In this document: positions 1 to 57,726 of the stretch, piece by piece
Layout: each line of letters begins with the position of its first letter
Position numbering within the stretch: the first letter of the stretch is position 1
Assembly (NCBI GenBank): GCA_900320505.1
Contig: ONSL01000001.1
Coordinates: 1 to 57,726 of the forward strand
Origin: an uncultured Eubacteriales bacterium
Lineage (GTDB): Bacteria > Bacillota_I > Bacilli_A > RF39 > UBA660
Reading direction: 5' to 3'
DNA: 57,726 nt
Notes under the pieces: model-generated
Seen by the model: the letters and a program-made list of their open reading frames with translations, nothing else
Told to the model about the DNA's origin: nothing
Databases searched by the model: none
Position numbers and translations under genes: made by a program

Positions 1-118
1 AAATAGCACAAAAATTTTAGAATGCCAAAAATTTAACTTTTAATTATATATATCAACAAATAATACAAAAAAGGCACCCCACTCAATCGTGGAGAGCCTA
101 AAAATTCACTCTTTTTCC

Positions 119-147
119 TTGAAAAATATCGCTAAAAGTAGTATTAT
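119..147 (+). promoter_or_regulatory. putative sigma-A-type promoter of the 177..1279 gene pair
   Basis: TTGAAA (119-124), 17-nt spacer, TATTAT (142-147). A GGGAG RBS (165-169) and the ATG at 177 follow. Confidence 0.4.
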
Positions 148-176
148 ACTAGTACTAATTTATAGGGAGTTATGCC

Positions 177-761
177 ATGAAAAAAGATATGTTAGAAAAA
201 ATAAGATATGCTACTAATCCTTTAATTCAAACTGTTATGGAAACATGTGATTATTTAGATGTTAATGACATGTACGTTCTAACTAATAAAAGAAATGTAG
301 TAGTTTTAACAAAAGATGATGTTTATCGTGAACTACCAGTAAATTCTATTGTTATAAATAGTGGCTATGATTATAGAGATGATTCACTAGTAAATGCAGA
401 TATTTTTCTTGCAATAAGGCCAGATAATAGTATTGTTATTAAGAAAAATTTGAATTCAGTAACAAAAGATGACTTAGAACATGTAAATCATAGTGAAATG
501 ATTGTCGAAATAAAAATTGGAGAAAACACTGAAATTCTTTATAATAAAGACGAAATGAAAGAGGATTTAGATACATTTTATAATAGATATGGAATAAGCT
601 ATCACAACACTATAAGAGACTTTAATAAAAGACCTAATAGTAGAAAAATATATGATCAAAATGTAAAAAATAATCTACTTAATAATATAGATATTATTAG
701 AAAATCAGTTAACGACATAATCTTTGAAGATAGATTAATTAAACTTACTATAGGGAGATAA
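177..761 (+). CDS. hypothetical protein, distant paralog of the next ORF
   Basis: 194-aa ORF with a GGGAG RBS. No family recognised. Shares spaced motifs with the 171-aa neighbour (D-x-YVL, Y-x-YRD-D/E, DI-x-L-x-I-x-P-x-N-x-I-x-I-x-K). Confidence 0.6.
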   Translation: MKKDMLEKIRYATNPLIQTVMETCDYLDVNDMYVLTNKRNVVVLTKDDVYRELPVNSIVINSGYDYRDDSLVNADIFLAIRPDNSIVIKKNLNSVTKDDLEHVNHSEMIVEIKIGENTEILYNKDEMKEDLDTFYNRYGISYHNTIRDFNKRPNSRKIYDQNVKNNLLNNIDIIRKSVNDIIFEDRLIKLTIGR

Positions 762-763
762 AT

Positions 764-1279
764 ATGGATGAAGAAACATTATTTAATATAATTAAATTTT
801 ATAATGCAATAACTAAAGAAAATAATGATTTTATAAACGTCACTGATTTATACGTATTATCTGAATTAAATAGTTTTAATATAGAAAATGATATTATAAG
901 TCTAAATGGTAAATATAAATATAGAGATGAAAATAGCAGTATATTTACTGACATATCATTATATATTAAACCTAGTAATGATATAGAAATTATAAAAGAT
1001 GAAAAAGTTGTTTCAACTCCATCTATTATTATAAGTGGTAATGAATTTAAAAGTGATATATCATATAATACAAGTATTATAAATACAAATTTAAATGGCA
1101 ATATAATTATGTTTGGAAAAGATGGATCAATAAGTAAATTTTATAATTCAATAGATGATATGTACGATGGATGCAAAAAATCATCTTTTATAGATAATGA
1201 TTTAAAAAACAGTATTAATGAAATATGTAATACTATAAGAGAAGACATAAGAAAGCTTGATAGTAGTAAAAGATTGTAA
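764..1279 (+). CDS. hypothetical protein, distant paralog of the previous ORF
   Basis: 171-aa ORF starting 2 nt after the previous stop. Same motif pattern as 177..761. Confidence 0.6.
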   Translation: MDEETLFNIIKFYNAITKENNDFINVTDLYVLSELNSFNIENDIISLNGKYKYRDENSSIFTDISLYIKPSNDIEIIKDEKVVSTPSIIISGNEFKSDISYNTSIINTNLNGNIIMFGKDGSISKFYNSIDDMYDGCKKSSFIDNDLKNSINEICNTIREDIRKLDSSKRL

Positions 1280-1327
1280 GAAATCATCTTTTATTGTATA
1301 ATTAAGCATGATTAAGGGTGTGATATT

Positions 1328-2443
1328 ATGGCAAAAACAGTTGTCGTCGGAATGAGTGGTGGAGTAGATTCATCAGTTGCAGCAATTATTTTAAAGAAAC
1401 AAGGATATAATGTTATTGGACTTTTTATGAGAAACTGGGATAGTACAATTAATAATGATTATCTTGGTAATCCCAATATTGGTAATGTTGATATTTGTCC
1501 TCAGGAAACAGATTATAATGATGCTTTAGCAGTATGCAAAAAAATAGGTATTCCACTTCATAGAATAGATTTTGTTAAGGAATACTGGGATGACGTCTTT
1601 AAATATTTTCTTGATGAACTAAAGAAAGGTAGAACACCAAACCCTGATATTATGTGTAATAAATATATTAAATTTGACCTTTTCGCAAAAGAAGCTAGAA
1701 AGCTTGGGGCAGATTATATTGCAACGGGTCACTATGCTAAACTAGAGAATGGCTATTTAAAGCGTTCTCTAGACCAAAACAAGGACCAAACGTATTTCTT
1801 GTCACAAGTAACAAAAGAAGAGCTAAAAGATGTCTTATTTCCTCTTGCAGACTATCTTAAACCTGATGTTAGAAAAATAGCTGATGAATATGGATTAGTA
1901 ACAGCACATAAAAAGGATTCAACTGGAATATGCTTTATTGGTGAAAGAAACTTTACTAAATTTCTAGAAAACTATCTTCCAAATAAAGAAGGGGATATTA
2001 TAGATATTGAAACTGGTAAAAAACTGGGTAAGCATATTGGTCTTATGTATTACACTATTGGACAGAGAAGGGGACTTGATATAGGAGGTACTAAAGATAA
2101 ACTATTTGTTGTAGGTAAAGACTTAAATAAAAATATATTATATGTTGCAGAGAAAGAAGATAATGAGTATCTATACTCTACAAGCTGCATAATAGAAGAT
2201 GTTAATTTAAATTGTGATTTAAGGCCTACAAAGTGTACCGCTAAATTTCGCTATAGACAAAAAGATAACCCTGTAGAACTTGAATATCTTGATGATGGCA
2301 ATATTTTAGTTAAATATGAACAAGGTGTTAAAAGTGTTACACCAGGTCAAGCATGTGTCTTATATGATGGTGATATATGTCTAGGTGGTGGCATCATAAA
2401 AGAAGTTAGAAAAGATGGTAAAAAGTTATGGTATGTGCTATAG
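1328..2443 (+). CDS. mnmA: tRNA-specific 2-thiouridylase MnmA
   Basis: N-terminal PP-loop VVGMSGGVDSSVAA, motifs PNPDIMCN and DQTYFL. Typical length of 371 aa. Confidence 0.95.
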   Translation: MAKTVVVGMSGGVDSSVAAIILKKQGYNVIGLFMRNWDSTINNDYLGNPNIGNVDICPQETDYNDALAVCKKIGIPLHRIDFVKEYWDDVFKYFLDELKKGRTPNPDIMCNKYIKFDLFAKEARKLGADYIATGHYAKLENGYLKRSLDQNKDQTYFLSQVTKEELKDVLFPLADYLKPDVRKIADEYGLVTAHKKDSTGICFIGERNFTKFLENYLPNKEGDIIDIETGKKLGKHIGLMYYTIGQRRGLDIGGTKDKLFVVGKDLNKNILYVAEKEDNEYLYSTSCIIEDVNLNCDLRPTKCTAKFRYRQKDNPVELEYLDDGNILVKYEQGVKSVTPGQACVLYDGDICLGGGIIKEVRKDGKKLWYVL

Positions 2444-2539
2444 CTTTTTTATTTTAATTAAAAATTTTGATAATCTATATATAACATATATAAAATTCAG
2501 TACTCTAATTTTAAATTATAATAAACGTAAAGTTTACAC

Positions 2540-2568
2540 TTGACATTATATGTAAACCCAGATAAAAT
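2540..2568 (+). promoter_or_regulatory. putative sigma-A promoter overlapping a 7-bp inverted repeat (candidate operator)
   Basis: TTGACA (2540-2545), 17-nt spacer, TAAAAT (2563-2568). GTTTACA (2532-2538) and TGTAAAC (2551-2557) bracket the -35 element. Confidence 0.5.
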
Positions 2569-2590
2569 TAATAATGGAGGGTATCTTAAA

Positions 2591-3358
2591 ATGAACGAAT
2601 TAAACAAACTAATAAGTGAACTAGGAATATCAAAAGTAAGTCTTGCTAAATATTTAGGTGTATCAAGACAAATGCTTTATAACTATCTAGGATTTGATAG
2701 TATAGAAAAGTGGCCAGATGAGAAGAAAAACAAACTTTATAATTTATTTAGTGTTAAAAGTGAAGCTGAACTTAAGAATTTAAATTTAGACAATAATATT
2801 GTTAAATCAGTTAATTCTAAACTTGAAAATGCTGCAAAGGCAAGTACTAAAGATGAAATAATTACTGATTTAAAAAACTTTAATAGAAAAGAGCAGGGGA
2901 TATTATCTGATATCATAAATCTATTAAAAGAAAAGATGGAGAAAAATAGTTCTAAAGAAACATATAATACGTATACTTATTTATATCATTTCTTACAATC
3001 AATGGATGCAAATCCAGAACTTAAATATTTTATGGTATATGCATCAAAATCTTTAGGATTTACTGATCCAGATAAATATGATTTTAATGAGAATAAACAA
3101 TTTATTTTTGAATCAATTATGTATAGTGCTTTTACAATTTATAAAAGTGGCGATTTATCAAGATCAAAAATTAAAGCTAGACATGATTCATTTGTACAAG
3201 AAATTTCAAATAAACAAGAAGAAAAACTTGGTAGAACTTTGGAATTGAATATGAATACATTAGAAGCATTAAAAGAACTTGGTTATTCAGAAATAACTGC
3301 AGAGAATGCTAAAGAAGTATTAGAAAAAATAGCAGAAATAGAAAGTAGGAAGGTATAG
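2591..3358 (+). CDS. XRE-type helix-turn-helix DNA-binding protein with a ~190-aa uncharacterised C-terminal domain
   Basis: The HTH ISKVSLAKYLGVSRQMLYNYL lies at the N-terminus. A GGAGGG RBS sits ~8 nt before the ATG at 2591. The track start at 2540 is the TTG of the promoter -35, so it is probably not used. Confidence 0.75.
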   Translation: MNELNKLISELGISKVSLAKYLGVSRQMLYNYLGFDSIEKWPDEKKNKLYNLFSVKSEAELKNLNLDNNIVKSVNSKLENAAKASTKDEIITDLKNFNRKEQGILSDIINLLKEKMEKNSSKETYNTYTYLYHFLQSMDANPELKYFMVYASKSLGFTDPDKYDFNENKQFIFESIMYSAFTIYKSGDLSRSKIKARHDSFVQEISNKQEEKLGRTLELNMNTLEALKELGYSEITAENAKEVLEKIAEIESRKV

Positions 3359-3452
3359 TTTATCTTCTTCTTTCTTTAATTTTATAAAGAAGTTAACATA
3401 ATATCAATTATAGGAAATTCCATATTAGCTTGTTTTTTATAATAAATATACT

Positions 3453-3490
3453 GTAATACATATTAACATATGTATTATTTTTATTTTAAA
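3453..3490 (+). terminator. putative intrinsic terminator after the HTH gene
   Basis: Perfect inverted repeat AATACATAT-taac-ATATGTATT (3455-3476) followed by ATTTTTATTTT. The stem is AT-rich, so stability is modest. Confidence 0.4.
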
Positions 3491-3643
3491 TAAGTATTAT
3501 CTCTTTAATGCTACTTCTATATATAATATATATTATTAATACTGAAATTAAAATAATTATTATATTGTATCTTAAATTTAAATTCAAATTAGATTATTAT
3601 TATAAATATTTTTAAGTATTAAAATTAAAAATTGATTTAGATT

Positions 3644-3850
3644 AATAATTATCCATATTTTATTATTTCGATGCAAATTTTAAATATGCACTAATATGAA
3701 TAACTATCCACTTATTTATTATTCGTCGCAAATTTCATAATTTAAATTTTCATTTAACTTAATAACTATCTATCTTTTTAAAACTGAATGCAAATTTTAA
3801 AATGCAATAAATGAATAATTATCCATATTTTATTATTTCGATGCAAAATT
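3644..3850. repeat. four phased ~36-40-bp direct repeats (iteron-like) in a non-coding AT-rich region
   Basis: Copies start near 3644, 3699, 3761 and 3814, giving spacings of 55, 62 and 53 bp. Copies 1 and 4 are identical over 34 nt (AATAATTATCCATATTTTATTATTTCGATGCAAA). Copies 2 and 3 are diverged (AATAACTATCCACTTATTTATTATTCGTCGCAAATTT and AATAACTATCTATCTTTTTAAAACTGAATGCAAATTT). Confidence 0.85.
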
Positions 3851-3912
3851 TAATGTATAAAATATTGAATACAGAAAATAATATTAGTGTAAGAAAGGAA
3901 TGATAATTTTAT

Positions 3913-4092
3913 ATGAGTAAAAGCAAGAATTGTAAAAATTACAAAAATTCTAAAGAGGGGACTTGTATCAAAAAAAATAATGCATCAAAGAATGCATCAT
4001 CTAAAAATACAAAAACAAGTTCAAGCGAAAATTTAGAAGATAGCAAGACAAGTAGTAGCAAAAGCTGTAAATCATCTAAAAATTGCAAATAA
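3913..4092 (+). CDS. unannotated small Lys/Ser/Asn/Cys-rich protein (59 aa)
   Basis: ATG at 3913 to TAA at 4090-4092 gives MSKSKNCKNYKNSKEGTCIKKNNASKNASSKNTKTSSSENLEDSKTSSSKSCKSSKNCK. An AAAGGAA element lies ~13 nt upstream and a hairpin plus T8 terminator follows immediately. It is below the length cutoff of the ORF track. Confidence 0.45.
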   Translation: MSKSKNCKNYKNSKEGTCIKKNNASKNASSKNTKTSSSENLEDSKTSSSKSCKSSKNCK

Positions 4093-4101
4093 ATAATGAA
4101 A

Positions 4102-4128
4102 ATAGAGAAATTAATCTCTATTTTTTTT
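4102..4128 (+). terminator. intrinsic terminator, probably bidirectional (small ORF on plus, deoB on minus)
   Basis: ATAGAG-aaattaat-CTCTAT followed by an 8-T run (4121-4128). It lies between the convergent stops at 4092 and 4143. Confidence 0.5.
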
Positions 4129-4142
4129 GCTTTTCCCCTTCT

Positions 4143-5300
4143 CTACTCTAATTCTCCTAAAATTGATGTACCTATTTCAGGCTTTTCAATATCAAAATTA
4201 TCTGCGATAGTTGCAGCAACATCAGCCATACTATTTCTTGGAGCAAGACGTTTTGAATTCATGAATTTTCTACTATATAAAAGTACCGGAACATTTTCTC
4301 TTGTATGTGAATTTCCACTAAATGTTGGATCATTTCCATGGTCTGCTGTAATGATTAATAAATCATCTGTATCAAGTTTATTTAATATGATAGGTACATT
4401 TACATCAAACTCTTCTAAAACTTTCTTATAGCCGTCTACGTCTCGCCTGTGACCACATGTATCAAAGTCAGGAAGTGTTGCAATACAAAGTCCATTAAAG
4501 TTTTTATCCATTACATCGGTTAATTTATTAATAACCTCGTTATTATCTGATGCAGTAAGAGCTTTATTTATGCCCTCCCTATCAAATATATCATTTATTT
4601 TACCTATTCCAATAACATTATACCCTTTATCAAGTAATTCAGTTAAAATAGTCGTTTCTGGAGGTTTTACAGCATAATCTCTTCTGCCACTATTAAGTGG
4701 TTTATAAGCACCACTTTTACCAGTAAATGGTCTTGCAATTATTCTTCCAACTCTATATTGTTCGTTTAAAGTTATTCTTCTAATTTCTTCACAATATTTA
4801 TGTAGCATAGAAACTGGTATTACATCTTCATGAGCAGCTACTTGCAGATCAGAGTCTTCAGATGTATATATTATTAATGCACCATAATTTAATGCTTTGT
4901 CACCAAGTTCATTTATTATCTCTTCTGATGAAGAACATTTATTACCAATTATTCTTCTTCCAGTTATTTCACTTATATATGTAAGTATTTCCATAGGAAA
5001 GCCTTCATTAAATGTTTTAAATGGGACATTAGATTTTATTCCCATAAGTTCGTAGTGTCCATTTAATGAATCTATTCCAGCATTATTTGGTTTTGCAGTT
5101 GTATAATAAGCATCGACATCTTCTTCTTTCATACTTACTGTACTTAAAAGACCAATTTTCTTTAGGTTAGGGATAAATATATCTTCACTTTCAACATGTC
5201 CTAAAGTTGATGCTCCTTTAGATCCATATGTACTTGCATCTTCTGCTTCCCCTACTCCTACTGAATCCATTATTAGCAAAAAAATTCTTTTAAATTTCAT
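4143..5300 (-). CDS. deoB: phosphopentomutase
   Basis: N-terminal LIMDSVGVGE metal site and the ITADHGNDPT motif. Length 385 aa. Confidence 0.93.
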   Translation of the reverse strand: MKFKRIFLLIMDSVGVGEAEDASTYGSKGASTLGHVESEDIFIPNLKKIGLLSTVSMKEEDVDAYYTTAKPNNAGIDSLNGHYELMGIKSNVPFKTFNEGFPMEILTYISEITGRRIIGNKCSSSEEIINELGDKALNYGALIIYTSEDSDLQVAAHEDVIPVSMLHKYCEEIRRITLNEQYRVGRIIARPFTGKSGAYKPLNSGRRDYAVKPPETTILTELLDKGYNVIGIGKINDIFDREGINKALTASDNNEVINKLTDVMDKNFNGLCIATLPDFDTCGHRRDVDGYKKVLEEFDVNVPIILNKLDTDDLLIITADHGNDPTFSGNSHTRENVPVLLYSRKFMNSKRLAPRNSMADVAATIADNFDIEKPEIGTSILGELE

Positions 5301-5312
5301 AAATTATAACCT

Positions 5313-6221
5313 CTATTTCTTATCACGTGGATGATACTCTTCATAGTCATTTTCTACTGCTTTATCACTTACGTGTGTATATATTTTAGTAGTTGATATT
5401 GATTCATGTCCAAGCATTTCCTGTATACTTCTTAAATCAGCACCTCTATCTAAAAGATGTGTTGCAAAAGAGTGCCTCAATGTATGTGGTGAAACATTTG
5501 TATCAAGACCTTTTTCTTCTAAAAGTCCTTTAAGAATTTTAAAGAATCCTTGTCTTGTTATTTTCTTTCCATGATTATTTAAAAAAAGTGCTTCAGTATC
5601 AACACCTCTTTTTGTAAGAAGTGGTCTATTTTCCATATATAGTTCAAGATAATGCATTGAATATTCTCCAATAGGTATTATTCTTTCTTTATTTCCTTTT
5701 CCAACTATTCTTATTATTGAATTTGTAAAATCAATATTATTAAGTGTTAAATTAACAAGTTCTGATACCCTAAGCCCTGTTCCATACATTACTTCAAGCA
5801 TTGCTTTATTTCTATAATCATATGGTGTTTTAAGTTTAATATCAAGAAGCTTATCTACATCTTCAACAGATAATACTCTAGGTATACTTTTAACAATTTT
5901 AGGTCTCTTTATAGATATGCTTACGTCTTCTTTTACAATACCCTCTCTTTTTAAATAAGAATGAAATTCTTTTATTGAAGTAAGAGTATGTGCAATTGTT
6001 TTAACAGAATCTCCTTTATTTGTTATTTCTTTTAAATAATCATTTATATCCTCTACTTTAATATTTTTAAAATCTGTAATTTTTTTTCTATCTAAATATT
6101 TAAGATACAATTTTAAATCATTTCTATATGAATCTATAGTATTTTGAGAAAGTCCTTTATCAATAGAACAATAAGATAAAAAATCAATTAAATATTCATT
6201 ATCATTAGTCAAAAAAACCAC
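5313..6221 (-). CDS. xerD: site-specific tyrosine recombinase XerD-type
   Basis: Catalytic motifs GLRVSEL, HTLRHSFATHLL and LGHESISTTKIYTHV. The xerD-deoB adjacency resembles B. subtilis ripX-drm. Confidence 0.8.
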   Translation of the reverse strand: MVFLTNDNEYLIDFLSYCSIDKGLSQNTIDSYRNDLKLYLKYLDRKKITDFKNIKVEDINDYLKEITNKGDSVKTIAHTLTSIKEFHSYLKREGIVKEDVSISIKRPKIVKSIPRVLSVEDVDKLLDIKLKTPYDYRNKAMLEVMYGTGLRVSELVNLTLNNIDFTNSIIRIVGKGNKERIIPIGEYSMHYLELYMENRPLLTKRGVDTEALFLNNHGKKITRQGFFKILKGLLEEKGLDTNVSPHTLRHSFATHLLDRGADLRSIQEMLGHESISTTKIYTHVSDKAVENDYEEYHPRDKK

Positions 6222-6286
6222 CTATATAATTATATTATAATATTCTAAATTAATCAAATATGATAAAATATATATTGGTGATAGTT

Positions 6287-6748
6287 ATGACTAGAAGTTA
6301 TGGAATAATTATTTATAGAGCATTTGAAGGTAAAACTGAAGTTCTGCTTTGCCATCCTGGAGGTCCATACTGGAAATGTAAGAAAAACTTTACTGTTTCT
6401 AAAGGGGAAAGAACAGGTTATGAAAAAGCTATTGATACTGCAAAACGTGAATTTAAAGAAGAAACATCATTTAATGCACCTAGTAATATTCATTATTTAG
6501 GAACTAAAAAAGTAAATAAGAAAAAACTTGTAACCATATTTTATGCTAATATGGATATTGATGTAGAAAAGTGCCATAGTAATACATTTAAACTTGAGTC
6601 TCCAAAAGGTTCAGGAATAATTAAAGAATATCCTGAAATGGATTATTATAAATGGTTTAGTCTTGATGATGCAAGAAAAGTTATAATGAAAAGTCAAATA
6701 TATTTTATTAATAAATTAGAAGATAAGTTAAAGGAGATGAAAGCATGA
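6287..6748 (+). CDS. NUDIX-family hydrolase (predicted)
   Basis: Nudix-box-like GERTGYEKAIDTAKREFKEETSF. The probable start is the ATG at 6287 (GGTGA RBS) rather than the track start at 6260. The stop overlaps the rarA start as ATGA. Confidence 0.65.
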   Translation: MTRSYGIIIYRAFEGKTEVLLCHPGGPYWKCKKNFTVSKGERTGYEKAIDTAKREFKEETSFNAPSNIHYLGTKKVNKKKLVTIFYANMDIDVEKCHSNTFKLESPKGSGIIKEYPEMDYYKWFSLDDARKVIMKSQIYFINKLEDKLKEMKA

Positions 6749-7965
6749 TAATACCCCTAGCTAAAAGAATGGAGCCTAAAACTTTAAAGGATGTTTTAGG
6801 ACAAGATGAGCTTACTGGCAAAGGAAAAGTTCTTCAAAATATGGTTAAATTTAAACATCCATTTTCATTCATTTTAACTGGTCCTCCAGGAATTGGAAAA
6901 ACATCAATTGCAATTGCACTTTCAAACGATTTAGGTATGAGATGTAAAGTTATCAATGCAACAGATAGCAGTAAGAAAGACCTAGATATTGCAAGAGAAG
7001 AAGCTAAAATGTATGATGGTATGATATTAATAATTGATGAAATTCATAGGCTTAATAAAGATAAGCAAGATATATTATTGCCTATGATTGAAAGTGGTCT
7101 TATTGTTCTAATAGGAATGACAACAGAAAACCCATATCATTCAATTAATCCTGCTATTAGAAGTAGATGTGAAATATTTGAGCTTAAGTCTCTTGAAAAG
7201 GATGATATTATAAAAGGACTTAAAAAAGCAGTAAAAAAGGAGCTTACGGATATTAAAATAGATAATAAATCACTTGATTTAATTGCAACTATTTCTGGAA
7301 ATGATTTGAGATCTGCATATAACTTGCTTGATATTTGTTATATGCAAAATGAAGATCATAAAGTTGATATTGATACTGTAAAAATAGTTAACAATAAGCC
7401 TGTTTTCTTTGCAGATAAAAATGGTGCTGGTCATTATAATGTAATGAGTGCTCTTCAAAAATCTATAAGAGGATCTGATGTAGATGCTGCGCTTCATTAT
7501 ACTGCAAGGCTTCTTGCCGAAGGGGACTTAAAAACGTTAGAGAGAAGATTATCAGTTATTGCATATGAAGATATTGGTATGGCAAATCCAGATATTGGTG
7601 TAAGACTTGATGCCGCAATAAATGCTGCAGAACGTGTTGGACTTCCAGAAGCAATAATTCCATTTGGCGAAATAGTTTGTGAAATGGCTCTTTCTCCAAA
7701 GAGTAATTCTTCATATCTTGCAATAAATGCTGCAATAGATGATATAAATAAAGGAAATGTTGGAGAAATACCACATCATATTGTTAAAGGATCTCCTGAC
7801 TATAAATATCCTCATGATTACCCTAATGATTATGTATATCAGGAATATCTGCCTAAAAAATTAAAAAATGTTAAATATTATCATCCTAAAGCTAACGGAT
7901 ATGAAATTAATTATAAAGAAGTTTATGATAAGTTAGAAAAAATAAAAGAAAGTCATTTGAAATAG
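6745..7965 (+). CDS. rarA: replication-associated recombination protein A (MgsA/RarA AAA+ ATPase)
   Basis: Walker A GPPGIGKTS, Walker B LIIDEIHR, and C-terminal MgsA-type HYNVMSALQKSIRGSD. Confidence 0.9.
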   Translation: MIIPLAKRMEPKTLKDVLGQDELTGKGKVLQNMVKFKHPFSFILTGPPGIGKTSIAIALSNDLGMRCKVINATDSSKKDLDIAREEAKMYDGMILIIDEIHRLNKDKQDILLPMIESGLIVLIGMTTENPYHSINPAIRSRCEIFELKSLEKDDIIKGLKKAVKKELTDIKIDNKSLDLIATISGNDLRSAYNLLDICYMQNEDHKVDIDTVKIVNNKPVFFADKNGAGHYNVMSALQKSIRGSDVDAALHYTARLLAEGDLKTLERRLSVIAYEDIGMANPDIGVRLDAAINAAERVGLPEAIIPFGEIVCEMALSPKSNSSYLAINAAIDDINKGNVGEIPHHIVKGSPDYKYPHDYPNDYVYQEYLPKKLKNVKYYHPKANGYEINYKEVYDKLEKIKESHLK

Positions 7966-7971
7966 ACTTTC

Positions 7972-8907
7972 TTATTTTATATTAAGAATAAATAATTCTA
8001 GTGGATTTTCACTAATATTTGTACCATTTTTAATACTTAAATCAAGATTATAAAAACTATTTATTAATTCGTTTATATCTTTTTCACTAACATATGCAAG
8101 TACTTTTGACATAACATATATTCTTTTTTCACTAATTGGAGGATCTGATATACTTCTATTTTCGCTTATTTCTTTATCAGAATATCCTAAATCTTTCATC
8201 TTTGAAATTATTTTTAACACCCTAAGTTCAGACTCTATAAGACCAGTTAATGCTGCATCATCTACATTATATTTTTTAAATTCTTCATATGTTTTTATTG
8301 CATTATATTTATCTTTCTTTGCAATAGATGAAGTAAGAGAAAAAGCAAGAGGCGTATAATCATCCATTCTTTTATAACAGACTGCTTTTATATCATTTTC
8401 GTCTATTGTGCTCCCCTTTTCTTTGTATTCATAGAGTTTATTACATTCTGCTGTAATACTATCTATATCATTATTTGTATAGTCTAAAATCATATTTTTA
8501 GTAAGCATTGATACATTATAATCTTTTAGTTTTTCATTTAAATAACCCATAGGATCATTATTTAATTCAATATACTTTGAGTGTTTCTTAATTTCTTTTA
8601 TAGTTTTTCTTACATTGTTTAACTTATCATCTGTAAGTATTAATGTATAGTCCTTATTAGGATTTTCTAAATATTTTATAAGCAACTTATAATCTTTATC
8701 AGTATCACTTATATTCATTATTTGTCTTACTATAATTAATTTTTTTACACTAAATAAAGAATATGTATTTAAGTCTTCAAGTACTTCAGATAATGTATTT
8801 TCTTCTAAATCATAATTTGATATTTCTTCACTACTAAAGTCTTTTTTAATGCCATTTATGTATTTTTCTAAAAGAGCGAATGATTGATATTTAATCAGAT
8901 AATTCAT
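7972..8907 (-). CDS. holA: DNA polymerase III delta subunit (HolA-like)
   Basis: 311 aa. The overall pattern and length resemble Firmicute YqeN/HolA (LFSVKKLIIV..., C-terminal helical domain). The start overlaps the alaS stop by 17 nt. Confidence 0.6.
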   Translation of the reverse strand: MNYLIKYQSFALLEKYINGIKKDFSSEEISNYDLEENTLSEVLEDLNTYSLFSVKKLIIVRQIMNISDTDKDYKLLIKYLENPNKDYTLILTDDKLNNVRKTIKEIKKHSKYIELNNDPMGYLNEKLKDYNVSMLTKNMILDYTNNDIDSITAECNKLYEYKEKGSTIDENDIKAVCYKRMDDYTPLAFSLTSSIAKKDKYNAIKTYEEFKKYNVDDAALTGLIESELRVLKIISKMKDLGYSDKEISENRSISDPPISEKRIYVMSKVLAYVSEKDINELINSFYNLDLSIKNGTNISENPLELFILNIK

Positions 8908-11581
8908 TTATTTCACTTTCTACCATTTCAACTATATCATCAATCTTTGACATATCTTTAGCACCACCTGATGCAAATGTTGCAGATCCACCTCCGCCTG
9001 CTCCTAGATATGTACTCATTTTCTTTATTAATAATCCTGCATTTATTTTACCATTTGTTCTTAAAATTAAGGATGCACCTTTATCATTTTTATTAATAAA
9101 TAATCCAAGTACAAGATTATAATCATTAATTAGTGTATCTAGGACAACTTTAATCAACTCTTTATCTTCGTCATTAGACTCTTTAATTAGATATTTCTTA
9201 CCATTTATTTCTTTTATATAATCTTTATAACTATCAATATTACCAAGTACTTTTTCTTCTCTTAACTTGAAGAATTTCTTGTCAAGTACAGATACCTCAT
9301 CTTCTACATATTTTAATTCATTTTGATTAAATACTATGTCTTTATATCCAGTAGGTTTACTATTGTCTATATCAACATCAAAATCTAAATGTAATCCTAA
9401 TTCTTCTGCTTCTCCTAAAACCTCTTTTGCATGCATTAATAGTTTAACCATCTCATCATTATATGGTTTTATAACCTCATATAGGCTTCTCTTAATATAA
9501 TCATTTGTTACTGCTTCTATTCTATACGTATTAGCTCCTTTTGACTCACATGATGTAATTGCAATGCTTTTAATTTCTTTACTACTAGAAACATGTGTAC
9601 CACCACATAGTTCCATACTTTTGCCTATTTTTACAACACGTACAATGTCACCATATTTTTCTGTAAATAATGCCATCGCACCTAATTCTTTAGCTTTATC
9701 TATTGGCATTACTTCAGTACTAACAATAAAGCCTTTCTTTATGAATTTATTACATTCATCTTCTACTTTTATGATATCATCATCAGATAAAATTCCACTA
9801 TATGTAAAATCAAGTCTTAATCTTTCTGGAGCAACATAGCTTCCTGCCTGTCTTATATCCTTATCGATATATGTTCTTAAAATATAGTGAAGAATATGTG
9901 TTGCACTATGATTTACTTCAATCATCTTTCTTCTTTCTTTATCACATACTGATTCAACCTGATCTCCTAATTTCATCACACCATCAAGTATTTTAACATG
10001 ATGCATGTTTTGTCCATTAGGACCTTTAAATACACTTAATACACGAGCTTTAAAGTTATCACCTATAATCATACCAGTATCGCTTACTTGGCCACCAGAT
10101 TCAGCATAAAGACATGTTTTAGAAAGAGATACTATGCCTTCTTTAGAAAGTACTTTTACACTTGCATCCTTTGTAAATAATCCATTAATTTTACCTTTAA
10201 CTCTATATATTCCATAACAGAATGTACTTTTCTCTTTAAAGTCTACAAGTATTTGTTTACCGCTTGCCATTGCACTTTTATTTTTAGAACTTTTTCTTGC
10301 AAGATCCTTTTGCATTTCCATATATTTATCAAATTCTTCTTTTGAGGTAGTAAATCCATTTTCTTTTAATATTTCAAGAGTAAGTTCAAATGGAAATCCA
10401 TATGTATCATAAAGTTTAAATGCATCTTCACCAGATATTGTTTTATCACTTGAATTTTTCATTAAGTTTTCAAGTATTCTTTCCCCATCATTTAATGTTA
10501 ATCTAAACTGTTTTTCCTCTATTAATATTTTACTCTTTATGTATGCAGCTTTATTAACTAGATATGGATATGCTTCTTTCATAACATCTGTTACTGTATC
10601 AACTAGTTTATACATAAAGTTCTCTTCAATACCAATCTTTTTGCCAGCTCTTACACTTCTTCTTAAAAGACGTCTTAATACATAACCTCTTTTTGTATTT
10701 GAGAAATTTTCTCCATCAGCAAGTGCAAATGTTAAAGCTCTTATATGATCTGCAATAATCTTAAATTCTGCTTCTCCATTATATTTTTTACCTGATATTT
10801 GTTCAATGCTATTCATAATTGGTGTAAATAAATCAGTTTCAAATGTTGAATCAGCTTCTTGCATAATCATACACCAGCGTTCAAGACCAGCTCCTGTGTC
10901 AATATTTTTATGAGGAAGTTCCTTATATTCAGATCTTTTCTTACCAGGCTCTGAATTAAATTGTGAGAAGACATTATTCCATATTTCTATGTAGCGCTCT
11001 TGATCTTCATCTTTTTTAAACTTTTCAAGAGCAGTTTCATCTCCATACTCTTCTCCTCTATCGTAGAATATTTCTGAATCTGGTCCACATGGTCCTTCCC
11101 CTATTTCCCAGAAGTTTCCATCAAGTTTTACTATATGATCAGGTATAAATCCAACTTCAATCCATTTATTTAGACTTGCTTCATCATCTGTATATATTGT
11201 TACATATAGTTTTTCTTTTGGTATTGCAAAATACTTTTCTGATGTTAAAAGTTCAAAGCTCATCTCAATTGCTTCATCTCTAAAATAATCTCCAATAGAA
11301 AAATTGCCCATCATCTCAAAGAATGTTTGATGACGTTTTGTAATACCTACGTTTTCTATATCATTAGTTCTTATACATTTTTGTATATTAGTAAGGCGTT
11401 TAGAAGGAGGAAGCTCTCTTCCATCAAAGTATTTCTTTAGTGGTGTTACTCCTGCATTTATCCATAAAAGACTATCATCATTAACTGGTATCAATGATGC
11501 AGACTCAATTACTGTATGTCCATGCTCTTTGAAGTAATTTAGCCACATATTTCTTATTTCCATATGTGTCATGTATTTCAT
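8891..11581 (-). CDS. alaS: alanine--tRNA ligase
   Basis: 896 aa. Class II motifs FFEMMGNFSIGDYF, editing-domain HSATHIL and CGGTH, and a C-terminal Gly-rich DHHA1 region. Confidence 0.97.
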   Translation of the reverse strand: MKYMTHMEIRNMWLNYFKEHGHTVIESASLIPVNDDSLLWINAGVTPLKKYFDGRELPPSKRLTNIQKCIRTNDIENVGITKRHQTFFEMMGNFSIGDYFRDEAIEMSFELLTSEKYFAIPKEKLYVTIYTDDEASLNKWIEVGFIPDHIVKLDGNFWEIGEGPCGPDSEIFYDRGEEYGDETALEKFKKDEDQERYIEIWNNVFSQFNSEPGKKRSEYKELPHKNIDTGAGLERWCMIMQEADSTFETDLFTPIMNSIEQISGKKYNGEAEFKIIADHIRALTFALADGENFSNTKRGYVLRRLLRRSVRAGKKIGIEENFMYKLVDTVTDVMKEAYPYLVNKAAYIKSKILIEEKQFRLTLNDGERILENLMKNSSDKTISGEDAFKLYDTYGFPFELTLEILKENGFTTSKEEFDKYMEMQKDLARKSSKNKSAMASGKQILVDFKEKSTFCYGIYRVKGKINGLFTKDASVKVLSKEGIVSLSKTCLYAESGGQVSDTGMIIGDNFKARVLSVFKGPNGQNMHHVKILDGVMKLGDQVESVCDKERRKMIEVNHSATHILHYILRTYIDKDIRQAGSYVAPERLRLDFTYSGILSDDDIIKVEDECNKFIKKGFIVSTEVMPIDKAKELGAMALFTEKYGDIVRVVKIGKSMELCGGTHVSSSKEIKSIAITSCESKGANTYRIEAVTNDYIKRSLYEVIKPYNDEMVKLLMHAKEVLGEAEELGLHLDFDVDIDNSKPTGYKDIVFNQNELKYVEDEVSVLDKKFFKLREEKVLGNIDSYKDYIKEINGKKYLIKESNDEDKELIKVVLDTLINDYNLVLGLFINKNDKGASLILRTNGKINAGLLIKKMSTYLGAGGGGSATFASGGAKDMSKIDDIVEMVESEINELSD

Positions 11582-11583
11582 TT

Positions 11584-12114
11584 TTATTTACCCTCCTTTG
11601 CAATATTTTCCGCTGCTTTTTCAAGTGATTCAAGTGTTGTATTATGAACATAAACGTCAAAATCACTATAGTTATCAAGTGCAGTTTCTGTTATATGACT
11701 TTTTTCAGTATCAGTAAGTTCTGATTCAAATCCATCTCTTATTACTTTTATTACCTTTGTATCAGGGTATTTAAATTTAATACTTTTTATTTCAATTGGT
11801 AAACGACAATCTGGAATTATAAATGTATCATAAAATCTTGATATTATTTCCATATCTTCTAGTGTTCTATTTATAAAGAACATATCCTTATGCATTTCAT
11901 TTCTTATAATGTCAGTGCCTAATTTTTGCAATAATTCTCTTGGCTTTGTTTCATCATTCCCATCCCATCCAAAATAATGATAAACCATATCTTTTAATGA
12001 ATTAACTAGATGAACTGTACAAACTTTCTTGCCACGAGACTCAAGCTCTTTCTTTAAATATCCAGCAAGTGTATCCTTGCCACTTCTTGCCTTACCACAT
12101 ATTAAATATACCAT
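11584..12114 (-). CDS. P-loop kinase resembling phage T4 gp1 deoxynucleoside monophosphate kinase
   Basis: The motifs GKARSGKDT, RELLQKLGTDIIRNE, FIIPDCRLPIE and SHITETALD match the order and spacing of T4 gp1 motifs (GVKRSGKDT, RRLMQALGTDLIVNN, YIVPDTRQDHE, THITEAGLP) as I recall them. Confidence 0.65.
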   Translation of the reverse strand: MVYLICGKARSGKDTLAGYLKKELESRGKKVCTVHLVNSLKDMVYHYFGWDGNDETKPRELLQKLGTDIIRNEMHKDMFFINRTLEDMEIISRFYDTFIIPDCRLPIEIKSIKFKYPDTKVIKVIRDGFESELTDTEKSHITETALDNYSDFDVYVHNTTLESLEKAAENIAKEGK

Positions 12115-12135
12115 AATAACTTCCTCCTAATACAC

Positions 12136-12315
12136 AAAAAGACCTAATGCAAGGAGTGCATAACTGCACGGTACCATCCTTACTTGGTCTTAATTTTAAT
12201 TAAAGCTCCTAGAGTAGCTTCACAAGATTTCTTTAGTTATTTACACCGCACATAACCTCTCTTTAAAAGATTTTATCTTGCTACTTATCTCTAATCATCG
12301 CTTATACAACAAACA
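12136..12315 (-). promoter_or_regulatory. T-box riboswitch leader, alanine specifier (GCU)
   Basis: On the minus strand, stem I has AGUA/GAA S-turn elements and the specifier loop UGAA-GCU-A (codon at 12218..12216). An AGAGA bulge is present. The T-box sequence AAGGAUGGUACCGUG is nested in the terminator AGACCAAGUAAGGA...UCCUUGCAUUAGGUCU plus UUUUU. An AGGAGGA RBS and the ATG at 12114 follow. Confidence 0.85.
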
Positions 12316-12320
12316 AATCT

Positions 12321-12349
12321 ATCTTATCAAAATTATCTATAATTTTCAA
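12321..12349 (-). promoter_or_regulatory. putative promoter of the T-box leader
   Basis: On the minus strand: TTGAAA (12349..12344), 17-nt spacer, TAAGAT (12326..12321). Confidence 0.4.
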
Positions 12350-12491
12350 GTATATTTGAGTATAAATATAAAAATTAGAAATAAAACATTTCTAATTTCT
12401 ATTTATTATGATTAGTATATTATTTTGAATTATATGCTTTTCATTAGCTTCTTTAATATTATCCTTTATCTTACTAATATGCTCATTCTTA

Positions 12492-14312
12492 CTACCTAAA
12501 AATCTTATTTATTACTCTATCAAGTTCTACTTTTGCAATTGGTTTTGCAATATACTCATCAAATCCATCCTCAAGTACATATTTTTCTCTCATACCATCT
12601 ACTGCATTTGCAGTAAGCATTACAGTTGGTGTCTTAAATCCTGGATTTTTCTTAAGTTCCTTAAATGTTTCAACGCCAGACATTCCAGGCATCATATCAT
12701 CCATTAATATCATATCATAATGAGCGCCATTATTTATTAAATCTAAACATTCTTTTCCACTTGTAACTGATACGACTTCTACATTATATTTTTTTAAAAG
12801 ACGTTCTGCAACTTTTATGTTAAGAGTGTTATCATCAACTATTAATATTCTTTTACCACTAATATCTTTTTCTTCTATTTTTTCATCTTGCTTATCCTTT
12901 TCTATATTAACAAGTTCTTGATCTATTGCAACAGTGATTTTTAATCCTCTTTCATAAACATTTTGTGCCATTATCTCACCATTCATTAATTTAACTAATT
13001 TATATGTTGATGGAAGATCTGCTACAACTCCTTCTAGCATACTTTCTTTTGAAAGTTTTGACGATTTGCTAACAAAGATCTTATCAAGTCTATTCTGACT
13101 CATTGTTCCACCTGTATCTTCAACTGAAATAATTATTCTGCTACTATTTCCTTTATTAATTGTTGTTGCACTAAATTCAATATATCCAGCATCAGTTCGT
13201 TCTATACTATTTGCAATTATATTAAGTATTATTTGGCGAAATACCTTATAATCTCCCTTTAATGCTTTAGGAAGTTCTGTATCAAAGCTTGTTCTAAATT
13301 GAACCTTTTTATTTCCTATTACTTCTTTAGAAAAATCAGCAATTTCATCAAGCATTGCTTTTAAATCATAAGTTTTAGGATCTAATTTTATACTATTCTT
13401 ATCAAATTTAGATAAATCAAGTATTTTATTAACGACCTCTAACAAATTATTAGCAGATGCCTCAATATTTTCTACATCGCTTTTAGCACTACCATCTATA
13501 TTTTTTTCTTTTAAACTATCAGTAAATCCAATTATATTAGTAAGTGGGGTTCTAATTTCATGTGAAATATTATATAAAAATTTAGTTTTAGCACTATCAC
13601 TATCTTCTAGTTCTTTCTTCGTTTTATTTAAATCTTTTATCGTTTTTAAATCAGGATTTTCTATTGTAAAATACATTAGAAATACTATAAATGTTTCTAC
13701 TGGTGTTGTTAAAAATAAACTCTTATATTTATAACTTATAACAAATGCTATTGGAAGAAGAATTGTATAGCAAATTAATGGAACAAACTTTTCCTTTTTT
13801 ATATTTTTTCTTCCAAGTATCATAAATATTAAGCTTATAACTATAGTTATTGTACTCATACACATGCAAAGAAGTGATCCAGGTCCATATGAATATACAC
13901 TATTTGTACCATTACTTTCAAAATATATTGGCAATAATAAAAGTGCAAAAGCAAGTGCAAAATATGTCTTTAAAAATATACCTCTAACTTTTTTGTAAAT
14001 ATCATTCTTATCAAATCTATATGCTAACTTCTTACTAAATGATATTAAGAATGTATAATATAAAAATAGCATTGAAAATGTAAGAAGATATATAAGGTAT
14101 AATTTATTAATTATTGATACTGCTCCCCCATATATTCCTTTGTTTAATGTTATAACATAACTTATTAATGAAATTGCAAGTCCTATAAAGTTCGTTATTA
14201 ATAAATTTCCATAAGTTTTATTTTCATTATTATCTTCTTTATCCTTTGTAAAGTATACTATTAGCAAAAGTGCACTATAGAATATACTTATAATTATAAA
14301 AGCTGCTCCCAT
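12492..14312 (-). CDS. hybrid sensor histidine kinase (multi-TM sensor, HisKA, HATPase, C-terminal receiver)
   Basis: About 6 N-terminal hydrophobic helices. H-box NISHEIRTPLTNI and an ATPase domain are present. The receiver reads KRILIVDDN...DMILMDDMMPGMSG...AKP. Confidence 0.85.
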   Translation of the reverse strand: MGAAFIIISIFYSALLLIVYFTKDKEDNNENKTYGNLLITNFIGLAISLISYVITLNKGIYGGAVSIINKLYLIYLLTFSMLFLYYTFLISFSKKLAYRFDKNDIYKKVRGIFLKTYFALAFALLLLPIYFESNGTNSVYSYGPGSLLCMCMSTITIVISLIFMILGRKNIKKEKFVPLICYTILLPIAFVISYKYKSLFLTTPVETFIVFLMYFTIENPDLKTIKDLNKTKKELEDSDSAKTKFLYNISHEIRTPLTNIIGFTDSLKEKNIDGSAKSDVENIEASANNLLEVVNKILDLSKFDKNSIKLDPKTYDLKAMLDEIADFSKEVIGNKKVQFRTSFDTELPKALKGDYKVFRQIILNIIANSIERTDAGYIEFSATTINKGNSSRIIISVEDTGGTMSQNRLDKIFVSKSSKLSKESMLEGVVADLPSTYKLVKLMNGEIMAQNVYERGLKITVAIDQELVNIEKDKQDEKIEEKDISGKRILIVDDNTLNIKVAERLLKKYNVEVVSVTSGKECLDLINNGAHYDMILMDDMMPGMSGVETFKELKKNPGFKTPTVMLTANAVDGMREKYVLEDGFDEYIAKPIAKVELDRVINKIFR

Positions 14313-14370
14313 TATTATTCCTTCTTTCCTATCTTACATATTAATTATATAGTAATAAGAATTTTATTAC

Positions 14371-14399
14371 AAGAAAAAAAGCTGCTTTTTAAGCAACTT
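14371..14399 (-). terminator. intrinsic terminator of rpsU
   Basis: The minus-strand RNA forms AAGUUGC-loop-GCAGCUU (with one U-G pair) followed by a U-run. It starts right after the rpsU stop. Confidence 0.55.
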
Positions 14400-14603
14400 T
14401 TAATAATCTCTATCCCTATTCATCTTGTTTCTTTTTCTAGAATTCTTGATGCCTTCCTTCTTAGCCTTTCTTCTACGAACTCCAGGCTTATCATAGGCTT
14501 CTCTTTTCTTACATTCAGAAGGGACTCCGTCTCTTGCAACTTTCTGTTTGAATTTTCTTAAGGCCATATCTAGGTTACCATTCTTTACAGTTACTTGTGT
14601 CAT
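14400..14603 (-). CDS. rpsU: 30S ribosomal protein S21
   Basis: MTQVTVKNGNLDMALRKFKQKVARDG... A GGGAGGGA RBS precedes the ATG at 14603. The track ORF carries a spurious 22-aa N-terminal extension. Confidence 0.95.
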   Translation of the reverse strand: MTQVTVKNGNLDMALRKFKQKVARDGVPSECKKREAYDKPGVRRRKAKKEGIKNSRKRNKMNRDRDY

Positions 14604-14637
14604 TTCTTTATCCCTCCCTTCATTTACAACTATATGA

Positions 14638-14666
14638 ATTATAGCAAAAAAGAGATTAATTTTCAA
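14638..14666 (-). promoter_or_regulatory. putative rpsU promoter
   Basis: On the minus strand: TTGAAA (14666..14661), 17-nt spacer, TATAAT (14643..14638). Confidence 0.5.
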
Positions 14667-14769
14667 CAATATAATACATTTTTTTACAATTTTATACCTA
14701 TTTTTATACCTAAATTATAAATTATGACAAAAATTAAAGCATAAAAAGCACATTTTAATATTAATTTTA

Positions 14770-14934
14770 CTATTTGCATATGTCCCCATCATTTATTCTT
14801 CTTATAGATGAACCAACTCCTTCTCCAGCTTCAAATAGTACTTTTATTATACTTGTTATAGCATTTATCATACTACTTGTTATACTAGCAGATCCTCCAT
14901 CTATTTTTAAAAGTTCATTATTATTTATTTTCAT
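14770..14934 (-). CDS. double-glycine-leader peptide B (54-aa precursor, predicted 40-aa mature peptide)
   Basis: Hand translation gives MKINNNELLKIDGG|SASITSSMINAITSIIKVLFEAGEGVGSSIRRINDGDICK, ending in TAG at 14772..14770. The ATG overlaps the peptide A stop as TAATG. Not in the ORF track. Confidence 0.75.
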   Translation of the reverse strand: MKINNNELLKIDGGSASITSSMINAITSIIKVLFEAGEGVGSSIRRINDGDICK

Positions 14935-15074
14935 TAGTTACTGCATGGCTTTTCATGAGTATATCCAGTAATTATTCCAGATGCAAATATTATTATAGAT
15001 GTAACAATTAAGTATACCCATGTACCAATTTCACCTCCACTTATCTTTTCTAGTTCTTCTTTTTCTAGTTTCAT
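14934..15074 (-). CDS. double-glycine-leader peptide A (46-aa precursor, predicted 32-aa mature peptide)
   Basis: Hand translation gives MKLEKEELEKISGG|EIGTWVYLIVTSIIIFASGIITGYTHEKPCSN. An AAGGAG RBS is present. The ATG overlaps the stop of the 128-aa ORF as ATGA. Not in the ORF track. Confidence 0.8.
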   Translation of the reverse strand: MKLEKEELEKISGGEIGTWVYLIVTSIIIFASGIITGYTHEKPCSN

Positions 15075-15457
15075 TTTTTCTCCTTCCATGGTTTTATAAG
15101 CATACTATAAATGCTTTTCTTATCATTATATATGCTTATATTTAATTTAGTCTTCTTATTTACTTTTCTGCTTTTCATTATTATCAAACTTAAATTTTTG
15201 TATGAAACATTATCTTTTTCAAGTATTTCTATCTTTTCTCTCTTACTATTTAGATATATATAAGGATTTTTTTCCAAATACTTTAAATCCTTCTTTTTTA
15301 CATAAACTTCAAATGTATGACTAGATAAATAAATTCCCTTATAGTAGTTATATGTATAATATTTTTTAGAAAATATAAATATTATTAGAATGACAAATAA
15401 AATTAAATAAAAGACACTTATATATGTTATTAATATATTAGTTTTATAGTTTCTCAA
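15071..15457 (-). CDS. small single-pass membrane protein (minimal accessory or immunity candidate)
   Basis: 128 aa with one N-terminal TM helix (ILITYISVFYLILFVILIIFIF) and a Lys-rich beta-looking C-terminal part. It is translationally coupled to the ABC gene (14-nt overlap) and to peptide A. Confidence 0.6.
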   Translation of the reverse strand: MRNYKTNILITYISVFYLILFVILIIFIFSKKYYTYNYYKGIYLSSHTFEVYVKKKDLKYLEKNPYIYLNSKREKIEILEKDNVSYKNLSLIIMKSRKVNKKTKLNISIYNDKKSIYSMLIKPWKEKK

Positions 15458-17501
15458 TTATTTTACCATCCTCAAGTGTTAATATTCTATCAAACAAATT
15501 ACTTGCATTTAATCTATGACTAATTACAATTACAGTTTTGTCTTTTAAATATATAAGTATTTCTTTTAGCATTCTCTTTTCTTCTTCAATATCAAGTGCA
15601 TTAAATGCCTCATCAAATATATAAATATCACTTTTTTTCATTAAACTTCGAGCGATAATTATTCTTTGACGTTCACCACCTGATAAATTTTCTCCATCTT
15701 CTTCAATCATTTCATCTAGTCCAAGTTTGGTTTTATATATTTTAGAAAGACCTGTTATTTTTTCAATGTTTTCAATATCATCTCCATCTTTATATACTAT
15801 ATTGTCTCTAATTGTTCCAGTAAATAAGGATTCCTTTTGAGAGGTGTAGGAAATATGTGTTCTAATCATGTCTAAATGAATATGTGAAATATCAATATTA
15901 TTTATCCTTATCATTCCACTATCTATTTCAATTAAACCTGCTAGTATCTTCACGAGTGTTGACTTACCTATTCCACTTTTTCCAAGTAAGAATATTTTTT
16001 CTTTATTTTTAATAGTTAAATCTAAATTATTAAATATTTTCTTTGTTCCATATGAATAATTTAATTTTTTGATTTTAATATTTCCATTTAATTTGTATTT
16101 GTTAAAATATTCATTACAATTAAAATTATCAATATTTACCATAAATAGATCTTCTATTCTTCTTTTAGATATTTTGTAATCTGTAAAATCTGTTAAAATA
16201 CTAGTGCATCTTTCAAATGATGATACAAAATATTCATATAAAGTATACATAAGTATAAGACTTGGTAGAGATAAAGAACTTTTTATTATCATATAAGATG
16301 ATATAGAAAGAAGAGAAAGCTTTGCAAGGGAAGATAAAAAACTATCTGCTTTACTATTCATACCATTAAATAAAATAAACTTATATGATTTAGATAAAAA
16401 ATTTCTATATACTTTTAGAAAACCATTTAATCTTTCTTTTTCTATATGCATATCTTTAATTGTATTCATACCCTTTATGTTTTCATATAATATACTATTT
16501 ACCTTGTCTTCTTCATTTAATAAGAGCTTTTTATTGCTTTTATAATATCTTAATGTGAATATTTTTATTATCAATTTAATAAAATATATTATAAATATGA
16601 TTATAGCAATTTTTAAATTATATCTTATTAATTTAAATGAAACAAGAATGATAACCATTAGATCAAGTGGTATGTATACTATTAATTTTACTAAAAAGTT
16701 TTTAATACTTTCCAAATCTTTTACTTTAGATACAATCTCTCCACTTGTTCTTGATTCATAATAAAGATATGGTAAAAGAGTTATTCTAGATAATATCTTC
16801 TTTGTTAAATACTCATTAAGGCTTGTTGTTAGTTTAATAGAATAAGAAAGAGATATAAGACCTGCAGCATTTCTAAAAAGTTCTAAAACAATAAATAAAG
16901 ATACTATTATATAGATATTATTTATCATATTATAATTAATAGATTCATTTAAAAATATATTAAATTCTGATGAACATAATAAAGTTAAAATAAATTCAAT
17001 TATTACAAATATAACTAAATAAAAAGTATTATTATCTTTTAAGAAGTCTTTTATCCATGGTTTGATTATATTTTTCTCTTTATAATGTGGTAAATTCTTA
17101 ATAGGCTTTAAATATATAAATATACCACTTGATTCGAGTTTAAACTCTGAAAAATTAATTATCTTTTTACCATAATAAGGATCCATTATAAGTAACTTTT
17201 TATGCTTTTTATCTATCTTGTATATCACTATAAAATGTTTTAGATTCTTATTAACTATTATATGTGCAATTATAGGTAAATCTTTTTCATTAATATTTTC
17301 AAGTTCATCTTTTAATCCAAAAGATGAGAATCCAAGATTTTCTGCAGTTGTTACAAGATCAAGTGCTGTAACACCATTTTTTGTAGTGTGTGTAAGTTCT
17401 CTTAAATATTCAAGAGAAATATTTCCACCATAATGTCTTATAACAGAAAGAAGTGAACAAACTCCACAATCCTTGATTCCTTCTTGTTTAACTATTTCCA
17501 T
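15444..17501 (-). CDS. bacteriocin/peptide-processing ABC transporter with N-terminal C39 peptidase domain
   Basis: C39 motifs QEGIKDCGVCSLLSVIRHYGG and HFIVIYKID...MDP. Six-TM core. Walker A GKSGIGKST, signature LSGGERQR, Walker B IYIFDEAF. Confidence 0.92.
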   Translation of the reverse strand: MEIVKQEGIKDCGVCSLLSVIRHYGGNISLEYLRELTHTTKNGVTALDLVTTAENLGFSSFGLKDELENINEKDLPIIAHIIVNKNLKHFIVIYKIDKKHKKLLIMDPYYGKKIINFSEFKLESSGIFIYLKPIKNLPHYKEKNIIKPWIKDFLKDNNTFYLVIFVIIEFILTLLCSSEFNIFLNESINYNMINNIYIIVSLFIVLELFRNAAGLISLSYSIKLTTSLNEYLTKKILSRITLLPYLYYESRTSGEIVSKVKDLESIKNFLVKLIVYIPLDLMVIILVSFKLIRYNLKIAIIIFIIYFIKLIIKIFTLRYYKSNKKLLLNEEDKVNSILYENIKGMNTIKDMHIEKERLNGFLKVYRNFLSKSYKFILFNGMNSKADSFLSSLAKLSLLSISSYMIIKSSLSLPSLILMYTLYEYFVSSFERCTSILTDFTDYKISKRRIEDLFMVNIDNFNCNEYFNKYKLNGNIKIKKLNYSYGTKKIFNNLDLTIKNKEKIFLLGKSGIGKSTLVKILAGLIEIDSGMIRINNIDISHIHLDMIRTHISYTSQKESLFTGTIRDNIVYKDGDDIENIEKITGLSKIYKTKLGLDEMIEEDGENLSGGERQRIIIARSLMKKSDIYIFDEAFNALDIEEEKRMLKEILIYLKDKTVIVISHRLNASNLFDRILTLEDGKIIEKL

Positions 17502-17541
17502 TTTTCACCTCCCTATTATATATATACGAAAAAAAATTAAG

Positions 17542-17586
17542 AAAATTGCACTTTTAATAAAAAAAATTGCATTTTTTTGCAATTTT
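17542..17586 (-). promoter_or_regulatory. three copies of the 9-mer TGCAATTTT (one inverted, two direct at 21-bp phasing); terminator and/or operator
   Basis: The plus strand carries AAAATTGCA at 17542-17550 and 17563-17571, and TGCAATTTT at 17578-17586. The outer pair forms a hairpin followed by a T-run on the minus strand. Confidence 0.45.
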
Positions 17587-17603
17587 CACATAAAATATAT
17601 AAT

Positions 17604-18428
17604 TTATTTATTAAAATCTTCTAAAAAGCTTCTATATACTCCATCCTTTTTTGTACCTAAAACACAATTTAAATTTACATTGTCATATGCCTTAAATATA
17701 TTGTAAGCAGCATTCTTGTTTTTCTTTTCAAGACTCTTTATTAATTCTTTTACTTCTTTTCTCTTACTAGTGCCATCATTTATTATAGAACACCCTTCAG
17801 TAAAACGACATGCACAGTTTATAAAGGTTAATTCATTGTAATCTCTCCATGCCTTTATACTATCTTCTCTTATTAAATAAAGTGGTCTAATTAAATCAAT
17901 TCCTTCATAATGTTCACTGTGAAGGCAAGGCATCATAGTCCTTATTTCAGATGCATAAAGCATTGATAAAAGATTAGTCTCAATAACATCATCAAAATGA
18001 TGACCAAGTGCTATCTTATTGCATCCTAACTTTTGAGCTTCTTTGTAAAGACATCCTCTTCTCATTTTAGCACATAAATAGCATGGACTCTTTGGTACTT
18101 TTTCTACTATATCAAATATATCTGACTTAAATACTTTTAAATCAACATTTAAAATTTTAGCATTATCAAGTATCATATTCATATTGTAATCATTGTATCC
18201 AGGATTCATGCATACGTATTCAACGTCAAATGGAACCTTTCCATGTTTCTTTAACTCTTCTAAACACTTTGCCATCAAAAATGAATCTTTACCACCAGAT
18301 ATACAGCACATAATGTGATCCCCTTCATTAATTAGGTGATACTCTGAAACAGCTTTTACGAATTTGCTCCATATATCTTTTCTAAATTTCTTTATTATTG
18401 ATCTTTCTATTTCTTTATACTTTTCCAT
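17604..18428 (-). CDS. PP-loop ATPase, TtcA-family tRNA 2-thiocytidine/thiolation enzyme
   Basis: PP-loop CCISGGKDS and the Cys motifs CYLCAKMRRG and CACRF. 274 aa. Confidence 0.8.
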   Translation of the reverse strand: MEKYKEIERSIIKKFRKDIWSKFVKAVSEYHLINEGDHIMCCISGGKDSFLMAKCLEELKKHGKVPFDVEYVCMNPGYNDYNMNMILDNAKILNVDLKVFKSDIFDIVEKVPKSPCYLCAKMRRGCLYKEAQKLGCNKIALGHHFDDVIETNLLSMLYASEIRTMMPCLHSEHYEGIDLIRPLYLIREDSIKAWRDYNELTFINCACRFTEGCSIINDGTSKRKEVKELIKSLEKKNKNAAYNIFKAYDNVNLNCVLGTKKDGVYRSFLEDFNK

Positions 18429-18429
18429 T

Positions 18430-19551
18430 TTATATTTCCTTTTCTAAATAGTTATCTAACACATTTAAAAATATTTCTATATCTTCTCTGCTAACGTTTT
18501 TAGATAAACTAATTCTTATAGATTCAGATGAAAGTTTCTTATTTTTTGTTAAAGCATATACAAGTTTAGAAGGAGCATTTATAGGACAGCATGATGTCTT
18601 TGAAGAAACATATATTTTATTATCATCTAAATATTTTACTAAATCATTGCTTGAAACACTGTCTACACTGAAGTTTATTATATAAGGAGTAGAATCATAA
18701 GTGTTATTAATATGTACCTTATCATATTTTTTTAGATTATCTATTATAGTATTATAAAGACTTTCTACATACTTATAATTTTCTTTTCTGTCCTCTAATG
18801 CTTTTTTTAATGCTTCAACATTTGCAAGTATTGAAGGTGTATTAGGACTTCCTGCTCTATAAATAGTAGTTGATCTGCCGCCTGATATTTCAGGATCTAG
18901 ATAAACATCTTTTTTCTTAACAAGTAATCCTAAATCGCCAACTCCACCAAACTTATGAGGAGCAATTGTTATTAAATCTATTCCATTAAAGTCAAAATCT
19001 GTTTTACCAACAATACTACTAGCATCAGTATGAACATGAGCATTCTTATAATTTTTTGTTATATTTAAAACCTCTTTTAAATCTTGTTTTATAGAAAGTT
19101 CTGAATCAAGACTTGTTACTGAAACTAGTATTACATCATAATTCATCATACTCTTTAGAGCATCTAGATCAAGTCTTCCATTATCTTTTACAGGACATAC
19201 TAGTATTTCATAGCCTTCCCTTGACAAGTATTCAGCGCTTGCAGTTATACTAGTATGTTCCATACTGGATATTATTATCTTCTTGCCAAAATTCCTATAA
19301 CGGTGTGCAGTACCTTTCAGTGCTAAATTATTAGATTCTGTCGCACCACTTGTATAAACTATCTCATAACTATCGCCTAAATTTAAATATGTAAGATATT
19401 TTTTAGATGCATCCTCTATCATCTCATTCATCTTTTTGCCTAAAGTATGATTTGAATTAGGATTAGGATAACATTCTTTTAAATATTTTGTATATAAATT
19501 TAATACATAATCATCTATTTTTTCTCCAGCAGCATAATCTAAATATACCAT
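18430..19551 (-). CDS. cysteine desulfurase (NifS/IscS-like class V aminotransferase)
   Basis: PLP-lysine context APHKFGG, C-terminal SSKTSCC active-site loop, GATESNN. The probable start is the ATG at 19551 (MVYLDYAA). Confidence 0.85.
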   Translation of the reverse strand: MVYLDYAAGEKIDDYVLNLYTKYLKECYPNPNSNHTLGKKMNEMIEDASKKYLTYLNLGDSYEIVYTSGATESNNLALKGTAHRYRNFGKKIIISSMEHTSITASAEYLSREGYEILVCPVKDNGRLDLDALKSMMNYDVILVSVTSLDSELSIKQDLKEVLNITKNYKNAHVHTDASSIVGKTDFDFNGIDLITIAPHKFGGVGDLGLLVKKKDVYLDPEISGGRSTTIYRAGSPNTPSILANVEALKKALEDRKENYKYVESLYNTIIDNLKKYDKVHINNTYDSTPYIINFSVDSVSSNDLVKYLDDNKIYVSSKTSCCPINAPSKLVYALTKNKKLSSESIRISLSKNVSREDIEIFLNVLDNYLEKEI

Positions 19552-19621
19552 TATCACCAACTCCATCCAATATATATTAACACGTATTTTAAAAATTAAA
19601 AAGTAGTAAAATTTATAACAT

Positions 19622-19648
19622 AAAAAAGAATCTAGTTAAAATAGATTC
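19622..19648 (-). terminator. intrinsic terminator downstream of truB
   Basis: The minus strand forms GAATCTA-ttttaac-TAGATTC followed by TTTTTT. Confidence 0.6.
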
Positions 19649-19866
19649 TATTTAAATATATTTTTTAGAAGATAATTGTTTAAATCATTACCATTTTCAT
19701 CATATGCATTTATAAATATTTTTTTTTTCATATTATCTAATCTATTTGATTTATCATAAACTATTTTTTCAAGAACTTTTTATAGTCTTTTAAAATATTA
19801 ATATCATTAGGCATAATACTATAATACCCCTCTTTCATATCTAATGTATTATGCCATATAACTAAG

Positions 19867-21054
19867 CTAAATATCAATAAATTTCTTACTTATATAACCA
19901 TTTATATTTTCTACTATTCCAATTATCTCATCATTATATTTAATAAGTCTTTTACCATTAAAATCAACCTTTACTTTAACTCCATTTATTATACTCTTAT
20001 ATAAATCATCATCTATATCTAAAATTTCATAATCAAATATATCTTTTAAATATAGCTTTTTACTATTTATATTTATATCACTAAGCTTAATACTATCATC
20101 TAATTTAAATTTACCCTCTTTTGTTCTTAAAAGGCTTTTCATTGTAAGAGGATAATTTATTTTAGTGCCTATATCACGTATTAAACTTCTTATATATGTT
20201 CCTTTGCTTACTAAACATCTAAATTTAAATGAATTATTATCTTCTTCTATAAGCTCTATATCTTTTATTTCTACTTCTCTTTTAGGAAGATCTATAGTCT
20301 TATTTTCTCTTGCATATTCATATAACTTTTTACCATTTATTTTAACTGCAGAATATATTGGTACCTCTTGCATATACTTGCCTTTAAAACTTTCAAGGAC
20401 ATCTTTTAAATCATCTATCATAATCTTATTTTTTTGTTTTAAAACCTTTCCAGTAATGTCGAGTGTGTCTGTCTCTATCCCTTTTTCTACCACTGCAATA
20501 TATTCCTTATAGTCGTAATTAATTAAATTATTAAGTTTAGTATACTTATTAACAAGTACAAGCATAAGTCCTGATGCTAATGGATCAAGTGTACCGGTAT
20601 GTCCTACTTTTTTAGTATCAAATATTTTACCTACTTTCTCACAAACATCAAAGCTTGTTATACTACTAGGCTTATTTACAAGTACCAGAAAAGATTTGTT
20701 ATAAAACTCATTATATTTTTCTAGAGTCAATTTATTATCATTTATAATTTTTGCAGTTGATTTTCCAGTATATCTGATACTTTTTTCTTCTTTTATAAAT
20801 CCATATTTTTCAAGCAATGTACTATCAATATCTTTATTAATATCTAAAAGAAGACCTGTTACATGTTCATCTCTTTTATCATTAGTATAAGCCTTTATTA
20901 TATTTACATCTAAATTATTCTCATTAAGCATTAATTTAAACATATTTAATGCTTTTTTTTCAACCATAATTCCATTATAATCTACAAGATGCATACTATT
21001 TAAATAATCATTTGAAATAGGATTATCTTTATTTACAAATACCTTATAATTCAT
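19867..21054 (-). CDS. truB: tRNA pseudouridine(55) synthase TruB with a ~120-aa N-terminal degenerate VanY/M15B-like extension
   Basis: The TruB core is VLVNKPSSITSFDV...GHTGTLDPLASGLMLV, with a C-terminal PUA-like part. The N-terminus carries VNKDNPISNDY, EHVTGLLLDI and LEKYGFI...IRYTG...LTLEKY. Confidence 0.85.
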   Translation of the reverse strand: MNYKVFVNKDNPISNDYLNSMHLVDYNGIMVEKKALNMFKLMLNENNLDVNIIKAYTNDKRDEHVTGLLLDINKDIDSTLLEKYGFIKEEKSIRYTGKSTAKIINDNKLTLEKYNEFYNKSFLVLVNKPSSITSFDVCEKVGKIFDTKKVGHTGTLDPLASGLMLVLVNKYTKLNNLINYDYKEYIAVVEKGIETDTLDITGKVLKQKNKIMIDDLKDVLESFKGKYMQEVPIYSAVKINGKKLYEYARENKTIDLPKREVEIKDIELIEEDNNSFKFRCLVSKGTYIRSLIRDIGTKINYPLTMKSLLRTKEGKFKLDDSIKLSDININSKKLYLKDIFDYEILDIDDDLYKSIINGVKVKVDFNGKRLIKYNDEIIGIVENINGYISKKFIDI

Positions 21055-21055
21055 A

Positions 21056-21313
21056 TTATTTATGTGTTAGATAGAAAGCAGCATAGATTAATAATATTAA
21101 AACAATAATTACTATAATAAATATTATTTTCTTTCTTCTATTCTTTCTCTTAATGACTCCAAAATTTACTATTTTCTTTTGTTCTTTTGTTCCATAGTCG
21201 CTTATGAAATTTACATTTTCTGGATTGTATGGATTTATATTACCACATGATAAACATGCTCTATCTTTTTCATTCATTTCTGATCCACATTTAGGACATT
21301 TCATATTATTCAC
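21056..21313 (-). CDS. zinc-ribbon membrane protein
   Basis: CPKCG...CLSCG zinc ribbon plus a C-terminal TM helix (IIFIIVIIVLILLIYAAFYL). Confidence 0.6.
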   Translation of the reverse strand: MNNMKCPKCGSEMNEKDRACLSCGNINPYNPENVNFISDYGTKEQKKIVNFGVIKRKNRRKKIIFIIVIIVLILLIYAAFYLTHK

Positions 21314-21322
21314 TCCTTTTTA

Positions 21323-24300
21323 TTAAAATAATGATAACTGATTTGAATCAGGCAAATCATCAATTATTCCCATTTCAGTCATTTTATCAATTAAAGTTGC
21401 AGATACCTTTCCTCTTTTTGCTAAATCTTCTTTACTTAAGAATTTAGCTTTATCACGTTCTTCTACAATCTTCTTTGCAACTGTATCACCAAGTCCATCT
21501 ATTGCACTAAATGGAGGATATATTTCTTTATCATTCTTTGGTGTCCATACTGTTGCATCGCTCTTATATAAATCTACATTTAAAAATACTATTCCTCTTG
21601 CAGTTGCCTCTAATGCAACTTTTAATGATTCAAGTTGTCCATTTTCCTTATTGGTTGCTTCATATCCCTTATTTTGAATATCTATTATTCTTTCTTTTAC
21701 CTTTGAATATCCACCAATCATTGCATCTAAATCAACATCGGTTGCTTTACTAGTATACCAAGATGTATAGAAATATACTGGCATATGTACTTTATACCAT
21801 GCAATTCTAAAAGCTGAAATTACATATGCTGCAGCATGGGCTTTAGGGAACATGTATTTTATTTTTGCACAAGATCCAATAAACCAATCAGGTATTTTTG
21901 CATCTTGCATATCTTTTACATAACCTTTCCAAGTCTCTGGATCATCTGGCTTTTTAGCTTTTGATGGACGTCCTTTACGAACAAACTCCATTATTTTGAA
22001 TGCCTTTATTGGCTCAAGTCCATGATACATCAAATAAACCATTATATCATCACGACATCCAATTACTTCTTTAAATGGAACAATATTATTCTTAATTAAA
22101 TCTTGAGCATTTCCAAGCCAAACATCGGTACCATGTGAAAGGCCAGATATTTTAATCAATTCTCCAAATGTCTTTGGCTTAGTATCTTTTACAAGTTGAA
22201 TTGTAAATGGTGTCCCAAACTCTGGTATTCCAAGAGTACCTGTATCACACATTATTTCTTCATTAGTTACGCCAAGTGCTTCAGTTGATGTAAATATACT
22301 CATTGTTGCTTTATCATCAAGTGGAACTTTCATTATATCAGTTCCTGATTGAAGCTGGATAAGTCTTAGCTGGGTTGGATCAGAGTGGCCTAGTATATCT
22401 AGTTTAAGTACGCACTGATCTATTGCATGATAATCAAAGTGTGTAGTTCTCCAAGCAGATGTTGGATCATCTGCAGGAAATTGGAATGGAGTAAAATCAT
22501 ACACAGATTTATAATCTGGAATAACAACGATTCCTCCTGGATGCTGACCAGTTGTTCTTTTAACACCAGTACATCCCATAGCAAGACGTTCAATCTCTGC
22601 TGTTCTCATTCCTTCAATTCCTTTTTCTTCCTCAAATCCTTTGACAAAACCAAATGCAGTCTTATCAGCAACTGTACCAATAGTTCCTGCTCTATATACA
22701 TTATCTTCTCCAAATAAAACCTTTGTATACGCATGAGCAGATGCCTGGTTTAAATCACTAAAATTAAGGTCTATATCAGGAACCTTATCAGCATTAAAAC
22801 CTAGGAACGTTGCAAATGGCATATCTTGTCCATCCTTAATCATTTTTATTTTGCAATTAGGACAATCTTTATCTGGAAGGTCAAATCCAGAAGAAAAGTT
22901 AGTTCCTAAACTTTCTCCATTATCATCATTGAAGAAACTTCTTTTACATTTAGGGCATCTATAATGTGCAGGAAGTGGATTAACTTCAGTTATTCCCATC
23001 ATAGTTGCAACAAAAGATGATCCAACAGATCCTCTTGAACCAACAAGGAATCCCTCATCATTAGAGTGTTTAACTAAACGTTGTGCAATTAAGTATATTG
23101 GATCAAATCCGCCACCTATAACACCACCTAATTTTTTCTTAAGTAGTCCTTCAAGAGCATCTTTATCTAAATCTGGATTTTCCTTTCTTAATTTTTCTCT
23201 TATTAAATCCTCTATTTTATCTTTTCCATCATTAATGTATTTATCAAGTTCTTCAAATATCTTATCTTCATCTTCAATTCCTTGAGCTTTAAGATTTTCA
23301 GTTATTGTATTCTTTAAAATATCTCCATAAAGTTCTGTTGCAATTCTATCTTCAATAAAATGAGGTAGTGGATCTCCATACCAGTCTTTTGCTTTTGTCA
23401 TAACAAGATCTGTAACAACTCTAGGGCAGTCTAGATATTCGCCATCATCACCTTTAACACGTGGAGAAAATGGTATACCGCCAGTATCTGGTATTACCTC
23501 TATTATGTCACACATATCTGCAATCTTATTAGGATTATCTATTACTATTTCATGAGCTAGTTTTTCATCTTCTAGGAATTTAAAGTCATCCATCATTTCA
23601 TCAGTTGTTCTAAAGTGATTTGATGGTATCTCTTTTATTCCACCTCTTGCAAGTGGATGACGACCGCCACCAGGAACCTTTTGATTTACAATTATTTCTC
23701 TATAAATTTTATCTTCTCTATCGATATGATGTACATCTCCAGTTGCAACTATTAATTTTCCAGCTTCTTTTGTTGTTCTAATTATTTTCTTAAGATGTTC
23801 AGAAAGTTCTAAATTATTTGAAAAATCTCCTGTTTGAAGAAGATGTATATAGCACTCAATAGGCTGTACTTCAACATAATCATAGTATCTTATTATATTT
23901 GAAAGCTCGTCTTCTGACTTTGATCTTGCCTGAACAAATACTTCGCTTTCATAACATCCAGATCCAACAAGAAGTCCTTCTCTATTTTCTTCAAGTACAC
24001 TTCTTGGTATTCTAGGTGTTTTATAGATGTAAATTGTATTAGCAAGAGAAATTATTTTAAATAAATTTTTTAAACCAGTCTTATTCTTTGCAATTAAGTT
24101 TACATGATAACTTCTACCATATTTATAGATTTCATCAGTTGATACCATATTTGCAAGCTGATCCATAGTTTCAATATTACGATTATTAAGTTTTTCAAGC
24201 ATCTTCCAAAATACAAGTGCAGTTCCTTCTGCATCATAATCTCCTCTATGGTGAGCATTCTCATCCCATGGAACATTATATCTTTTAACTATTGCAGAAA

Positions 24301-25942
24301 GTGAATGTCTTGCATAATTATTATCAAGTGTACGTGAAAGTTCTAGTGTATCAATTACAGTATTTTTAAATGTGCCTAAATTATATTTTTTATAACACAT
24401 TTCAAGAAATGATACATCAAATTTTGCATTGTGAGCAACCATTGGAAGATCTCCAAACCACTTAATAAAGTCTTTAATTGCATCCTCTTCGCATCTTTTA
24501 CCTTCAAGCATATCATCAGTTATATTTGTAACAGCAGTTATTCTCTCTGGTAATTTTCTACCTGGATTTATAAGTTCATCATATTTTTCAATTACCATTC
24601 CTTCTTTAATCTTTACTGCACCAATTTCAATAATACTATCTTCTCCGCCTGCATTAAAGCCTGTTGTTTCAAAATCGAATACAACATATGTATCATCAAG
24701 TAGTTTATCTTTATTTGGTCTTACAACAATATCTACTGAATCGTCAATTAAAGTAAGTTCTGTTCCATATAATGCTTTAAATGGTTCTTCCCCTTCTTTT
24801 AATCCTTTATTGTATTTTGTTACATAGTTAAAAACATGAGGAAATGCTTGACATCCATTATGATCTGTTATTGCAATTGCTTTATGTCCCCATTTAATCG
24901 CTCTTTTAACTAAATCAGTTTCATCTGCAACTCCATCCATCTGACTCATTTTAGTATGTGCATGAAGTTCTACACGTTTTTCAGGATATGTATCTTCTAT
25001 TGTTACATCTTTATGATCGCTCTTCATTATATCTCTAGCATTTAAAACAAGTTCTTTTGAATATTGATCATTTTTAGTATATCCTCTAACTTTTATCCAA
25101 ACTCCTTCTTTTAGTTCTTTAGAAAGACATTTATATTCATCTTTATCACGAGTAAATACCTTGCAATATATACTATCCGTATAGTCAGTTATCTTAAGTG
25201 TTATTATTTTAAAATCACTTTTAGATGATTCAAAATATTCAGTTCCAAATATTTTAGCCTCTACTGTGACGTTATTATCTTCACCAATTACAGTATGTAA
25301 ACTTATTGGATTGTCTTTTATAGTAACACCTAATATACAATCAGGACTTGTCTCTCTTTTTCTAAATCTTCTTAGTTGAGTGTTATTATTGCTATTATTA
25401 TTTTCAGTTTGAGCTATTTTTTCTTTAGGTAAGTCCTTAAAAGATACCTCTGTTACATTTTTAAGTTCTACTTTATCTTTATTTTCTTCAAGTAGTATTT
25501 CATCTTTATATCCCAAACTATTATATATCTTATTTATTCTTTCTATATTACTCTTTAATTTTTCTTCTTCAAATTTGTTGCTATAAAGTATAACTAATTT
25601 ATTATCTTTAATATTAATAGAATTTATAAATAAATTCTTACTTATCTTCTCTTTTAAAATATCAAGTACTACACTAAAATATCTTTTATATAATTCTATA
25701 TCTATATTTTCTACATCAAAAAAGAAATATGCCTTTTTTATTCTTCTATCAAGTATATATATCTTGTCACATAACTCTTTATATACATCTGGTTCAATCA
25801 TATTATCTATTTTAATATAAAGTTCAAGAACACCATCTGTTTTAAAAAGTTTCATTTTTATAAGTTTAGCATTATTAAAAAAGTCATACTTTTCTTTATC
25901 AAAATTTATTTTATCAAGTAATAATTTTATGTTTTTTTCCAT
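21323..25942 (-). CDS. polC: DNA polymerase III PolC-type (alpha subunit with intrinsic exonuclease)
   Basis: 1539 aa. PHP domain HAHTKMSQMDG, DnaQ-type exonuclease FDFETTG...HNAKFD, Zn module CPKCK...CPNCK, and polymerase core. Confidence 0.97.
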   Translation of the reverse strand: MEKNIKLLLDKINFDKEKYDFFNNAKLIKMKLFKTDGVLELYIKIDNMIEPDVYKELCDKIYILDRRIKKAYFFFDVENIDIELYKRYFSVVLDILKEKISKNLFINSINIKDNKLVILYSNKFEEEKLKSNIERINKIYNSLGYKDEILLEENKDKVELKNVTEVSFKDLPKEKIAQTENNNSNNNTQLRRFRKRETSPDCILGVTIKDNPISLHTVIGEDNNVTVEAKIFGTEYFESSKSDFKIITLKITDYTDSIYCKVFTRDKDEYKCLSKELKEGVWIKVRGYTKNDQYSKELVLNARDIMKSDHKDVTIEDTYPEKRVELHAHTKMSQMDGVADETDLVKRAIKWGHKAIAITDHNGCQAFPHVFNYVTKYNKGLKEGEEPFKALYGTELTLIDDSVDIVVRPNKDKLLDDTYVVFDFETTGFNAGGEDSIIEIGAVKIKEGMVIEKYDELINPGRKLPERITAVTNITDDMLEGKRCEEDAIKDFIKWFGDLPMVAHNAKFDVSFLEMCYKKYNLGTFKNTVIDTLELSRTLDNNYARHSLSAIVKRYNVPWDENAHHRGDYDAEGTALVFWKMLEKLNNRNIETMDQLANMVSTDEIYKYGRSYHVNLIAKNKTGLKNLFKIISLANTIYIYKTPRIPRSVLEENREGLLVGSGCYESEVFVQARSKSEDELSNIIRYYDYVEVQPIECYIHLLQTGDFSNNLELSEHLKKIIRTTKEAGKLIVATGDVHHIDREDKIYREIIVNQKVPGGGRHPLARGGIKEIPSNHFRTTDEMMDDFKFLEDEKLAHEIVIDNPNKIADMCDIIEVIPDTGGIPFSPRVKGDDGEYLDCPRVVTDLVMTKAKDWYGDPLPHFIEDRIATELYGDILKNTITENLKAQGIEDEDKIFEELDKYINDGKDKIEDLIREKLRKENPDLDKDALEGLLKKKLGGVIGGGFDPIYLIAQRLVKHSNDEGFLVGSRGSVGSSFVATMMGITEVNPLPAHYRCPKCKRSFFNDDNGESLGTNFSSGFDLPDKDCPNCKIKMIKDGQDMPFATFLGFNADKVPDIDLNFSDLNQASAHAYTKVLFGEDNVYRAGTIGTVADKTAFGFVKGFEEEKGIEGMRTAEIERLAMGCTGVKRTTGQHPGGIVVIPDYKSVYDFTPFQFPADDPTSAWRTTHFDYHAIDQCVLKLDILGHSDPTQLRLIQLQSGTDIMKVPLDDKATMSIFTSTEALGVTNEEIMCDTGTLGIPEFGTPFTIQLVKDTKPKTFGELIKISGLSHGTDVWLGNAQDLIKNNIVPFKEVIGCRDDIMVYLMYHGLEPIKAFKIMEFVRKGRPSKAKKPDDPETWKGYVKDMQDAKIPDWFIGSCAKIKYMFPKAHAAAYVISAFRIAWYKVHMPVYFYTSWYTSKATDVDLDAMIGGYSKVKERIIDIQNKGYEATNKENGQLESLKVALEATARGIVFLNVDLYKSDATVWTPKNDKEIYPPFSAIDGLGDTVAKKIVEERDKAKFLSKEDLAKRGKVSATLIDKMTEMGIIDDLPDSNQLSLF

Positions 25943-25953
25943 AATATGCCCCC

Positions 25954-26766
25954 CTAAAGTATTTCAGAATCATCTATTTTTATAATTTGTGTTACATTTT
26001 TTATACAAAAATCAATAAAACTAAATATATTCATATTCTTCAGTGATTCATTATATGGAAAACTATTTACATTAAATATTATTCCATCTCTTTTCATATA
26101 ATCATAAAACTTATCCTTTGGAACATTCATATACATTAAAAAATATGGATATATTTGTTTTTTTAAACTTGCATATTTACTTTTACCATCTAAATAATGA
26201 CTAACTCCTGATATTCTAGTTGGTATTTCATTTTTTAGTATTAACTCAAGGCATGCATTAACCATATTGCTATTGCTTGCACTTTCAAGTTCACTAAAAA
26301 GTATTTTATATACTAAATTCATAATAAGATTTTCGCTAGTTGATCCATATATTATTATTTTACTTTTATCAACATTAACTATATCAGTAACTTCAAGTTT
26401 TGGATCAACTACATAAACTTTATAGGTATTTAAATTTATTCTTAATAAATCTTTTAAATTTTTGTTAGCAACTTTTTTAACTTCATTCCATTTTTTTATT
26501 AATGTTAACCTGAAATGTTCAACTTCCTTACTCAGTCCTGGATAAAGATCAAGTTCCTTTACAATATTGTATATTGTATCATCATTAGGTATATAATTTT
26601 TAGGATCTTTAAGTATTAATTCTTTGTCACCAAAAAGGGCATTATATTCATTTTTATAATTATACCAAATCTTTTGTTTATTATCATTTAAATTTTTAGA
26701 AATAGATTGTCTAAATAGTAAATTCCATATTAAAATATACTCATTATAAATAAATTCAAAGTCCAT
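25954..26766 (-). CDS. hypothetical protein
   Basis: Intact ORF with an AGGTGG RBS before the ATG at 26766. No family recognised. Confidence 0.55.
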   Translation of the reverse strand: MDFEFIYNEYILIWNLLFRQSISKNLNDNKQKIWYNYKNEYNALFGDKELILKDPKNYIPNDDTIYNIVKELDLYPGLSKEVEHFRLTLIKKWNEVKKVANKNLKDLLRINLNTYKVYVVDPKLEVTDIVNVDKSKIIIYGSTSENLIMNLVYKILFSELESASNSNMVNACLELILKNEIPTRISGVSHYLDGKSKYASLKKQIYPYFLMYMNVPKDKFYDYMKRDGIIFNVNSFPYNESLKNMNIFSFIDFCIKNVTQIIKIDDSEIL

Positions 26767-26836
26767 ATATATACCACCTATTCCTATAAACAAATATATC
26801 ATATTAATAAACTAAATTAAAGAAAATATTTAAAAA

Positions 26837-27565
26837 TTAATCACTTATTTTGCTATCTCCATTTTGATAATTAATAGTAATACCTTTCTCATTATTGTAA
26901 ACATAGACACTAAAAAGAATTCCTTTTCCCTTATCTTCTACACTTTCTGCTTCCATTAAAACTCCGGATGCAAGAAGATTATCACCCTTATAAATTGGTG
27001 TTACTCTATAAAGTACATGATTGTTTGTCTCTTTTACATAATCAGCAACCATATTTTCAAAAGGAAGCATTCCTTTAGTATTCATAGATCTTGTACATGT
27101 TATTAAATTTTTCTCATTTGCATTCTCTCCAGTTAGCTGATAGCCAATTAAATGACATCTATTATATAAGTATTTTCCATCTACAAAATCATATTTTACT
27201 GTATGCCACCCAGTAGGCTTAACCATTCCAATTGAGCCTCTTTTTTCTGTTGGCATTAGATCTTTTCCAATGTTTGAAACAGCAACTCCTGCTCTTCCAA
27301 GATTATCTAGTTCACTATAATTTTCATAAGAATCATTAACAAGATCTTCATCTTTAAAATAAGGTTTATTACCATTTATTGTAACGTATAAATTACCATC
27401 ATATTCTGGAATATTATCTAAAGATATATTACTACTAGTTGCAATTTTCTTATTATCTTCTACCTTTCCATAACTATCTTTTAAATAATAAGATGATATT
27501 GCAATGACTAATACAAATATTGATAATATTAATTTTATTTTTCTCTTAGTCTTTCTCATACTCAA
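26837..27565 (-). CDS. membrane-anchored or secreted DNA/RNA non-specific endonuclease (EndA/NucA-like)
   Basis: N-terminal signal/anchor KLILSIFVLVIAISS. Nuclease motif NRCHLIGYQLTGENANEKNLITCTRSMN. Confidence 0.8.
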   Translation of the reverse strand: MSMRKTKRKIKLILSIFVLVIAISSYYLKDSYGKVEDNKKIATSSNISLDNIPEYDGNLYVTINGNKPYFKDEDLVNDSYENYSELDNLGRAGVAVSNIGKDLMPTEKRGSIGMVKPTGWHTVKYDFVDGKYLYNRCHLIGYQLTGENANEKNLITCTRSMNTKGMLPFENMVADYVKETNNHVLYRVTPIYKGDNLLASGVLMEAESVEDKGKGILFSVYVYNNEKGITINYQNGDSKISD

Positions 27566-27920
27566 ATACTTCCTTTGTTATTTTATCATGACTATTTCCC
27601 CTAAAATCATATGTATCTATTAAACTATATTTTTCTAAATCAATATTTAATCTATTATCATAAGGATAATCTCTATTAAATCTATATATTATTAATGTAT
27701 CTATTTTCTTATCTATATTATCTTCTAAAAAATAAATACCATCATCTAAACTATCAACTATATTATATTTTCTTCCTTTAAATAAATCTTCTGATCTTTT
27801 AAAAATATTTATATTTTCATAATTTTTATATAAATCATCAATTATATTTTTGTCACTTGACACTCTTCTATTATTGAAAGAAAGAGCATCATTATTACCT
27901 ATCATATATACTGCTATCAT
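27546..27920 (-). CDS. hypothetical protein (weak, shortened DHFR-like pattern)
   Basis: 124 aa. The 3' end overlaps the nuclease start by 20 nt. Only faint resemblance to dihydrofolate reductase (MIAVYMIG..., GRKYNIV). Confidence 0.45.
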   Translation of the reverse strand: MIAVYMIGNNDALSFNNRRVSSDKNIIDDLYKNYENINIFKRSEDLFKGRKYNIVDSLDDGIYFLEDNIDKKIDTLIIYRFNRDYPYDNRLNIDLEKYSLIDTYDFRGNSHDKITKEVFEYEKD

Positions 27921-27945
27921 CTTATCATCTCTAAATTATTATATA

Positions 27946-27972
27946 ACAAAAAAAAGAAGTTATCTACTTCTT
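27946..27972 (-). terminator. intrinsic terminator
   Basis: The minus strand forms AAGAAGT-agata-ACTTCTT followed by TTTTTTTT. Confidence 0.5.
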
Positions 27973-27997
27973 TTACACCAATATAAATAAAATTTAA

Positions 27998-28306
27998 TTA
28001 CTTGCTTAACTTTTTTATTTTTCCTTTATCTTTCTCTTCTTTTTTGCTTATTTTTTTCTCCATAAGATAGCAAAGAAGTTCATTAATACAAGTTGTTGAA
28101 ATAAAACCTAAGCCAAGATAGAAAGTTGAATCAAAGAAAGAGTCTGCATCATCTGGGGCATACTTATAATCACTCATATCAGCTTCATATAAAGATGCTG
28201 TAATAAATGAGCTAGAATTTTTTTCTTCACCTGATGTAACATCAACTGTATCAGATGTATGATGTGTTCTAGTTGAAATTGACTTAATCTTTTTTCTATC
28301 TTCCAT
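27998..28306 (-). CDS. hypothetical protein
   Basis: 102-aa ORF downstream of trmD. No family recognised. Confidence 0.45.
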   Translation of the reverse strand: MEDRKKIKSISTRTHHTSDTVDVTSGEEKNSSSFITASLYEADMSDYKYAPDDADSFFDSTFYLGLGFISTTCINELLCYLMEKKISKKEEKDKGKIKKLSK

Positions 28307-28311
28307 AGTTT

Positions 28312-28749
28312 TTATCTACTTCTTCTCTTAGATACTTCCTTAGTACTTTCTTTTTCTTTTACTTCTTCATTAATTTCACTAATAAAAAATTTTAACTTCT
28401 TGCTCATCTTTTCAAGAGTCTTTTTATCAAGATATTTTCTATATTTAGTTTTTACTTCTATTCTAAACTTTTCTATATCATCTATTATTAGTCTAGGATC
28501 AGACCCCTCTCCTTCATCATCTACAAGTTCTTCTGTTATTTTTTTAATTAATTTATTGTATCTTTTTAATACTATTCCCGTAATAAAAGCATTTATAATA
28601 TTAGTATTAGTAAGTGTAATATCATTTATTGTCATATCGTCTATTTTAAATTTGCCTTTTTTAAATGGAAGGCTAAATCCTTCTAGTTTTAAATCAATCT
28701 CTTCTTTTTTATTTTTACTTTTTAAATCTTTATTTACTACATAACTCAT
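28312..28749 (-). CDS. hypothetical Lys/Glu-rich protein
   Basis: 145-aa ORF 8 nt downstream of trmD. No family recognised. Confidence 0.5.
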   Translation of the reverse strand: MSYVVNKDLKSKNKKEEIDLKLEGFSLPFKKGKFKIDDMTINDITLTNTNIINAFITGIVLKRYNKLIKKITEELVDDEGEGSDPRLIIDDIEKFRIEVKTKYRKYLDKKTLEKMSKKLKFFISEINEEVKEKESTKEVSKRRSR

Positions 28750-28757
28750 ATTATCAC

Positions 28758-29426
28758 CTACTTTTCTAATAAATCTTTTCTTCTTGATTTTGTTTTTTCA
28801 AATGCTTCTTTCTTTCTCCACTCATCTATCTTTTTATGATCTCCTGATAAAAGAATGCTAGGTACCTTCATGCCTTCATATTCTTCTGGTCTTGTATATA
28901 CTGGATAATCAAGCATATTATTTGTAAAGCTTTCTGATTCTAAGCTTCCATCACTAATTACTCCAGGAACAAGTCTTGTGATAGAATCAATTAATGCTGC
29001 AGCAGGTATTTCACCACCTGTAAGTACAAAATCTCCAAGTGATATTTCATAATCTGCTAAAGTCCTTATTCTTTCATCGAATCCTTCATAATGACCACAT
29101 ATTATTATTAAATGTTTTTTTAAACTAAAGCTCTTTGCAAAATCTTCATTATATGTTTTTCCATCAGGTGTCATAAGGATAATTGTTGCATCATGCATCT
29201 TGTTTAGATCTTCAACTGCATCAAATATAGGTTGACACATAAGAACCATTCCAGATCCACCACCATATGGTGTATCATCTACTCTCTTCTGAATATTTTT
29301 TGAGTACTTTCTAAAATCAATTAAATTTATCTCAATAAGATTTTTTTCTATCGCTCTTTTTATAATTGATTCTTTTATAAAACCATCTATCATTTCAGGG
29401 AATATTGTAAGTACATCTATCTTCAT
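28758..29426 (-). CDS. trmD: tRNA (guanine37-N1)-methyltransferase
   Basis: MKIDVLTIFPEM start, motif DDTPYGGGSGMV, and GHYEGFDERI. Confidence 0.95.
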   Translation of the reverse strand: MKIDVLTIFPEMIDGFIKESIIKRAIEKNLIEINLIDFRKYSKNIQKRVDDTPYGGGSGMVLMCQPIFDAVEDLNKMHDATIILMTPDGKTYNEDFAKSFSLKKHLIIICGHYEGFDERIRTLADYEISLGDFVLTGGEIPAAALIDSITRLVPGVISDGSLESESFTNNMLDYPVYTRPEEYEGMKVPSILLSGDHKKIDEWRKKEAFEKTKSRRKDLLEK

Positions 29427-29908
29427 CTAATAATTCCTTCTTCTCCATTAATATAAATTATTTTATCTAAATTATCAAGACTTATACTAGGACTTTTCAT
29501 AGTTATTTTAAAATTATCATCGTTATTTCCTATATATAAAATTATATTATTTTTATTTGCATCATTAATATTTTTAACTTTATACTCACTATTATTATAA
29601 ATAACCTTATAGTTTAGTAAATCTTCAAGTATATATTCATCATTACTTAATTTTAAATTATCTTTATTAAAATAAACTTTTTTCCCTTTTAAAAATAAAA
29701 CATCATTAATATCATTATAATCATCAAGTGTTACCATATCAAAATCTTTATGCACTCTATATGATCTAATTATATATTCTTTATCATCTATTAATAACTT
29801 GTTATTTATTTTAAATACCTTATCTTTATGATCAAATGATGATTTGATTCTTAATTCTCCCTTTATTCCGTGTGTACCAACAATAGTTCCAATATATATT
29901 TTTTCCAT
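29423..29908 (-). CDS. rimM: 16S rRNA processing protein RimM
   Basis: GTIVGTHGIKGELRIKS N-terminal barrel. 4-nt overlap with trmD. Confidence 0.85.
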   Translation of the reverse strand: MEKIYIGTIVGTHGIKGELRIKSSFDHKDKVFKINNKLLIDDKEYIIRSYRVHKDFDMVTLDDYNDINDVLFLKGKKVYFNKDNLKLSNDEYILEDLLNYKVIYNNSEYKVKNINDANKNNIILYIGNNDDNFKITMKSPSISLDNLDKIIYINGEEGIIR

Positions 29909-29943
29909 ATAATCACTTCTTTTTTCTAGTATATCAAAAATAT

Positions 29944-29971
29944 AAAAGAAAAGAAACTCTAAAAGAGTTTC
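29944..29971 (-). terminator. intrinsic terminator after the DUF2207 gene
   Basis: The minus strand forms GAAACTC-tttta-GAGTTTC followed by TTTTCTTTT. Confidence 0.55.
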
Positions 29972-29977
29972 AATTAA

Positions 29978-31876
29978 TTACCAGGATGAGCCTCCACCGC
30001 CTCCTGATCCTCCTCCGGAGAAACCTCCTCCAGATGGGCCTGATCCGCCAGATGAAGATGATGGTGCTGAAGAAATTGCACTATTTGACTGTCTCATCAT
30101 ATCATCAAATGAATCCATAAAATCATAGAAGACAAATGAATTATATCCTGTATACCAATTTGGTGCAGCAACATTTATCTCTTCAAATTTCTTTATCCAT
30201 TTATCTGATACCCCAAGTACATAAGTATATGGAAGTATATCATAAAAATACTCTGGATTTTTTTCAACTAACCCCTCTAATTCATCTTTTTCTGCATTCT
30301 CTAGGAAATTTTTAAAGCCTCTTAATTTTCCTAAAGTTTCAAGGCCATATTTTGTTCTTTTTGCACCTTTCATATAAAGACAAGTCATGAATACAAAAAG
30401 TATAAATCCAATTATAGTTTCAATTAAATAAAATGGATCATAAAGTACCGCTGGAAGCGTGATTGTAAGCCAAGGAAAAAGGCAGAACATTGATAAAAAC
30501 ATAATAGATACAGTAATGTAATCTGGATTATCTTTCCTATCAAAAAACATAACAAATATTAGATAGCCAGAAATTGGAAATAACAAATCTATCATTATAT
30601 TTACATTTTCTCCATATGATACAAGTGGTGGAATTGTAAACACACAATATGTAAGTACTGCTAAAACAAGTATAATATTTCTTTTATTCATTGATCCTTT
30701 TTCAAATATTTTTTCTTTGTTTTCCTCTTTATTTATATTTGAAATTATTTTATTTGTTGTTGTATAAAAATTATTACGTAAATCATTTATTGTTACTTCA
30801 TTTTTAGTCTTGAAAAGTCCATCCATAAATGTTTTTTCATTTTCATTTTCACCATCATAATCTTTGACTTTAATTATCTTATAACTCTTTTTGCAAATTT
30901 TTTTCTTTTTCTCTTCTTCTATTTTAATATATCCTTTATTTGCAAGATAAATAAGAAGCGATGTTACGTCTTTTTTTGATGCAGAACCTTTATAAATAAA
31001 TCCAGTCTCTAAACTATTTAATCCTTCCGGAGGATAGAATGACACCTCATCTACTACTAAATCATTTTTTAAGAACTTTTTCCACAAAATAAATGATGCG
31101 AGTGCAAGAATAATAGGAATTATAAATATGAGATATTCAAATAGTGATTTCTTTGCAGCAACAAAATAACCATCTGGAAGAGAAAGTCTTATATTTATGC
31201 CTTCTCCCTTATTAAGAATTCCATTATATGATCCAGTGATAGTTTTACCATCAACATTATATTTTAAAAGACCTTCGTCATATCCTGACGTTCCATATGA
31301 ACCAACTGAGAATCCTGGCACACCATCAAACTTTTTAGGCATATCAATAGTAAATGTTACTTTATCTATTAAAGTATTCCAGTTTGTACCAACTATATTG
31401 TAATAAAATTCATCTTTATCTTTTAATTTATCCATTCCAATACTATATGTATATTTTATTACATATTCTTTTAAACCTGTAACCATATCGTTACTGCTTC
31501 CTATTTTTAATATCATATCATTATTTTCATAAGATACCATATATGGTTCATTTACACTTTCGTGAGTTATTTTTGCACGTACTTTTCTTTCACCATCATC
31601 ACTCATAACTTTATTTGTAAGAGGTAATGTTCTTTTTATTCCATGACGTTCTTCATTAAAATATACATCTATTTTTTCTGTAACATCATATGAGTTGTCC
31701 TCATTAACCTTCATATTAACATCATAGTTCATAATCTCGTATGGTTCATTAGAATGATATATTTTATTTACACAATCTGTAGTTGTACAATGAGAAACCT
31801 CTTCTGCATTGACACTTGGTATAAATAAAAATATTGATATTAATATGAATAATAAAAATTTACTTATCTTTTTCAT
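29978..31876 (-). CDS. DUF2207-family membrane protein with Gly/Ser-rich C-terminus
   Basis: Signal peptide, large extracytoplasmic domain, multi-TM block and the tail SSSGGSGPSGGGFSGGGSGGGGGSSW. The pairing with LemA is typical. Confidence 0.8.
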   Translation of the reverse strand: MKKISKFLLFILISIFLFIPSVNAEEVSHCTTTDCVNKIYHSNEPYEIMNYDVNMKVNEDNSYDVTEKIDVYFNEERHGIKRTLPLTNKVMSDDGERKVRAKITHESVNEPYMVSYENNDMILKIGSSNDMVTGLKEYVIKYTYSIGMDKLKDKDEFYYNIVGTNWNTLIDKVTFTIDMPKKFDGVPGFSVGSYGTSGYDEGLLKYNVDGKTITGSYNGILNKGEGINIRLSLPDGYFVAAKKSLFEYLIFIIPIILALASFILWKKFLKNDLVVDEVSFYPPEGLNSLETGFIYKGSASKKDVTSLLIYLANKGYIKIEEEKKKKICKKSYKIIKVKDYDGENENEKTFMDGLFKTKNEVTINDLRNNFYTTTNKIISNINKEENKEKIFEKGSMNKRNIILVLAVLTYCVFTIPPLVSYGENVNIMIDLLFPISGYLIFVMFFDRKDNPDYITVSIMFLSMFCLFPWLTITLPAVLYDPFYLIETIIGFILFVFMTCLYMKGAKRTKYGLETLGKLRGFKNFLENAEKDELEGLVEKNPEYFYDILPYTYVLGVSDKWIKKFEEINVAAPNWYTGYNSFVFYDFMDSFDDMMRQSNSAISSAPSSSSGGSGPSGGGFSGGGSGGGGGSSW

Positions 31877-32429
31877 TCAAACTCACACTAACCTTTTTTC
31901 TTTCATCATCTGATGCTTCAAACATACTTTTTTCTTTATATCCAAATAATTTTGCAAATATATTGCTAGGAAACATCTCTACTTTATTATTATATATTCT
32001 AATAATAGCATTATAATACTTTCTAGATGATGCAATATCATCTTCTACCTTTACTAAATTTTCACTAAGATTTTTAAAGTTCTCTGATGCCCTTAATTCT
32101 GGATAAGATTCTGCAATTAAAAGAAGTTTATTAATCTCTCCAGTTATATTTTCATTTAGTTTTAATTTTTCATTATCAGATAAATTGTCATAACCTCTTT
32201 CTTTAACTATATTTTCTAGTGTTTCACTTTCATGTTTTGCATAGCCCTTTACTATTTCAACCAAATTTGGTATAAGATCATATCTCTTTTTTAGATAAAC
32301 ATCCATTGTGCTATAAGCTTCTTTAACCTTATTTGTAAGTGTTTTAAGTGAATTATAAGTTGCAATCATATATATAACAATTACTATTATAGCAACTAAA
32401 ACAATACATAATATAACATTTATTATCAT
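31860..32429 (-). CDS. lemA: LemA family protein
   Basis: N-terminal TM helix plus the LemA pattern YNSLKTL...RYDLIPNLVE...RKYYNA. Confidence 0.88.
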   Translation of the reverse strand: MIINVILCIVLVAIIVIVIYMIATYNSLKTLTNKVKEAYSTMDVYLKKRYDLIPNLVEIVKGYAKHESETLENIVKERGYDNLSDNEKLKLNENITGEINKLLLIAESYPELRASENFKNLSENLVKVEDDIASSRKYYNAIIRIYNNKVEMFPSNIFAKLFGYKEKSMFEASDDERKKVSVSLNEKDK

Positions 32430-32507
32430 ACCCTAACATCTCCATTTAATATAAAAATATTTTATCATATTTAATTTGCATATAAAAGTTTTTTTTGCCT
32501 TTTTATC

Positions 32508-32536
32508 TTGTAATATACACCAATTTGATGTATAAT
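32508..32536 (+). promoter_or_regulatory. putative promoter of the sigma factor gene
   Basis: TTGTAA (32508-32513), 17-nt spacer, TATAAT (32531-32536) preceded by TG. GGGGGA RBS. Confidence 0.5.
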
Positions 32537-32563
32537 ATGTGAAGCCAAAGGGGGAATGTAACT

Positions 32564-33727
32564 ATGGAAAATATATACTCTATTTTAAATAAATTAAGTG
32601 AAAAAGAGGTATTTAATAGCGATACTTTATCTGTTTATTCAATTCAGGAATTGTTAAAAGATAAAGAAATAACTGGCATGCTTGATAATTTTTTTAGTGC
32701 CAACCAAAAATTCAATATGGATGATATTGAGAAAATAACTTCTAATAAAAACGTTAGGGATTTTATTGAATTTTATTTAAATGAAAGAGGACTTTTAAAT
32801 GATAATGAGTCTTTAAATATTGATGATGTACATTTATCAAGTCATTATAGAGACTATCTTATTGACATTAGCAAGTACTCTGTTCTTCCAAAAGAAAGAG
32901 AAAAAACTTTGTTTGAAGAATATAATAATACCAAAAGTGCAGCAAGAAAAAAAGAAATAAGGGATGAATTAATAAAGCATAATTTGAGACTTGTTGCACG
33001 TGTTGCAGGAAGTTACAAAGGAATCGGTATTGATATAATGGATTTAATTGAAGATGGTAATCTTGGACTTTTGACTGCAATAGATAAATTTGATGTTACT
33101 AAAGGATATAAATTTTCAACATATGCAATGTGGTGGATTAGACAATCTATTCATAGAAAAGGTAATGATGAAAGTGATTTAATAAGAAAACCTGCTCATT
33201 ACAAAGAAAAATATTTAAAATTTCAAACATTAAAGAAAGATTATTATGATAAATATCATACTGAACTCATAGTTAATGATAGTAATATAGACGATATTGC
33301 TAAAGATTTAGGGAGTAGCCCTGATATGGTTATGCAGTTTATTGGTGAAAGTACACCAGTTAGTTTAAGCACACCTGTTAATTATGAAAATGGTGGCGAA
33401 TCTGTTATTGGAGACTTTATAAGAGATAAAGATACAAATATCGAGGAAAGTGTTGTTCAAAATGAAATATTTAAAGAATTAGTTTCAGCACTTGAAAATA
33501 GTCATCTAACAGATCAAGAAAAAGATATTATTAAGAGAAGATGTGGATTTTTTGGTGAAGAGCAAACTCTTGAAGAGATTGGAGAAGTTTATAATTTAAC
33601 TCGTGAAAGAATAAGACAAATTGAAAATAAAGGTCTTACAAAATTAAGAAGAGACAAAAATATTAGAGGAATTGGAGAATCGCTTGGCGAAGAACAAAAT
33701 CCAAAAGTAAAAGCATTTAGACGTTAA
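32564..33727 (+). CDS. sigA: RNA polymerase sigma-70 family factor, primary-like (SigA/RpoD)
   Basis: Region 2 (NLRLVARVA, DLIEDGNLGLLTAIDKFD, YAMWWIRQSI), region 3, and region 4.2 (TLEEIGEVYNLTRERIRQIENKGLTKLR). Confidence 0.75.
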   Translation: MENIYSILNKLSEKEVFNSDTLSVYSIQELLKDKEITGMLDNFFSANQKFNMDDIEKITSNKNVRDFIEFYLNERGLLNDNESLNIDDVHLSSHYRDYLIDISKYSVLPKEREKTLFEEYNNTKSAARKKEIRDELIKHNLRLVARVAGSYKGIGIDIMDLIEDGNLGLLTAIDKFDVTKGYKFSTYAMWWIRQSIHRKGNDESDLIRKPAHYKEKYLKFQTLKKDYYDKYHTELIVNDSNIDDIAKDLGSSPDMVMQFIGESTPVSLSTPVNYENGGESVIGDFIRDKDTNIEESVVQNEIFKELVSALENSHLTDQEKDIIKRRCGFFGEEQTLEEIGEVYNLTRERIRQIENKGLTKLRRDKNIRGIGESLGEEQNPKVKAFRR

Positions 33728-34482
33728 TCTAAATGCTTTTTGCTACCCAATTCATAAAGAAGTATACTAGTTGCAATAGCAACATTTAAGCTTTCAACAT
33801 TACTACTTGTATCTATATATAGGTTTTTATCACACATCTTTGTAATGTCTTCTTCTACTCCGTTTCCTTCATTTCCAACTATTAGAACAAATCTTTCTTT
33901 GCCTTCATCATTAACATCTCTTACATCTTCGCCATACCCAACAAGTGTTCCATATATTGGATACTCTTCTTCTTTAAGTTTCTCAAGCACAGGCATTAAA
34001 TCACGTCTAATACAGTTCATATGAAAAAACATTCCTTGAGTTGCTCTTACTGTTTTAGGATTATATAAATCAACTGAATTAGGGCTAAATACAACAGTAT
34101 CTATATTAAATGCACATGCAGATCTAATTATTGTTCCAACATTTCCAGGATCTTGTACATTATCAAGTATAAGAATTTTATCACCTAATTCATTACTTTC
34201 TTTAGGTTTTCTGCATACTGCCATTACCTTTTGTGGAGTTTCAACACTTGAAATTTTTTTAATTATTTGATCTGTTAAATAAACAGTTCTTTCTTCCTCT
34301 ATATCTATTGGAAATACCTCATCTTTTTCAAGAAGTAATTCTTCTATTAAACCTTTTTTATGAGCTTCTAATACAAGATGAGCTCCTTCTACTAGAAAAA
34401 GACCTGTTCTATCTCTTTCCTTCTTATCCTTTAATCTTATATAACCTTTTACCTTTTCATTATCTAAACTTGTAATTAACAT
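33724..34482 (-). CDS. TrmH/SpoU-family RNA 2'-O-methyltransferase
   Basis: SpoU motifs DNVQDPGNVGTIIRS, LIVGNEGNG and SLNVAIATSILLYE. Confidence 0.85.
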   Translation of the reverse strand: MLITSLDNEKVKGYIRLKDKKERDRTGLFLVEGAHLVLEAHKKGLIEELLLEKDEVFPIDIEEERTVYLTDQIIKKISSVETPQKVMAVCRKPKESNELGDKILILDNVQDPGNVGTIIRSACAFNIDTVVFSPNSVDLYNPKTVRATQGMFFHMNCIRRDLMPVLEKLKEEEYPIYGTLVGYGEDVRDVNDEGKERFVLIVGNEGNGVEEDITKMCDKNLYIDTSSNVESLNVAIATSILLYELGSKKHLD

Positions 34483-34489
34483 AATATCA

Positions 34490-35506
34490 CTATCCTAACC
34501 TTTTTATTTTTTTAAGAGCATCATCAAATGTTTTTACCTCTATTACCTTTATCTTTAAATTATATTTCTTTTTAGTATTAATTGCTTCTTTGTAGTTTCT
34601 TCCAGCTGGAACTAGAAAAGCATCCATACCATCTTTTTCTGCTCCTCTTATCTTATATTTAACACCATCTATTTCGCCAACATTTCCATATTCATCAATC
34701 ATACCAGTACCTGCAATATTAAGTCCATGAGTAATATCTTTCTTAGTAAGTTCATTATATATTTCAAGTGAAAGCATTAATCCTCCAGATGGACCTCCTT
34801 CAGAATCTTTAAATTTAAATTCTACTTCTGGATCAAAATTATAGTCAGTGTATTCCATAAGTTCAACGCCTATGTATTTTTTACCCTTAATATCAGTTAC
34901 TTTAGCTTTTCTTTCATAAGATTTTCCATTATGCATAACCATAATTTTAACGGTAGAGCCATCATTCTTTGTATTAATTATTCTCTTAAAATCTTCTAGA
35001 CTCTTGCCCTCTTCTCCATCAATACTGACAAGTCTATCTGCAACCTCTAAGTCAGTATCAGACTCATCAAGTTTTGCAAATATATATATACCTTTATCCT
35101 TTATATTAGCCGTTTTACCTGCTTTCTTATAGGCAACATATGCTGCAGCATTATTTGCAGATGCAAGCCAAAGCTTATTTCTATATTCAATATCTTCAAG
35201 ACTTTCGGAATTAGAAGCCTTAGACTCTTCAACATTTTCTCTATCATAACCTAAAACATATGATAAAAGATAAGTTGCAATCGTTCCTTTTAATTCAGAT
35301 ACATAACACATATTAAATGTGCCTTTATTTTTATATTCGTTCTTAACTTCAACTCTAGGATCTGTTTCAAGTGTTCCGCCACCTGTAACTATATAATAGT
35401 TAACAGGCCATTTTATAAGTATAATAAGAACTATGAATATAATTAATTCTTTATAATTTTCTTTAAAAAAGTTTTTTATTTTTCTTTTCATAGTATCACC
35501 CAACAA
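34490..35506 (-). CDS. YlbL/SepM-like PDZ plus Lon-type serine protease
   Basis: N-terminal TM helix, PDZ-like middle part, and Lon C-terminal motifs GPSGGLMLSLEIY and IAGTGMID...GVKYKIRGAEK. Confidence 0.8.
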   Translation of the reverse strand: MLGDTMKRKIKNFFKENYKELIIFIVLIILIKWPVNYYIVTGGGTLETDPRVEVKNEYKNKGTFNMCYVSELKGTIATYLLSYVLGYDRENVEESKASNSESLEDIEYRNKLWLASANNAAAYVAYKKAGKTANIKDKGIYIFAKLDESDTDLEVADRLVSIDGEEGKSLEDFKRIINTKNDGSTVKIMVMHNGKSYERKAKVTDIKGKKYIGVELMEYTDYNFDPEVEFKFKDSEGGPSGGLMLSLEIYNELTKKDITHGLNIAGTGMIDEYGNVGEIDGVKYKIRGAEKDGMDAFLVPAGRNYKEAINTKKKYNLKIKVIEVKTFDDALKKIKRLG

Positions 35507-35545
35507 TCTTAATTATATCAAAAAATTACTAAAACTAATACAGTT

Positions 35546-36217
35546 TTAGTAATAATATTTTTCATCATTATCCGTTACTTTACAATATCTATAATTAAGA
35601 GGAGCAACTATCAAAATATGATTATCACCAATCTCTTCTGGTGCAGATATCGTTATATCAAGTGAAAAATAATTGATACCATAGTTAGTATTTGTAATTG
35701 GATCTATTGTATTATAAGCATCATGTACATTTGTATTAATAGATGAAAATCTTGTAAACTTTACACCAGTACAATCACTACTTGTACATTCTGTATCTGG
35801 AAGATCATACTTAACCTTTTGTGTATATCCTAAATTATTTATATCATCATATACTATATAATTTTCTGACTTAACATTACTGTTCGCATGAATTTCTAAT
35901 TGTTTTGAATAAATATTTCCTCTTCCGTTGCTTGCTCTTAAAGGTATATTGTAATTTAACGTAAATCTATATATTGTAGTTGAACCACTTTTATAACTAT
36001 TTGCAACAACATTCTTAATTTCTCCCTTTATGATATCGGTTTGAATTTGCTTTGTTATTATGTTTTTATAATCAACTATTTCATTTTTCTTTTCTAGATC
36101 AATTTCCTCATTTGAATAATTAAGTATAAAATTTGTAATAGCAACTGCTAATGCTGATGCAATCATAAAGCCGATTAAAAGTTCTGCAATTGTCATTCCT
36201 TTATTATCTAACTTCAT
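35546..36217 (-). CDS. prepilin-type (type IV pilin/pseudopilin-like) protein
   Basis: Class III signal KG|MTIAELLIGFMIASALAV, with Glu at +5 after the Gly. Confidence 0.75.
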   Translation of the reverse strand: MKLDNKGMTIAELLIGFMIASALAVAITNFILNYSNEEIDLEKKNEIVDYKNIITKQIQTDIIKGEIKNVVANSYKSGSTTIYRFTLNYNIPLRASNGRGNIYSKQLEIHANSNVKSENYIVYDDINNLGYTQKVKYDLPDTECTSSDCTGVKFTRFSSINTNVHDAYNTIDPITNTNYGINYFSLDITISAPEEIGDNHILIVAPLNYRYCKVTDNDEKYYY

Positions 36218-36945
36218 TCTCTATTCACCTCTATTGATGCATAAGTATAGTACTTATCTCCAAATTCAGTTAAAGCCTCATGCTCCTGTTCAACAATTAA
36301 TAAAAGTTTTCTATTTTTATTTGCAGCAGAAATATGTGAAGGAAGATATGCAACATATGATTTAAAGCTTCTTGTAAACATATTACTATTCTTAACAAAA
36401 TCTTTAAATGAACGAGAAGCACCTGTTGGTACAGAAGTTGTTTCATAAGAAGTTATATATATATTTGTTATATGACTTGCATTTACAAACTGATTGCAAT
36501 AATACATATTATTTTTAGTTTTCTTACTTGTATCAAGCATATTGCATAATGAATTTCTGTTAGTATAATGATAATCTGTTGTAAAGATATTGTTGTTTTC
36601 AATTGGAACATACATTATATTACCATCATTATCTGCTTTGCAATCAGAAGTTGCACATTTATAAGATGTAGTTTCATACATTTTACAAGTATTACCACAA
36701 TCAGACTGAAAACCACCTGACATATTAGTAATTCTATTTGGCGTAGATGTATCGGTTTCAATCATCTCTTTAATATAATATGCCAAGTATTTTGTATCAA
36801 GGTCTTCATAGTTTTCAGTTGCTTTATTTTTTGCAGAAATTGGATATATTATATTGTAAAGCATAGTGATTGTAAATGCTATTGCAAGCGCACTAACTAT
36901 GGTTTCTACCATTGCAAATCCTTTCTCATTAAATTTTTTTTTCAT
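36214..36945 (-). CDS. prepilin-type (type IV pilin/pseudopilin-like) protein, Cys-rich
   Basis: Class III signal KG|FAMVETIVSALAIAF. The globular part has at least 8 Cys (SDCGNTCK...YKCATSDCK...). Confidence 0.75.
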   Translation of the reverse strand: MKKKFNEKGFAMVETIVSALAIAFTITMLYNIIYPISAKNKATENYEDLDTKYLAYYIKEMIETDTSTPNRITNMSGGFQSDCGNTCKMYETTSYKCATSDCKADNDGNIMYVPIENNNIFTTDYHYTNRNSLCNMLDTSKKTKNNMYYCNQFVNASHITNIYITSYETTSVPTGASRSFKDFVKNSNMFTRSFKSYVAYLPSHISAANKNRKLLLIVEQEHEALTEFGDKYYTYASIEVNRE

Positions 36946-37056
36946 AACTTTCCTCTTTCTTCTTGTAAAGATTCCTACTTTATTATATAATTAATTATAG
37001 TCTAGGGTTGGGGAATTGTAAAGAATAAAAATGAATAGAAAGGGAGATGCTAATTT

Positions 37057-39861
37057 ATGGTAACGTTTAACTTCGCTCAAACGCCAGTTACACAAATAGC
37101 AGATGCAATAATAATTGAAGCATCTCGTAAAAATGCCAGTGATATTCATTTTGATCCAAGAGATAATGGCTTAATGGTTAGACTAAGAATTGATGGAGAT
37201 TTAATGGATTATGCTTACATTCCTAAAGCCTATGAAAGAAACTTAACAACTAGACTTAAACTTATGTCTGGTATGAATATTACGGAAAGTCGTCTACCAC
37301 AAGATGGTGCAATTAAAGGAAACTTTGGTGGAAAAGAACTTGATATGCGTGCATCTTGCCTTCCAACAAATGAAGGAGAAAAAATAGTTATTCGTATTCT
37401 TGACTATACAAGAAGTTTAGGTGGACTTGATGACTTAGGTTTTTCAGATGATAACTTAGTAAAAATAAAAAGAATGGTCGCTGCGCCAAATGGTATTATA
37501 CTTGTTACAGGAGCTACTGGTTCAGGAAAATCTACAACAACATACTCTATGCTTCAAGTATTAAATAAAGAAAACACAAATATTATCACAGTTGAAGACC
37601 CAATTGAAATGAATATTGAAGGATTAAACCAAGTACAAGTTAATTCTGAAATTGGTCTTACATTTGCAACAGTATTAAGATCTATTTTACGTCAGGATCC
37701 AAACGTTATACTTATTGGAGAAATTCGTGATTCAGAAACCGCACAAATTGCAGTACGTGCATCTATTACTGGTCACCTTGTTTTATCAACAATCCATACA
37801 AACAACTCACTTGCAACAATTGAGAGACTTCTAGATATGAATGTTGAAAAATATTTGCTTTCAACTGCAATTACAGGAATTGTTTCACAACGTCTCGCAA
37901 AAATGCTTTGCAAAAATTGTAGAAGGAAAAGAAAAACTACTCCATATGAGAAAAAAGTATTTAAACTTGCACTTCGTAAAGATGTAGATGAGATATGGGA
38001 TGTTAATCCTGATGGATGTAATGAATGTAATCATGGTTATAAAGGACGTATCGCTTTGCAAGAAGTTCTAGAAATATCTGATGAAATATCATCTGCAATA
38101 AACGAGGTTAATACAGATAGAGATGAACTTCGTAAACTTGTTTATGGAACAGGAAAGGTTACTACCCTACTTCAAGATGGACTTAATAAAGTATTAGCTG
38201 GTGAAACAAGTTTTGAAGAAATATATAGAGTTATTGAAATTGATAACGATATTGATGATAGTTGTATGGCATTCATGTCTGAAGATAAAGAAGAACAAGC
38301 CGTTGAAAACTTAAAAACAGTTGAAAAAGCTGAAGTTGTAGAAGTTGAGCAAAATGATTCAAATATAGAAAATAAAGTAAAGACTGATGTAGAATCAAAT
38401 ACAACATCAGCACTTAAAGAAAAGGTAATGGATGATAAAGTATCTTCTAATGCAAATAAAGTAATAAATAACAGTGCATCTTCAATACTAACATCAAATG
38501 CTAAACAAAAAGTTGCAAAAACTGAAACAATAGTTGTACCAAAAGCAGCTGATAAAGCTCCAGTTCAAACTAAAGAAGCTGAACAAAATGTTATAAATAC
38601 ATCTAAACCTTCTAATGAAAATCAAAAGCAAGTTATGACTATTAAAGAAGATCAAAAAGAAAATAGTACAAACATCAAAACAGAAACGCCTGTTATAAAA
38701 TTAAAGGAAAAATCTGAAGTCCCAGTTATAAATATTACTGCAGATAAAAGTGCAAATAATGAAAAAACACCAGTAGTTGTGGTTAATCAAGTAAATAAAG
38801 ATAATAATATAAAAGAAGATGCTAAACAAAAAGTTGAAACTCGAGCTATAAATGAAAGTAATAATGCAAAAGTAAATTCTAAAGAAGAAGTATCACCTGT
38901 CGTAGTTCCAGTAGTAAATGTAAAAGGAAATAGCAATGATAAAATAAAAGACAATAAAAAAGAAGAAAAGCAAGTAGTTTCAACCCCAAGTATAAATAAA
39001 AATAATAATGTTAAAGCAGAATCTAAAAAAGAAGCATCACCTATTGTTGTTACAGTAGTAAATGCAAAAGAAAATAATAGTGCTAAAGCAAAAGATGTTC
39101 CAACTATAAATAAAAATAATAATATTAAAGTTGAGTCTAAGAACGAAAATAATAAAGTAAAAGAACAAGAAACTAAAAATAAAAATTCTAAAAAAGAAGT
39201 AATAAAGAAAGATAGCAATCAAAAAGCATCTGTTCAAACTATAAACATCAAAGAAAACACTAATAGCAAAGAAGAAAGAAAACATTTTGAAGACTTCTTC
39301 CCTAAAAAAGATTTATTCTCAAATTCAAGCATAAATAATAAAGAGAAGAAAACGAAAGATGATAAAAAGAAAGATAAAGTTGTAATTAAACTTGATGAGT
39401 TGATTGGAAGTACAGATATATTTAAGAAAGATGATAAAAGCAAAAAAGAAGTAAAAGAATTTAAAGAAAAAGAATTAAAGAATGATAAAGAATTAAGAAA
39501 AGAAAGTGCAGCATACTTCCCTAAAAAACTTCCAAGCAATAAAGATTCAATTAATAAACTAAATCTTGAAATTAAAAAGATAAAAGATAGAAATATAAAT
39601 GATACAATTACTAAAGAAGATACAGAAATTCTTTATAACTTACTTGATGAAAAAATTAAAAAATTAAATGATATAAAAAATAATGATGATTCTGCTGATA
39701 TTATTTATAATCTATTAGATGAAAAAATTAAACTTCTTGATAAAAAGAAAGACAAATCAAAAACAAAAAATAATAAAAAAACTACTAAATCAAAAAATAA
39801 AATTAATAGTAGAAAATACAGCAGTAACTTTTTTCCAAGAAGTATAGATGAAATAAAATAA
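37057..39861 (+). CDS. GspE/PilB/ComGA-family secretion ATPase fused to a ~540-aa Lys/Asn/Glu/Val-rich repetitive C-terminal tail
   Basis: Walker A GATGSGKST, Asp box, Walker B ILIGEIRD, His box TGHLVLSTIHTN, and tetra-Cys CKNC...CNEC. The tail from about aa 400 is low complexity. Confidence 0.85.
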   Translation: MVTFNFAQTPVTQIADAIIIEASRKNASDIHFDPRDNGLMVRLRIDGDLMDYAYIPKAYERNLTTRLKLMSGMNITESRLPQDGAIKGNFGGKELDMRASCLPTNEGEKIVIRILDYTRSLGGLDDLGFSDDNLVKIKRMVAAPNGIILVTGATGSGKSTTTYSMLQVLNKENTNIITVEDPIEMNIEGLNQVQVNSEIGLTFATVLRSILRQDPNVILIGEIRDSETAQIAVRASITGHLVLSTIHTNNSLATIERLLDMNVEKYLLSTAITGIVSQRLAKMLCKNCRRKRKTTPYEKKVFKLALRKDVDEIWDVNPDGCNECNHGYKGRIALQEVLEISDEISSAINEVNTDRDELRKLVYGTGKVTTLLQDGLNKVLAGETSFEEIYRVIEIDNDIDDSCMAFMSEDKEEQAVENLKTVEKAEVVEVEQNDSNIENKVKTDVESNTTSALKEKVMDDKVSSNANKVINNSASSILTSNAKQKVAKTETIVVPKAADKAPVQTKEAEQNVINTSKPSNENQKQVMTIKEDQKENSTNIKTETPVIKLKEKSEVPVINITADKSANNEKTPVVVVNQVNKDNNIKEDAKQKVETRAINESNNAKVNSKEEVSPVVVPVVNVKGNSNDKIKDNKKEEKQVVSTPSINKNNNVKAESKKEASPIVVTVVNAKENNSAKAKDVPTINKNNNIKVESKNENNKVKEQETKNKNSKKEVIKKDSNQKASVQTINIKENTNSKEERKHFEDFFPKKDLFSNSSINNKEKKTKDDKKKDKVVIKLDELIGSTDIFKKDDKSKKEVKEFKEKELKNDKELRKESAAYFPKKLPSNKDSINKLNLEIKKIKDRNINDTITKEDTEILYNLLDEKIKKLNDIKNNDDSADIIYNLLDEKIKLLDKKKDKSKTKNNKKTTKSKNKINSRKYSSNFFPRSIDEIK
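38848..39150 (+). repeat. degenerate in-frame tandem repeats inside the ATPase tail
   Basis: Units start at 38848, 38992 and 39106 (144- and 114-nt periods) and encode IN(E/K)(S/N)NN-x-K-x-(N/E)SK-x-E-x-SP-x-VV-x-VVN-x-K. A second duplicated segment, (L/I)YNLLDEKIK, has its Tyr codons at 39634 and 39706. Confidence 0.7.
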
Positions 39862-39873
39862 GGACTATTTAAA

Positions 39874-40539
39874 TTAGTCCTTATTTTTTAATATCATATT
39901 TAAAATTTCATCATTTATTTCTTTTACATCTCTCATTTTATTCATATTAGTACATTCAATTTTATTCCATCCATAAAGTGTTGTAAGCTCAAGATATGCC
40001 TTCTCACTCTTTTCAAGGTAATCTATATCTTTTTCATCATCATCTAAATCTTTCCTATTTTTTAAAAGTTCTTTCGTTACACTAATAGGAACATGTAAAT
40101 ATATTGTAATATCTGGTTTAGGAATTTTTAATAGCCAGTATTCTAATCTATCAATCCACTGATACATATAAAATCTATCTTCTTTGTTTTCTATTTTGCT
40201 TCCCTGATATGCTAAATTAGATGTTGTATACCTATCAAGTATTATATAATATCCTTCATCATAATATTTAATTATTTCTTTCATATTATATTTTCTATCT
40301 GCAGCATAATAAAGAGATGCAACATAAGGATCAACATTACTTGCCCTTTCCTTAAATAAACTTTTTTTATATTTTCCTAAATAGCAATCCTCAACTATTT
40401 TTCCGGTTGGAGAATCATACATTGGAAATGAAAATCTTTTGCATTTTATTCCCATATCATTTAATCTTTCTTCTAAAAGTTTAGATTGTGTTTCCTTACC
40501 ACTACAATCAGTGCCTTCTATTACAATATACTTTCCCAT
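39874..40539 (-). CDS. tmk: thymidylate (dTMP) kinase
   Basis: KYIVIEGTDCSGKETQ P-loop and the DRY motif (LDRYTTSNLAYQ). The probable start is the ATG at 40539. The longer track ORF would overlap ruvB. Confidence 0.85.
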   Translation of the reverse strand: MGKYIVIEGTDCSGKETQSKLLEERLNDMGIKCKRFSFPMYDSPTGKIVEDCYLGKYKKSLFKERASNVDPYVASLYYAADRKYNMKEIIKYYDEGYYIILDRYTTSNLAYQGSKIENKEDRFYMYQWIDRLEYWLLKIPKPDITIYLHVPISVTKELLKNRKDLDDDEKDIDYLEKSEKAYLELTTLYGWNKIECTNMNKMRDVKEINDEILNMILKNKD

Positions 40540-40601
40540 GATATCACCCATCCTATAATATAATTTTACCATAAAATAGAAAAATAATGCTAAAATTAGC
40601 A

Positions 40602-41621
40602 TTATTCATTAAATAAATTTTCTTGATAATCAATGTGCATTACTTTATAAGCAAGAGGTGTAGCAACTCTACCACGTGAAGTTCTTTTTACAAGACCTTT
40701 TTGAAGCAAGTATGGCTCTTGTGCATCTTCTATAGTTGCTCGTTCTTCTCCAATTGATGATGCAATAGCATCAATACCAACAGGTCCACCATTAAACTTA
40801 TTAATTATTGCACCTAATATTTCATGATCAACTTCATTAAGTCCATATTCATCAACTTTAAGTCTTTCGAGTGCTTTGTTTGTTTCCCCTATATCTATTT
40901 CATCTTTGTTGTCAACTAGTGCAAAGTCTCTAACTCTTTTAAATAATCTATTTGCAATACGTGGAGTTCCTCTAGATCTTTTTGCAAGTGCCTTTGCAGC
41001 ATCTGAAGTAATATTCATATCAAGAACACGTGATGTCCTATTTATTATCGCTTCTAATTCATCATCAGTATAATAATTTAATTTACAAACTATTCCAAAT
41101 CTATCTCTTAAAGGACTTGATAAATCTCCTGCTCTTGTAGTTGCTCCAACAAGTGTAAATGGTGGAAGATCAATTTTAATATTATGACTGTTACCCTCAC
41201 TTCCAACAACTATATCAAGTGTAAAATCTTCCATTGCTGGATAAAGAATCTCCTCAATATATCTAGGCATTCTATGTATCTCATCTATAAATAAAACATC
41301 TCCTGGTTCAAGTGTCGAAAGTATTGCGGCAAGATCTCCTGATTTTTCTATTGATGGTCCAGATGCAGTCTTAATATTTGTTCCCATTTCATTTGCAATT
41401 ATATAAGCAAGAGTTGTTTTTCCAAGTCCTGGAGGACCATAAAGGAGAACATGATCAAGAACCTCACCTCTCATTTTAGCAGCTTCAACAAAGACTTTTA
41501 TATTCTCTTTAACATCTTTTTGACCAATATATTCTGAAAATCTTTCAGGTCTTATTTTTTGATCTAAAACATCGTCTTCTAATTCAGTTTCAGCATCTGT
41601 TATGTCTTTTTCTTTTTTCAT
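40602..41621 (-). CDS. ruvB: Holliday junction branch migration helicase RuvB
   Basis: [25 protein letters not shown], and C-terminal winged helix. Confidence 0.97.
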
Positions 41622-41629
41622 GTAATCAC

Positions 41630-42562
41630 CTACTTTACTTTAATACGTTTTTTTAAAATATCATCTATTTTATCATAGTGTTTGCTATATAAACTAACCA
41701 TTTCATTTTTATATTCATTTGGAACTTTAATGTTATCTGAATGTTCCATACTTTTTATTGTATTTTCAAGTACTTCTGGTGTCAAAATATTATGCATACT
41801 ACTAGCATAAGAATATACAGAATCATCAGAGATATCTAAAAAAGAATCAAAGTCATCATAAGGATCATCAAGTCCTGCTCCCCTCATCGAATTATTTCTA
41901 TAATAATAAAGAGGATTAAAAGCCTGATCCATATCAAACATAGGAGAATCTTCTGTAAGTGATAAATTCTCGCAGTCAAGTGTTTCACCATTTCCTAAAT
42001 GAAAATCTCTATCCATTATATAAAATCTAAATATGAATCTTCTTACTTGTTCTTTTACTTTGTTTTCAACTATTGCATCTCTGTTTTTAAAATCTTTGTA
42101 ATGATAGTAATAGCTATCCCATATAACATCTAAACTATCTTGATTTATAGAATTATCACCATAGTATTTATCATATAAACCTTTCTTTTCAAGTTCATCC
42201 ATATAATAAATATTCATTTCTTGATTTGAATATACATCGTACCCATCTTTTCTATAATCTTTTGATATCAAGGCATATCTATAATCTTTAATCTTATCAG
42301 TACCATAGTTAATTAATGCAATATCAGATTTAATTGAATCAAGATTTACTAAAGGAGCAAGACGTTCTGCAACAAGTTCTGCATACATCTTATAAAATAT
42401 ATTCTTCTCAGATGCAACTTTTATAAAATAGCTTTCATCATTAAGTGTAACAAAATATGTTCCAGAATATTCTTTTGCAACAGGAATATGATTCATTGTT
42501 TTAAGTATTCCTTTTCTTTGAGCAACATCAAAACTGCTAAAATAATTATCTAAATTAACCAT
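41630..42562 (-). CDS. uncharacterised protein with HipA/APH-like kinase-fold motifs, embedded in the ruvAB operon
   Basis: [24 protein letters not shown] (D-x-H-x-x-N) and PMFDMDQAF. Gaps of 8-9 nt to ruvA and ruvB. Confidence 0.5.
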
Positions 42563-42571
42563 TTAATCACC

Positions 42572-43132
42572 CTATTTTAAAAGCATTTTTAACGCATCTT
42601 TTATTTGATCACCAATTGAAAGAGTCTTATCAACTTTACCTATTACACCCTTTATTTCCTTATCTTTATATCCAAGACTTATTAATGCATCATATAGATC
42701 ATTTTCACTATCATCTTCATCTTCTTCTGCCATATTAACTTGTGAAACCTTTCCCTTTAAATCAAGTACAATCTGCTTTGCAACTTTATCACCAATCTTT
42801 GGAAACTTTTTTAAATATAAATAATTTTCTCTTTGAATAGCATCTACAATTCCATTTACTGATCCAGTTGCAAGCATTGGAAGTGCCATCTTTGGTCCTA
42901 GTCCCTTAACACTAATTAATTTTAAGAATAAGCTTCTTTCTTCTTGTGACTTAAAGCCATATAAAGAAAGTTCATCTTCTCTTACAACTTCATATACATA
43001 TACTCTTGCATTTTCTCCCTCTTTGAAAGAATATGGTGATGGTGTATTGATTAAATATCCAACACCACTAGCATTTATTGATATACTTCCAGAATATATA
43101 TATTCTACTTTTCCTTCTATAAAATCATACAT
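42572..43132 (-). CDS. ruvA: Holliday junction DNA-binding protein RuvA
   Basis: MYDFIEGKV start (GGTGG RBS before the ATG at 43132) and the HhH motifs ISVKGLGPKMAL and FPKIGDKVAKQI. Confidence 0.9.
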   Translation of the reverse strand: MYDFIEGKVEYIYSGSISINASGVGYLINTPSPYSFKEGENARVYVYEVVREDELSLYGFKSQEERSLFLKLISVKGLGPKMALPMLATGSVNGIVDAIQRENYLYLKKFPKIGDKVAKQIVLDLKGKVSQVNMAEEDEDDSENDLYDALISLGYKDKEIKGVIGKVDKTLSIGDQIKDALKMLLK

Positions 43133-43203
43133 ATAACCACCATGTTTATTATATACGTAAATGCTTACAAATTTCAATGAAAAAAGCTCATTTTCATGAA
43201 CTT

Positions 43204-43926
43204 TTAATCTTTCAAATTAGTATAAACATCTTGAACATCATCTAAGTCATCAAGTGTTTCTATTAAAGTTTCTATCTTCTCTTGCTTTTCTGGATCAGAC
43301 ACCTCAACAGTATTTGTTGGAATAAATGTAACCTCACTTGTTAAAAATTCTTTAACGCCAGCATCCTCTAATGCTTTCTTACATTTTATAAAGTCTTCAG
43401 CAAGAGTTGTTATTTCATATGCATCTCCAATATTTACAAAATCAAGAGCCCCACTATCAAGTGCAGTCATCATCATATCATCCTCATTATAATCAGATGG
43501 TATATCAATTATTCCACGTCTTTCAAACATATAGCTTACAGAACCAGATGTGCCAAGATTTCCACCATGATGAGTGAATGCTGCTCTAACATCGCTTGCA
43601 GTTCTATTTTTGTTATCAGTTAAGCAGTCACACATTATTGCAACTCCTTCTGGTCCATAGCCTTCATATCTTACTTGTTCATAGTTTTCACCATTTCCAG
43701 CACCTGCAGCTTTATCAATTGCATTTTGTATTTTATCTTTTGGCATATTAGCAGAGCGTGCTTTTTCAACTACCATTCTAAGTGATGCATTTGAATCAGG
43801 ATCAGGTGATCCAGACTTTGCTGCGACAAATAACTCTTTAGCAAGTTTTTGGAAAACTTTACCACGTGCAGCATCTATTTCTCCTTTTTTTCTATGAATT
43901 GTTGCCCATTTTGAATGTCCACTCAT
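43204..43926 (-). CDS. yebC: YebC/PmpR-family transcriptional regulator
   Basis: MSGHSKWATIHRKKG start; full-length 240 aa. Confidence 0.93.
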   Translation of the reverse strand: MSGHSKWATIHRKKGEIDAARGKVFQKLAKELFVAAKSGSPDPDSNASLRMVVEKARSANMPKDKIQNAIDKAAGAGNGENYEQVRYEGYGPEGVAIMCDCLTDNKNRTASDVRAAFTHHGGNLGTSGSVSYMFERRGIIDIPSDYNEDDMMMTALDSGALDFVNIGDAYEITTLAEDFIKCKKALEDAGVKEFLTSEVTFIPTNTVEVSDPEKQEKIETLIETLDDLDDVQDVYTNLKD

Positions 43927-43996
43927 TATAAATCACTCCTTATTTACATACTAATAATAACATAAATATCAAATATTTAAAAGATAAACTTTTATA

Positions 43997-45004
43997 TTAT
44001 CTTATTTTTGCAAGTCTTTTTGATATATCATTATAATAATCTTTATTTTCATCATAAAACTTTTCAAAAATATCTTCATTTTTTTCACAAATACTAGTAG
44101 TTCTACTAATTATTTCATTTTCAGAATCAAAATCTAAAAATGGTTTATTATACATATATCTTTTAAGTTTTAAACTCTCTCTAAAACTTTCTCTCTGAAA
44201 TTTTATAAATTTAGCTTCATAATCTATACTATGAAGTTTACAATCATCTTTATTTAAATGAAATGTCATATTATTTGTAGGATCTAAAAAATAATTAATA
44301 CCATCATAGAAAACAAAATTCATATCATGATTTAATAAAGGAAGAAAAAGTTTTTTTTCATATTTAAAAACAGATCTAACAAATTCTTTATCTATTTCAG
44401 ATGGGATAATTCCATTAATTGCATCATCTACCATTTTATTAAATTTATCCTCGTCTGCTTCAATATAACATGTTGGAAGAGAAACACCTGCAACTGACGA
44501 TTCTAATCCTAAGTCTTTAAATTCATCATTTAAGAGTGCAGCAATATGTCTGCATACACCACGACCATTGATTACATTTAATCCAAATCTTTCCTTAACA
44601 TTATTTCTATCATCATAATGTTCAAAACTTTTACCATTAGATAAGTATCCATTATTAAGCATAAAAATATATGTAGAATACACCTCAAGTGGATTTTTAA
44701 AATTGAACTCTTTATTTAATTTTGTATAATTTTTTATTATTTTATCGTAAATAGGTCTAATATCCTTATAATCTTTTGTATACATCATACCATCAGATTT
44801 TGAAATAAGATAATCTGTTAAATAAAGAGCAGAAGATGACACGCATGTTGTGATATAAAGTGGATATGAAAATTCATGTGTATAATTAAAGTTTGAATAA
44901 TTAAGAATTACAAGTAAATTAGCAAGTGTTGCAAGATTATACTGCATACACTTATAACCATCTGCACTCATTTTATTTAAAGTATTTTTAATATATTCTT
45001 TCAT
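43997..45004 (-). CDS. transglutaminase-like (papain-fold Cys-His-Asp) protein, tandem paralog B
   Basis: GRGVCRHIAALL (Cys), NHDMNFVFYDGINYFLDPTN (His...Asp). Long shared blocks with 45025..46104. Confidence 0.55.
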   Translation of the reverse strand: MKEYIKNTLNKMSADGYKCMQYNLATLANLLVILNYSNFNYTHEFSYPLYITTCVSSSALYLTDYLISKSDGMMYTKDYKDIRPIYDKIIKNYTKLNKEFNFKNPLEVYSTYIFMLNNGYLSNGKSFEHYDDRNNVKERFGLNVINGRGVCRHIAALLNDEFKDLGLESSVAGVSLPTCYIEADEDKFNKMVDDAINGIIPSEIDKEFVRSVFKYEKKLFLPLLNHDMNFVFYDGINYFLDPTNNMTFHLNKDDCKLHSIDYEAKFIKFQRESFRESLKLKRYMYNKPFLDFDSENEIISRTTSICEKNEDIFEKFYDENKDYYNDISKRLAKIR

Positions 45005-45024
45005 ACTAACCCCCTTATCCTTAT

Positions 45025-46104
45025 TTACCTTTTCTTCACCTTTACAAGTTTATCAGTAACTTCTTCATAAATATCTTTATTTTCATCATAAAATCTATCA
45101 AAATAATCTAAATTATCACTACATATATCTTGTACTTCTCTTATAAATCTTTTTTCTTCCTCTTTAGTAGTATTTTCTGGAAGCAAAATCTTCTTAATTA
45201 TTTTAGAGTCTTCTTTTTCTCTTGGTCTATATAATACCTTTTTATATCTTACAACTATATCATCACTATAAAGCATTCCAGGGTCCATCTCACTCATATG
45301 ATATATTTCTTCATTAGTTGGATCAAAATAATAATTTCTATCATATGCTCTTACATAAGTTATTACGTGATTTGTTGTTCCAGGGCTTTTAAGAATCCTA
45401 GCATTTTCAATAGTCTCACGTGATACCTTAAGGCTTCTTCCTGTTTCGCTGCATTCTTTCAATAAATCGCTTATCATACTTATACTTGCTTTATTTTTTA
45501 CATGACTATCTATCCATTCAGATGTTTTTCTATCGATAGCTTCTGATTTGCCTACAGTTTCGAATTTTATTTCTTTTCCATATTTATTATCTAAATATAC
45601 TCTTAAAGGAACTGATTTTAGGTTACTTTTATTAAATATATCTGTAAGCATAGAAGATATATTCCTGCAGCACCCCTTGCCAGACATAACCTCTTCACCT
45701 AAAAAGCATTTTGAATCAGTTACCTTACTGCTGTAATGAAATTCTTTATTCTTTGACAAATACCCATTATTAAGAAGAAAAACATACATTGAATATATCT
45801 CAATTGGATTATTTAATTCAAAATTTTTATTTAGTTTTTTATAATTATTTAAAAAATCATCATAAAGCTTTTTTATATTATTAATATCTTTTGTATAGAA
45901 TTTACCACTTGAAAAATTCATGCCTAAAGATGCTCCTAAAAGAATCCATGATGATGTAACAAGTGATCTAAATATTTCTGGATCATCTAAAATTGCCACA
46001 GAAAAATCTGTTCCTAAAGCTGAATACAATAAAATTTTTGAAAGGCAATTATATGTCTTATAACTAATCTTGCCATTCAATTTTTCTAAAATTTCACTTT
46101 TCAT
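45025..46104 (-). CDS. transglutaminase-like (papain-fold Cys-His-Asp) protein, tandem paralog A
   Basis: GKGCCRNISSML (Cys), NHVITYVRAYDRNYYFDPTN (His...Asp). The block NYKKLNKNFELNNPIEIYSMYVFLLNNGYLS aligns with NYTKLNKEFNFKNPLEVYSTYIFMLNNGYLS in the paralog. Confidence 0.55.
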   Translation of the reverse strand: MKSEILEKLNGKISYKTYNCLSKILLYSALGTDFSVAILDDPEIFRSLVTSSWILLGASLGMNFSSGKFYTKDINNIKKLYDDFLNNYKKLNKNFELNNPIEIYSMYVFLLNNGYLSKNKEFHYSSKVTDSKCFLGEEVMSGKGCCRNISSMLTDIFNKSNLKSVPLRVYLDNKYGKEIKFETVGKSEAIDRKTSEWIDSHVKNKASISMISDLLKECSETGRSLKVSRETIENARILKSPGTTNHVITYVRAYDRNYYFDPTNEEIYHMSEMDPGMLYSDDIVVRYKKVLYRPREKEDSKIIKKILLPENTTKEEEKRFIREVQDICSDNLDYFDRFYDENKDIYEEVTDKLVKVKKR

Positions 46105-46171
46105 AAAACTCTCTCTCCATCAAACGTGCAGATTAAATTATACTACCTTATATTTTAAATATCAATACATT

Positions 46172-47476
46172 TTAAACAAGGGTATTTAATATATCATCCA
46201 TCTCCTCTTTATCACTTTCACTTGCAGCATCTTCTTTGTTTTCCTTATCAAGCCAAACAGGTATACTTTCAGATGATTCTTTTTTCTTTGTAGGACCACT
46301 TTTCATACTCTTTTTACGTTTTTTATACTCTTTTTCGCAACGTTTCATTGCATCTTCAACCGTTTCTACTTTAAGTCTCTTCCACTCTCCTGCAATGCTC
46401 TCTATATAACTTTTGTTGAGTCTTCCATTATTTACCTTTAGTACATAAGACAAAAGTACATTAACAACTCCTGGTTTTAGTTTTTGATCTATTAATAAAC
46501 TCTCTATTATATTTAAATCTCTACTTGTTGGAGCGGCTCCCCCACTTTTAGCTTTTAAAAATCTATAAGGACTTGTATTTTCAAATGTATAAACCATCTT
46601 TGCCCAATTTGATTTATCTCCAGCAGGCTTCTTTAAATATTCTGGTTGTGTTGAATATATAATAGTTGGAAGCTGACCCTCATTTCTAAATTGATAAAAA
46701 TTTCTTGCAGATCTTCTTAAATAATTTTTATCTATCATTCCCTTTTCATCTATTGAATCTCTTACTATACTTATTAAAGCTTCTGTATCTAAATTATATG
46801 TATATGAAAGTGTATTTATAAGATTTTTTACATCATCATTAAAACATTTATCACTATACATATTTTTAGGTATACTTTCTATTAGAAAATCAAAATCTAT
46901 ATTTGAACTAATATTGATATTTCCAGTTGTTCTCTTTGCAATTTTTTCATTTACCTCAAGTGTACCAGGAACAGTTTTAAAAACACTTGAAAAACTCTCT
47001 GTTATATCACTATAGTCTTTTAAAGATACCCTTGGTACCTTAAAATAATCTAGTAATTTATTATATTCTTCTTTTCCTAAATTGTTATAAAGCACTACAT
47101 TTAATATTGGATGATGAAAAAACTCATAGCTTGAAACAGGGGAATATAAAAGATAAACATAGTGATTTATATCTTTTTCTTCTTTATAATATGTTTTTAA
47201 AAGTCCAACGCCTTCAAGCTTTTTTCTTGCTTCCACAAAATCATCCATACTAATTCCCATAACAGACATTATGTGATGATGAGTATATTCTTCACCCATC
47301 ATAGAGTACTTGTCTAGATCATCAAAAAGTGTATAAAAAAGAGCAACAGCTGTATATCCTATAATTGGTTCATAAAGCATACTTATAACATTTGTATCAT
47401 TTCTAGAAAGTACTGTCTTACTAATAACTACATATGAATCTGCTGGAAGCAAGATAATGTTTTTCATATTTATCAC
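46172..47476 (-). CDS. dnaB: replication initiation and membrane attachment protein (Firmicute DnaB/DnaD-domain helicase-loading factor)
   Basis: 434 aa. C-terminal DnaB_2-type repeat SRDLNIIESLLIDQKLKPGVVNVLLSYVL...YIESIAGEWKR. Confidence 0.7.
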   Translation of the reverse strand: MINMKNIILLPADSYVVISKTVLSRNDTNVISMLYEPIIGYTAVALFYTLFDDLDKYSMMGEEYTHHHIMSVMGISMDDFVEARKKLEGVGLLKTYYKEEKDINHYVYLLYSPVSSYEFFHHPILNVVLYNNLGKEEYNKLLDYFKVPRVSLKDYSDITESFSSVFKTVPGTLEVNEKIAKRTTGNINISSNIDFDFLIESIPKNMYSDKCFNDDVKNLINTLSYTYNLDTEALISIVRDSIDEKGMIDKNYLRRSARNFYQFRNEGQLPTIIYSTQPEYLKKPAGDKSNWAKMVYTFENTSPYRFLKAKSGGAAPTSRDLNIIESLLIDQKLKPGVVNVLLSYVLKVNNGRLNKSYIESIAGEWKRLKVETVEDAMKRCEKEYKKRKKSMKSGPTKKKESSESIPVWLDKENKEDAASESDKEEMDDILNTLV

Positions 47477-47511
47477 CTAAACTATACTATAAATCATTTA
47501 TAAAAAAAAAT

Positions 47512-48144
47512 CTACTTTTTATTTAATTCTTCATATAAATTAAATTTACCATTTTGGTAAGTTAAAAGTAGTGTGTTATCAATTTTTTTATTATTTTCTT
47601 CTAGATATATAAGTATATCGTCTAGTGAAATATTTAAATATTTCATATTTTTTTCTATTAAACTTCCATCAATTATTATGTTTCTTTCTACATCAAATTT
47701 ATCTTCAAACTTATAAAAAGTTATATCACCATTTGCCTCAAGCACTGCATATTTTACTTCTTTTAATGATTTTATGCTTTCTTCTCTTGCCTCCTCTTCA
47801 AGTACTGTTAAAGGAATATTATTTTTTTTTAACTTTTCTTTATCAATTAGTCCATCTTTAATTAACAGTGCAGGATCATCATCAACTAATTTTCTAAATT
47901 TATTATTTTTAACTGTTATAAAATTTATAAGATATGAAAGAAATCCAAATATAAACATTGCAACTATTCCTTCTATAAAGTTATCTCCATTTAATATTAT
48001 TTCTGCAATAAAATTACCGATTGTTATACTAATTATATGATCAAGAAGTGTTTCATTTTTAATTTCTCTCTTACCAATCTTTTTAACAATAATAAATAAG
48101 CATATAATAGATACAATACATTTTATAAATAGTTTTATATACAT
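47512..48144 (-). CDS. DUF421 (YetF-like) membrane protein
   Basis: N-terminal TM helices plus the GKREIKNETLLDHIISITIGN pattern. The probable start is the ATG at 48144 (AGGTGA RBS). Confidence 0.7.
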   Translation of the reverse strand: MYIKLFIKCIVSIICLFIIVKKIGKREIKNETLLDHIISITIGNFIAEIILNGDNFIEGIVAMFIFGFLSYLINFITVKNNKFRKLVDDDPALLIKDGLIDKEKLKKNNIPLTVLEEEAREESIKSLKEVKYAVLEANGDITFYKFEDKFDVERNIIIDGSLIEKNMKYLNISLDDILIYLEENNKKIDNTLLLTYQNGKFNLYEELNKK

Positions 48145-48236
48145 GTTATCACCTATATTTATTATTCCATACAGTTTATCAATTATACTGAAGTTATAAT
48201 TTTCAATTATCATCATATATTTTATTAGGTGATCTT

Positions 48237-48800
48237 ATGAATATAGATGATTATAGAAGAAAAAGAAATGGTTCATATAAAAAGAAAAGTAGTAAATTAA
48301 ATAAAATACTATTCTGTGCATTAATAACTATTTGTACATTAATATTATGTAAAGGAAATTCTAGTATTAAATTTAAAGTTAAAAATAGTATTTATAATTC
48401 TAATATTAACTTTAATTATTTTAAGAAAATTTATCATAAGTATATAGGAAAATATATTGGTGAGAAGAAAGAAGTTAAAAAAGTATCAGGAGAAGTTCTT
48501 TCTTATAATAGTGTTAAAAATTTAAATGGTAGTGCAGATTTATCTGTCGATAAATCATATCTAGTGCCTTGTCTTAATAGTGGTATTGTTATATTTATAG
48601 GAAATAAAGAAAATCTTGGAAATACAATCATTATTGAAGATACAGACGGTATTGATACATGGTATTCAAATATAAGTGCAAATGACATAAAAATGTATGA
48701 CTATGTATCTAAAGGAAAAATAATAGGAACCTCTAATGAAAAACTTATACTTACATTTTATAAAGATGGAAAAATTCTTGATTATAAAAAATATATTTAA
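48237..48800 (+). CDS. membrane-anchored degenerate LytM/M23-like protein (SpoIVFA-like)
   Basis: One TM helix (ILFCALITICTLILC). C-terminal M23-like beta domain (GIVIFIGNKENLGNTIIIED...GKIIGTS) without obvious HxxxD/HxH metal ligands. Confidence 0.55.
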   Translation: MNIDDYRRKRNGSYKKKSSKLNKILFCALITICTLILCKGNSSIKFKVKNSIYNSNINFNYFKKIYHKYIGKYIGEKKEVKKVSGEVLSYNSVKNLNGSADLSVDKSYLVPCLNSGIVIFIGNKENLGNTIIIEDTDGIDTWYSNISANDIKMYDYVSKGKIIGTSNEKLILTFYKDGKILDYKKYI

Positions 48801-49536
48801 TAAATTAAGTCTTGATAATGGTACTGTAGTGCTAGGCATATTATCTTTACTTACAGGATATTTTAAAGAATTTGCAATTATCATTTACTTAATTGTTATG
48901 CATGAAGTTGGACACTGTCTATTTGCAACTTTCTTTAAAAAAAATGTTTATAAAATTACCATATATCCATTTGGTGGAGAAAGTATAACAGATGCTAATA
49001 TGAACTTTGATATAAAAAAAGAATTAATTATTTTAATAATGGGACCTCTATTTCAGTTTATTTTTGCAAATTTACTTATTTTAATATCACATAGTATAGA
49101 TCAAAAAGGACTTATTAAAAATATTAATAATGCAATTTTAATTTTTAATTTGATGCCCATATACCCTCTTGATGGTGGAAAGATCATAAATAATATTTTA
49201 AACATTAATTTTAATATAAAAACAAGTTTTAAATTATCAATTATTATTTCATATGTAATTATATTATTGTTTTTTATCTACTTTAGAAATTCATTTTCAT
49301 TTACAATAGTTTATATGATAATATTCCTTAATTATAAGATATATAAAGAATGTAGAGAATATAAGTATAACTATAATAATTTCTTACTCGATAGATACCT
49401 AAATAAATATCATTTTAAAGATAATAAAATAGTAGAAAATAATAAAATGTTTTATAGAAATAAATATAATTTAGTTAAGAAAAATAATAAATATTATACA
49501 GAAAGTGATATACTTACAAAAACATTTTGTAAATAA
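48736..49536 (+). CDS. M50-family site-2 metalloprotease (SpoIVFB-like)
   Basis: HEVGHCLFA (HExxH) in TM1 and NLMPIYPLDGGKI. The LLTGYFKEF...LIVMHEVGH context resembles SpoIVFB. Alternative start at 48766. Overlaps the preceding gene. Confidence 0.8.
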   Translation: MKNLYLHFIKMEKFLIIKNIFNKLSLDNGTVVLGILSLLTGYFKEFAIIIYLIVMHEVGHCLFATFFKKNVYKITIYPFGGESITDANMNFDIKKELIILIMGPLFQFIFANLLILISHSIDQKGLIKNINNAILIFNLMPIYPLDGGKIINNILNINFNIKTSFKLSIIISYVIILLFFIYFRNSFSFTIVYMIIFLNYKIYKECREYKYNYNNFLLDRYLNKYHFKDNKIVENNKMFYRNKYNLVKKNNKYYTESDILTKTFCK

Positions 49537-49592
49537 TTGAAAACTAAATTTATGCATGATAAAATATTTATATGGTTTTAAAGGAGATTTTT

Positions 49593-49859
49593 ATGATAAG
49601 AGTTAAACCTGGAATGATTGATACAATACAAGCTGATGAATTAAGGCATGTTAAAGTAAAGTCTATAACAGATGATTATAGATATTATGCAATAATGGGA
49701 CGTTATAAGCCAGGTGCTAGAAGAGAGATGAAGGCTCCATCGGACGAATTTTATGCTGAAATCCATAAGTTAAAATTACTTGCAGACAAAATGGATGAAA
49801 ATGAAAAAGATACTAATGAAAAAGAAGATGCAAATAAAAAGATGGTTTTAAAAAAATAA
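49593..49859 (+). CDS. hypothetical small protein
   Basis: AAGGAG RBS 7 nt before the ATG at 49593 (MIRVKPGMIDT...). No family recognised. Confidence 0.5.
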   Translation: MIRVKPGMIDTIQADELRHVKVKSITDDYRYYAIMGRYKPGARREMKAPSDEFYAEIHKLKLLADKMDENEKDTNEKEDANKKMVLKK

Positions 49860-49877
49860 AAAAGTTGCATAAATAAG

Positions 49878-49907
49878 TTGACACGTCTCAAAATGCTATG
49901 CTATAAT
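49878..49907 (+). promoter_or_regulatory. sigma-A promoter of tRNA-Ala
   Basis: TTGACA (49878-49883), 18-nt spacer, TATAAT (49902-49907), ~32 nt upstream of the tRNA 5' end. Confidence 0.7.
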
Positions 49908-49939
49908 TTATATGTCGTTCTGAGAAGGACATATATGAT

Positions 49940-50015
49940 GGGGCATTAGCTCAGCTGGGAGAGCGCCTGCTTTGCAAGCAGGAGGTCAGCAGTTCGATCC
50001 TGCTATGCTCCACCA
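49940..50015 (+). tRNA. tRNA-Ala (anticodon UGC), CCA encoded
   Basis: Cloverleaf by hand. The acceptor stem GGGGCAT/ATGCTCC contains the G3:U70 alanine identity pair. D-loop AGCTCAGCTGGGAGAGC, anticodon loop CTTTGCAAG, T-arm GGTTCGATCC-like (CAGTTCGATCCTG), 3' ACCA. Confidence 0.97.
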
Positions 50016-50035
50016 TTTTTTTTTGCAATAAAAAA

Positions 50036-50075
50036 ATAGTTCATATCATTGATGTGAACTATTTTATTTTTTTAT
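50036..50075. terminator. bidirectional intrinsic terminator (tRNA-Ala on plus, 50059..50760 on minus)
   Basis: 12-bp stem ATAGTTCATATC-att-GATGTGAACTAT, flanked by an A-run upstream and a T-run downstream. Confidence 0.7.
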
Positions 50076-50760
50076 TATGATCAAATACATAATTACCATT
50101 ATCTTCCTTATAATAGAATTTATACTCATGAAGATTATATGATTTATTATCTAAATTAGCTTCATCGAACTCTTTAAAATTACTTTTAATAACACCACTG
50201 CAATTAGTTAAATTCTTATCACAAGTTTTATATACTTTTCTGCTTGTCTTATCAAGATACGCAATCTTTACAGTTAAATTAAATGATTTCTTTGTTTCAT
50301 TTGCATCAATTATCTTTGAAAGTATAGAAACATTTACCGGCTTACAAGTCGTTCTTGCATAAGATATATATTCTTTTTTTGTTTTATCATACTTATATGT
50401 ATTACATCCACCTAAAAATGAATTAACTGGCTTATAAGTACCATTTCCAAAAGTTTTTTCATATGCTAATTTAACTTTTTCTTCTTCAACACTACTCATA
50501 CCAGTACCAGTATTATTAAATGCTATATTGTACTTCATTTCAAGTGGAATATCATCAAGTGATACATTATTATTAAAATAATATGTTGTCCATTCTGGAT
50601 TATCTGTATTTGGCATAATGCTTTTATAAAGTCTACTTGTTGACTCATCTTTTACTAGATCACTACTTGGCACAAATCTTAAAGCTATATTTCTATACAC
50701 AAAGTATATAAGAAATATAAGAACTATAATTGCACCAATTACTTTTAGCACTTTCTTCAT
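50059..50760 (-). CDS. hypothetical membrane-anchored extracytoplasmic protein
   Basis: N-terminal TM helix (VIGAIIVLIFLIYFV). Cys-containing Asn/Lys-rich ectodomain. No family recognised. Confidence 0.55.
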   Translation of the reverse strand: MKKVLKVIGAIIVLIFLIYFVYRNIALRFVPSSDLVKDESTSRLYKSIMPNTDNPEWTTYYFNNNVSLDDIPLEMKYNIAFNNTGTGMSSVEEEKVKLAYEKTFGNGTYKPVNSFLGGCNTYKYDKTKKEYISYARTTCKPVNVSILSKIIDANETKKSFNLTVKIAYLDKTSRKVYKTCDKNLTNCSGVIKSNFKEFDEANLDNKSYNLHEYKFYYKEDNGNYVFDHNKKIK

Positions 50761-50768
50761 ATTATCCC

Positions 50769-52937
50769 CTATTTTTTATCTTTCTTTTTACCTTTTAATT
50801 CTTCTTGTGCATCCTTTCTTGAAAAATTAAGTCTGCCCTTTTTGTCTTCTCCAATTGCTTTAACTAGTATCTCATCACCTAATTTAACAACATCTGAACA
50901 CTTTTCAACTCTCTTCGTATCAAGTTTTGATATATGTATAAGTCCTTCGCATCCAGGCCATAATTCAACAAATACTCCATAGTCTTCTATTCTTACGACT
51001 TTAGCATTGTAAATTTTTCCTTCTTCAACTTCTCTTGCAATATCTTCTATCATCTTACGAGTTTTATTTATTATATCCATATCCTTATGATATATAACAA
51101 CTTGTCCATCTTCTTTTAGATCAACTTTTACTGCATTAACATCATTTACATCGTTAACATTTGATACTTCACAAATAATTTTTGTAATTGTGTCTCCACC
51201 TTTTCCAATAACATCTTTTATCTTTGATGGATTAATATTAAATACAACAGTTTTAGGAGCATATTTTGAAACTTCTTTACGAGGCTCTTTTATAGTCTTT
51301 TCTATAACATCTAATACCTCATATCTTGCTTTCTTAGCTTGTTCTAATGCTTCTTTTAATATCTTTTTATTGATTCCAGATACTTTTATATCCATTTGAA
51401 GAGCGCAAATACCATTACGAGTACCAGCAACTTTAAAGTCCATATCTCCTAAATGATCTTCCATTCCTTGTATATCAGTTAAAACTGTATAATCTTTTCC
51501 ATTTGGAGCGGTAATTAGACCCATTGCAATACCAGCAACTGGTGCCTTAATTGGAACACCTGCTGCCATAAGTGACATACATCCTGCACAAATTGATGCT
51601 TGTGATGATGATCCATTTGATTCAAGTATTTCAGAAACAACTCTTATTGTATATGGAAATTCTTCTTCTGATGGTATTACCATACGTAGTGCTTTTTCTC
51701 CTAATGCTCCATGACCTATCTCACGACGACCAGGTGCACCATATCTTCCAGTTTCTCCAACACAGAATTTAGGAAAGTTATAATGAAGCATAAATCTTTT
51801 AGCATCTTCAAGCCCTAATCCATCAAGTACTTGATGTTCTCCAAGTGCTCCAAGTGTTGTTACAGAAAGTGCTTGTGTTTCACCTCTTGTAAATAATGCT
51901 GATCCATGTGTTCTAGGAAGAAGATCTACACGTGCTGAAAGGGGTCTTATCTCATCCATCTTTCTTCCATCAGGTCTTATCTTATCTATTACAATAATCT
52001 TTCTAAATTCACGATATTCAATATCATCAAATACCTTTGCAACTTTAGTAAGTAAAAGTGTTAATTCATCTTCTTCTAATTCATCCTTGTTTTTCTCTTT
52101 GTATTCTCCTATCAAATCTTCTTTAATCTTATCAACTGCAGCATGCATTGCAAGTTTTTCTTTTATTCTTAATGCTTTATTTAATTTATTTGCAATTTTA
52201 TCATCAATTTCAGATCTTAGTGCATCATCTATTTCAAGGCGTTCATAATCCATCTTTTCTTCGCCAATCTTATCAACTATTTCATTTTCAAATTCTACAA
52301 GTTCTTTAATAGCTTTATGGCCTTCCATTAATCCTTTTAGCATTATTTCTTCTGATGCTTCATGTGCACTAGATTCAACCATGTTAATTGCTTTTTCAGT
52401 ACCCGCAACTGTTAAATCTATTAAACTATTTTCAAGTTCTTCTACTGTTGGGTTAATTACGTATTTCTTATTTATATATCCAACTTTTACACCAGCAACT
52501 GGTCCATTAAATGGAATTTTACTTATTGAAAGTGCAACACTAGATCCTAAAAGTGCAGCAAGTTCAGGTGATGCATCAGGTTCTACAGAAAGAACAGTAT
52601 TTACTATTTGTACCTCATTCTTAAAGTCTTCTGGAAATAGTGGTCTAATAGGTCTATCAATCATTCTAGCGGCAAGAGTAGCTGCCTCTGTTGGTCTTCC
52701 TTCCCTTTTAATAAATCCACCAGGTATTTTACCTACAGCATATAACTTTTCTTCATAATTAACTGTTAATGGAAAAAAGTCTGACAAAAGATTTACCTCA
52801 TCATTTAATACAACTGCTGTTAATACAACTGTATCTCCATATCTTACTAGTACACTACTAGTAGCTTGTTTTGCAAGTTCTCCATGTTCAATTATTATTT
52901 TTTTGCCATAAAAATCTTTTTCAAATATTCTCTTCAT
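50769..52937 (-). CDS. pnp: polyribonucleotide nucleotidyltransferase (PNPase)
   Basis: Two RNase PH domains, KH (GKGGDTITKI) and S1 (VVRIEDYGVFVEL). GGAG RBS before the ATG at 52937. Confidence 0.97.
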   Translation of the reverse strand: MKRIFEKDFYGKKIIIEHGELAKQATSSVLVRYGDTVVLTAVVLNDEVNLLSDFFPLTVNYEEKLYAVGKIPGGFIKREGRPTEAATLAARMIDRPIRPLFPEDFKNEVQIVNTVLSVEPDASPELAALLGSSVALSISKIPFNGPVAGVKVGYINKKYVINPTVEELENSLIDLTVAGTEKAINMVESSAHEASEEIMLKGLMEGHKAIKELVEFENEIVDKIGEEKMDYERLEIDDALRSEIDDKIANKLNKALRIKEKLAMHAAVDKIKEDLIGEYKEKNKDELEEDELTLLLTKVAKVFDDIEYREFRKIIVIDKIRPDGRKMDEIRPLSARVDLLPRTHGSALFTRGETQALSVTTLGALGEHQVLDGLGLEDAKRFMLHYNFPKFCVGETGRYGAPGRREIGHGALGEKALRMVIPSEEEFPYTIRVVSEILESNGSSSQASICAGCMSLMAAGVPIKAPVAGIAMGLITAPNGKDYTVLTDIQGMEDHLGDMDFKVAGTRNGICALQMDIKVSGINKKILKEALEQAKKARYEVLDVIEKTIKEPRKEVSKYAPKTVVFNINPSKIKDVIGKGGDTITKIICEVSNVNDVNDVNAVKVDLKEDGQVVIYHKDMDIINKTRKMIEDIAREVEEGKIYNAKVVRIEDYGVFVELWPGCEGLIHISKLDTKRVEKCSDVVKLGDEILVKAIGEDKKGRLNFSRKDAQEELKGKKKDKK

Positions 52938-52997
52938 ATTTACTCCAATCACTTCTATTGTATAACAAAAACCTTAAAAATAAAAGAAGAAAGTCTT

Positions 52998-54467
52998 TTA
53001 AATTGTCTTTTTATTATTTTCTTCTTTATTAAATTCATTATCTAATATTTTATTAAGCTCATCTTTATTTCTAGGATTAGTACCAAAATTATTTCTTATT
53101 TCTGCGCTTTCTCTTACTACTTTTTCAGTTTCATTCTTATAACCTTCTGCATCTTTTACTATATTTAAACATTTTATGAAATCATCTGTTTCAAAGCCTT
53201 TTTCCTGTATATAACTTTTTACATCTTCTTTATTTGCATCATCTCCAAAAAAATATTTTATCTCATTATATAAGAGTATTTTATCTTTATTACCATTATT
53301 AATATTATCTACATCTTCTTCTATATTTCCTTCTCTAATCTCACTTAAAAGAAAATTGTTATTTTCATTTTTAAATACTTTTTCAAAATCCGAAAGTGGT
53401 ATCATAAAGAATCTATAATCAGACATTACATCATATTCATTTATGATTTCTTTATTTTCTGGATTAGATCTATCTGAATCGTTAAATCTATTAATATAAA
53501 GATTACCATTTACTTTTACTTCTGCTAAATTATCCTTTTTAGAGTTCCATGTTGGATCAAAAATATATAGGCCATGTAAATTATATTTTGGATCATCTAT
53601 TTTCGCAATAACTCTTGAGTGACCTGCAACTTGCTTGCCTAAGTTTATTTCAGCATTCATTGTATCAGCCTTAATACCACATTCCTTCATAAGTTCAACT
53701 AAAAAATTTGCATATCCAGCACAAACAATATTTCCAGTTGAAACAATTGTAGGAATATATCTTGATTTAGATAAATCACTATTATTTTCTTTTTAAGAAA
53801 AGCTTTTAACTTCATCAAACAAAAACATTGCCTTTTCGACAGGTGACAAACAATCAGGCACTATACTTTTAAAATAATCAATTGTACTTCTCATTGATGT
53901 AAAATCATCAAGTGATGCTGGAACAGCTGCCCCATAAGAACACTCTATATCTTTACCTTTATATTTCTCGCACATATCTTCAAGTCCATCATAAGTTTTA
54001 TTTTCCATTTTAATGTTAGCCTGATTATAACTAACTAAATTATTATCAAGTAATGACAATAGATTATCTACTTCTTCCAAACTATTTATTTTAGGAATAT
54101 TTATATTTTTAATACTACCATTTTCAAGATCAAAAGTAATCGCTCCACTATCAATCATTTTGTTTTTACTATTTTCAAGATAGATAGTTGATACATTATC
54201 ACATGAATCTATATGCTCTTTTATATATTTAATTATGTAATCAATATTGCTATCATCATTGCATTTGCATTCAATAAAATCCCATGTTGGTATAGCATTT
54301 TTTATATCTATTTCAATATCTTTATATTTTGCATGACAAATAGGTCCTTTTATTAGTACAAAATCTTTGCATTCAGAAAGTCTTCTTAATTCACTATAAC
54401 TATTAACGGATATTCTATTTATACCATCACTATTTAACTTATCAAGTGTTTCTACATTATACTCCAT
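52998..54467 (-). pseudogene. transglutaminase-like protein gene interrupted by one in-frame TAA (53793..53795)
   Basis: Track ORFs 53793..54467 and 52998..53690 are in the same frame (offset 795 nt = 265 codons). The 34 codons between them are open and encode KENNSDLSKSRYIPTIVSTGNIVCAGYANFLVEL. This stretch contains the catalytic-Cys motif that precedes GHSRV...FDPTWN. Confidence 0.7.
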
Positions 54468-54480
54468 ATTTTCTCCTTTA

Positions 54481-54507
54481 AAAGAAAAACTAGCTTTATG
54501 CTAGTTT
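54481..54507 (-). terminator. intrinsic terminator of ftsZ
   Basis: The minus strand forms AAACTAGC-ataaa-GCTAGTTT followed by TTCTTTT. The stem overlaps the ftsZ stop. Confidence 0.5.
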
Positions 54508-55603
54508 AATATATCTTGTTTTGTAAGAAAGGTGGAAGATCAAAGTTATCTTTTGACTCACCCTCATCTTCTGTTCTTCTTCTTGGAGCTGGTTTTTCTT
54601 CTTTAGCTTCTTCTCCAATTAATTCTTTATTTTTTTGTTGTTCTTCTTCTTTTAATTTAGCCTCACGTGCTCTTCTATCAAATCCTGTTGCAATAACTGT
54701 AACTATTACTTCATCTGTTAAATTTTCATTTATAACAGCACCAAATATAATATTTATATCATTTTTAGCAGCAGCTCTTACTACTTCAGATGCTTGTTCA
54801 GCCTCAAATAGTGTAAGATTAACGCCACCTGTAATATTTATTATTGCATCTGTTGCTCCATCAATTGAGTTTTCAAGAAGTGGAGATGAAACTGCTTCTT
54901 GTGCTGCAGCAATTGCTCTATCTTCTCCCATACCAATTCCGATACCAATAACAGCATTACCAGAATCTTTCATTATTGATTTAATATCAGCAAAATCTAG
55001 GTTAACAAGTCCAACTACTGCAATTAAATCTGAAATTGATTGAACACCACGTCTAAGTACATTATCAACCTCCTTAAATGCATCAAGCATTGGAGTTGAC
55101 TTATCAATTATTTCTCTTAATTTATCATTTGGAATAGTAATTAAAGTATCTACATGTTTTCTTAATTCTTCAATTCCCTTAAGGGCATTTTCCATTCTTC
55201 TCTTACCTTCGAAAGAGAATGGTTTTGTAACAATGGCAACTGTAAGAGCTCCAAGTCCTTGTGCTATTTCAGCAACAACAGGAGCAGCACCTGTTCCAGT
55301 TCCACCACCCATACCACAAGTGATGAAAATCATGTCAGCTCCAACTAGAGCATCTTCTATTTCCTTCTTGCTTTCTACAGCAGCTTCTCTTCCTATTTCA
55401 GGTTTAGCACCTGCTCCAAGTCCATCTGTTAAGCTTGCACCTATTTGTATCTTAACATCAGCTTTTGAGTTATTTAGTACTTGTAAATCAGTATTAGCAA
55501 CTATAAATTCAACACCCTTAACACCAGACTCTACCATTCTATTGACGGCATTACCACCACCGCCACCAAGACCTATGACTTTGATTTTTGCTAATTGGTC
55601 CAT
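54506..55603 (-). CDS. ftsZ: cell division protein FtsZ
   Basis: [17 protein letters not shown] and [11 protein letters not shown] tubulin signature. AAGGTGGA RBS before the ATG at 55603. Confidence 0.97.
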
Positions 55604-55633
55604 TTCTAATCCACCTTGCATAAACTGTCCTCC

Positions 55634-56851
55634 TTAATCATTAAGCATTTCTGCAACCTTTTTCATATTTTCTTCATCAGTATTTTCGAGTCTTTCATAA
55701 TCTTCTTCATCAATCATACTGAGGCTTCTGGAACGAATATTAAGCTTATCTTTAAAGTATTTTACTGTTCCGATAAGTGTTCCATATTTGTTATGTCTCA
55801 ATCCAATAGTGGTACTACTCCAAACAGTTACCCTTTCTCCTAATAAGTGAGAAGATAAATAGTTTAAACCTGTCATCTCGCTTAGTCCACCTAAAATTAT
55901 TATATAACTTATTTTTCTGTTTGTTAAGTTTTTTATTTCTTTTTTTGAAGAATTTAATATTTCCGTTAAACGTTTTTCTACTATTTCAGTTATTTTGTAT
56001 TGATTTATTTTTACGTCTTCTCCATTTTCATCTTTAAGAGTTATACTATCATACTTATCAGCATACCTAATACTTGCAAGTGCATATGTTTCTTTTAAAG
56101 CTCTTGCATCTTTTAGTCCAATCTTTAACATATATGATATATCGCTATCAACATGACGACTACCAATATTTACTGTACCAGAATTAATCATTATTCCTTT
56201 ATTTATTATTCCAATTGTAGTTGATTCTTCTCCAATATCTATTACTGCACCAAGTTCTTTAGACATTACTTTATTTCCACATGCTGAATAATCTGCTGAT
56301 ACGCTAAATGTAACATCAATAACCTCAAGTCCAGCTTCTGTTACAACTTTTAAATACTTTATTAAATAGTCTCTTGGTACGCTTGCAAGAATAACCTTGG
56401 AAAATAGCTTTTTAGATCTCTTTCCTTTAGGATTATCTACTATCTTATTATTATCAAGTCTATATCCAACAGGTGATGCTGTTATAAGTTCATATCCTTC
56501 TTTAATATTTCCCTTTAATGATGCTTTTACAAGATTTGTTATATCTGTGCCACTTATCATATTTGGATCTACAACATTAACAGTTGTATTTGCAACAGAA
56601 TATGACACATCTTTTGGTTTTATACTCAAAACAACTTTTTTTATATCAATTCCTAATTTATCTTTTACATTATTTAATGCTATGGTAATTGATCTTACTA
56701 GTTTATTTTGATCAATTATTTTGCCTTTTGATACACCTCTTGTTTTAACTTCAGACTTTGCAAGAAGTCTTAATTCACCATTAACTTCTTTAAATACTCC
56801 AAGTTTTACAGTATTTTCTCCAATGTCTAATCCAGTATATACCTTGTTCAT
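55634..56851 (-). CDS. ftsA: cell division protein FtsA
   Basis: Actin-fold start YTGLDIGENTVKLGVF, and DIGEESTTIGI. GGAGG RBS before the ATG at 56851. Immediately upstream of ftsZ. Confidence 0.93.
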   Translation of the reverse strand: MNKVYTGLDIGENTVKLGVFKEVNGELRLLAKSEVKTRGVSKGKIIDQNKLVRSITIALNNVKDKLGIDIKKVVLSIKPKDVSYSVANTTVNVVDPNMISGTDITNLVKASLKGNIKEGYELITASPVGYRLDNNKIVDNPKGKRSKKLFSKVILASVPRDYLIKYLKVVTEAGLEVIDVTFSVSADYSACGNKVMSKELGAVIDIGEESTTIGIINKGIMINSGTVNIGSRHVDSDISYMLKIGLKDARALKETYALASIRYADKYDSITLKDENGEDVKINQYKITEIVEKRLTEILNSSKKEIKNLTNRKISYIIILGGLSEMTGLNYLSSHLLGERVTVWSSTTIGLRHNKYGTLIGTVKYFKDKLNIRSRSLSMIDEEDYERLENTDEENMKKVAEMLND

Positions 56852-56920
56852 AGCATCCTCCAATTATATTAATAAGTATACTATAAATTTATTTAAAAAT
56901 AAATATAAATGTTTCTCTTT

Positions 56921-57190
56921 TTATGCTTGTGGAAGATTTGATGTAACACTAGGTACTGAAAGTGGAAGTGTTAAAAGTCCAAGAAGTGCAAGTATTGCAA
57001 GTACAATTATTGCAAGTACATATATGCACCAAAAAGATCTTGCATAATTTCTTCTATTTAAATTATCATCCTTAACTGAAAATATTATTAGGAATATAAA
57101 TCCTATAACTGGCATATTAAATAAAATACTATATCCAAAATATTCCCATGGAGATAATGGTCTATATTTTTCTTCTATTATTTCTTTCAT
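56921..57190 (-). CDS. small two-TM membrane protein (intact member of a local paralog family)
   Basis: AAGGAG RBS. Layout is TM1 (ILFNMPVIGFIFLIIF), then NLNRRNYARSFW, then TM2. Confidence 0.6.
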   Translation of the reverse strand: MKEIIEEKYRPLSPWEYFGYSILFNMPVIGFIFLIIFSVKDDNLNRRNYARSFWCIYVLAIIVLAILALLGLLTLPLSVPSVTSNLPQA

Positions 57191-57206
57191 ATTATCATAC
57201 TCCTTT

Positions 57207-57398
57207 TTAATTATTATTACTTACAACTGATGACTCGTTATAATTACATTTTGGCATCTCTGGGCACCTATTCGGCCTGTTAATATATGACTGTATTAAT
57301 AAAATAAATATTATTACAAAAACAATATGTATTAAAAGCATAGATCTTGCAAAATTTTTCCTGTTTGAGCATCCATTTTCAAGTGAAAATATAATCAT
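57207..57398 (-). CDS. truncated paralog of the small membrane protein (possible gene remnant)
   Basis: Has SNRKNFARSM plus one TM helix but lacks TM1. No RBS. A stop lies 3 codons upstream of its ATG. Confidence 0.3.
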   Translation of the reverse strand: MIIFSLENGCSNRKNFARSMLLIHIVFVIIFILLIQSYINRPNRCPEMPKCNYNESSVVSNNN

Positions 57399-57612
57399 TA
57401 ATATAAATCATATAAACTGATGCATCTGGGCATACTGGGACTGGTTCAGATACCATTCCTAAAAATAAAAGTATTAAAAATGTTCCAATTAAGATAGTAA
57501 AAATTGTATGTATAACTATCATTGCTTTTGCAAAATTTCTTTTGTTTTCATTTTGCTCACTCTTTGAATATTTAATTGATAATATAAATCCAAATACTGG
57601 TACAAAAAGCAT
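57379..57612 (-). CDS. paralog of the small membrane protein, probably 5'-frameshifted
   Basis: VPVFGFILSI...NENKRNFAKAM plus a TM helix. Homologous reading continues upstream of the ATG (ILFTQIYLQTHLIYGI) to a stop at 57676-57678 without an in-frame ATG or RBS. Confidence 0.35.
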   Translation of the reverse strand: MLFVPVFGFILSIKYSKSEQNENKRNFAKAMIVIHTIFTILIGTFLILLFLGMVSEPVPVCPDASVYMIYINDYIFT

Positions 57613-57699
57613 AATACCATATATTAAATGAGTCTGTAAATAAATCTGTGTAAATAGAATCTTTCCATGATAAAATTAAAGAAATGGAGAGATTTTATT

Positions 57700-57726
57700 A
57701 TGGAAAAAAATAATGGAAAAGAAATA
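57700..57726 (+). CDS. 5' end of an unidentified plus-strand gene (partial, runs off the window)
   Basis: GGAGAG RBS followed by ATG at 57700 (MEKNNGKEI...). Only 9 codons are visible. Confidence 0.3.

Follow-up and report, generated by a model that had tools for sequence, protein, structure and literature searches.

A tandem array of a conserved two-block unit near dif in an uncultured member of the Bacilli

What are the four direct repeats that lie in a gene-free, very AT-rich part of this bacterial contig, and what might they do there? The stretch analysed, 57,726 nt in all, is called the window below. The original prediction described an iteron-like array with a core resembling the DnaA box, and offered three roles for it: a multi-site operator or activator array for a small downstream ORF, a cluster of boxes titrating DnaA, or protein-binding sites linked to replication termination. 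The array was re-examined in the window, in the rest of the assembly and in related genomes.

The repeat array and its unit

The array consists of four direct units on the plus strand of the window, starting at positions 3640, 3695, 3757 and 3810. A repeat search returned them as a single family (3622-3853) with start-to-start spacings of 55, 62 and 53 bp and 66-85% identity over 62 nt, in agreement with the four same-strand copies 53-62 bp apart that had been predicted. The 34-nt identity claimed for copies 1 and 4 is an exact match between units 1 and 4; when 3359-3912 was resampled 300 times with a first-order Markov model, the longest exact repeat never exceeded 17 nt and averaged 11.8 nt. 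The surroundings were also as described: the gap of 784 nt at 3359-4142, given as ~780 bp, is the longest in the window between ORFs of at least 110 aa; the nearly pure A/T upstream of the array has a G+C content of 10.6% across 3490-3640; and the distance from the array end to the ATG at 3913, put at ~60 nt, is 62 nt. The quoted DnaA-box-like 9-mers, TTATCCATA (twice), CTATCCACT and CTATCTATC, are all present in the array units. The units are as follows.

3640..3685, plus strand: unit 1, with block A at 3642-3656 and block B TCGATGCAAAT at 3668-3678; PWM 47 bits; R1 model 39.5 bits, E = 6.5e-10
3695..3740, plus strand: unit 2, diverged, with block A at 3697-3711 and block B TCGTCGCAAAT at 3723-3733; PWM 42 bits; R1 model 32.8 bits
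3757..3802, plus strand: unit 3, diverged, with block A at 3759-3773 and block B TGAATGCAAAT at 3785-3795; PWM 38 bits; R1 model 30.4 bits
3810..3855, plus strand: unit 4, abutting the promoter of the small ORF, with block A at 3812-3826 and block B TCGATGCAAAA at 3838-3848; PWM 47 bits; R1 model 39.3 bits

When the 1.2-Mb assembly was scanned with a PWM made from 12 orthologous copies, the four units scored 38-47 bits and the next best site only 15 bits. The genome thus contains this array just once, and the contrary picture, of an element dispersed genome-wide with no positional preference, clearly does not hold for a sequence that is also linked to dif (see below). The window is a short-read MAG contig in which two near-identical units stand in a 55-nt tandem repeat, so the copy number of the array could be under-assembled.

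The repeating element had been given as ~36-40 bp. The repeat stands, but the true unit is longer, comprising block A, an 11-nt T-rich linker and block B, in total 46-56 bp. Block A is a 16-bp palindrome with the consensus ATGAATAA·TTATyCAT, and in the window array it takes the form TGAATAATTATnCAT; the 9-mer resembling a DnaA box is the right half of this palindrome. Block B is an asymmetric box of 11-13 bp, tTCGATGCAAAwT (TCGATGCAAAT in the window), and the units carry TTCGATGCAAA. In some lineages its TGCAAA is replaced by TTTAAA or TTCAAA, and in many an inverted copy of block B also adjoins block A. What orthologous copies retain is AATTAT in the centre, the partner half of the palindrome and the separate block B. 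The distance between the two blocks is constant, with zero indels in 44 distinct copies from 11 lineages.

Across the 11 lineage groups, blocks A and B are 74-99% conserved while the linker and flanks vary freely, and the HTH proteins encoded beside dif in the same groups are only ~47-60% identical. Conserved blocks and diverged linkers in hosts with ~50% identical proteins indicate that the module has long been inherited vertically under selection and was not transferred recently. The palindromic block A, together with a block B far longer than a -35 hexamer, suggests recognition as duplex DNA. Spacings between units form two groups, of ~54 and ~63 bp; being one helical turn apart, these would bring bound proteins onto much the same side of the helix. 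Phasing was significant at a 10.0-bp period (Rayleigh p = 4e-4) and less so at 10.5 bp (p = 0.016), the spacings being not fully independent and clustered partly by common descent.

A hairpin or RNA reading finds support in a subset of units only: against shuffled controls, the folding-energy z was below -2 for 9 of 29 units (mean -1.5) and near 0 for the window units and most internal array units. The units of L187, L222 and L225 reached z values of -5 to -7, with co-varying arms. An Rfam scan of 3200-4300 gave only chance-level matches, and no family fits.

The dif site and the distribution of the unit

The earlier reading of the window missed a dif site on the other side of the AT-rich spacer. 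The features between the array and the upstream gene are these.

2591..3358, plus strand: gene for a 255-aa XRE-type HTH protein with a weak Pfam HTH_3 match, adjoining dif throughout the family
3391..3418, minus strand: chromosomal dif, with XerC arm ATTTCCTATAA, spacer TTGATA and XerD arm TTATGTTAACT (minus-strand reading)
3419..3639, no strand: AT-rich spacer between dif and the array, 11.6% G+C

The distance from dif to the array is 221 bp, and the XerC arm points at the array. The site has the properties expected of a chromosomal dif: it is 28 bp long with an 11-6-11 organization, has no second copy in the assembly (5 mismatches in the closest other site), lies at the terminus, where GC skew and gene orientation converge, and occurs in a genome that encodes XerC and XerD. 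A xerD-like gene is found at 5313-6221 and a XerC paralogue on contig C31; FtsK is encoded on C38, with a C-terminus recognized by eye as gamma-domain-like. The site equals that of Bacillus subtilis (PMC3025954) at 23 of 28 positions, is 94-97% conserved across genera and adjoins the HTH gene in 18 of 20 family loci. The genes flanking the array are mnmA, the HTH gene, deoB and xerD. In a complete relative (G348), the homologous dif lies 49% of the chromosome away from dnaA. As a separate observation, dif is an integration hotspot in this genus, elements having inserted exactly at dif in two genomes (G005 and G006).

A profile of the unit matched 117 of 401 family genomes at E ≤ 0.01, and ~30 at E ≤ 1e-5, with all clades of the HTH protein represented. 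The carriers are low-GC uncultured gut and rumen Bacilli of a large family, with a set of sporulation sigma factors. At least 70% of the family genomes gave no profile match, which makes the module dispensable, and most genomes with the HTH gene lack it, even as an isolated block A or B near dif (G011 is the exception). No other repeat arrays were found near dif in the array-less relatives.

Where the unit occurs, it occurs near dif. A dif-like site was present within a few hundred nt in 29 of the 30 best family loci, the remaining one being on a short contig. In the 41 loci analysed the distance from unit to dif was 89-340 nt, with a median of 204; the chance that a random site falls less than 400 nt from dif is ~7e-4 per locus in a 1.2-Mb genome. 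Copy number ranged from one (20 of the 41 loci) up to 5-6. The units were on the XerC-arm side of dif in 29 loci and on the XerD side in 12, and all four combinations of side and orientation were seen. The predicted association with replication termination was thus right as to location, dif being 221 bp away and linked to the unit in every locus examined, but the lack of a fixed polarity relative to dif makes a Ter-like fork barrier unlikely.

Our own genome has a single unit locus, and so has its genus. Origin-side units were found in two genera only, one of them as a weak 19-bit match. In G348, a 36-bit unit stands 8.7 kb from dnaA, with perfect parS sites and a DnaA box around it, and a 5-unit array lies beside dif, 619 kb (49% of the chromosome) from the origin-side unit. 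In G274, ~9 kb from dnaA, there are modules made up of a Noc-binding site, a DnaA box and parS, and unit-like elements come after them.

Alternative readings of the units

Downstream of the array lie a promoter, which we presume from its consensus to be forespore-type, and a small ORF.

3855..3883, plus strand: presumed forespore-type (sigmaF/sigmaG-like) promoter, with GTATA at 3855-3859, N17, and AATAATA at 3877-3883
3913..4092, plus strand: small ORF of 59 aa, rich in Lys, Ser, Asn and Cys, followed by a hairpin and a T8 run

The units could be operators or upstream regulatory sites that repress or boost this promoter for a small sporulation-type gene, their proximity to dif being incidental. 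In the window, as in two sister species, only 4-8 nt separate the array end from the GTATA-N17-(C/A/G)ATAATA of a K/S-rich ORF, and in genus g1 the array co-occurs with the K/S-rich ORF variant. Orthologues of the small ORF are present in G002 and G007, and a DUF1540 (PF07561) gene takes its position in the sister species G010 and G004. In at least 10 species the motif G[TA]ATA-N17/18-CATAATA lies ahead of DUF1540 and K/S-rich ORFs that are orthologous or hold the equivalent position. A small ORF starts 50-75 nt past a block B arm in ~10 of the 41 loci; a DUF1540 ORF follows the facing block B arm at that distance in G274, G074, G112, G425 and G305, and at ~115 nt in G426. The genome encodes SigE-, SigG-, SigK- and SigF-like sigma factors. 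However, ~30 of the 41 loci have no ORF beside the units in either direction and their blocks are equally conserved; anything between 4 and 28 nt separates the unit from the -35, which leaves no fixed activator geometry; the DUF1540 genes of unit-less species have the same promoter without any unit; and no such ORF accompanies the origin-side units. The predicted operator or activator array is conceivable in this genus, where the last unit ends 6 nt before the -35-like GTATA, but it does not generalize, most loci having no adjacent ORF, and we regard regulation of the small gene as an unlikely explanation of the units. The unit itself was also compared by eye with the consensus sequences for sigma54, sigmaH, sigmaF/G and the Spo0A box, and none fits.

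RNA polymerase itself could be the protein that binds, since every unit contains TTGCAT-N17-nATAAT on the minus strand. Each unit would then be a sigmaA-type promoter, arranged in tandem and firing leftward across the AT-rich spacer to dif, for non-coding transcription or a small RNA. The pattern TTGCAT-N17-(G/T/A)ATAAT is found in nearly all 44 copies, within the 16-18 bp spacing expected between -35 and -10 elements; the origin-side copy in G274 has an 18-nt spacer, which a promoter would tolerate. The putative promoters point toward dif in 27 of the 41 loci, and in L125, L197 and L146 there is a small ORF in the sense direction beyond dif. Measured against the conservation typical of -10 elements in sigma70 promoters, the units do not conform: position -12 varies, in contrast to a conservation of 86-99% at -10 to -8, unlike sigma70 recognition. 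Moreover, the '-35' lies inside an invariant 13-bp box, and positions +1 to +7 (TTCAT) are conserved as the palindromic partner. In 14 of the 41 loci transcription would run away from dif and into the terminator of the neighbouring gene within 20-60 nt, and neither a consistent downstream gene or RNA nor an Rfam family was found. A promoter function for the units is thus quite unlikely.

A further reading takes the units as Xer accessory sequences of the kind found at cer and psi, where ArgR-PepA and ArcA-PepA act on DNA lying ~100-200 bp away from the core site of Xer recombination and usually beside its XerC arm; bound proteins would wrap DNA at the XerC arm and control synapsis or directionality at dif. 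A distance of 89-340 nt and the XerC-arm side in 29 of the 41 loci, the window included, fit this arrangement. The ARG box has as its consensus an 18-bp palindrome, TNTGAATWWWWATTCANW, with the core TGAAT-N4-ATTCA, and the block A consensus gATGAATAATTATTCATc matches this core, the window copies having ATCCA in the right half. A recent preprint gives ArgR as an accessory factor at cer (bioRxiv 10.64898/2026.02.23.706985). Neither FtsK homologue of B. subtilis appears to drive Xer recombination (PMC1914069), which makes further cofactors conceivable. ArgR as the binder of the ARG-box-like palindrome was nevertheless rejected: PF02863 was absent from 26 of 26 genomes, our own among them, and detected in all 8 control genomes. 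The module is also chromosomal, at dif and not on a plasmid. Its side and orientation are not fixed: 12 of the 41 loci have it beside the XerD arm, and every one of the four combinations occurs, a variability that a defined interwrapped synapse would hardly allow. XerC, XerD and an FtsK whose C-terminus looks gamma-like by eye are all present, most family genomes do without the units, and the origin-side copies are left unexplained. Altogether, an accessory role of the cer/psi type is improbable.

Less probable still is that the units are remnants of a mobile element. They would then be iterons, the replication origin of a plasmid or IMEX that has integrated, or a MITE-like palindrome surviving in the long dif spacer. 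The resemblance is to the sopC locus of F (43-bp repeats with an inverted repeat) and to theta-type iterons, which likewise combine tandem repeats of ~45-60 bp, a palindrome and a very AT-rich neighbour. Distribution is patchy, side and orientation are variable, many lineages have inverted terminal arms on the unit, and mobile genes do occur at dif in this genus (Rep_OBD and a Zot-like gene in G005, REP_ORF2-G2P in G006). The IMEXs of these two genomes, however, lack the motif. No rep or partition gene is adjacent to the array, and no match was found in 72,556 plasmids; phages gave only spurious 38-nt matches and IMG/VR one chance hit, and the L081 match scored below the PWM threshold. A search for arms with up to 2 mismatches found no second, degenerate dif flanking the island. 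In contrast to sopC and iterons, the module is chromosomal, dif-linked and probably vertically inherited, the single unit is its commonest form (20 of 41 loci), and there is one locus per genome. The label 'iteron-like' therefore serves as a description of the array, but not as its kind.

Finally, a datA/DBC-like cluster of boxes titrating DnaA, or a polar Ter-type fork barrier, can hardly be credited: two 9-mers are one mismatch from TTATCCACA, and the terminus location and unidirectional copies recall Ter sites, but 3620-3870 has 0 exact and 2 one-mismatch boxes where the genome has 16 and 425, the canonical box clusters are on C37 and C85, orthologous copies (TTATATGTC, TTATTCATT, TTATCTATT) lose the CACA end critical for DnaA and keep the palindromic partner, and only one cluster, of uniform orientation, is present per genome, with no opposed second set and a polarity to dif that differs between lineages. 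The DnaA-box interpretation of the original prediction was accordingly abandoned.

A putative protein-binding module at the terminus

We regard the array as a four-copy expansion of an ancient module tied to its position, probably a protein-binding site on double-stranded DNA, and give this explanation about an even chance of being correct. The conserved placement of the module ~200 bases from dif suggests that a protein acts there. In such a scheme, a sequence-specific dimeric or oligomeric protein would bind the units cooperatively and form a nucleoprotein complex, separated from dif by ~200 bp of very AT-rich, bendable DNA. Acting irrespective of its orientation, this complex could mark or organize the terminus; alternatively, it could modulate events at dif, such as Xer recombination or the completion of chromosome translocation. 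A secondary role is conceivable in this genus, where the array abuts the presumed forespore-type promoter of the small gene and the complex may influence it.

The obvious candidate for the binder, although an unproven one, is the XRE-HTH protein whose gene adjoins dif. Its gene is single copy in 27 of 41 relatives, including all but one of the sampled family members. The protein has no NCBIfam match, and none of its ~5,462 homologues has been characterized. An AF2 model (pLDDT 77) is all-helical, and Foldseek returned no PDB match below E = 0.8. The recognition helix counts against it, being invariant whatever the variant of block B; the promoter of the HTH gene itself has a different palindrome. 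Another candidate, the paralogous gene pair upstream of mnmA (177-761 and 764-1279), was rejected, as it is found only in G000 and G002 and not in distant carriers of the array.

Several known systems offer partial parallels. Karaboja et al. (2021) reportedly found XerD-specific binding sites, XDS, in the terminus region of B. subtilis. Here too additional sites, with putative binding, are concentrated around dif, and a terminus function beyond dimer resolution is conceivable; XDS, however, are copies of the XerD half-site of dif, whereas blocks A and B have no meaningful similarity by eye to the dif arms. The matS sites are 13-bp palindromes spread over the large Ter domain. MatP/matS of E. 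coli and RefZ with its RBMs in Bacillus share with the present module near-palindromic motifs, few copies and landmark regions, and our host is a putative spore-former. RBMs are conserved throughout a taxon in their position on the chromosome and not in their relation to a gene (PMC6657595). They differ in being single 20-bp sites near oriC and on both arms, bound by a TetR-type protein, whereas the module, in contrast to both RBMs and matS, is two-part and ~46 bp long, forms tandems of up to 5-6 copies and lies no more than 340 nt from dif.

To our knowledge, almost nothing has been learned of how the terminus is marked and handled beyond E. coli (MatP/matS, Tus/Ter) and Bacillus (RTP/Ter, XDS, RefZ/RBM), and we know of no clear account even of how Xer recombination at dif is activated in Firmicutes. 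We put forward, as rather less likely than not, a broader possibility: the module may be the cis half of an undescribed landmark-marking system in a large family of uncultured, spore-forming Bacilli. Blocks A and B would be the target of a dedicated protein, possibly the XRE-HTH protein, at dif and, for certain genera, at the origin-proximal hub where parS, Noc-binding sites and DnaA boxes lie. The resulting orientation-independent complex might couple the terminus to division or to forespore translocation, gating Xer recombination or signalling the last DNA to be pumped in, with the small forespore-type genes right beside dif as a read-out of timing.

If the units were only local operators of a small sporulation gene, the finding would be an ordinary one, although the position established for dif would still stand, and so would the case against DnaA boxes and iterons. 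A conserved, selectable module within ~200 bp of dif is present in abundant but uncultured bacteria of the gut and rumen, from dozens of genera. The unit could be used as bait for its binder, the complete cis region is only ~500 bp, and genomes with 0, 1 or 4-6 copies provide a natural comparison set. Together, dif and the unit also mark the terminus in the fragmented MAGs of this family.

The array and the adjoining dif site

The source MAG comprises 88 contigs at 27% G+C, the window being one complete 57.7-kb contig. A 784-nt gap with 18% G+C separates the HTH gene, whose stop is at 3358, from deoB, which ends at 4143; the window has no longer gap between ORFs of 110 aa or more. A repeat search recovered the four direct repeat copies of the original prediction, with start-to-start spacings of 55, 62 and 53 bp. 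An identical 34-nt stretch is common to copies 1 and 4, whereas no exact repeat exceeded 17 nt in 300 resamples from a first-order Markov model. The AT-rich stretch at 3490–3640 (10.6% G+C), the 62 nt from array end to small ORF and the quoted DnaA-box-like 9-mers were likewise as described. When the whole assembly was scanned with a PWM, the array was found to be single, the next best site scoring 15 bits versus 38–47 bits for the four units. The features of the region are:

2591–3358, plus strand: HTH gene, encoding a 255-aa XRE-HTH protein
3391–3418, minus strand: dif, a canonical 28-bp XerCD site, ATTTCCTATAA-TTGATA-TTATGTTAACT
3640, 3695, 3757 and 3810: starts of units 1–4 of the array
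3913–4092, plus strand: small ORF, 59 aa, K/S-rich

Compared with relatives by BLAST, the gap contains a 33-nt stretch, directly past the HTH gene, that is 94–97% identical across genera; read in reverse complement, this stretch gives the dif site. The site matches that of Bacillus subtilis (PMC3025954) at 23 of 28 positions and is single in the assembly; of 20 family loci, 18 have it beside the HTH gene. An xerD-like gene lies 2 kb from dif, and at other places the genome encodes a second Xer paralogue and an FtsK whose C-terminus is gamma-domain-like as judged by eye. The skew in G+C and the orientation of the genes both converge at dif. The array therefore belongs to the replication terminus, separated from dif by 221 bp and facing its XerC arm.

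A 28-bp palindrome at 2531–2558 (GTTTACA-N12-TGTAAAC), an inverted repeat over the −35 of the HTH gene promoter, has XerD-arm-like half-sites and is kept only within the genus; it is distinct from the true chromosomal dif at 3391–3418. In two sister species, IMEX-like elements sit precisely at dif: one in G005 (locus L028, ∼4756–7569) with a Rep_OBD/RepB_C replication protein and a Zot-like ATPase, and one in G006 (L025, 4235–4690) with a REP_ORF2-G2P protein overlapping dif.

Anatomy and distribution of the unit

Four copies at an unchanged position are also seen in RUG530 and RUG793, the rumen MAGs of the two closest species. Many further lineages with the unit emerged when ∼185 000 species genomes, together with JGI/ENA metagenomes, were scanned for a two-copy pattern and the matches scored with the PWM; a lineage-weighted profile was built from 44 distinct copies representing 11 lineage groups. 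Block A is TGAATAATTATnCAT, a 16-bp palindrome (ATGAATAA·TTATTCAT) with 86–99% conservation of the central AATTAT; the right half of block A is the ‘DnaA-box-like’ 9-mer. An 11-nt T-rich linker, only semi-conserved, leads to block B, tTCGATGCAAAwTA (74–99% conservation), and no indels between the blocks occur among the 44 copies. In many lineages block A is also bordered on its other side by block B in inverted form (TTTGCATCGAGAT…ATCTCGATGCAAA), and where block B is changed to TCGATTTAAAT, both arms are altered in concert. Unit spacings fall into two groups, ∼54 and ∼63 bp, plus rarer larger values, the Rayleigh p being 4e-4 for a period of 10 bp and 0.016 for one of 10.5 bp. Folding is better than that of shuffles only in units with both arms intact, the window's units having z near 0, and there was no Rfam match to a known RNA.

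Of 401 family genomes, 117 were matched at E ≤ 0.01 by a sequence-only Infernal model of the unit, and for ∼30 the match reached E ≤ 1e-5. A dif-like site lies at most a few hundred nt away in 29 of the 30 best loci, the exception being a short contig, and several weak matches (in relatives G013, G017 and G022) likewise sit directly past the HTH gene. Over 41 loci, the unit–dif distance is 89–340 nt (median 204). The arm facing the units is XerC in 29 and XerD in 12, and all four combinations of side and strand are found (20, 9, 7 and 5 loci). With neither polarity nor side fixed, a polar fork trap can be set aside, as can a cer-like synapse.

Copy number across these loci is one (n = 20), two (7), three (5), four (6) or five (3); since a single unit is the most common state, the window's array is an expanded form. 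At least six near-identical 55-nt units at one locus (L146, 2975–3290) indicate that the module was amplified recently or evolves in a concerted manner, whereas in the window only units 1 and 4 are alike. Carriers are spread through all clades of the HTH tree, and beside dif in array-less relatives, G011 aside, no relics and no other repeats are present; taken together, this suggests that the module is an old element that was lost many times. G011, classed as unit-less, has block-A-like palindromes ATGAATAACTGTCCATC and ATGAATAACTATTCGAA at 3306 and 3521 of its locus (L033), within 270 nt of dif and without a recognisable block B, which may represent the module in diverged form.

A second location was seen near the origin. 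The complete 1.257-Mb genome G348 has a five-unit array with dif at 426.5 kb, 619 kb (49% of the chromosome) from dnaA, and an extra unit (36 bits) at 1,037.07 kb, in the dnaX–tadA spacer beside gyrA, 8.7 kb from dnaA, with four perfect parS sites and one consensus DnaA box as neighbours. In G274, of another genus, the gyrA–tadA spacer ∼9 kb from dnaA holds repeated modules of ATTTCCCGGGAAAT, TTATCCACA and parS, each followed by a unit-like element; ATTTCCCGGGAAAT is a Noc-binding site (e.g. PMC7383237). These origin-side units come from two genera only, one of the two matches being weak, but their neighbours are known sites of chromosome organisation. The origin-proximal composite modules themselves (L215, G274 contig C32, ∼180.0–181.5 kb; L211, G348, ∼1,036.9–1,037.7 kb) consist of the Noc-binding site, a directly abutting consensus DnaA box and a perfect parS, with three to four modules per spacer.

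Nature of the array and its candidate binder

We give about even credence to the reading that the array is a position-specific, orientation-independent candidate protein-binding module of the terminus region. In the window's genus, this terminus-region module is expanded to four phased copies. Its closest analogues in logic are the RefZ–RBM and MatP–matS landmark sites, XDS and Xer accessory sequences, and it is a member of none of these families.

The obvious candidate binder is the XRE-HTH protein encoded beside dif. Its gene is single-copy and lies directly beside dif, in either orientation, in 18 of 20 family genomes (L009–L039), while the gene across dif varies. The protein has ∼5500 uncharacterised homologues; Pfam gave only a weak HTH_3 match at E ≤ 0.01, and no family or structural match beyond the HTH was found in Pfam, NCBIfam or PDB-fold searches. 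Its recognition helix shows no variation, and its long predicted helices could serve in oligomerisation; both points count in its favour, as do the single copy and the number of homologues. Against this candidate, the helix remains constant across the block B variants, and the unit is absent from most genomes carrying the gene. The linkage of gene and site resembles those of xerS–difSL and rtp–Ter, and a conceptual precedent is XafT of TLCphi, an XRE HTH fused to DUF3653 that is encoded beside dif and activates XerD (PMC6744903). The adjacent paralogues at 177–761 and 764–1279 were rejected as binder, their presence not following the array. This pair, of unknown function, stands upstream of mnmA where other species have a membrane-protein gene, and homologues were found only in G000 (a third copy on contig C48) and G002.

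An improbable alternative is that the units are minus-strand promoters, TTGCAT-N17-nATAAT being readable on that strand in nearly all copies. However, the conservation is unlike the typical sigma70 pattern: position −12 varies, the central part of the ‘−10’ shows almost no variation, and the ‘−35’ is embedded within a 13-bp invariant box. Moreover, no downstream product is common to the loci, and in 14 of 41 these promoters would run at a terminator 20–60 nt off.

Several other identities were rejected. Block A fits the ARG-box core, yet ArgR is absent in 26 of 26 genomes, with positive controls. The proposed DnaA-box cluster did not hold, as the array has no exact and two one-mismatch boxes versus 425 one-mismatch boxes genome-wide, the canonical clusters lie elsewhere and the CACA end is not kept in orthologous copies. 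Nor are these iterons, there being no rep gene with the array and no plasmid or phage database match, and the motif is missing from the IMEXs with Rep and Zot proteins that sit precisely at dif in G005 and G006.

The small ORF and forespore-type promoters

On the plus strand of the window, GTATA-N17-AATAATA begins 6 nt past the end of unit 4. G[TA]ATA-N17/18-CATAATA, which we take to fit the forespore sigmaF/G consensus, stands upstream of the K/S-rich ORF and of the DUF1540 ORFs of sister species, whether units are present or not. SigE-, SigG-, SigK- and SigF-like sigma factors are encoded in the genome (contigs C76, C77, C84 and C29). Because of this forespore-type promoter and these sporulation sigma factors, the small ORF is probably a sporulation gene. 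The array may influence it; a small ORF of such type adjoins units in only ∼10 of 41 loci, with the gap between unit and −35 ranging from 4 to 28 nt.

Small dif-adjacent genes sharing the promoter encode DUF1540, K/S-rich and K/S/N-rich proteins and a Gly/Tyr-rich membrane peptide (window 3855–4092; L023, L024, L026–L028, L184, L187, L189, L199–L201, L125 and L146). A forespore gene located at dif would be on the last DNA to enter the forespore.

Follow-up and report, generated by a model that had tools for sequence, protein, structure and literature searches.

A conserved peptide-exporter cassette beside rpsU in uncultured gut Bacilli: a putative class IIb-like two-peptide system

What does the C39-ABC exporter encoded near rpsU in an uncultured Eubacteriales bacterium export, and are its products weapons? 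The earlier note on this DNA had described two small genes for peptides with double-glycine (GG) leaders directly behind the exporter, and had read them as a class IIb two-peptide bacteriocin inserted between housekeeping genes. We examined this reading in the window, the whole stretch of 57,726 nucleotides, and at related loci.

Organization of the cassette

The peptide genes belong to a translationally coupled five-gene operon on the minus strand (14684-17501), in the order ABC exporter, acc, A, B and C. The features of the locus are as follows.

17559..17583, minus strand: weak terminator-like hairpin (ATTGCA-aaaaaa-TGCAAT) with a T-run, read from the sequence; ends the upstream TtcA-like gene
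17502..17558, minus strand: putative promoter and Shine-Dalgarno sequence, ...TTTTCGTATATATATAATAGGGAGGTGAAAA, then ATG
15444..17501, minus strand: ABC transporter (PCAT), 685 aa, from Pfam, NCBIfam and PDB matches
15071..15457, minus strand: acc, 128 aa, an N-terminal TM helix plus a small beta domain; TTG start, 14-nt overlap with the ABC stop
14934..15074, minus strand: peptide A precursor, 46 aa, from the ORF and its conservation
14770..14934, minus strand: peptide B precursor, 54 aa, from the ORF and its conservation
14684..14779, minus strand: peptide C, 31 aa, MQIVKLILKCAFYALIFVIIYNLGIKIGIKL, a conserved ORF overlapping the end of B
14666-14638, minus strand: rpsU promoter, TTGAAA-17-TGcTATAAT, a constant downstream neighbour of the cassette
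14603-14400, minus strand: rpsU (S21), likewise a constant downstream neighbour
14401-14377, minus strand: terminator after rpsU

The two small minus-strand ORFs of the earlier note (A, 15074..14934; B, 14934..14770) were both recovered, together with the AAGGAG ribosome-binding site of A, 5 nt before its ATG, the ATGA in which this start overlaps the stop codon (TGA) of acc, and the TAATG overlap that sets the start of B on the stop of A. Such coupling, as read from the sequence, would lead to A and B being made in fixed proportion. An upstream ATG of A at 15089 is not kept in another lineage (locus L036), and we therefore take 15074 as the start of A. The description of the locus as two peptides and an exporter held for these three genes but not for the extent of the unit, because ORF C had been missed and the acc family travels with the cassette.

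The hairpin at 17559..17583 implies that the cassette is a separate transcription unit. This hairpin was missed by a consensus scan because its stem has fewer than three G-C pairs; most of the other lineages also have a corresponding hairpin and T-run 5′ of the ABC gene. The same lineage comparison led us to reject three TGCAA repeats 5′ of the ABC gene as regulator-binding direct repeats in favor of a terminator-like hairpin. A -10-like TATAAT or TAATAT, followed by AGGAGGTGA, is kept 5′ of the ABC gene across lineages, and we infer promoter function for the 17502..17558 region. Between C and rpsU, the terminator scan of the window found no terminator, and no Rfam RNA families were found at the locus.

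The exporter was said to begin with a C39 domain, and Pfam agrees (Peptidase_C39, E 4.8e-30, plus ABC_membrane and ABC_tran). Cys12, His89 and Asp107 of this domain align with the peptidase residues of ComA and PCAT1, and the remainder follows the PCAT layout: the ABC_membrane domain has six helices, and the nucleotide-binding domain carries Walker A at 507, LSGGE at 606 and Walker B at 626. All three domains and the catalytic Cys, His and Asp expected of a PCAT are thus present in the 685-aa protein. It matches ComA (8hf7) and PCAT1 (4ry2) over the full length (E about 1e-75) and shares with them the three-domain architecture and the catalytic residues. It differs from them in cargo, in having a small, novel protein as its accessory partner, and in its score against NCBIfam TIGR01193 (341 bits, under the cutoff of 523.85). 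The cargo of ComA is the competence pheromone CSP, and that of PCAT1 is roughly 90 aa long.

Peptide A consists of the leader MKLEKEELEKISGG and a hydrophobic mature region of 32 aa, EIGTWVYLIVTSIIIFASGIITGYTHEKPCSN, which amounts to one TM-length helix with G33xxxG37 and Cys44. Peptide B consists of the leader MKINNNELLKIDGG and an amphipathic mature region of 40 aa, SASITSSMINAITSIIKVLFEAGEGVGSSIRRINDGDICK, which carries G37xxxG41-S, RR and Cys53. The hydrophobic or amphipathic character predicted for the mature peptides was borne out by a Kyte-Doolittle 19-residue maximum of 1.99 for A and a hydrophobic moment of 0.63 for B. The 14-residue GG leaders also show the proposed hydrophobic spacing, with hydrophobic residues at -4, -7 and -12 and Glu at -8 in both peptides, and a strict double-glycine-leader scan of all six frames of the 57.7-kb window returned only A, B and an N-terminally extended A. 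The net charge is -1 for mature A and 0 for mature B, and most orthologues lie between -2 and +2, most of them likewise being non-cationic.

An accessory protein of roughly 450 aa is usual in Gram-positive bacteriocin systems. In almost every cassette, a member of the acc family (61 cluster representatives, 115-143 aa) adjoins the ABC gene. No Pfam match was found for acc, and its AlphaFold2 model (pLDDT 85) had no significant Foldseek match in the PDB (best E 0.09), which does not support an HlyD-like adaptor fold. A metagenome scan with a 9-sequence acc alignment returned nothing, the pattern being too degenerate. Peptide C is a basic single TM helix with an invariant GxxxG and no leader. 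Its ATG overlaps the Cys codon of B, which supplies the TG, the A being the base before it. About 20% of lineages have a truncated C or none. We regard acc as a candidate export accessory or immunity protein and C, which occupies the position expected for an immunity gene, as a candidate immunity peptide. The 430-aa proteins encoded 5′ of the ABC gene in two lineages (L046 and L049) were rejected as large accessory proteins, being mutually unrelated and devoid of relevant domains. Profile searches of the Pfam/NCBIfam type gave B no family match beyond its leader, and when PDB sequences were searched with HMMs of A and B, no relevant match came up. B, C and acc belong to no described family.

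Conservation and inheritance of the small genes

The small ORFs might be chance frames in AT-rich DNA, so that the antisense ORF 14774-14971, or nothing here, would be the real gene. In the three closest lineages the antisense frame over B is free of stops, and 37 of 62 distinct B genes keep it open over 60 aa or more, but it is disrupted in the other 25, whereas the sense frames of A and B are open at all loci; the ORF at 14774..14971 (plus strand) exists, and it was rightly called spurious. Gene callers predicted A and B in four independent assemblies. In three close lineages, both frames are open without sense-frame stops, with a pN/pS of 0.2-0.7 and substitutions increasing from the second to the first to the third codon position. 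The earlier note would have been undone had the small ORFs and their GG leaders not been conserved at orthologous loci; the ORFs are conserved as coding frames and were recovered by HMM in more than 60 further loci, and the GG leaders, the Shine-Dalgarno sequence and the start/stop coupling are conserved too. Protein-level HMM E-values range from 1e-11 to 1e-30 over more than 50 distinct variants, and a word-limited profile search with A in a 5.8-billion-cluster database returned three close lineages only. Judged by sequence conservation far beyond chance, A and B are confirmed as real, and the chance-frame explanation, already refuted by this conservation, is almost certainly wrong.

Over 50 distinct sequences were found for each of A and B; the GG site, one C-terminal Cys each in A and B, and one GxxxG each in A, B and C are invariant. 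The GxxxG motifs to which the earlier note drew attention (G33-G37 in A and G37-G41 in B) are present and do not vary in 8 aligned lineages or in 52 A and 55 B variants. The residues flanking the Cys of A and B co-vary: TNPxxC occurs with CPLx, RP[LV]KC with C[QRS], and THxKxC with C[KR].

Of 77 informative related loci in gut and rumen metagenomes, about 66 have the cassette upstream of rpsU, and A and B are adjacent and co-occur in every cassette recovered. The idea that the unit is inserted between the TtcA-like gene and rpsU did not survive this comparison. The link to rpsU is ancestral in dozens of lineages, cassette and S21 divergence are correlated (Spearman 0.72), the GC3 of the cassette is host-like, and the TtcA adjacency goes back to a rearrangement of about 32 kb, as seen in comparison with RUG530. 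In tblastn searches, acc had no match in plasmids, and a B orthologue from the L046 lineage had none in plasmids and phages. The cassette is therefore not a recent insertion and appears to be chromosomal and vertically inherited. About 11 related loci are without it, so it is dispensable, which fits an accessory competitive trait. Mean pairwise identity is 54% for mature B, 44.5% for the ABC transporter and 43% for the B leader; in general, the mature regions are conserved to the same degree as the transporter and the leaders, or more strongly. Sporulation genes adjoin the cassette in some lineages. The hosts are all uncultured, and gut and rumen are reducing habitats.

A class IIb-like system and competing explanations

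Peptide A scores 18.9 bits against the class IIb model TIGR03949 (lactobin A/cerein 7B), under the cutoff of 21.5. All 8 aligned A orthologues match this model, three of them above the cutoff and over the full model (L049, 26.5 bits; L052, 35.7 bits; L006, 27.1 bits), so the A of the window is a divergent homologue of TIGR03949 rather than a scored member. The profile-HMM check proposed for the two peptides thus favored the bacteriocin assignment for A, at a sub-cutoff score, but gave B no family and yielded weak, leader-only matches to the ComC and VP1 models (Pfam ComC, E 0.21). An NCBIfam MPN313 match of one A orthologue (E 0.0017) is probably noise; MPN313/MG_220 is RrlA, described in the M. 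genitalium literature as a sigma-20 accessory protein. The A orthologues share with the TIGR03949 family the leader and a hydrophobic, Gly/Ala-rich core, whereas the model contains nothing equivalent to the tail TNPxxC (or THxKPC) or to the obligate partner B.

A positive charge is typical of characterised class II bacteriocins, and the mature peptides of the cassette depart from class IIb in this property. We took the membership criteria for the class from PMC2850506. Two different peptide genes are adjacent in one operon, linked by the TAATG overlap, a dedicated C39-ABC transporter is encoded in the same operon, and both peptides have a GxxxG; the leaders keep the GG motif but, at 14 residues, are one short of the stated range of 15-30 (PMC2850506). 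In the lactococcin G type, the structural genes lagA-lagB, the immunity gene, the ABC transporter and the accessory protein share one operon (PMC2850506). Like this type, the cassette combines in a single operon an adjacent pair of GG-leader peptides with GxxxG in both, a dedicated C39-ABC exporter, an accessory gene and a small membrane protein encoded at the place of the immunity gene, and its translational coupling would yield about 1:1 output. In contrast, the cassette places the exporter first, its 128-aa acc (TM plus beta) stands in for an accessory protein of roughly 450 aa, its peptides are non-cationic with one conserved Cys each and a far more hydrophobic A, its immunity candidate C has just 31-61 aa and is dual-coded with B, and it lies clade-wide beside rpsU rather than being strain-variable or plasmid-borne. 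The class IIb reading of the earlier note therefore stands as regards two co-transcribed GG peptides, the adjacent C39-ABC exporter, the homology of A to peptides that pass TIGR03949 and the invariant GxxxG, but not as regards charge, the high conservation and the fixed clade-wide position.

Overall, we favor, with moderate confidence, a class IIb-like two-peptide membrane-active system with export and probable immunity genes. This is supported by the operon anatomy and coupling, the window-unique leaders, the PCAT with its catalytic triad, the TIGR03949 matches, the invariant GxxxG, the co-occurrence of A and B, the Cys-flank co-variation, the coding selection and a gene set matching the lactococcin G type (PMC2850506). 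By the PCAT mechanism, the C39 peptidase would cut after GG during export, releasing A (32 aa, 3527 Da) and B (40 aa, 4155 Da). Outside the cell, as in the class IIb model, the highly hydrophobic helix of A and the amphipathic one of B would pair via their invariant GxxxG. The pair would then insert into the membrane of a target, probably where a conserved membrane protein serves as receptor, and make it leak. More speculatively, the C-terminal Cys of A and B may form a disulfide heterodimer of about 7680 Da. Peptide C, having no leader, would not be exported, and C and/or the membrane-anchored beta protein acc may protect the producer or help export.

Several observations speak against a class IIb weapon. 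The peptides are non-cationic, the A of the window is under the TIGR03949 cutoff, and conservation of the mature regions equals or exceeds that of the transporter and leaders, whereas bacteriocins usually show the opposite pattern. The fixed rpsU-side position, the co-divergence with S21 and the lack of plasmid or phage matches in the searches above point the same way, and we also count against it that no module of pheromone, kinase and regulator accompanies the cassette. The reducing gut and rumen habitats are a further point against our reading, and the invariant Cys of B could be held by the overlapping C start codon instead of a disulfide.

Alternatively, the export could be the same but the product not a weapon, A and B (with C) instead forming a conserved complex of membrane peptides directed at the producer itself or at kin. 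Its roles might include an envelope or developmental function, or kin lysis (cannibalism or fratricide) in sporulation. Such a complex would explain the core-gene-like inheritance, that is, one chromosomal site clade-wide (about 66 of 77 informative loci) and co-divergence with S21, and it suits mature peptides that are non-cationic and more constrained than leaders and transporter, a hydrophobicity of A that is that of a true TM segment, a third GxxxG peptide, C, dual-coded with B, and the sporulation genes near the locus in some host lineages. Developmental PCATs are documented, such as HetC in Nostoc (PMC10986499). However, the cassette is not essential, since about 11 related loci lack it and C or acc is lost in some lineages, and the only family relatives of A are bacteriocins. 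Conserved chromosomal two-peptide bacteriocins also exist within species, CibAB of pneumococcus being one. We consider a self-acting complex rather unlikely. The idea that A and/or B are GG pheromones of the ComC, BlpC or plantaricin A type whose receptor would be a two-component system, for example the neighbouring hybrid histidine kinase at 12492-14312, is improbable. GG leaders are common to such pheromones, the leader-only ComC and VP1 matches agree with it, and the kinase lies two genes downstream in the sub-clade of the window. Yet A and B are long (32 and 40 aa), TM-like or with GxxxG, and always paired, and the kinase (HisKA, HATPase_c, REC) is not of the peptide-sensing type with a LytTR partner. 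In most lineages it is not beside the cassette, and a homologous kinase adjoins rpsU in cassette-free relatives, so that kinase and cassette are independent. The expected combination of a family match and an adjacent cognate peptide-sensing kinase and regulator was not found.

A possible link to mollicute exporters and implications

Mollicutes contain comparable orphan exporters. M. genitalium MG_390/MG_389 is an orphan C39-ABC with a small downstream protein (PMC4446450, PMC6105099), and gene 0401 of JCVI-syn3A encodes an orphan C39-ABC exporter (PMC6609329); no GG peptides are known in mycoplasmas (PMC6609329, citing Dirix 2004). The cassette shares with the mollicute pairs (Mbov_0121/MAG1140, MG_390/MG_389, syn3A 0401) a C39-ABC gene with a small-protein gene co-transcribed behind it, in low-GC Bacilli hosts, but it has GG peptides, and its scores all fall below curated cutoffs. 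The exporter reached 311.7 bits against NF045998 (Mbov_0121 family ABC; cutoff 500, not reached), and the general bacteriocin ABC model outscores this mycoplasma model. The acc of the window aligns over the whole of the 126-position model NF045999 (MAG1140_fam) at a weak 18.7 bits (cutoff 35), and 18 of 53 acc family members match this model, all under the cutoff. The relation between the cassette and the mollicute pairs may therefore be treated as a lead, not as demonstrated homology. We speculate, at long odds, that the cassette is no conventional bacteriocin but an ancient, vertically inherited module of low-GC gut Bacilli in which an exported Cys-Cys A-B heterodimer and C bring three GxxxG helices into a membrane complex of kin-directed or physiological function, and that it could also be the ancestor of the mycoplasma C39-ABC and small-protein pairs with no known substrate, including that of the progenitor of the minimal cell.

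Standard bacteriocin miners miss the cassette because A scores too low for the family cutoffs and no models exist for B, C and acc. If our reading is true, one unannotated peptide system would be common to many uncultured gut and rumen Bacilli, human-gut lineages included. It would be distinctive in its possible interchain disulfide, its unusually small dual-coded immunity candidate and its new type of exporter accessory, and its core-gene-like inheritance would raise the question of whether it serves competition or the producer's own biology. The cassette would also be a concrete place to seek the missing substrates of the mollicute C39 exporters.

Structure of the operon and reality of its small genes

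The exporter, the peptides and two further ORFs form a tightly packed operon at 14684-17501 on the minus strand of the window:

15444-17501, minus strand: ABC transporter, 685 aa
15071-15457, minus strand: acc, a 128-aa ORF with a TTG start overlapping the ABC stop
14934-15074, minus strand: peptide A, with AAGGAG 5 nt upstream and an ATG overlapping the acc stop as ATGA
14770-14934, minus strand: peptide B, overlapping A as TAATG
14684-14779, minus strand: ORF C, 31 aa, absent from the earlier note

The ribosome-binding site of A and its overlap with B are as the earlier note described. The transporter comprises Peptidase_C39, ABC_membrane and ABC_tran domains and conserves Cys12, His89 and Asp107; its alignment to ComA and PCAT1 spans the full length (E about 1e-75). 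The leaders of A and B, 14 residues each, match the double-glycine (GG) consensus; a strict search of all six frames across the window found it in these two ORFs only. The proposed GG leaders and C39-type exporter are therefore confirmed. A conserved element, CGAATAATAtAaTAGGAGGTGA, in which a -10-like box is fused to a Shine-Dalgarno sequence, lies 5′ of the ABC gene (window 17502-17530) and in the ABC upstream regions of related loci (L046, L093, L094, L097, L101, L122, L134 and others). The annotated GTG or ATG start of the ABC gene lies 13-17 nt past GGAGG in many lineages, an unusually long spacing, so that translation may begin elsewhere or a tiny ORF may precede the gene.

The five-ORF set also occurs in RUG530 (ABC 71% identical) and in a third lineage known from short contigs. 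Comparison of the window's lineage with two related lineages found no stops in the sense frames and the fewest changes at codon position 2.

Table. dN/dS from Nei-Gojobori counts, window's lineage and two related lineages
A: 0.13-0.28
B: 0.44-0.57
C: 0.31-0.62
acc: 0.29-0.43
S21 (rpsU): 0.02-0.05

On a rumen metagenome scaffold matching the window, gene callers had independently called the 46- and 54-aa genes. These data, together with distant homologous cassettes, establish the two small ORFs as real genes. The antisense ORF of the supplied track is very probably spurious, as suspected: just 37 of 62 distinct homologous B genes keep that frame open over 60 aa or more.

Anatomy of the peptides and the B/C overlap

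We collected 52 distinct variants of A, 55 of B and 34 of C. The consensus of A is a leader ..ELEKIKGG followed by xxxIWxGIAIAAxVVFxSGVIEGITNPxRCN, that of B a leader ..GG followed by xTxISGxIINAxxNVIKxLxDAGxSxGSGIRRIxExxLCPLE, and that of C is MSxRIKxI..LPIxPI..FxFxLGxYxGxFLRNLY. The GG site is invariant in A and B, as are W19, F30, G33xxxG37 and C44 in A, and N24, G37xxxG41, R46 and C53 in B; the GxxxG motifs noticed earlier in both peptides are thus fixed features, and C has an invariant GxxxG as well. Among 51 distinct A/B pairs, B always has exactly one Cys and A has one in 46, with a second, transmembrane-region Cys in the other 5; the residues flanking the two cysteines co-vary in blocks. 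A forms a helix of transmembrane-grade hydrophobicity (Kyte-Doolittle maximum 2.0), whereas B has an amphipathic character (hydrophobic moment 0.63) and C forms a transmembrane helix that is basic. In most lineages the mature forms of A and B carry no net charge or a negative one. The window belongs to a divergent clade, whose A carries THxKPC, whose B has no PLx tail and whose C is shortened to 31 aa.

The start codon of C is N-TG, with TG supplied by bases 1-2 of B's Cys codon, in 42 of 54 distinct contexts; therefore, the C-terminus of B (CPLx) and the N-terminus of C (MSxR) are dual-coded. At window 14770-14779, GAC ATA TGC AAA TAG in B is read as ATG CAA ATA in C, and the same arrangement is found in L005 (RUG530), L006, L046 and many of L060-L139. 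This overlap may partly hold B's Cys in place. In 12 contexts the Cys is kept with a truncated or absent C.

Distribution and genomic history

The cassette is old and widely distributed. Searched exhaustively, the acc profile returned 61 cluster representatives, all of 79-175 aa and most of 115-143 aa. Among distant members (24-30% identical), C39-ABC and acc are likewise followed, in order, by a GG peptide of 47-51 aa, another of 56-58 aa, a small overlapping transmembrane ORF and rpsU. A metagenome scan with the window's S21 gave 80 loci (S21 82-97% identical) from human gut, rumen, squirrel and sludge. By HMMs for A, B, C and acc, the cassette lies directly 5′ of rpsU in about 66 of them, a few with an extra gene between C and rpsU, and is missing from about 11 with enough upstream sequence. 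A, B and their GG sites were recovered at many related loci; a lack of such conservation was among the refuting outcomes named in the earlier note. Named hosts are Candidatus Onthousia faecigallinarum (Bacilli incertae sedis), a 'Bacilli bacterium' MAG and RUG530 (labelled Clostridiales); sporulation genes adjoin the locus in some hosts.

Several loci deserve comment. The MAG L006 (CAZBOZ010000004.1, labelled 'uncultured Muribaculaceae'; ABC 33% identical) carries every cassette gene except acc, and a gene for a DUF6273 protein of 386 aa separates C from rpsU. Its bin label may be wrong because the cassette and its rpsU, VanZ-like and YbeY-like surroundings look like low-GC Bacilli loci. L049, of the Candidatus Onthousia lineage, encodes a double-HTH Xre-family regulator (2351-2809, minus strand) that diverges from the ABC gene and may be a lineage-specific cassette regulator; genes for a serine recombinase and a transposase-like protein are found further upstream. 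In the near-identical strain L002 (sample ERZ28613612), the five cassette genes are intact; the cysteine-desulfurase-like gene is called as a 192-aa fragment (1873-2451) and the hybrid kinase as two ORFs of 283 and 337 aa (7069-8939), which could be pseudogenes or assembly errors.

The proposal that the unit was inserted between housekeeping genes was not borne out. At 22% G+C the cassette is below the window's 27%, but its GC3 (11-20%) is within host range; ABC and S21 pairwise identities correlate (Spearman 0.72, 46 distinct loci); the rpsU side is constant across lineages; and no copies were found in PLSDB plasmids or INPHARED phages. The upstream flank differs by lineage (TtcA, tRNA-Ala, unrelated proteins or an Xre regulator). 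Relative to RUG530, about 32 kb of the window (17550-50040) is rearranged or inverted, with one breakpoint immediately 5′ of the cassette's candidate promoter. The M23 peptidase, M50 peptidase and tRNA-Ala genes directly 5′ of the RUG530 ABC gene lie at 48.3-50.0 kb (plus strand) in the window, beside PNPase (50769-52952, minus strand).

In the window's clade, a hybrid histidine kinase (HisKA, HATPase_c, REC; window 12492-14312) is encoded next to rpsU on its downstream side. Just upstream of rpsU, cassette-less relatives (L076 2147-4884; L085 4086-4886) encode a 608-aa hybrid histidine kinase, similar by its shared domain layout, and an HPt-REC-like protein. Thus, the phosphorelay-rpsU linkage is independent of the peptide cassette.

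Family relations and putative function

All eight aligned A orthologues match TIGR03949 (NCBIfam, class IIb lactobin A/cerein 7B), and across the full model three of them pass its cutoff of 21.5 bits; at 18.9 bits, the window's A stays below it. B matched no family apart from its leader, and neither peptide matched a PDB sequence. No Pfam domain matches acc; AlphaFold2 models it (pLDDT 85) as a transmembrane helix with a small beta domain, a structure with no significant neighbour in PDB. Weak matches to the Mycoplasmopsis family MAG1140, all below cutoff, came from acc and 17 of 52 aligned relatives, and ABC matched its companion Mbov_0121, also below cutoff. Orphan C39-ABC exporters without a known GG peptide are on record in mycoplasmas (PMC6609329), and in M. 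genitalium the small MG_389 is co-transcribed with MG_390 (PMC4446450). We treat the suggested relation to the mycoplasma exporters as a lead only. The L049 A orthologue weakly matched positions 1-41 of NF045747 (MPN313/MG_220, RrlA; E 0.0017), which is probably noise; the M. genitalium sigma-20 regulon unites the C39-ABC gene MG_390, MG_389 and RrlA.

In its architecture the cassette agrees with the class IIb definition and with operons of the lactococcin G type (PMC2850506). Our favored and probable explanation is therefore a PCAT-exported, GxxxG-paired two-peptide membrane-active agent, for which C and/or acc would provide immunity or act as accessory proteins. Its evolutionary behavior is unusual: alignments give a mean pairwise identity of 54% for mature B, 46% for mature A and 43-47% for the leaders, against 44.5% for ABC. 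The presumed active parts are no less constrained than the machinery, and across a broad clade the locus is almost fixed. This constraint, the near-fixation and the non-cationic charge of A and B keep alive a role directed at self or kin, which we regard as possible but rather doubtful. Signaling as a pheromone is very unlikely, since in other lineages the hybrid kinase and the cassette are not linked, and such a kinase stands beside rpsU in cassette-less relatives too.

The finding is real, and the core of the two-peptide interpretation is supported by architecture, GxxxG motifs and TIGR03949 matches, although the below-cutoff score of the window's A, the non-cationic charge and the core-like conservation sit less well with class IIb. 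The window's cassette is a divergent representative of a large, uncharacterised family of cassettes on the class IIb theme.

What the first reader, a model, noticed from the sequence alone, without database searches (positions are those of the whole stretch)
38254..39861. ComGA/PilB-type ATPase with a ~540-aa repetitive Lys/Asn/Glu/Val-rich C-terminal tail
Residues 1 to about 395 form a complete secretion/competence ATPase (Walker A and B, Asp and His boxes, tetra-Cys). Homologs normally end there. This ORF continues for ~540 residues of low-complexity sequence with internal structure. There are 38-48-aa degenerate repeats carrying SP-x-VV-x-VVN-x-K cores (38848-39150). The motif F/Y-FP-K/R occurs three times (HFEDFFPKK, AAYFPKK, SNFFPRS). 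The segment (L/I)YNLLDEKIK is duplicated 24 residues apart. The frame stays open through ~1.6 kb of A-rich DNA, which argues for selection rather than chance. A cytoplasmic hexameric motor with six long charged tails is unusual. The tails could act as a tether, a nucleic-acid-binding arm or a partner-recruitment arm.
Basis: partly seen in the sequence, partly recalled or inferred. Interest (0 to 1): 0.6.

Follow-up and report, generated by a model that had tools for sequence, protein, structure and literature searches.

The report
Pilus motor ATPase with long floppy tail
A pilus-assembly motor protein of an uncultured rumen/gut bacterium really does carry a 535-residue, mostly disordered tail, and its few conserved short motifs also occur in a second pilus motor and in a coiled-coil protein of the same bacterial genus, which suggests a shared docking partner that is still unknown.

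Summary
Observation confirmed. Window 37057-39861(+) is one 934-aa gene: a complete PilB/GspE-type ATPase (residues 1-396) that lacks the usual N-terminal N1 domain, followed by a 535-aa tail with no detectable homologue.

The tail is not an artefact. It has 0 stops in frame against 48 and 116 in the other frames. Eight strain alleles are all exactly 934 aa. Independent metagenome contigs span it without gaps.

Every one of 68 complete orthologues from gut/rumen RF39-like Bacilli has such a tail (83-963 aa). The tails cannot be aligned with each other.

AlphaFold gives residues 434-826 pLDDT 24-30 with no secondary structure, and residues 796-905 as helix-prone. Within the species the tail takes 9 nonsynonymous and 1 synonymous change (core: 1 and 10), so most positions are weakly constrained.

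The exception is short motifs.

New here: a related motif ([YF]xx[YF]APKK) sits in the tails of the Tad-type ATPase of sister species. It also occurs five times in tandem in a genus-restricted coiled-coil protein of this genome.

Best reading: a flexible, multivalent tether that docks the motor. The partner and the function are untested.

The parts
36963..36991 (+). Promoter-like site (TTGTAA-17-TATAAT) in the 111-bp divergent control region shared with the pseudopilin genes. A GGGAG ribosome-binding site follows at about 37042-37046.
   Evidence: Consensus scan. Sequence read. A consensus match only, not shown to function.
37057..38244 (+). Residues 1-396: N1-less PilB/GspE-type ATPase core (N2 domain, RecA-like C-terminal domain, tetracysteine zinc module).
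   Evidence: Pfam T2SSE E 5e-118. NCBIfam GspE and PilB are the best matches, below cut-off. PDB GspE, PilB and PilF at E about 1e-95. AlphaFold pLDDT is mostly 75-95.
38245..38514 (+). Residues 397-486: proximal tail. It holds the acidic junction (IEIDNDIDDSC), a Glu/Lys-rich predicted helix (397-433) and two x-S-[IL]-[IL] elements. This is the only part of the tail that aligns within the genus.
   Evidence: BLAST of tails: only residues 399-486 match two species, at E 0.006-0.007. Side-by-side view of 11 genus sequences. Helix 397-433 at pLDDT 41-53.
38356..39441 (+). Residues 434-795: disordered core of the tail, rich in Lys, Asn, Glu and Val.
   Evidence: AlphaFold pLDDT 24-30 with no secondary structure from 434 to about 800. 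Mean hydropathy 0.37 against 0.48 in the core, and 39% charged residues.
38848..39156 (+). Residues 598-700: degenerate internal repeats of 48 and 38 aa with S-P-[VI]-V-V-x-V-V-N cores.
   Evidence: Self-comparison scores of 63, 50 and 46 against a null 95th percentile of 44.
39280..39318 (+). Short linear motif 1, residues 742-754: KHFEDFFPKKDLF. It also fits the F-[DE]-x-F-F pattern.
39499..39537 (+). Short linear motif 2, residues 815-827: KESAAYFPKKLPS. It lies in the break between two predicted helices.
39442..39771 (+). Residues 796-905: helix-prone, Lys/Glu-rich region with four predicted helices. It includes the duplicated (I/L)YNLLDEKIK segments at 857-870 and 881-894.
   Evidence: AlphaFold with alignment gives helices 801-820, 828-844, 853-872 and 877-902; pLDDT averages 38-45 over residues 800-830 and 66-83 over 830-900. 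Single-sequence AlphaFold of 795-934 gives helices with 10-residue block means of 72-94, but pTM is only 0.23, so no confident packing. Duplication score 56. A single related copy occurs in one sister species.
39742..39816 (+). Residues 896-920: strongly basic Lys-rich stretch (net charge +0.22 per residue over 880-919).
   Evidence: Windowed charge profile.
39814..39852 (+). Short linear motif 3, residues 920-932: KYSSNFFPRSIDE, near the C-terminus. It corresponds in position to the [IL]-[IL]-F-P-[QK] motif near the C-terminus of sister-species tails.
   Evidence: which lists NLIFPQG, SIIFPKN, TLIFPQS and VPMFPK in orthologues.
39855..39887. Hairpin that overlaps the stop codon (39859-39861), between this gene and the convergent thymidylate kinase gene. 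Likely a bidirectional terminator. The scan returned only this hairpin, so none lies at the ATPase/tail junction.
   Evidence: Terminator-like scan. Sequence.
35546..36945 (-). Two divergently transcribed pilin-like genes (243 and 223 aa) with class III signal-peptide-like N-termini. They are probable filament subunits served by this motor.
   Evidence: Translations. No Pfam hit. The same arrangement is seen in strain contigs.

Best explanation
This is one genuine gene for the assembly (extension) ATPase of a type IV filament, either a pilus or a competence pseudopilus. The organism is an uncultured rumen/gut bacterium of the RF39-like small-genome Bacilli.

The enzyme has lost the N-terminal N1 domain, which docks or regulates canonical GspE and PilB. 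Instead it carries a ~535-aa C-terminal arm.

Most of the arm is an intrinsically disordered spacer. Its sequence drifts almost freely, but its presence and open frame are maintained. Embedded in it are:
- a semi-conserved proximal segment;
- three aromatic-Pro-Lys motifs (x-[YF]-x-x-[FY]-[FY]-P-K-K);
- a helix-prone Lys/Glu-rich segment;
- a basic stretch.

Proposed mechanism (inferred, not shown): the hexamer displays six flexible arms, each with several weak docking motifs. This tethers or concentrates the motor at a partner site near the membrane platform, which is encoded elsewhere in the genome. The arm would stand in for the missing N1 domain and the missing PilM-type scaffold.

Related motifs occur in the tail of the unrelated Tad-type ATPase in sister species. 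They also occur five times in tandem in a genus-restricted coiled-coil protein. The reader of the motif is therefore probably shared. It could be a protein, possibly that coiled-coil protein's conserved N-terminal domain, or the anionic membrane surface.
For: The gene and tail are real:
- The frame is open against an expectation of ~52 stops, with strong codon periodicity.
- Eight alleles are all 934 aa.
- The tail occurs in at least 20 independent runs, and contigs span it with 0 gaps.
- A promoter-like site and ribosome-binding site lie upstream, and the only terminator-like site is at the stop codon.

The family is established.

N1 is absent:
- The protein starts at model position 106 of GspE and 178 of PilB.
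- Almost all orthologues (63 of 68 complete ones) start with the same M-V/I-x-[FY]-[DN]-[FY] N-terminus.

The rest of the machine is in the genome:
- A PilC-like platform and an A24 prepilin peptidase lie on another contig.
- ComEC is present.
- No PilM scores above cut-off in 11 genus genomes.
- No third T2SSE-family ATPase (PilT) is found.

The tail is a lineage trait:
- The 8 complete same-genus orthologues are 573-863 aa; two more run off contig ends (at least 562 and at least 479 aa).
- All 68 complete orthologues carry tails of 83-963 aa, median 222.

Disorder is supported.

The spacer is weakly constrained:
- Polymorphism is 10 synonymous and 1 nonsynonymous in the core, against 1 and 9 in the tail (Fisher p about 3.5e-4, my arithmetic).
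- The tail cannot be aligned beyond residue ~486.
- It has no homologue in 1.84 billion proteins.

The motifs are conserved:
- [FY][FY]P occurs 0 times in the cores and 1-7 times in 8 of 11 genus tails, against an expectation of 0.01-0.07.

The motifs are shared across proteins:
- Tad-type ATPase tails of 6 of 11 genus genomes carry [YF][YF]xx[YF]AP[KQS].
- A weight matrix built only from PilB-tail motifs detects them at P <= 0.034 in 5 genomes.
- The 509-aa protein at C52:9961-11490 has five [NDE]L[YF]xK[FY]APKK repeats.
- That protein family is found in 11 of 11 genus genomes and in 0 of 20 others, the same range as the motif.
- Its orthologues carry 0-5 copies.
Against: - No binding partner has been identified and no experiment exists.
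- Tail pN/pS is about 2 from only 10 sites. The alleles were picked as distinct proteins, which inflates nonsynonymous counts overall. This is what a neutral appendage would also show.
- Two or three genus members (G002, G009 and the truncated G001) have long tails without the motif.
- Orthologues outside the genus lack the motif entirely (7 of 80 loci have it). The motif therefore cannot explain why the whole lineage keeps tails.
- The genome has many other low-complexity segments: 64 of about 971 proteins have a hydrophilic run of at least 60 aa.
- AlphaFold shows no docking of the motifs onto the ATPase itself.
- The Tad-tail motif has Ala where the PilB-tail motif has an aromatic residue, so the two may not share a reader.
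- Motif co-occurrence among 11 related genomes is not phylogenetically independent.
- Evidence for transcription is ambiguous. The runs that hold the tail are labelled 'metatranscriptomic WGS'.
Confidence: 0.55

Rival explanations
1. Tolerated junk. The tail is a selectively neutral low-complexity appendage. It arose by stop-codon loss and replication slippage in a very AT-rich, drift-prone small genome. It persists because the C-terminus of the hexamer points away from functional surfaces. The 'motifs' are leftovers of recently duplicated repeat units.
For: - Polymorphism in the tail is 1 synonymous and 9 nonsynonymous; 20 of the 21 polymorphic sites in the gene are G/C-to-A/T type changes.
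- The tails cannot be aligned between species and have no homologues.
- Motifs often sit in near-identical tandem units, which indicates recent duplication: a 51-aa unit three times in G004 and a 25-aa unit four times in G010.
- Other proteins of this genome also carry low-complexity tails, including the Tad-type ATPase and a VirD4-like coupling protein.
Against: - About 5% of single-base changes in the tail would create a stop. Even so, all 68 complete orthologues keep tails of at least 83 aa (median 222), and these tails are diverged beyond alignment.
- No indel or stop occurs among 8 alleles.
- The same motif class recurs in different sequence contexts, in three unrelated proteins and in many species. 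Repeat-unit ancestry cannot explain that.
- The two ATPase tails in this one genome differ sharply in composition: Lys/Asn/Glu-rich against Ser/Val/Asn/Pro-rich. Mutation bias alone therefore does not set the sequence.
Confidence: 0.22
2. Direct membrane anchor. The aromatic-plus-lysine motifs and the basic stretch bind anionic phospholipid head groups, in the manner of the MARCKS effector domain. Each site is weak but the hexamer presents many. This keeps the soluble motor at the membrane next to the platform protein, with no protein reader needed.
For: - The motifs combine two or three aromatic residues with Lys-Lys and are often followed by Lys runs, for example YSKNFYPEKDVNNIKKKKSKK four times in G010.
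- Residues 880-919 of the window protein carry +0.22 net charge per residue.
- N1 and PilM, the usual membrane-proximal docking elements, are absent.
- Membrane binding would explain why the same motif suits two different motors and a coiled-coil protein.
Against: - The order of residues and the Pro are conserved (x-Y-x-x-F-Y-P-K-K). Non-specific interfacial binding would not require that (one search lists the instances).
- Several variants replace Lys-Lys with Asn-Pro, Glu-Lys or Ala-Lys: SFFPNPD, FYPEKD, YFPAKD.
- Most orthologous tails outside the genus are net negative.
Confidence: 0.15
3. Nucleic-acid-binding arm. The Lys-rich tail binds incoming or chromosomal DNA and couples the motor to DNA uptake.
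For: - The tail is 20% Lys and has a basic C-terminal stretch.
- ComEC is present in the genome, so DNA uptake is plausible.
Against: - Overall net charge is only +0.04 per residue, because Glu and Asp nearly balance Lys.
- Of 68 orthologous tails, 33 are net negative and only 9 net positive, so basicity is not a conserved property.
- No known DNA-binding domain or motif was found.
Confidence: 0.05
4. Artefact. The tail results from misassembly of low-complexity DNA, from a sequencing frameshift, or from fusion of two genes by a lost stop codon in this one assembly.
For: - The DNA is A-rich and of low complexity.
- The genome is a fragmented metagenome bin (88 contigs, 81.6% complete).
Against: - Contigs of 2.0-2.6 kb from three other runs cover the junction and the tail with 0 gaps and 4-5 substitutions.
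- Identical-length alleles come from NCBI, ENA, JGI and Logan assemblies.
- Orthologues in 78 other species have the same architecture.
- All read 'joints' have sides of only 20-26 letters, typical of low-complexity cross-matches.
Confidence: 0.02

Closest known systems
[quoted passage not shown]
   Same: The N2 domain, the RecA-like domain with Walker A and B, the Asp and His boxes and the tetracysteine zinc module are all present. Sequence matches to solved structures reach E about 1e-95 over residues 8-396.
   Different: The N1/MshEN-type N-terminal domain is absent. The solved homologues end at the position equal to residue ~396, whereas this protein continues for 535 residues. It scores below the curated equivalog cut-offs for GspE (463 against 630) and PilB (441 against 676).
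ComGA, the competence pseudopilus ATPase of Bacillus and Streptococcus
   Same: It is a monoderm, N1-less secretion ATPase. The genome holds ComEC, so a DNA-uptake role is possible.
   Different: The NCBIfam ComGA model scores 262.5 against a cut-off of 300 and covers only residues 17-282. This protein keeps the C-terminal tetracysteine module. The gene is not in a comGA-GG operon: it is divergent from two large pilin-like genes, and the platform and peptidase lie on another contig.
FtsZ C-terminal linker plus conserved C-terminal peptide (from my own knowledge, not tested here)
   Same: A folded NTPase core is followed by a disordered linker of very variable length and sequence. The linker carries a short conserved peptide that docks the polymer or oligomer to membrane-associated partners. 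The functional logic matches: what is selected is a spacer of some length plus a motif, not the spacer's sequence.
   Different: The protein family is unrelated. Here there are several internal motifs rather than one terminal peptide, the spacer is far longer, and the partner is unknown.
Thermus thermophilus PilF (PDB 6f8l, 913-residue chain)
   Same: It is another PilB-family motor enlarged to about 900 residues by an accessory region. It shows that the family tolerates large appendages.
   Different: In the 6f8l chain the part that aligns to this protein's core lies at residues 510-889, so PilF's extra ~500 residues are N-terminal; that they are folded GSPII-type domains is my recollection. 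The extension here is C-terminal and mostly disordered.
Earlier notes of this scan on sister lineages (PilB-like ATPases with disordered tails of 100-1130 aa in gut Bacilli)
   Same: The architecture and the lineage are the same. Those notes reached the same inference: N1 has been replaced by a C-terminal arm carrying short motifs.
   Different: Those notes are unchecked AI notes. None that I retrieved mentions the same motif class in the Tad-type ATPase tail or in a separate coiled-coil protein.

Membership tests
T2SSE secretion ATPase superfamily (PF00437) | Significant match to the family profile over the whole catalytic region | tested here: met
   PF00437 at E 4.9e-118, 394 bits against a cut-off of 24.9, covering residues 9-391.
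T2SSE secretion ATPase superfamily (PF00437) | Walker A, Asp box, Walker B and His box | tested here: met
   The motifs GATGSGKST, ITVEDPIE, ILIGEIRD and GHLVLSTIHT can be read in the translation. Most of their residues are invariant and the rest nearly so (>=90%), apart from A153, I177 and L243, in the 38-sequence alignment.
PilB/GspE subgroup (assembly ATPases) | C-terminal tetracysteine zinc-binding module | tested here: met
   C285, C288, C321 and C324 are invariant in 38 sequences.
PilB/GspE subgroup (assembly ATPases) | N-terminal N1 / GSPII (MshEN) domain | tested here: not met
   The alignment starts at model position 106 of 486 (GspE) and 178 of 564 (PilB), at residue 8 of the protein. 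No N-terminal domain was hit in Pfam.
PilB/GspE subgroup (assembly ATPases) | Score above the NCBIfam equivalog cut-off (TIGR02538 PilB, TIGR02533 GspE) | tested here: not met
   441 bits against 675.65 for PilB, and 463.4 bits against 630.25 for GspE. The shortfall fits the missing N1 domain.
ComGA (NF041000) | Score above the curated cut-off | tested here: not met
   262.5 bits against a cut-off of 300.
ComGA (NF041000) | comG-type operon context | tested here: not met
   The gene is monocistronic and divergent from two pilin-like genes. The platform and peptidase lie on contig C86.
Functional type IV filament system | Platform protein (T2SSF), A24 prepilin peptidase and pilin-like substrates in the same genome | tested here: met
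   - A PilC-like 604-aa protein with two T2SSF domains, followed by a 283-aa Peptidase_A24 protein, at C86:42040-44647.
- Two pilin-like genes at window 35546-36945.
Functional type IV filament system | PilM-type scaffold and PilT retraction ATPase | tested here: not met
   - PF11104 does not score above its cut-off in any of the 11 genus genomes.
- Only two T2SSE-family genes are present per genome, one PilB-like and one Tad-like.
- This genome is only 81.6% complete.
Intrinsically disordered region bearing short linear motifs | Low predicted order, low hydropathy and no domain match | tested here: met
   pLDDT is 24-30 with no secondary structure over residues 434-800. Hydropathy is 0.37 and 39% of residues are charged. 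No family or structure match was found. Residues 796-905 are helix-prone and not disordered.
Intrinsically disordered region bearing short linear motifs | Short conserved islands within fast-evolving sequence | tested here: met
   Motif enrichment is shown. The surrounding sequence cannot be aligned. Core and tail differ sharply in their polymorphism pattern.
Intrinsically disordered region bearing short linear motifs | A demonstrated binding partner for the motif | not testable with these tools
   No complex prediction or experiment was available.

The most novel reading that the evidence does not exclude
This genus has evolved a private short-motif network that organises its surface-filament motors.

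The proposed hub is a genus-restricted protein of about 500 aa. It has a strongly conserved N-terminal domain of unknown fold, a disordered middle and a C-terminal coiled coil. Either its N-terminal domain or an unidentified reader recognises aromatic-x-x-aromatic-[Ala/aromatic]-Pro-Lys-Lys peptides.

These peptides are displayed:
- in the protein's own middle region (up to 5 copies);
- on the disordered tail of the PilB-type ATPase (up to 7 copies);
- on the tail of the unrelated Tad-type ATPase (1-2 copies).

The two pilus machines would then be clustered, positioned or co-regulated by multivalent, possibly condensate-like interactions. These would replace the folded N1 and PilM/TadZ docking modules used elsewhere.
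Probability: 0.2. Interest if true: 0.78.

Novelty: new variant of a known kind. Interest (0 to 1): 0.58.

Why it matters
Type IV filament motors are among the best-studied bacterial machines. Their recruitment is explained by folded modules: the N1 domain, GspL, PilM, PilZ/FimX and TadZ.

Here a whole lineage of abundant but uncultured gut and rumen bacteria has dropped N1 and PilM. Every member instead has a long disordered C-terminal arm on the motor. If the arm is the docking device, recruitment of a hexameric secretion ATPase by multivalent short motifs would be a new design principle for this family.

The motif shared between two unrelated pilus motors and a coiled-coil protein gives a concrete hypothesis that can be tested with peptides.

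There is also a practical point for annotation. These genes are easily mistaken for fusions or misassemblies, and they are neither.

I found nothing on such tails in the literature I could search.

Tried and rejected
- **Antisense ORFs.** The ORFs inside the tail (38787-39218, 39037-39285 and 39234-39539, minus strand) encode Phe/Leu/Ser-rich strings. They are by-products of an A-rich sense strand. The reverse frames still hold 8-47 stops. I did not treat them as genes.
- **DNA tandem repeats.** Tandem Repeats Finder found only short A-rich micro-repeats and no long-period array. The 38-48-aa repeats are visible only at the protein level.
- **Homologues of the tail.** A word-based search returned only the protein's own 90% cluster. 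phmmer against 1.84 billion representatives returned nothing. Pfam, NCBIfam and the PDB returned nothing. BLAST among 80 orthologous tails aligned only residues 399-486.
- **Transcription evidence.** The runs that hold the tail are labelled 'METATRANSCRIPTOMIC WGS' and may contain DNA. True RNA-Seq runs of related samples held none of the sampled words. I make no claim about expression.
- **Read 'joints'.** All have sides of 20-26 letters and come from low-complexity cross-matches. I rejected them as evidence of deletions.
- **Intramolecular docking.** AlphaFold gives the motif positions pLDDT 30-45, so it offers no support for the motifs docking onto the ATPase.
- **Folded C-terminal domain.** The helices at 796-905 are predicted confidently, but pTM is 0.23. 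I did not run a fold search on this model.
- **The 509-aa motif-bearing protein.** Pfam gave only sub-threshold WG_beta_rep and coiled-coil matches, NCBIfam nothing meaningful, and the PDB nothing.
- **Resemblance to eukaryotic MAP-kinase motifs.** PL[TS]P and aromatic-Pro resemble P-x-S/T-P and FxFP. I judged this a coincidence: the spacing differs and no such kinase is indicated.
- **First internal-repeat scripts.** One search replaced them.

Full report
**What is at the coordinates**

Window 37057..39861(+) is a single 934-codon open frame. Residues 9-391 match Pfam T2SSE at E 5e-118. The best NCBIfam models are GspE (463 bits), PilB (441 bits) and ComGA (262 bits), and all three fall below their curated cut-offs.

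The Walker A, Asp-box, Walker B and His-box motifs can be read directly in the translation. The four cysteines (C285, C288, C321, C324) are invariant in a 38-sequence alignment of orthologues.

The match begins at model position 106 of GspE and 178 of PilB. The protein therefore lacks the N1 domain of canonical assembly ATPases.

Solved GspE, PilB and PilF structures match at E about 1e-95. All end within a few residues of the position equal to residue 393-396.

Residues 400-934 match nothing in Pfam or NCBIfam, nothing in the PDB and nothing among 1.84 billion representative proteins.

**Is the tail real?**

The tail frame has 0 stops. The other two frames of the same DNA have 48 and 116. Mononucleotide shuffles give a mean of 52 and never fewer than 30.

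G makes up 32% of first codon positions and 5% of second and third positions, a clear coding periodicity.

The 90%-identity cluster of this protein holds eight distinct alleles from NCBI, ENA, JGI and Logan assemblies. All are exactly 934 aa.

The tail DNA occurs in at least 20 independent bovine, sheep and other gut runs. Contigs from three other runs cover window 37531-40000, 37932-40000 and 37626-39639 with 4-5 substitutions and no gaps.

A promoter-like site and a GGGAG ribosome-binding site precede the ATG. The only terminator-like hairpin overlaps the stop codon, and none lies at the ATPase/tail junction.

I therefore reject artefact, frameshift and gene fusion in this assembly alone. 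Evidence for transcription is ambiguous, because the runs that hold the tail are labelled 'metatranscriptomic WGS'.

- The 48-aa and 38-aa repeat units at residues 598-700 (nt 38848-39156) score 63, 50 and 46 in a self-comparison. The shuffled 95th percentile is 44.
- The duplicated (I/L)YNLLDEKIK, 24 residues apart, scores 56.
- The three F/Y-F-P sites lie at residues 747, 820 and 925, against a shuffle expectation of 0.01.

**Structure**

AlphaFold with a 38-sequence alignment folds residues 1-396. It predicts a Glu/Lys-rich helix at 397-433 with low confidence. Residues 434 to about 800 get pLDDT 24-30 with no secondary structure. Helices follow at 801-820, 828-844, 853-872 and 877-902; over residues 830-900 the pLDDT averages 66-83, while the first helix scores only 38-45.

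A single-sequence run on residues 795-934 repeats the four helices, but pTM is only 0.23. The segment is helix-prone, not a defined globular domain.

The tail has mean hydropathy 0.37, 39% charged residues and a net charge of +0.04 per residue. A basic patch (+0.22) lies at residues 880-919.

**Relatives**

The genome is a 1.2-Mb, 88-contig bin. The closest records are uncultured gut and rumen 'Bacilli', 'Tenericutes', 'Mycoplasma sp. CAG:877' and 'Candidatus Faecimonas'. I read this as the RF39-like small-genome Bacilli.

All 10 other genomes of the genus have the orthologue with no internal stop. The 8 complete ones are 573-863 aa; two more are cut by contig ends (at least 562 and at least 479 aa). 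In other genera of the family the tails read here are about 30-110 aa, apart from one 706-aa protein that also has an N-terminal extension.

Among 80 loci from GTDB species representatives, the 68 complete genes are 481-1361 aa. Their tails run from 83 to 963 aa, with a median of 222. Almost all start with the same N1-less M-V/I-x-[FY]-[DN]-[FY] N-terminus.

Tail composition differs widely between species: Lys/Asn/Glu here, Pro/Gln/Thr/Val elsewhere, often with species-specific tandem repeats. Of the 68 tails, 33 are net negative and 9 net positive. This argues against a conserved nucleic-acid-binding role.

BLAST among the tails aligns only residues 399-486 of the window protein, and only to two species.

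**Selection**

Eight allele sequences carry 21 polymorphic sites. The ATPase core has 10 synonymous and 1 nonsynonymous change. The tail has 1 synonymous and 9 nonsynonymous, all conservative: K/R, D/N, V/I, G/R and I/T. By my arithmetic the Fisher exact p is about 3.5e-4.

One caveat applies. The alleles were sampled as distinct proteins, which inflates nonsynonymous counts overall. That bias does not affect the contrast between core and tail.

Most tail positions are therefore weakly constrained. However, about 5% of single-base changes in the tail would create a stop. No allele or orthologue is truncated near codon 400, even though the tails have diverged beyond alignment. What is maintained is a long open hydrophilic arm, not its sequence.

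**Conserved islands**

Within the genus three kinds of element persist:
- the junction IEIDNDI[DE]DSC, a charged helix and two x-S-[IL]-[IL] elements;
- the motif x-[YFH]-x-x-x-[FY]-[FY]-P-x-x, for example YSKNFYPEKD, YSKAFYPKKD, SSYFPAKD and SNSFFPNPD. It occurs 0 times in any ATPase core and 1-7 times in 8 of 11 tails, against an expectation of 0.01-0.07;
- a related [IL]-[IL]-F-P-[QK] site near the C-terminus, and PL[TS]P, which occurs in 9 of 80 tails against 1.4 expected, usually 12-23 residues from the end.

Outside the genus the aromatic-Pro motif is absent: only 7 of 80 loci have it.

**The same motif class in other proteins (new here)**

The genome's only other T2SSE-family gene is a Tad/CpaF-like ATPase at C61:12881-14392. 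It lies next to an RcpC/CpaB-like gene. It also has a low-complexity C-terminal tail of ~160 aa.

I fetched its orthologues from the ten sister genomes. Six of the eleven tails carry [YF][YF]xx[YF]AP[KQS], for example INYYDMYAPKKIEN and VNYFDLYAPKKLEN. The cores carry none.

A weight matrix built only from the 27 distinct PilB-tail motif instances detects these sites at P <= 0.034 in five genomes. Three of these tails also end with PL[TS]P-x(3-4)-N/S-F-F.

I then scanned the window's own proteome for [FY][FYA]P[KR][KRS]. This found one further protein with repeats, at C52:9961-11490(-), 509 aa. It has five tandem [NDE]L[YF]xK[FY]APKK units, then TFDNFFDI, then a C-terminal coiled coil.

That protein has no confident Pfam, NCBIfam or PDB match. 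Its family occurs in 11 of 11 genus genomes and in 0 of 20 genomes outside the genus. Only 29 clusters exist among 5.8 billion proteins. Its range therefore coincides with that of the motif.

Orthologues of this protein carry 0-5 AP[KS]-type motifs and a nearly universal F-D-x-F-F. The first motif of the window tail, HFEDFFPKK, also fits F-[DE]-x-F-F. That pattern occurs only six times in the 354,000 residues of all open frames of 150 aa or more, in all six frames.

**Context of the machine**

- A PilC-like platform (604 aa, two T2SSF domains) and an A24 prepilin peptidase lie on contig C86.
- ComEC is on C30.
- Two pilin-like genes are divergent from the ATPase gene.
- No PilM scores above its cut-off in any genus genome.
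- No PilT-like third ATPase was found.

**Interpretation**

Shown:
- The gene and its tail are real.
- The tail is a trait of the whole lineage.
- The tail is mostly disordered.
- Its spacer drifts.
- A small set of motifs is conserved and is shared by three unrelated proteins of the genus.

Inferred:
- The tail is a flexible multivalent tether displayed six times per hexamer.
- Its motifs dock to a shared reader, either a protein or the membrane.
- It compensates for the missing N1 and PilM modules.

The main rival is that the tail is tolerated low-complexity sequence. This is weakened by the universal retention of long open tails and by recurrence of the motif in unrelated contexts. It is not excluded for the bulk of the spacer.

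Earlier notes of this scan describe the same architecture in sister lineages and reach a similar inference. None that I retrieved mentions the Tad-tail or coiled-coil-protein motif. Literature searches found no description of such tails on PilB or ComGA-type ATPases.

**Verdict**

The protein is a new variant of a known kind of machine. Interest is moderate to high because of the lineage-wide swap of N1 for a C-terminal disordered arm and because of the shared motif, which gives a directly testable hypothesis.

Noticed in passing
G000:C61:12881-14392 (+); sister copies in L112-L121: The genome's second T2SSE-family ATPase is Tad/CpaF-like and follows an RcpC/CpaB-like gene. It also has a ~160-aa Ser/Val/Asn/Pro-rich C-terminal tail. 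In six sister genomes that tail carries [YF][YF]xx[YF]AP[KQS], and in three of them also PL[TS]P...NFF.
   Followed up: yes
G000:C52:9961-11490 (-) = L122: A genus-restricted 509-aa protein next to the suf operon. It has a strongly conserved N-terminal ~215-aa domain of unknown fold, five tandem L[YF]xK[FY]APKK repeats, an invariant F-D-x-F-F motif and a C-terminal coiled coil. No family or structure match was found.
   Followed up: partly
G000:C23, minus strand, 739-aa open frame (starts at base 104 of the reverse complement): By eye this resembles a VirD4/TraG-type coupling ATPase (membrane N-terminus, GATGSGKT). It has a ~150-aa disordered Glu/Lys-rich C-terminal tail that ends in D9-FFDDFFDN. 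It is a third secretion NTPase in this genome with a floppy tail tipped by an aromatic motif. I did not run a family search on it.
   Followed up: no
G000:C74, plus strand, 384-aa open frame starting at base 25002: DnaJ, identified by eye from the J-domain HPD motif, the Gly/Phe region and the zinc-finger repeats. Its Gly/Phe region contains DDIFDSFFGD, which closely resembles the invariant [TVI]FD[DE]FFG[VI] of the 509-aa coiled-coil protein. This could be coincidence or a hint at chaperone (DnaK) recognition.
   Followed up: no
G000:C86:42040-44647 (+) = L021-L023: The PilC-like platform is 604 aa. Its small N-terminal domain appears duplicated, with a Lys-rich insert (KGKSKKKKKKGG) between the copies. 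The prepilin peptidase gene follows it directly. This shows that the 'orphan' pilus module in the window is not orphan at genome level.
   Followed up: partly
window 37065-39697: Of the 21 polymorphic sites among the eight sequences compared, 20 are changes between G/C and A/T (18 of them transitions); the exception is an A/T change at 38193. This fits a strong AT-biased mutation pressure. Synonymous diversity is much lower in the tail (1 site in about 302 synonymous sites) than in the core (10 in about 268), probably because third positions in the tail are already 90% A/T.
   Followed up: partly
window 39855-39887: A 13-bp-stem hairpin overlaps the stop codon of the ATPase gene and lies 12 nt from the stop of the convergent thymidylate kinase gene. 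It is likely a shared bidirectional terminator.
   Followed up: no
window 55634-56863 (-): A 409-aa ORF gives a sub-threshold PilM_2 match (22.9 bits, profile positions 1-239). It is most likely FtsA and not a pilus scaffold protein.
   Followed up: no
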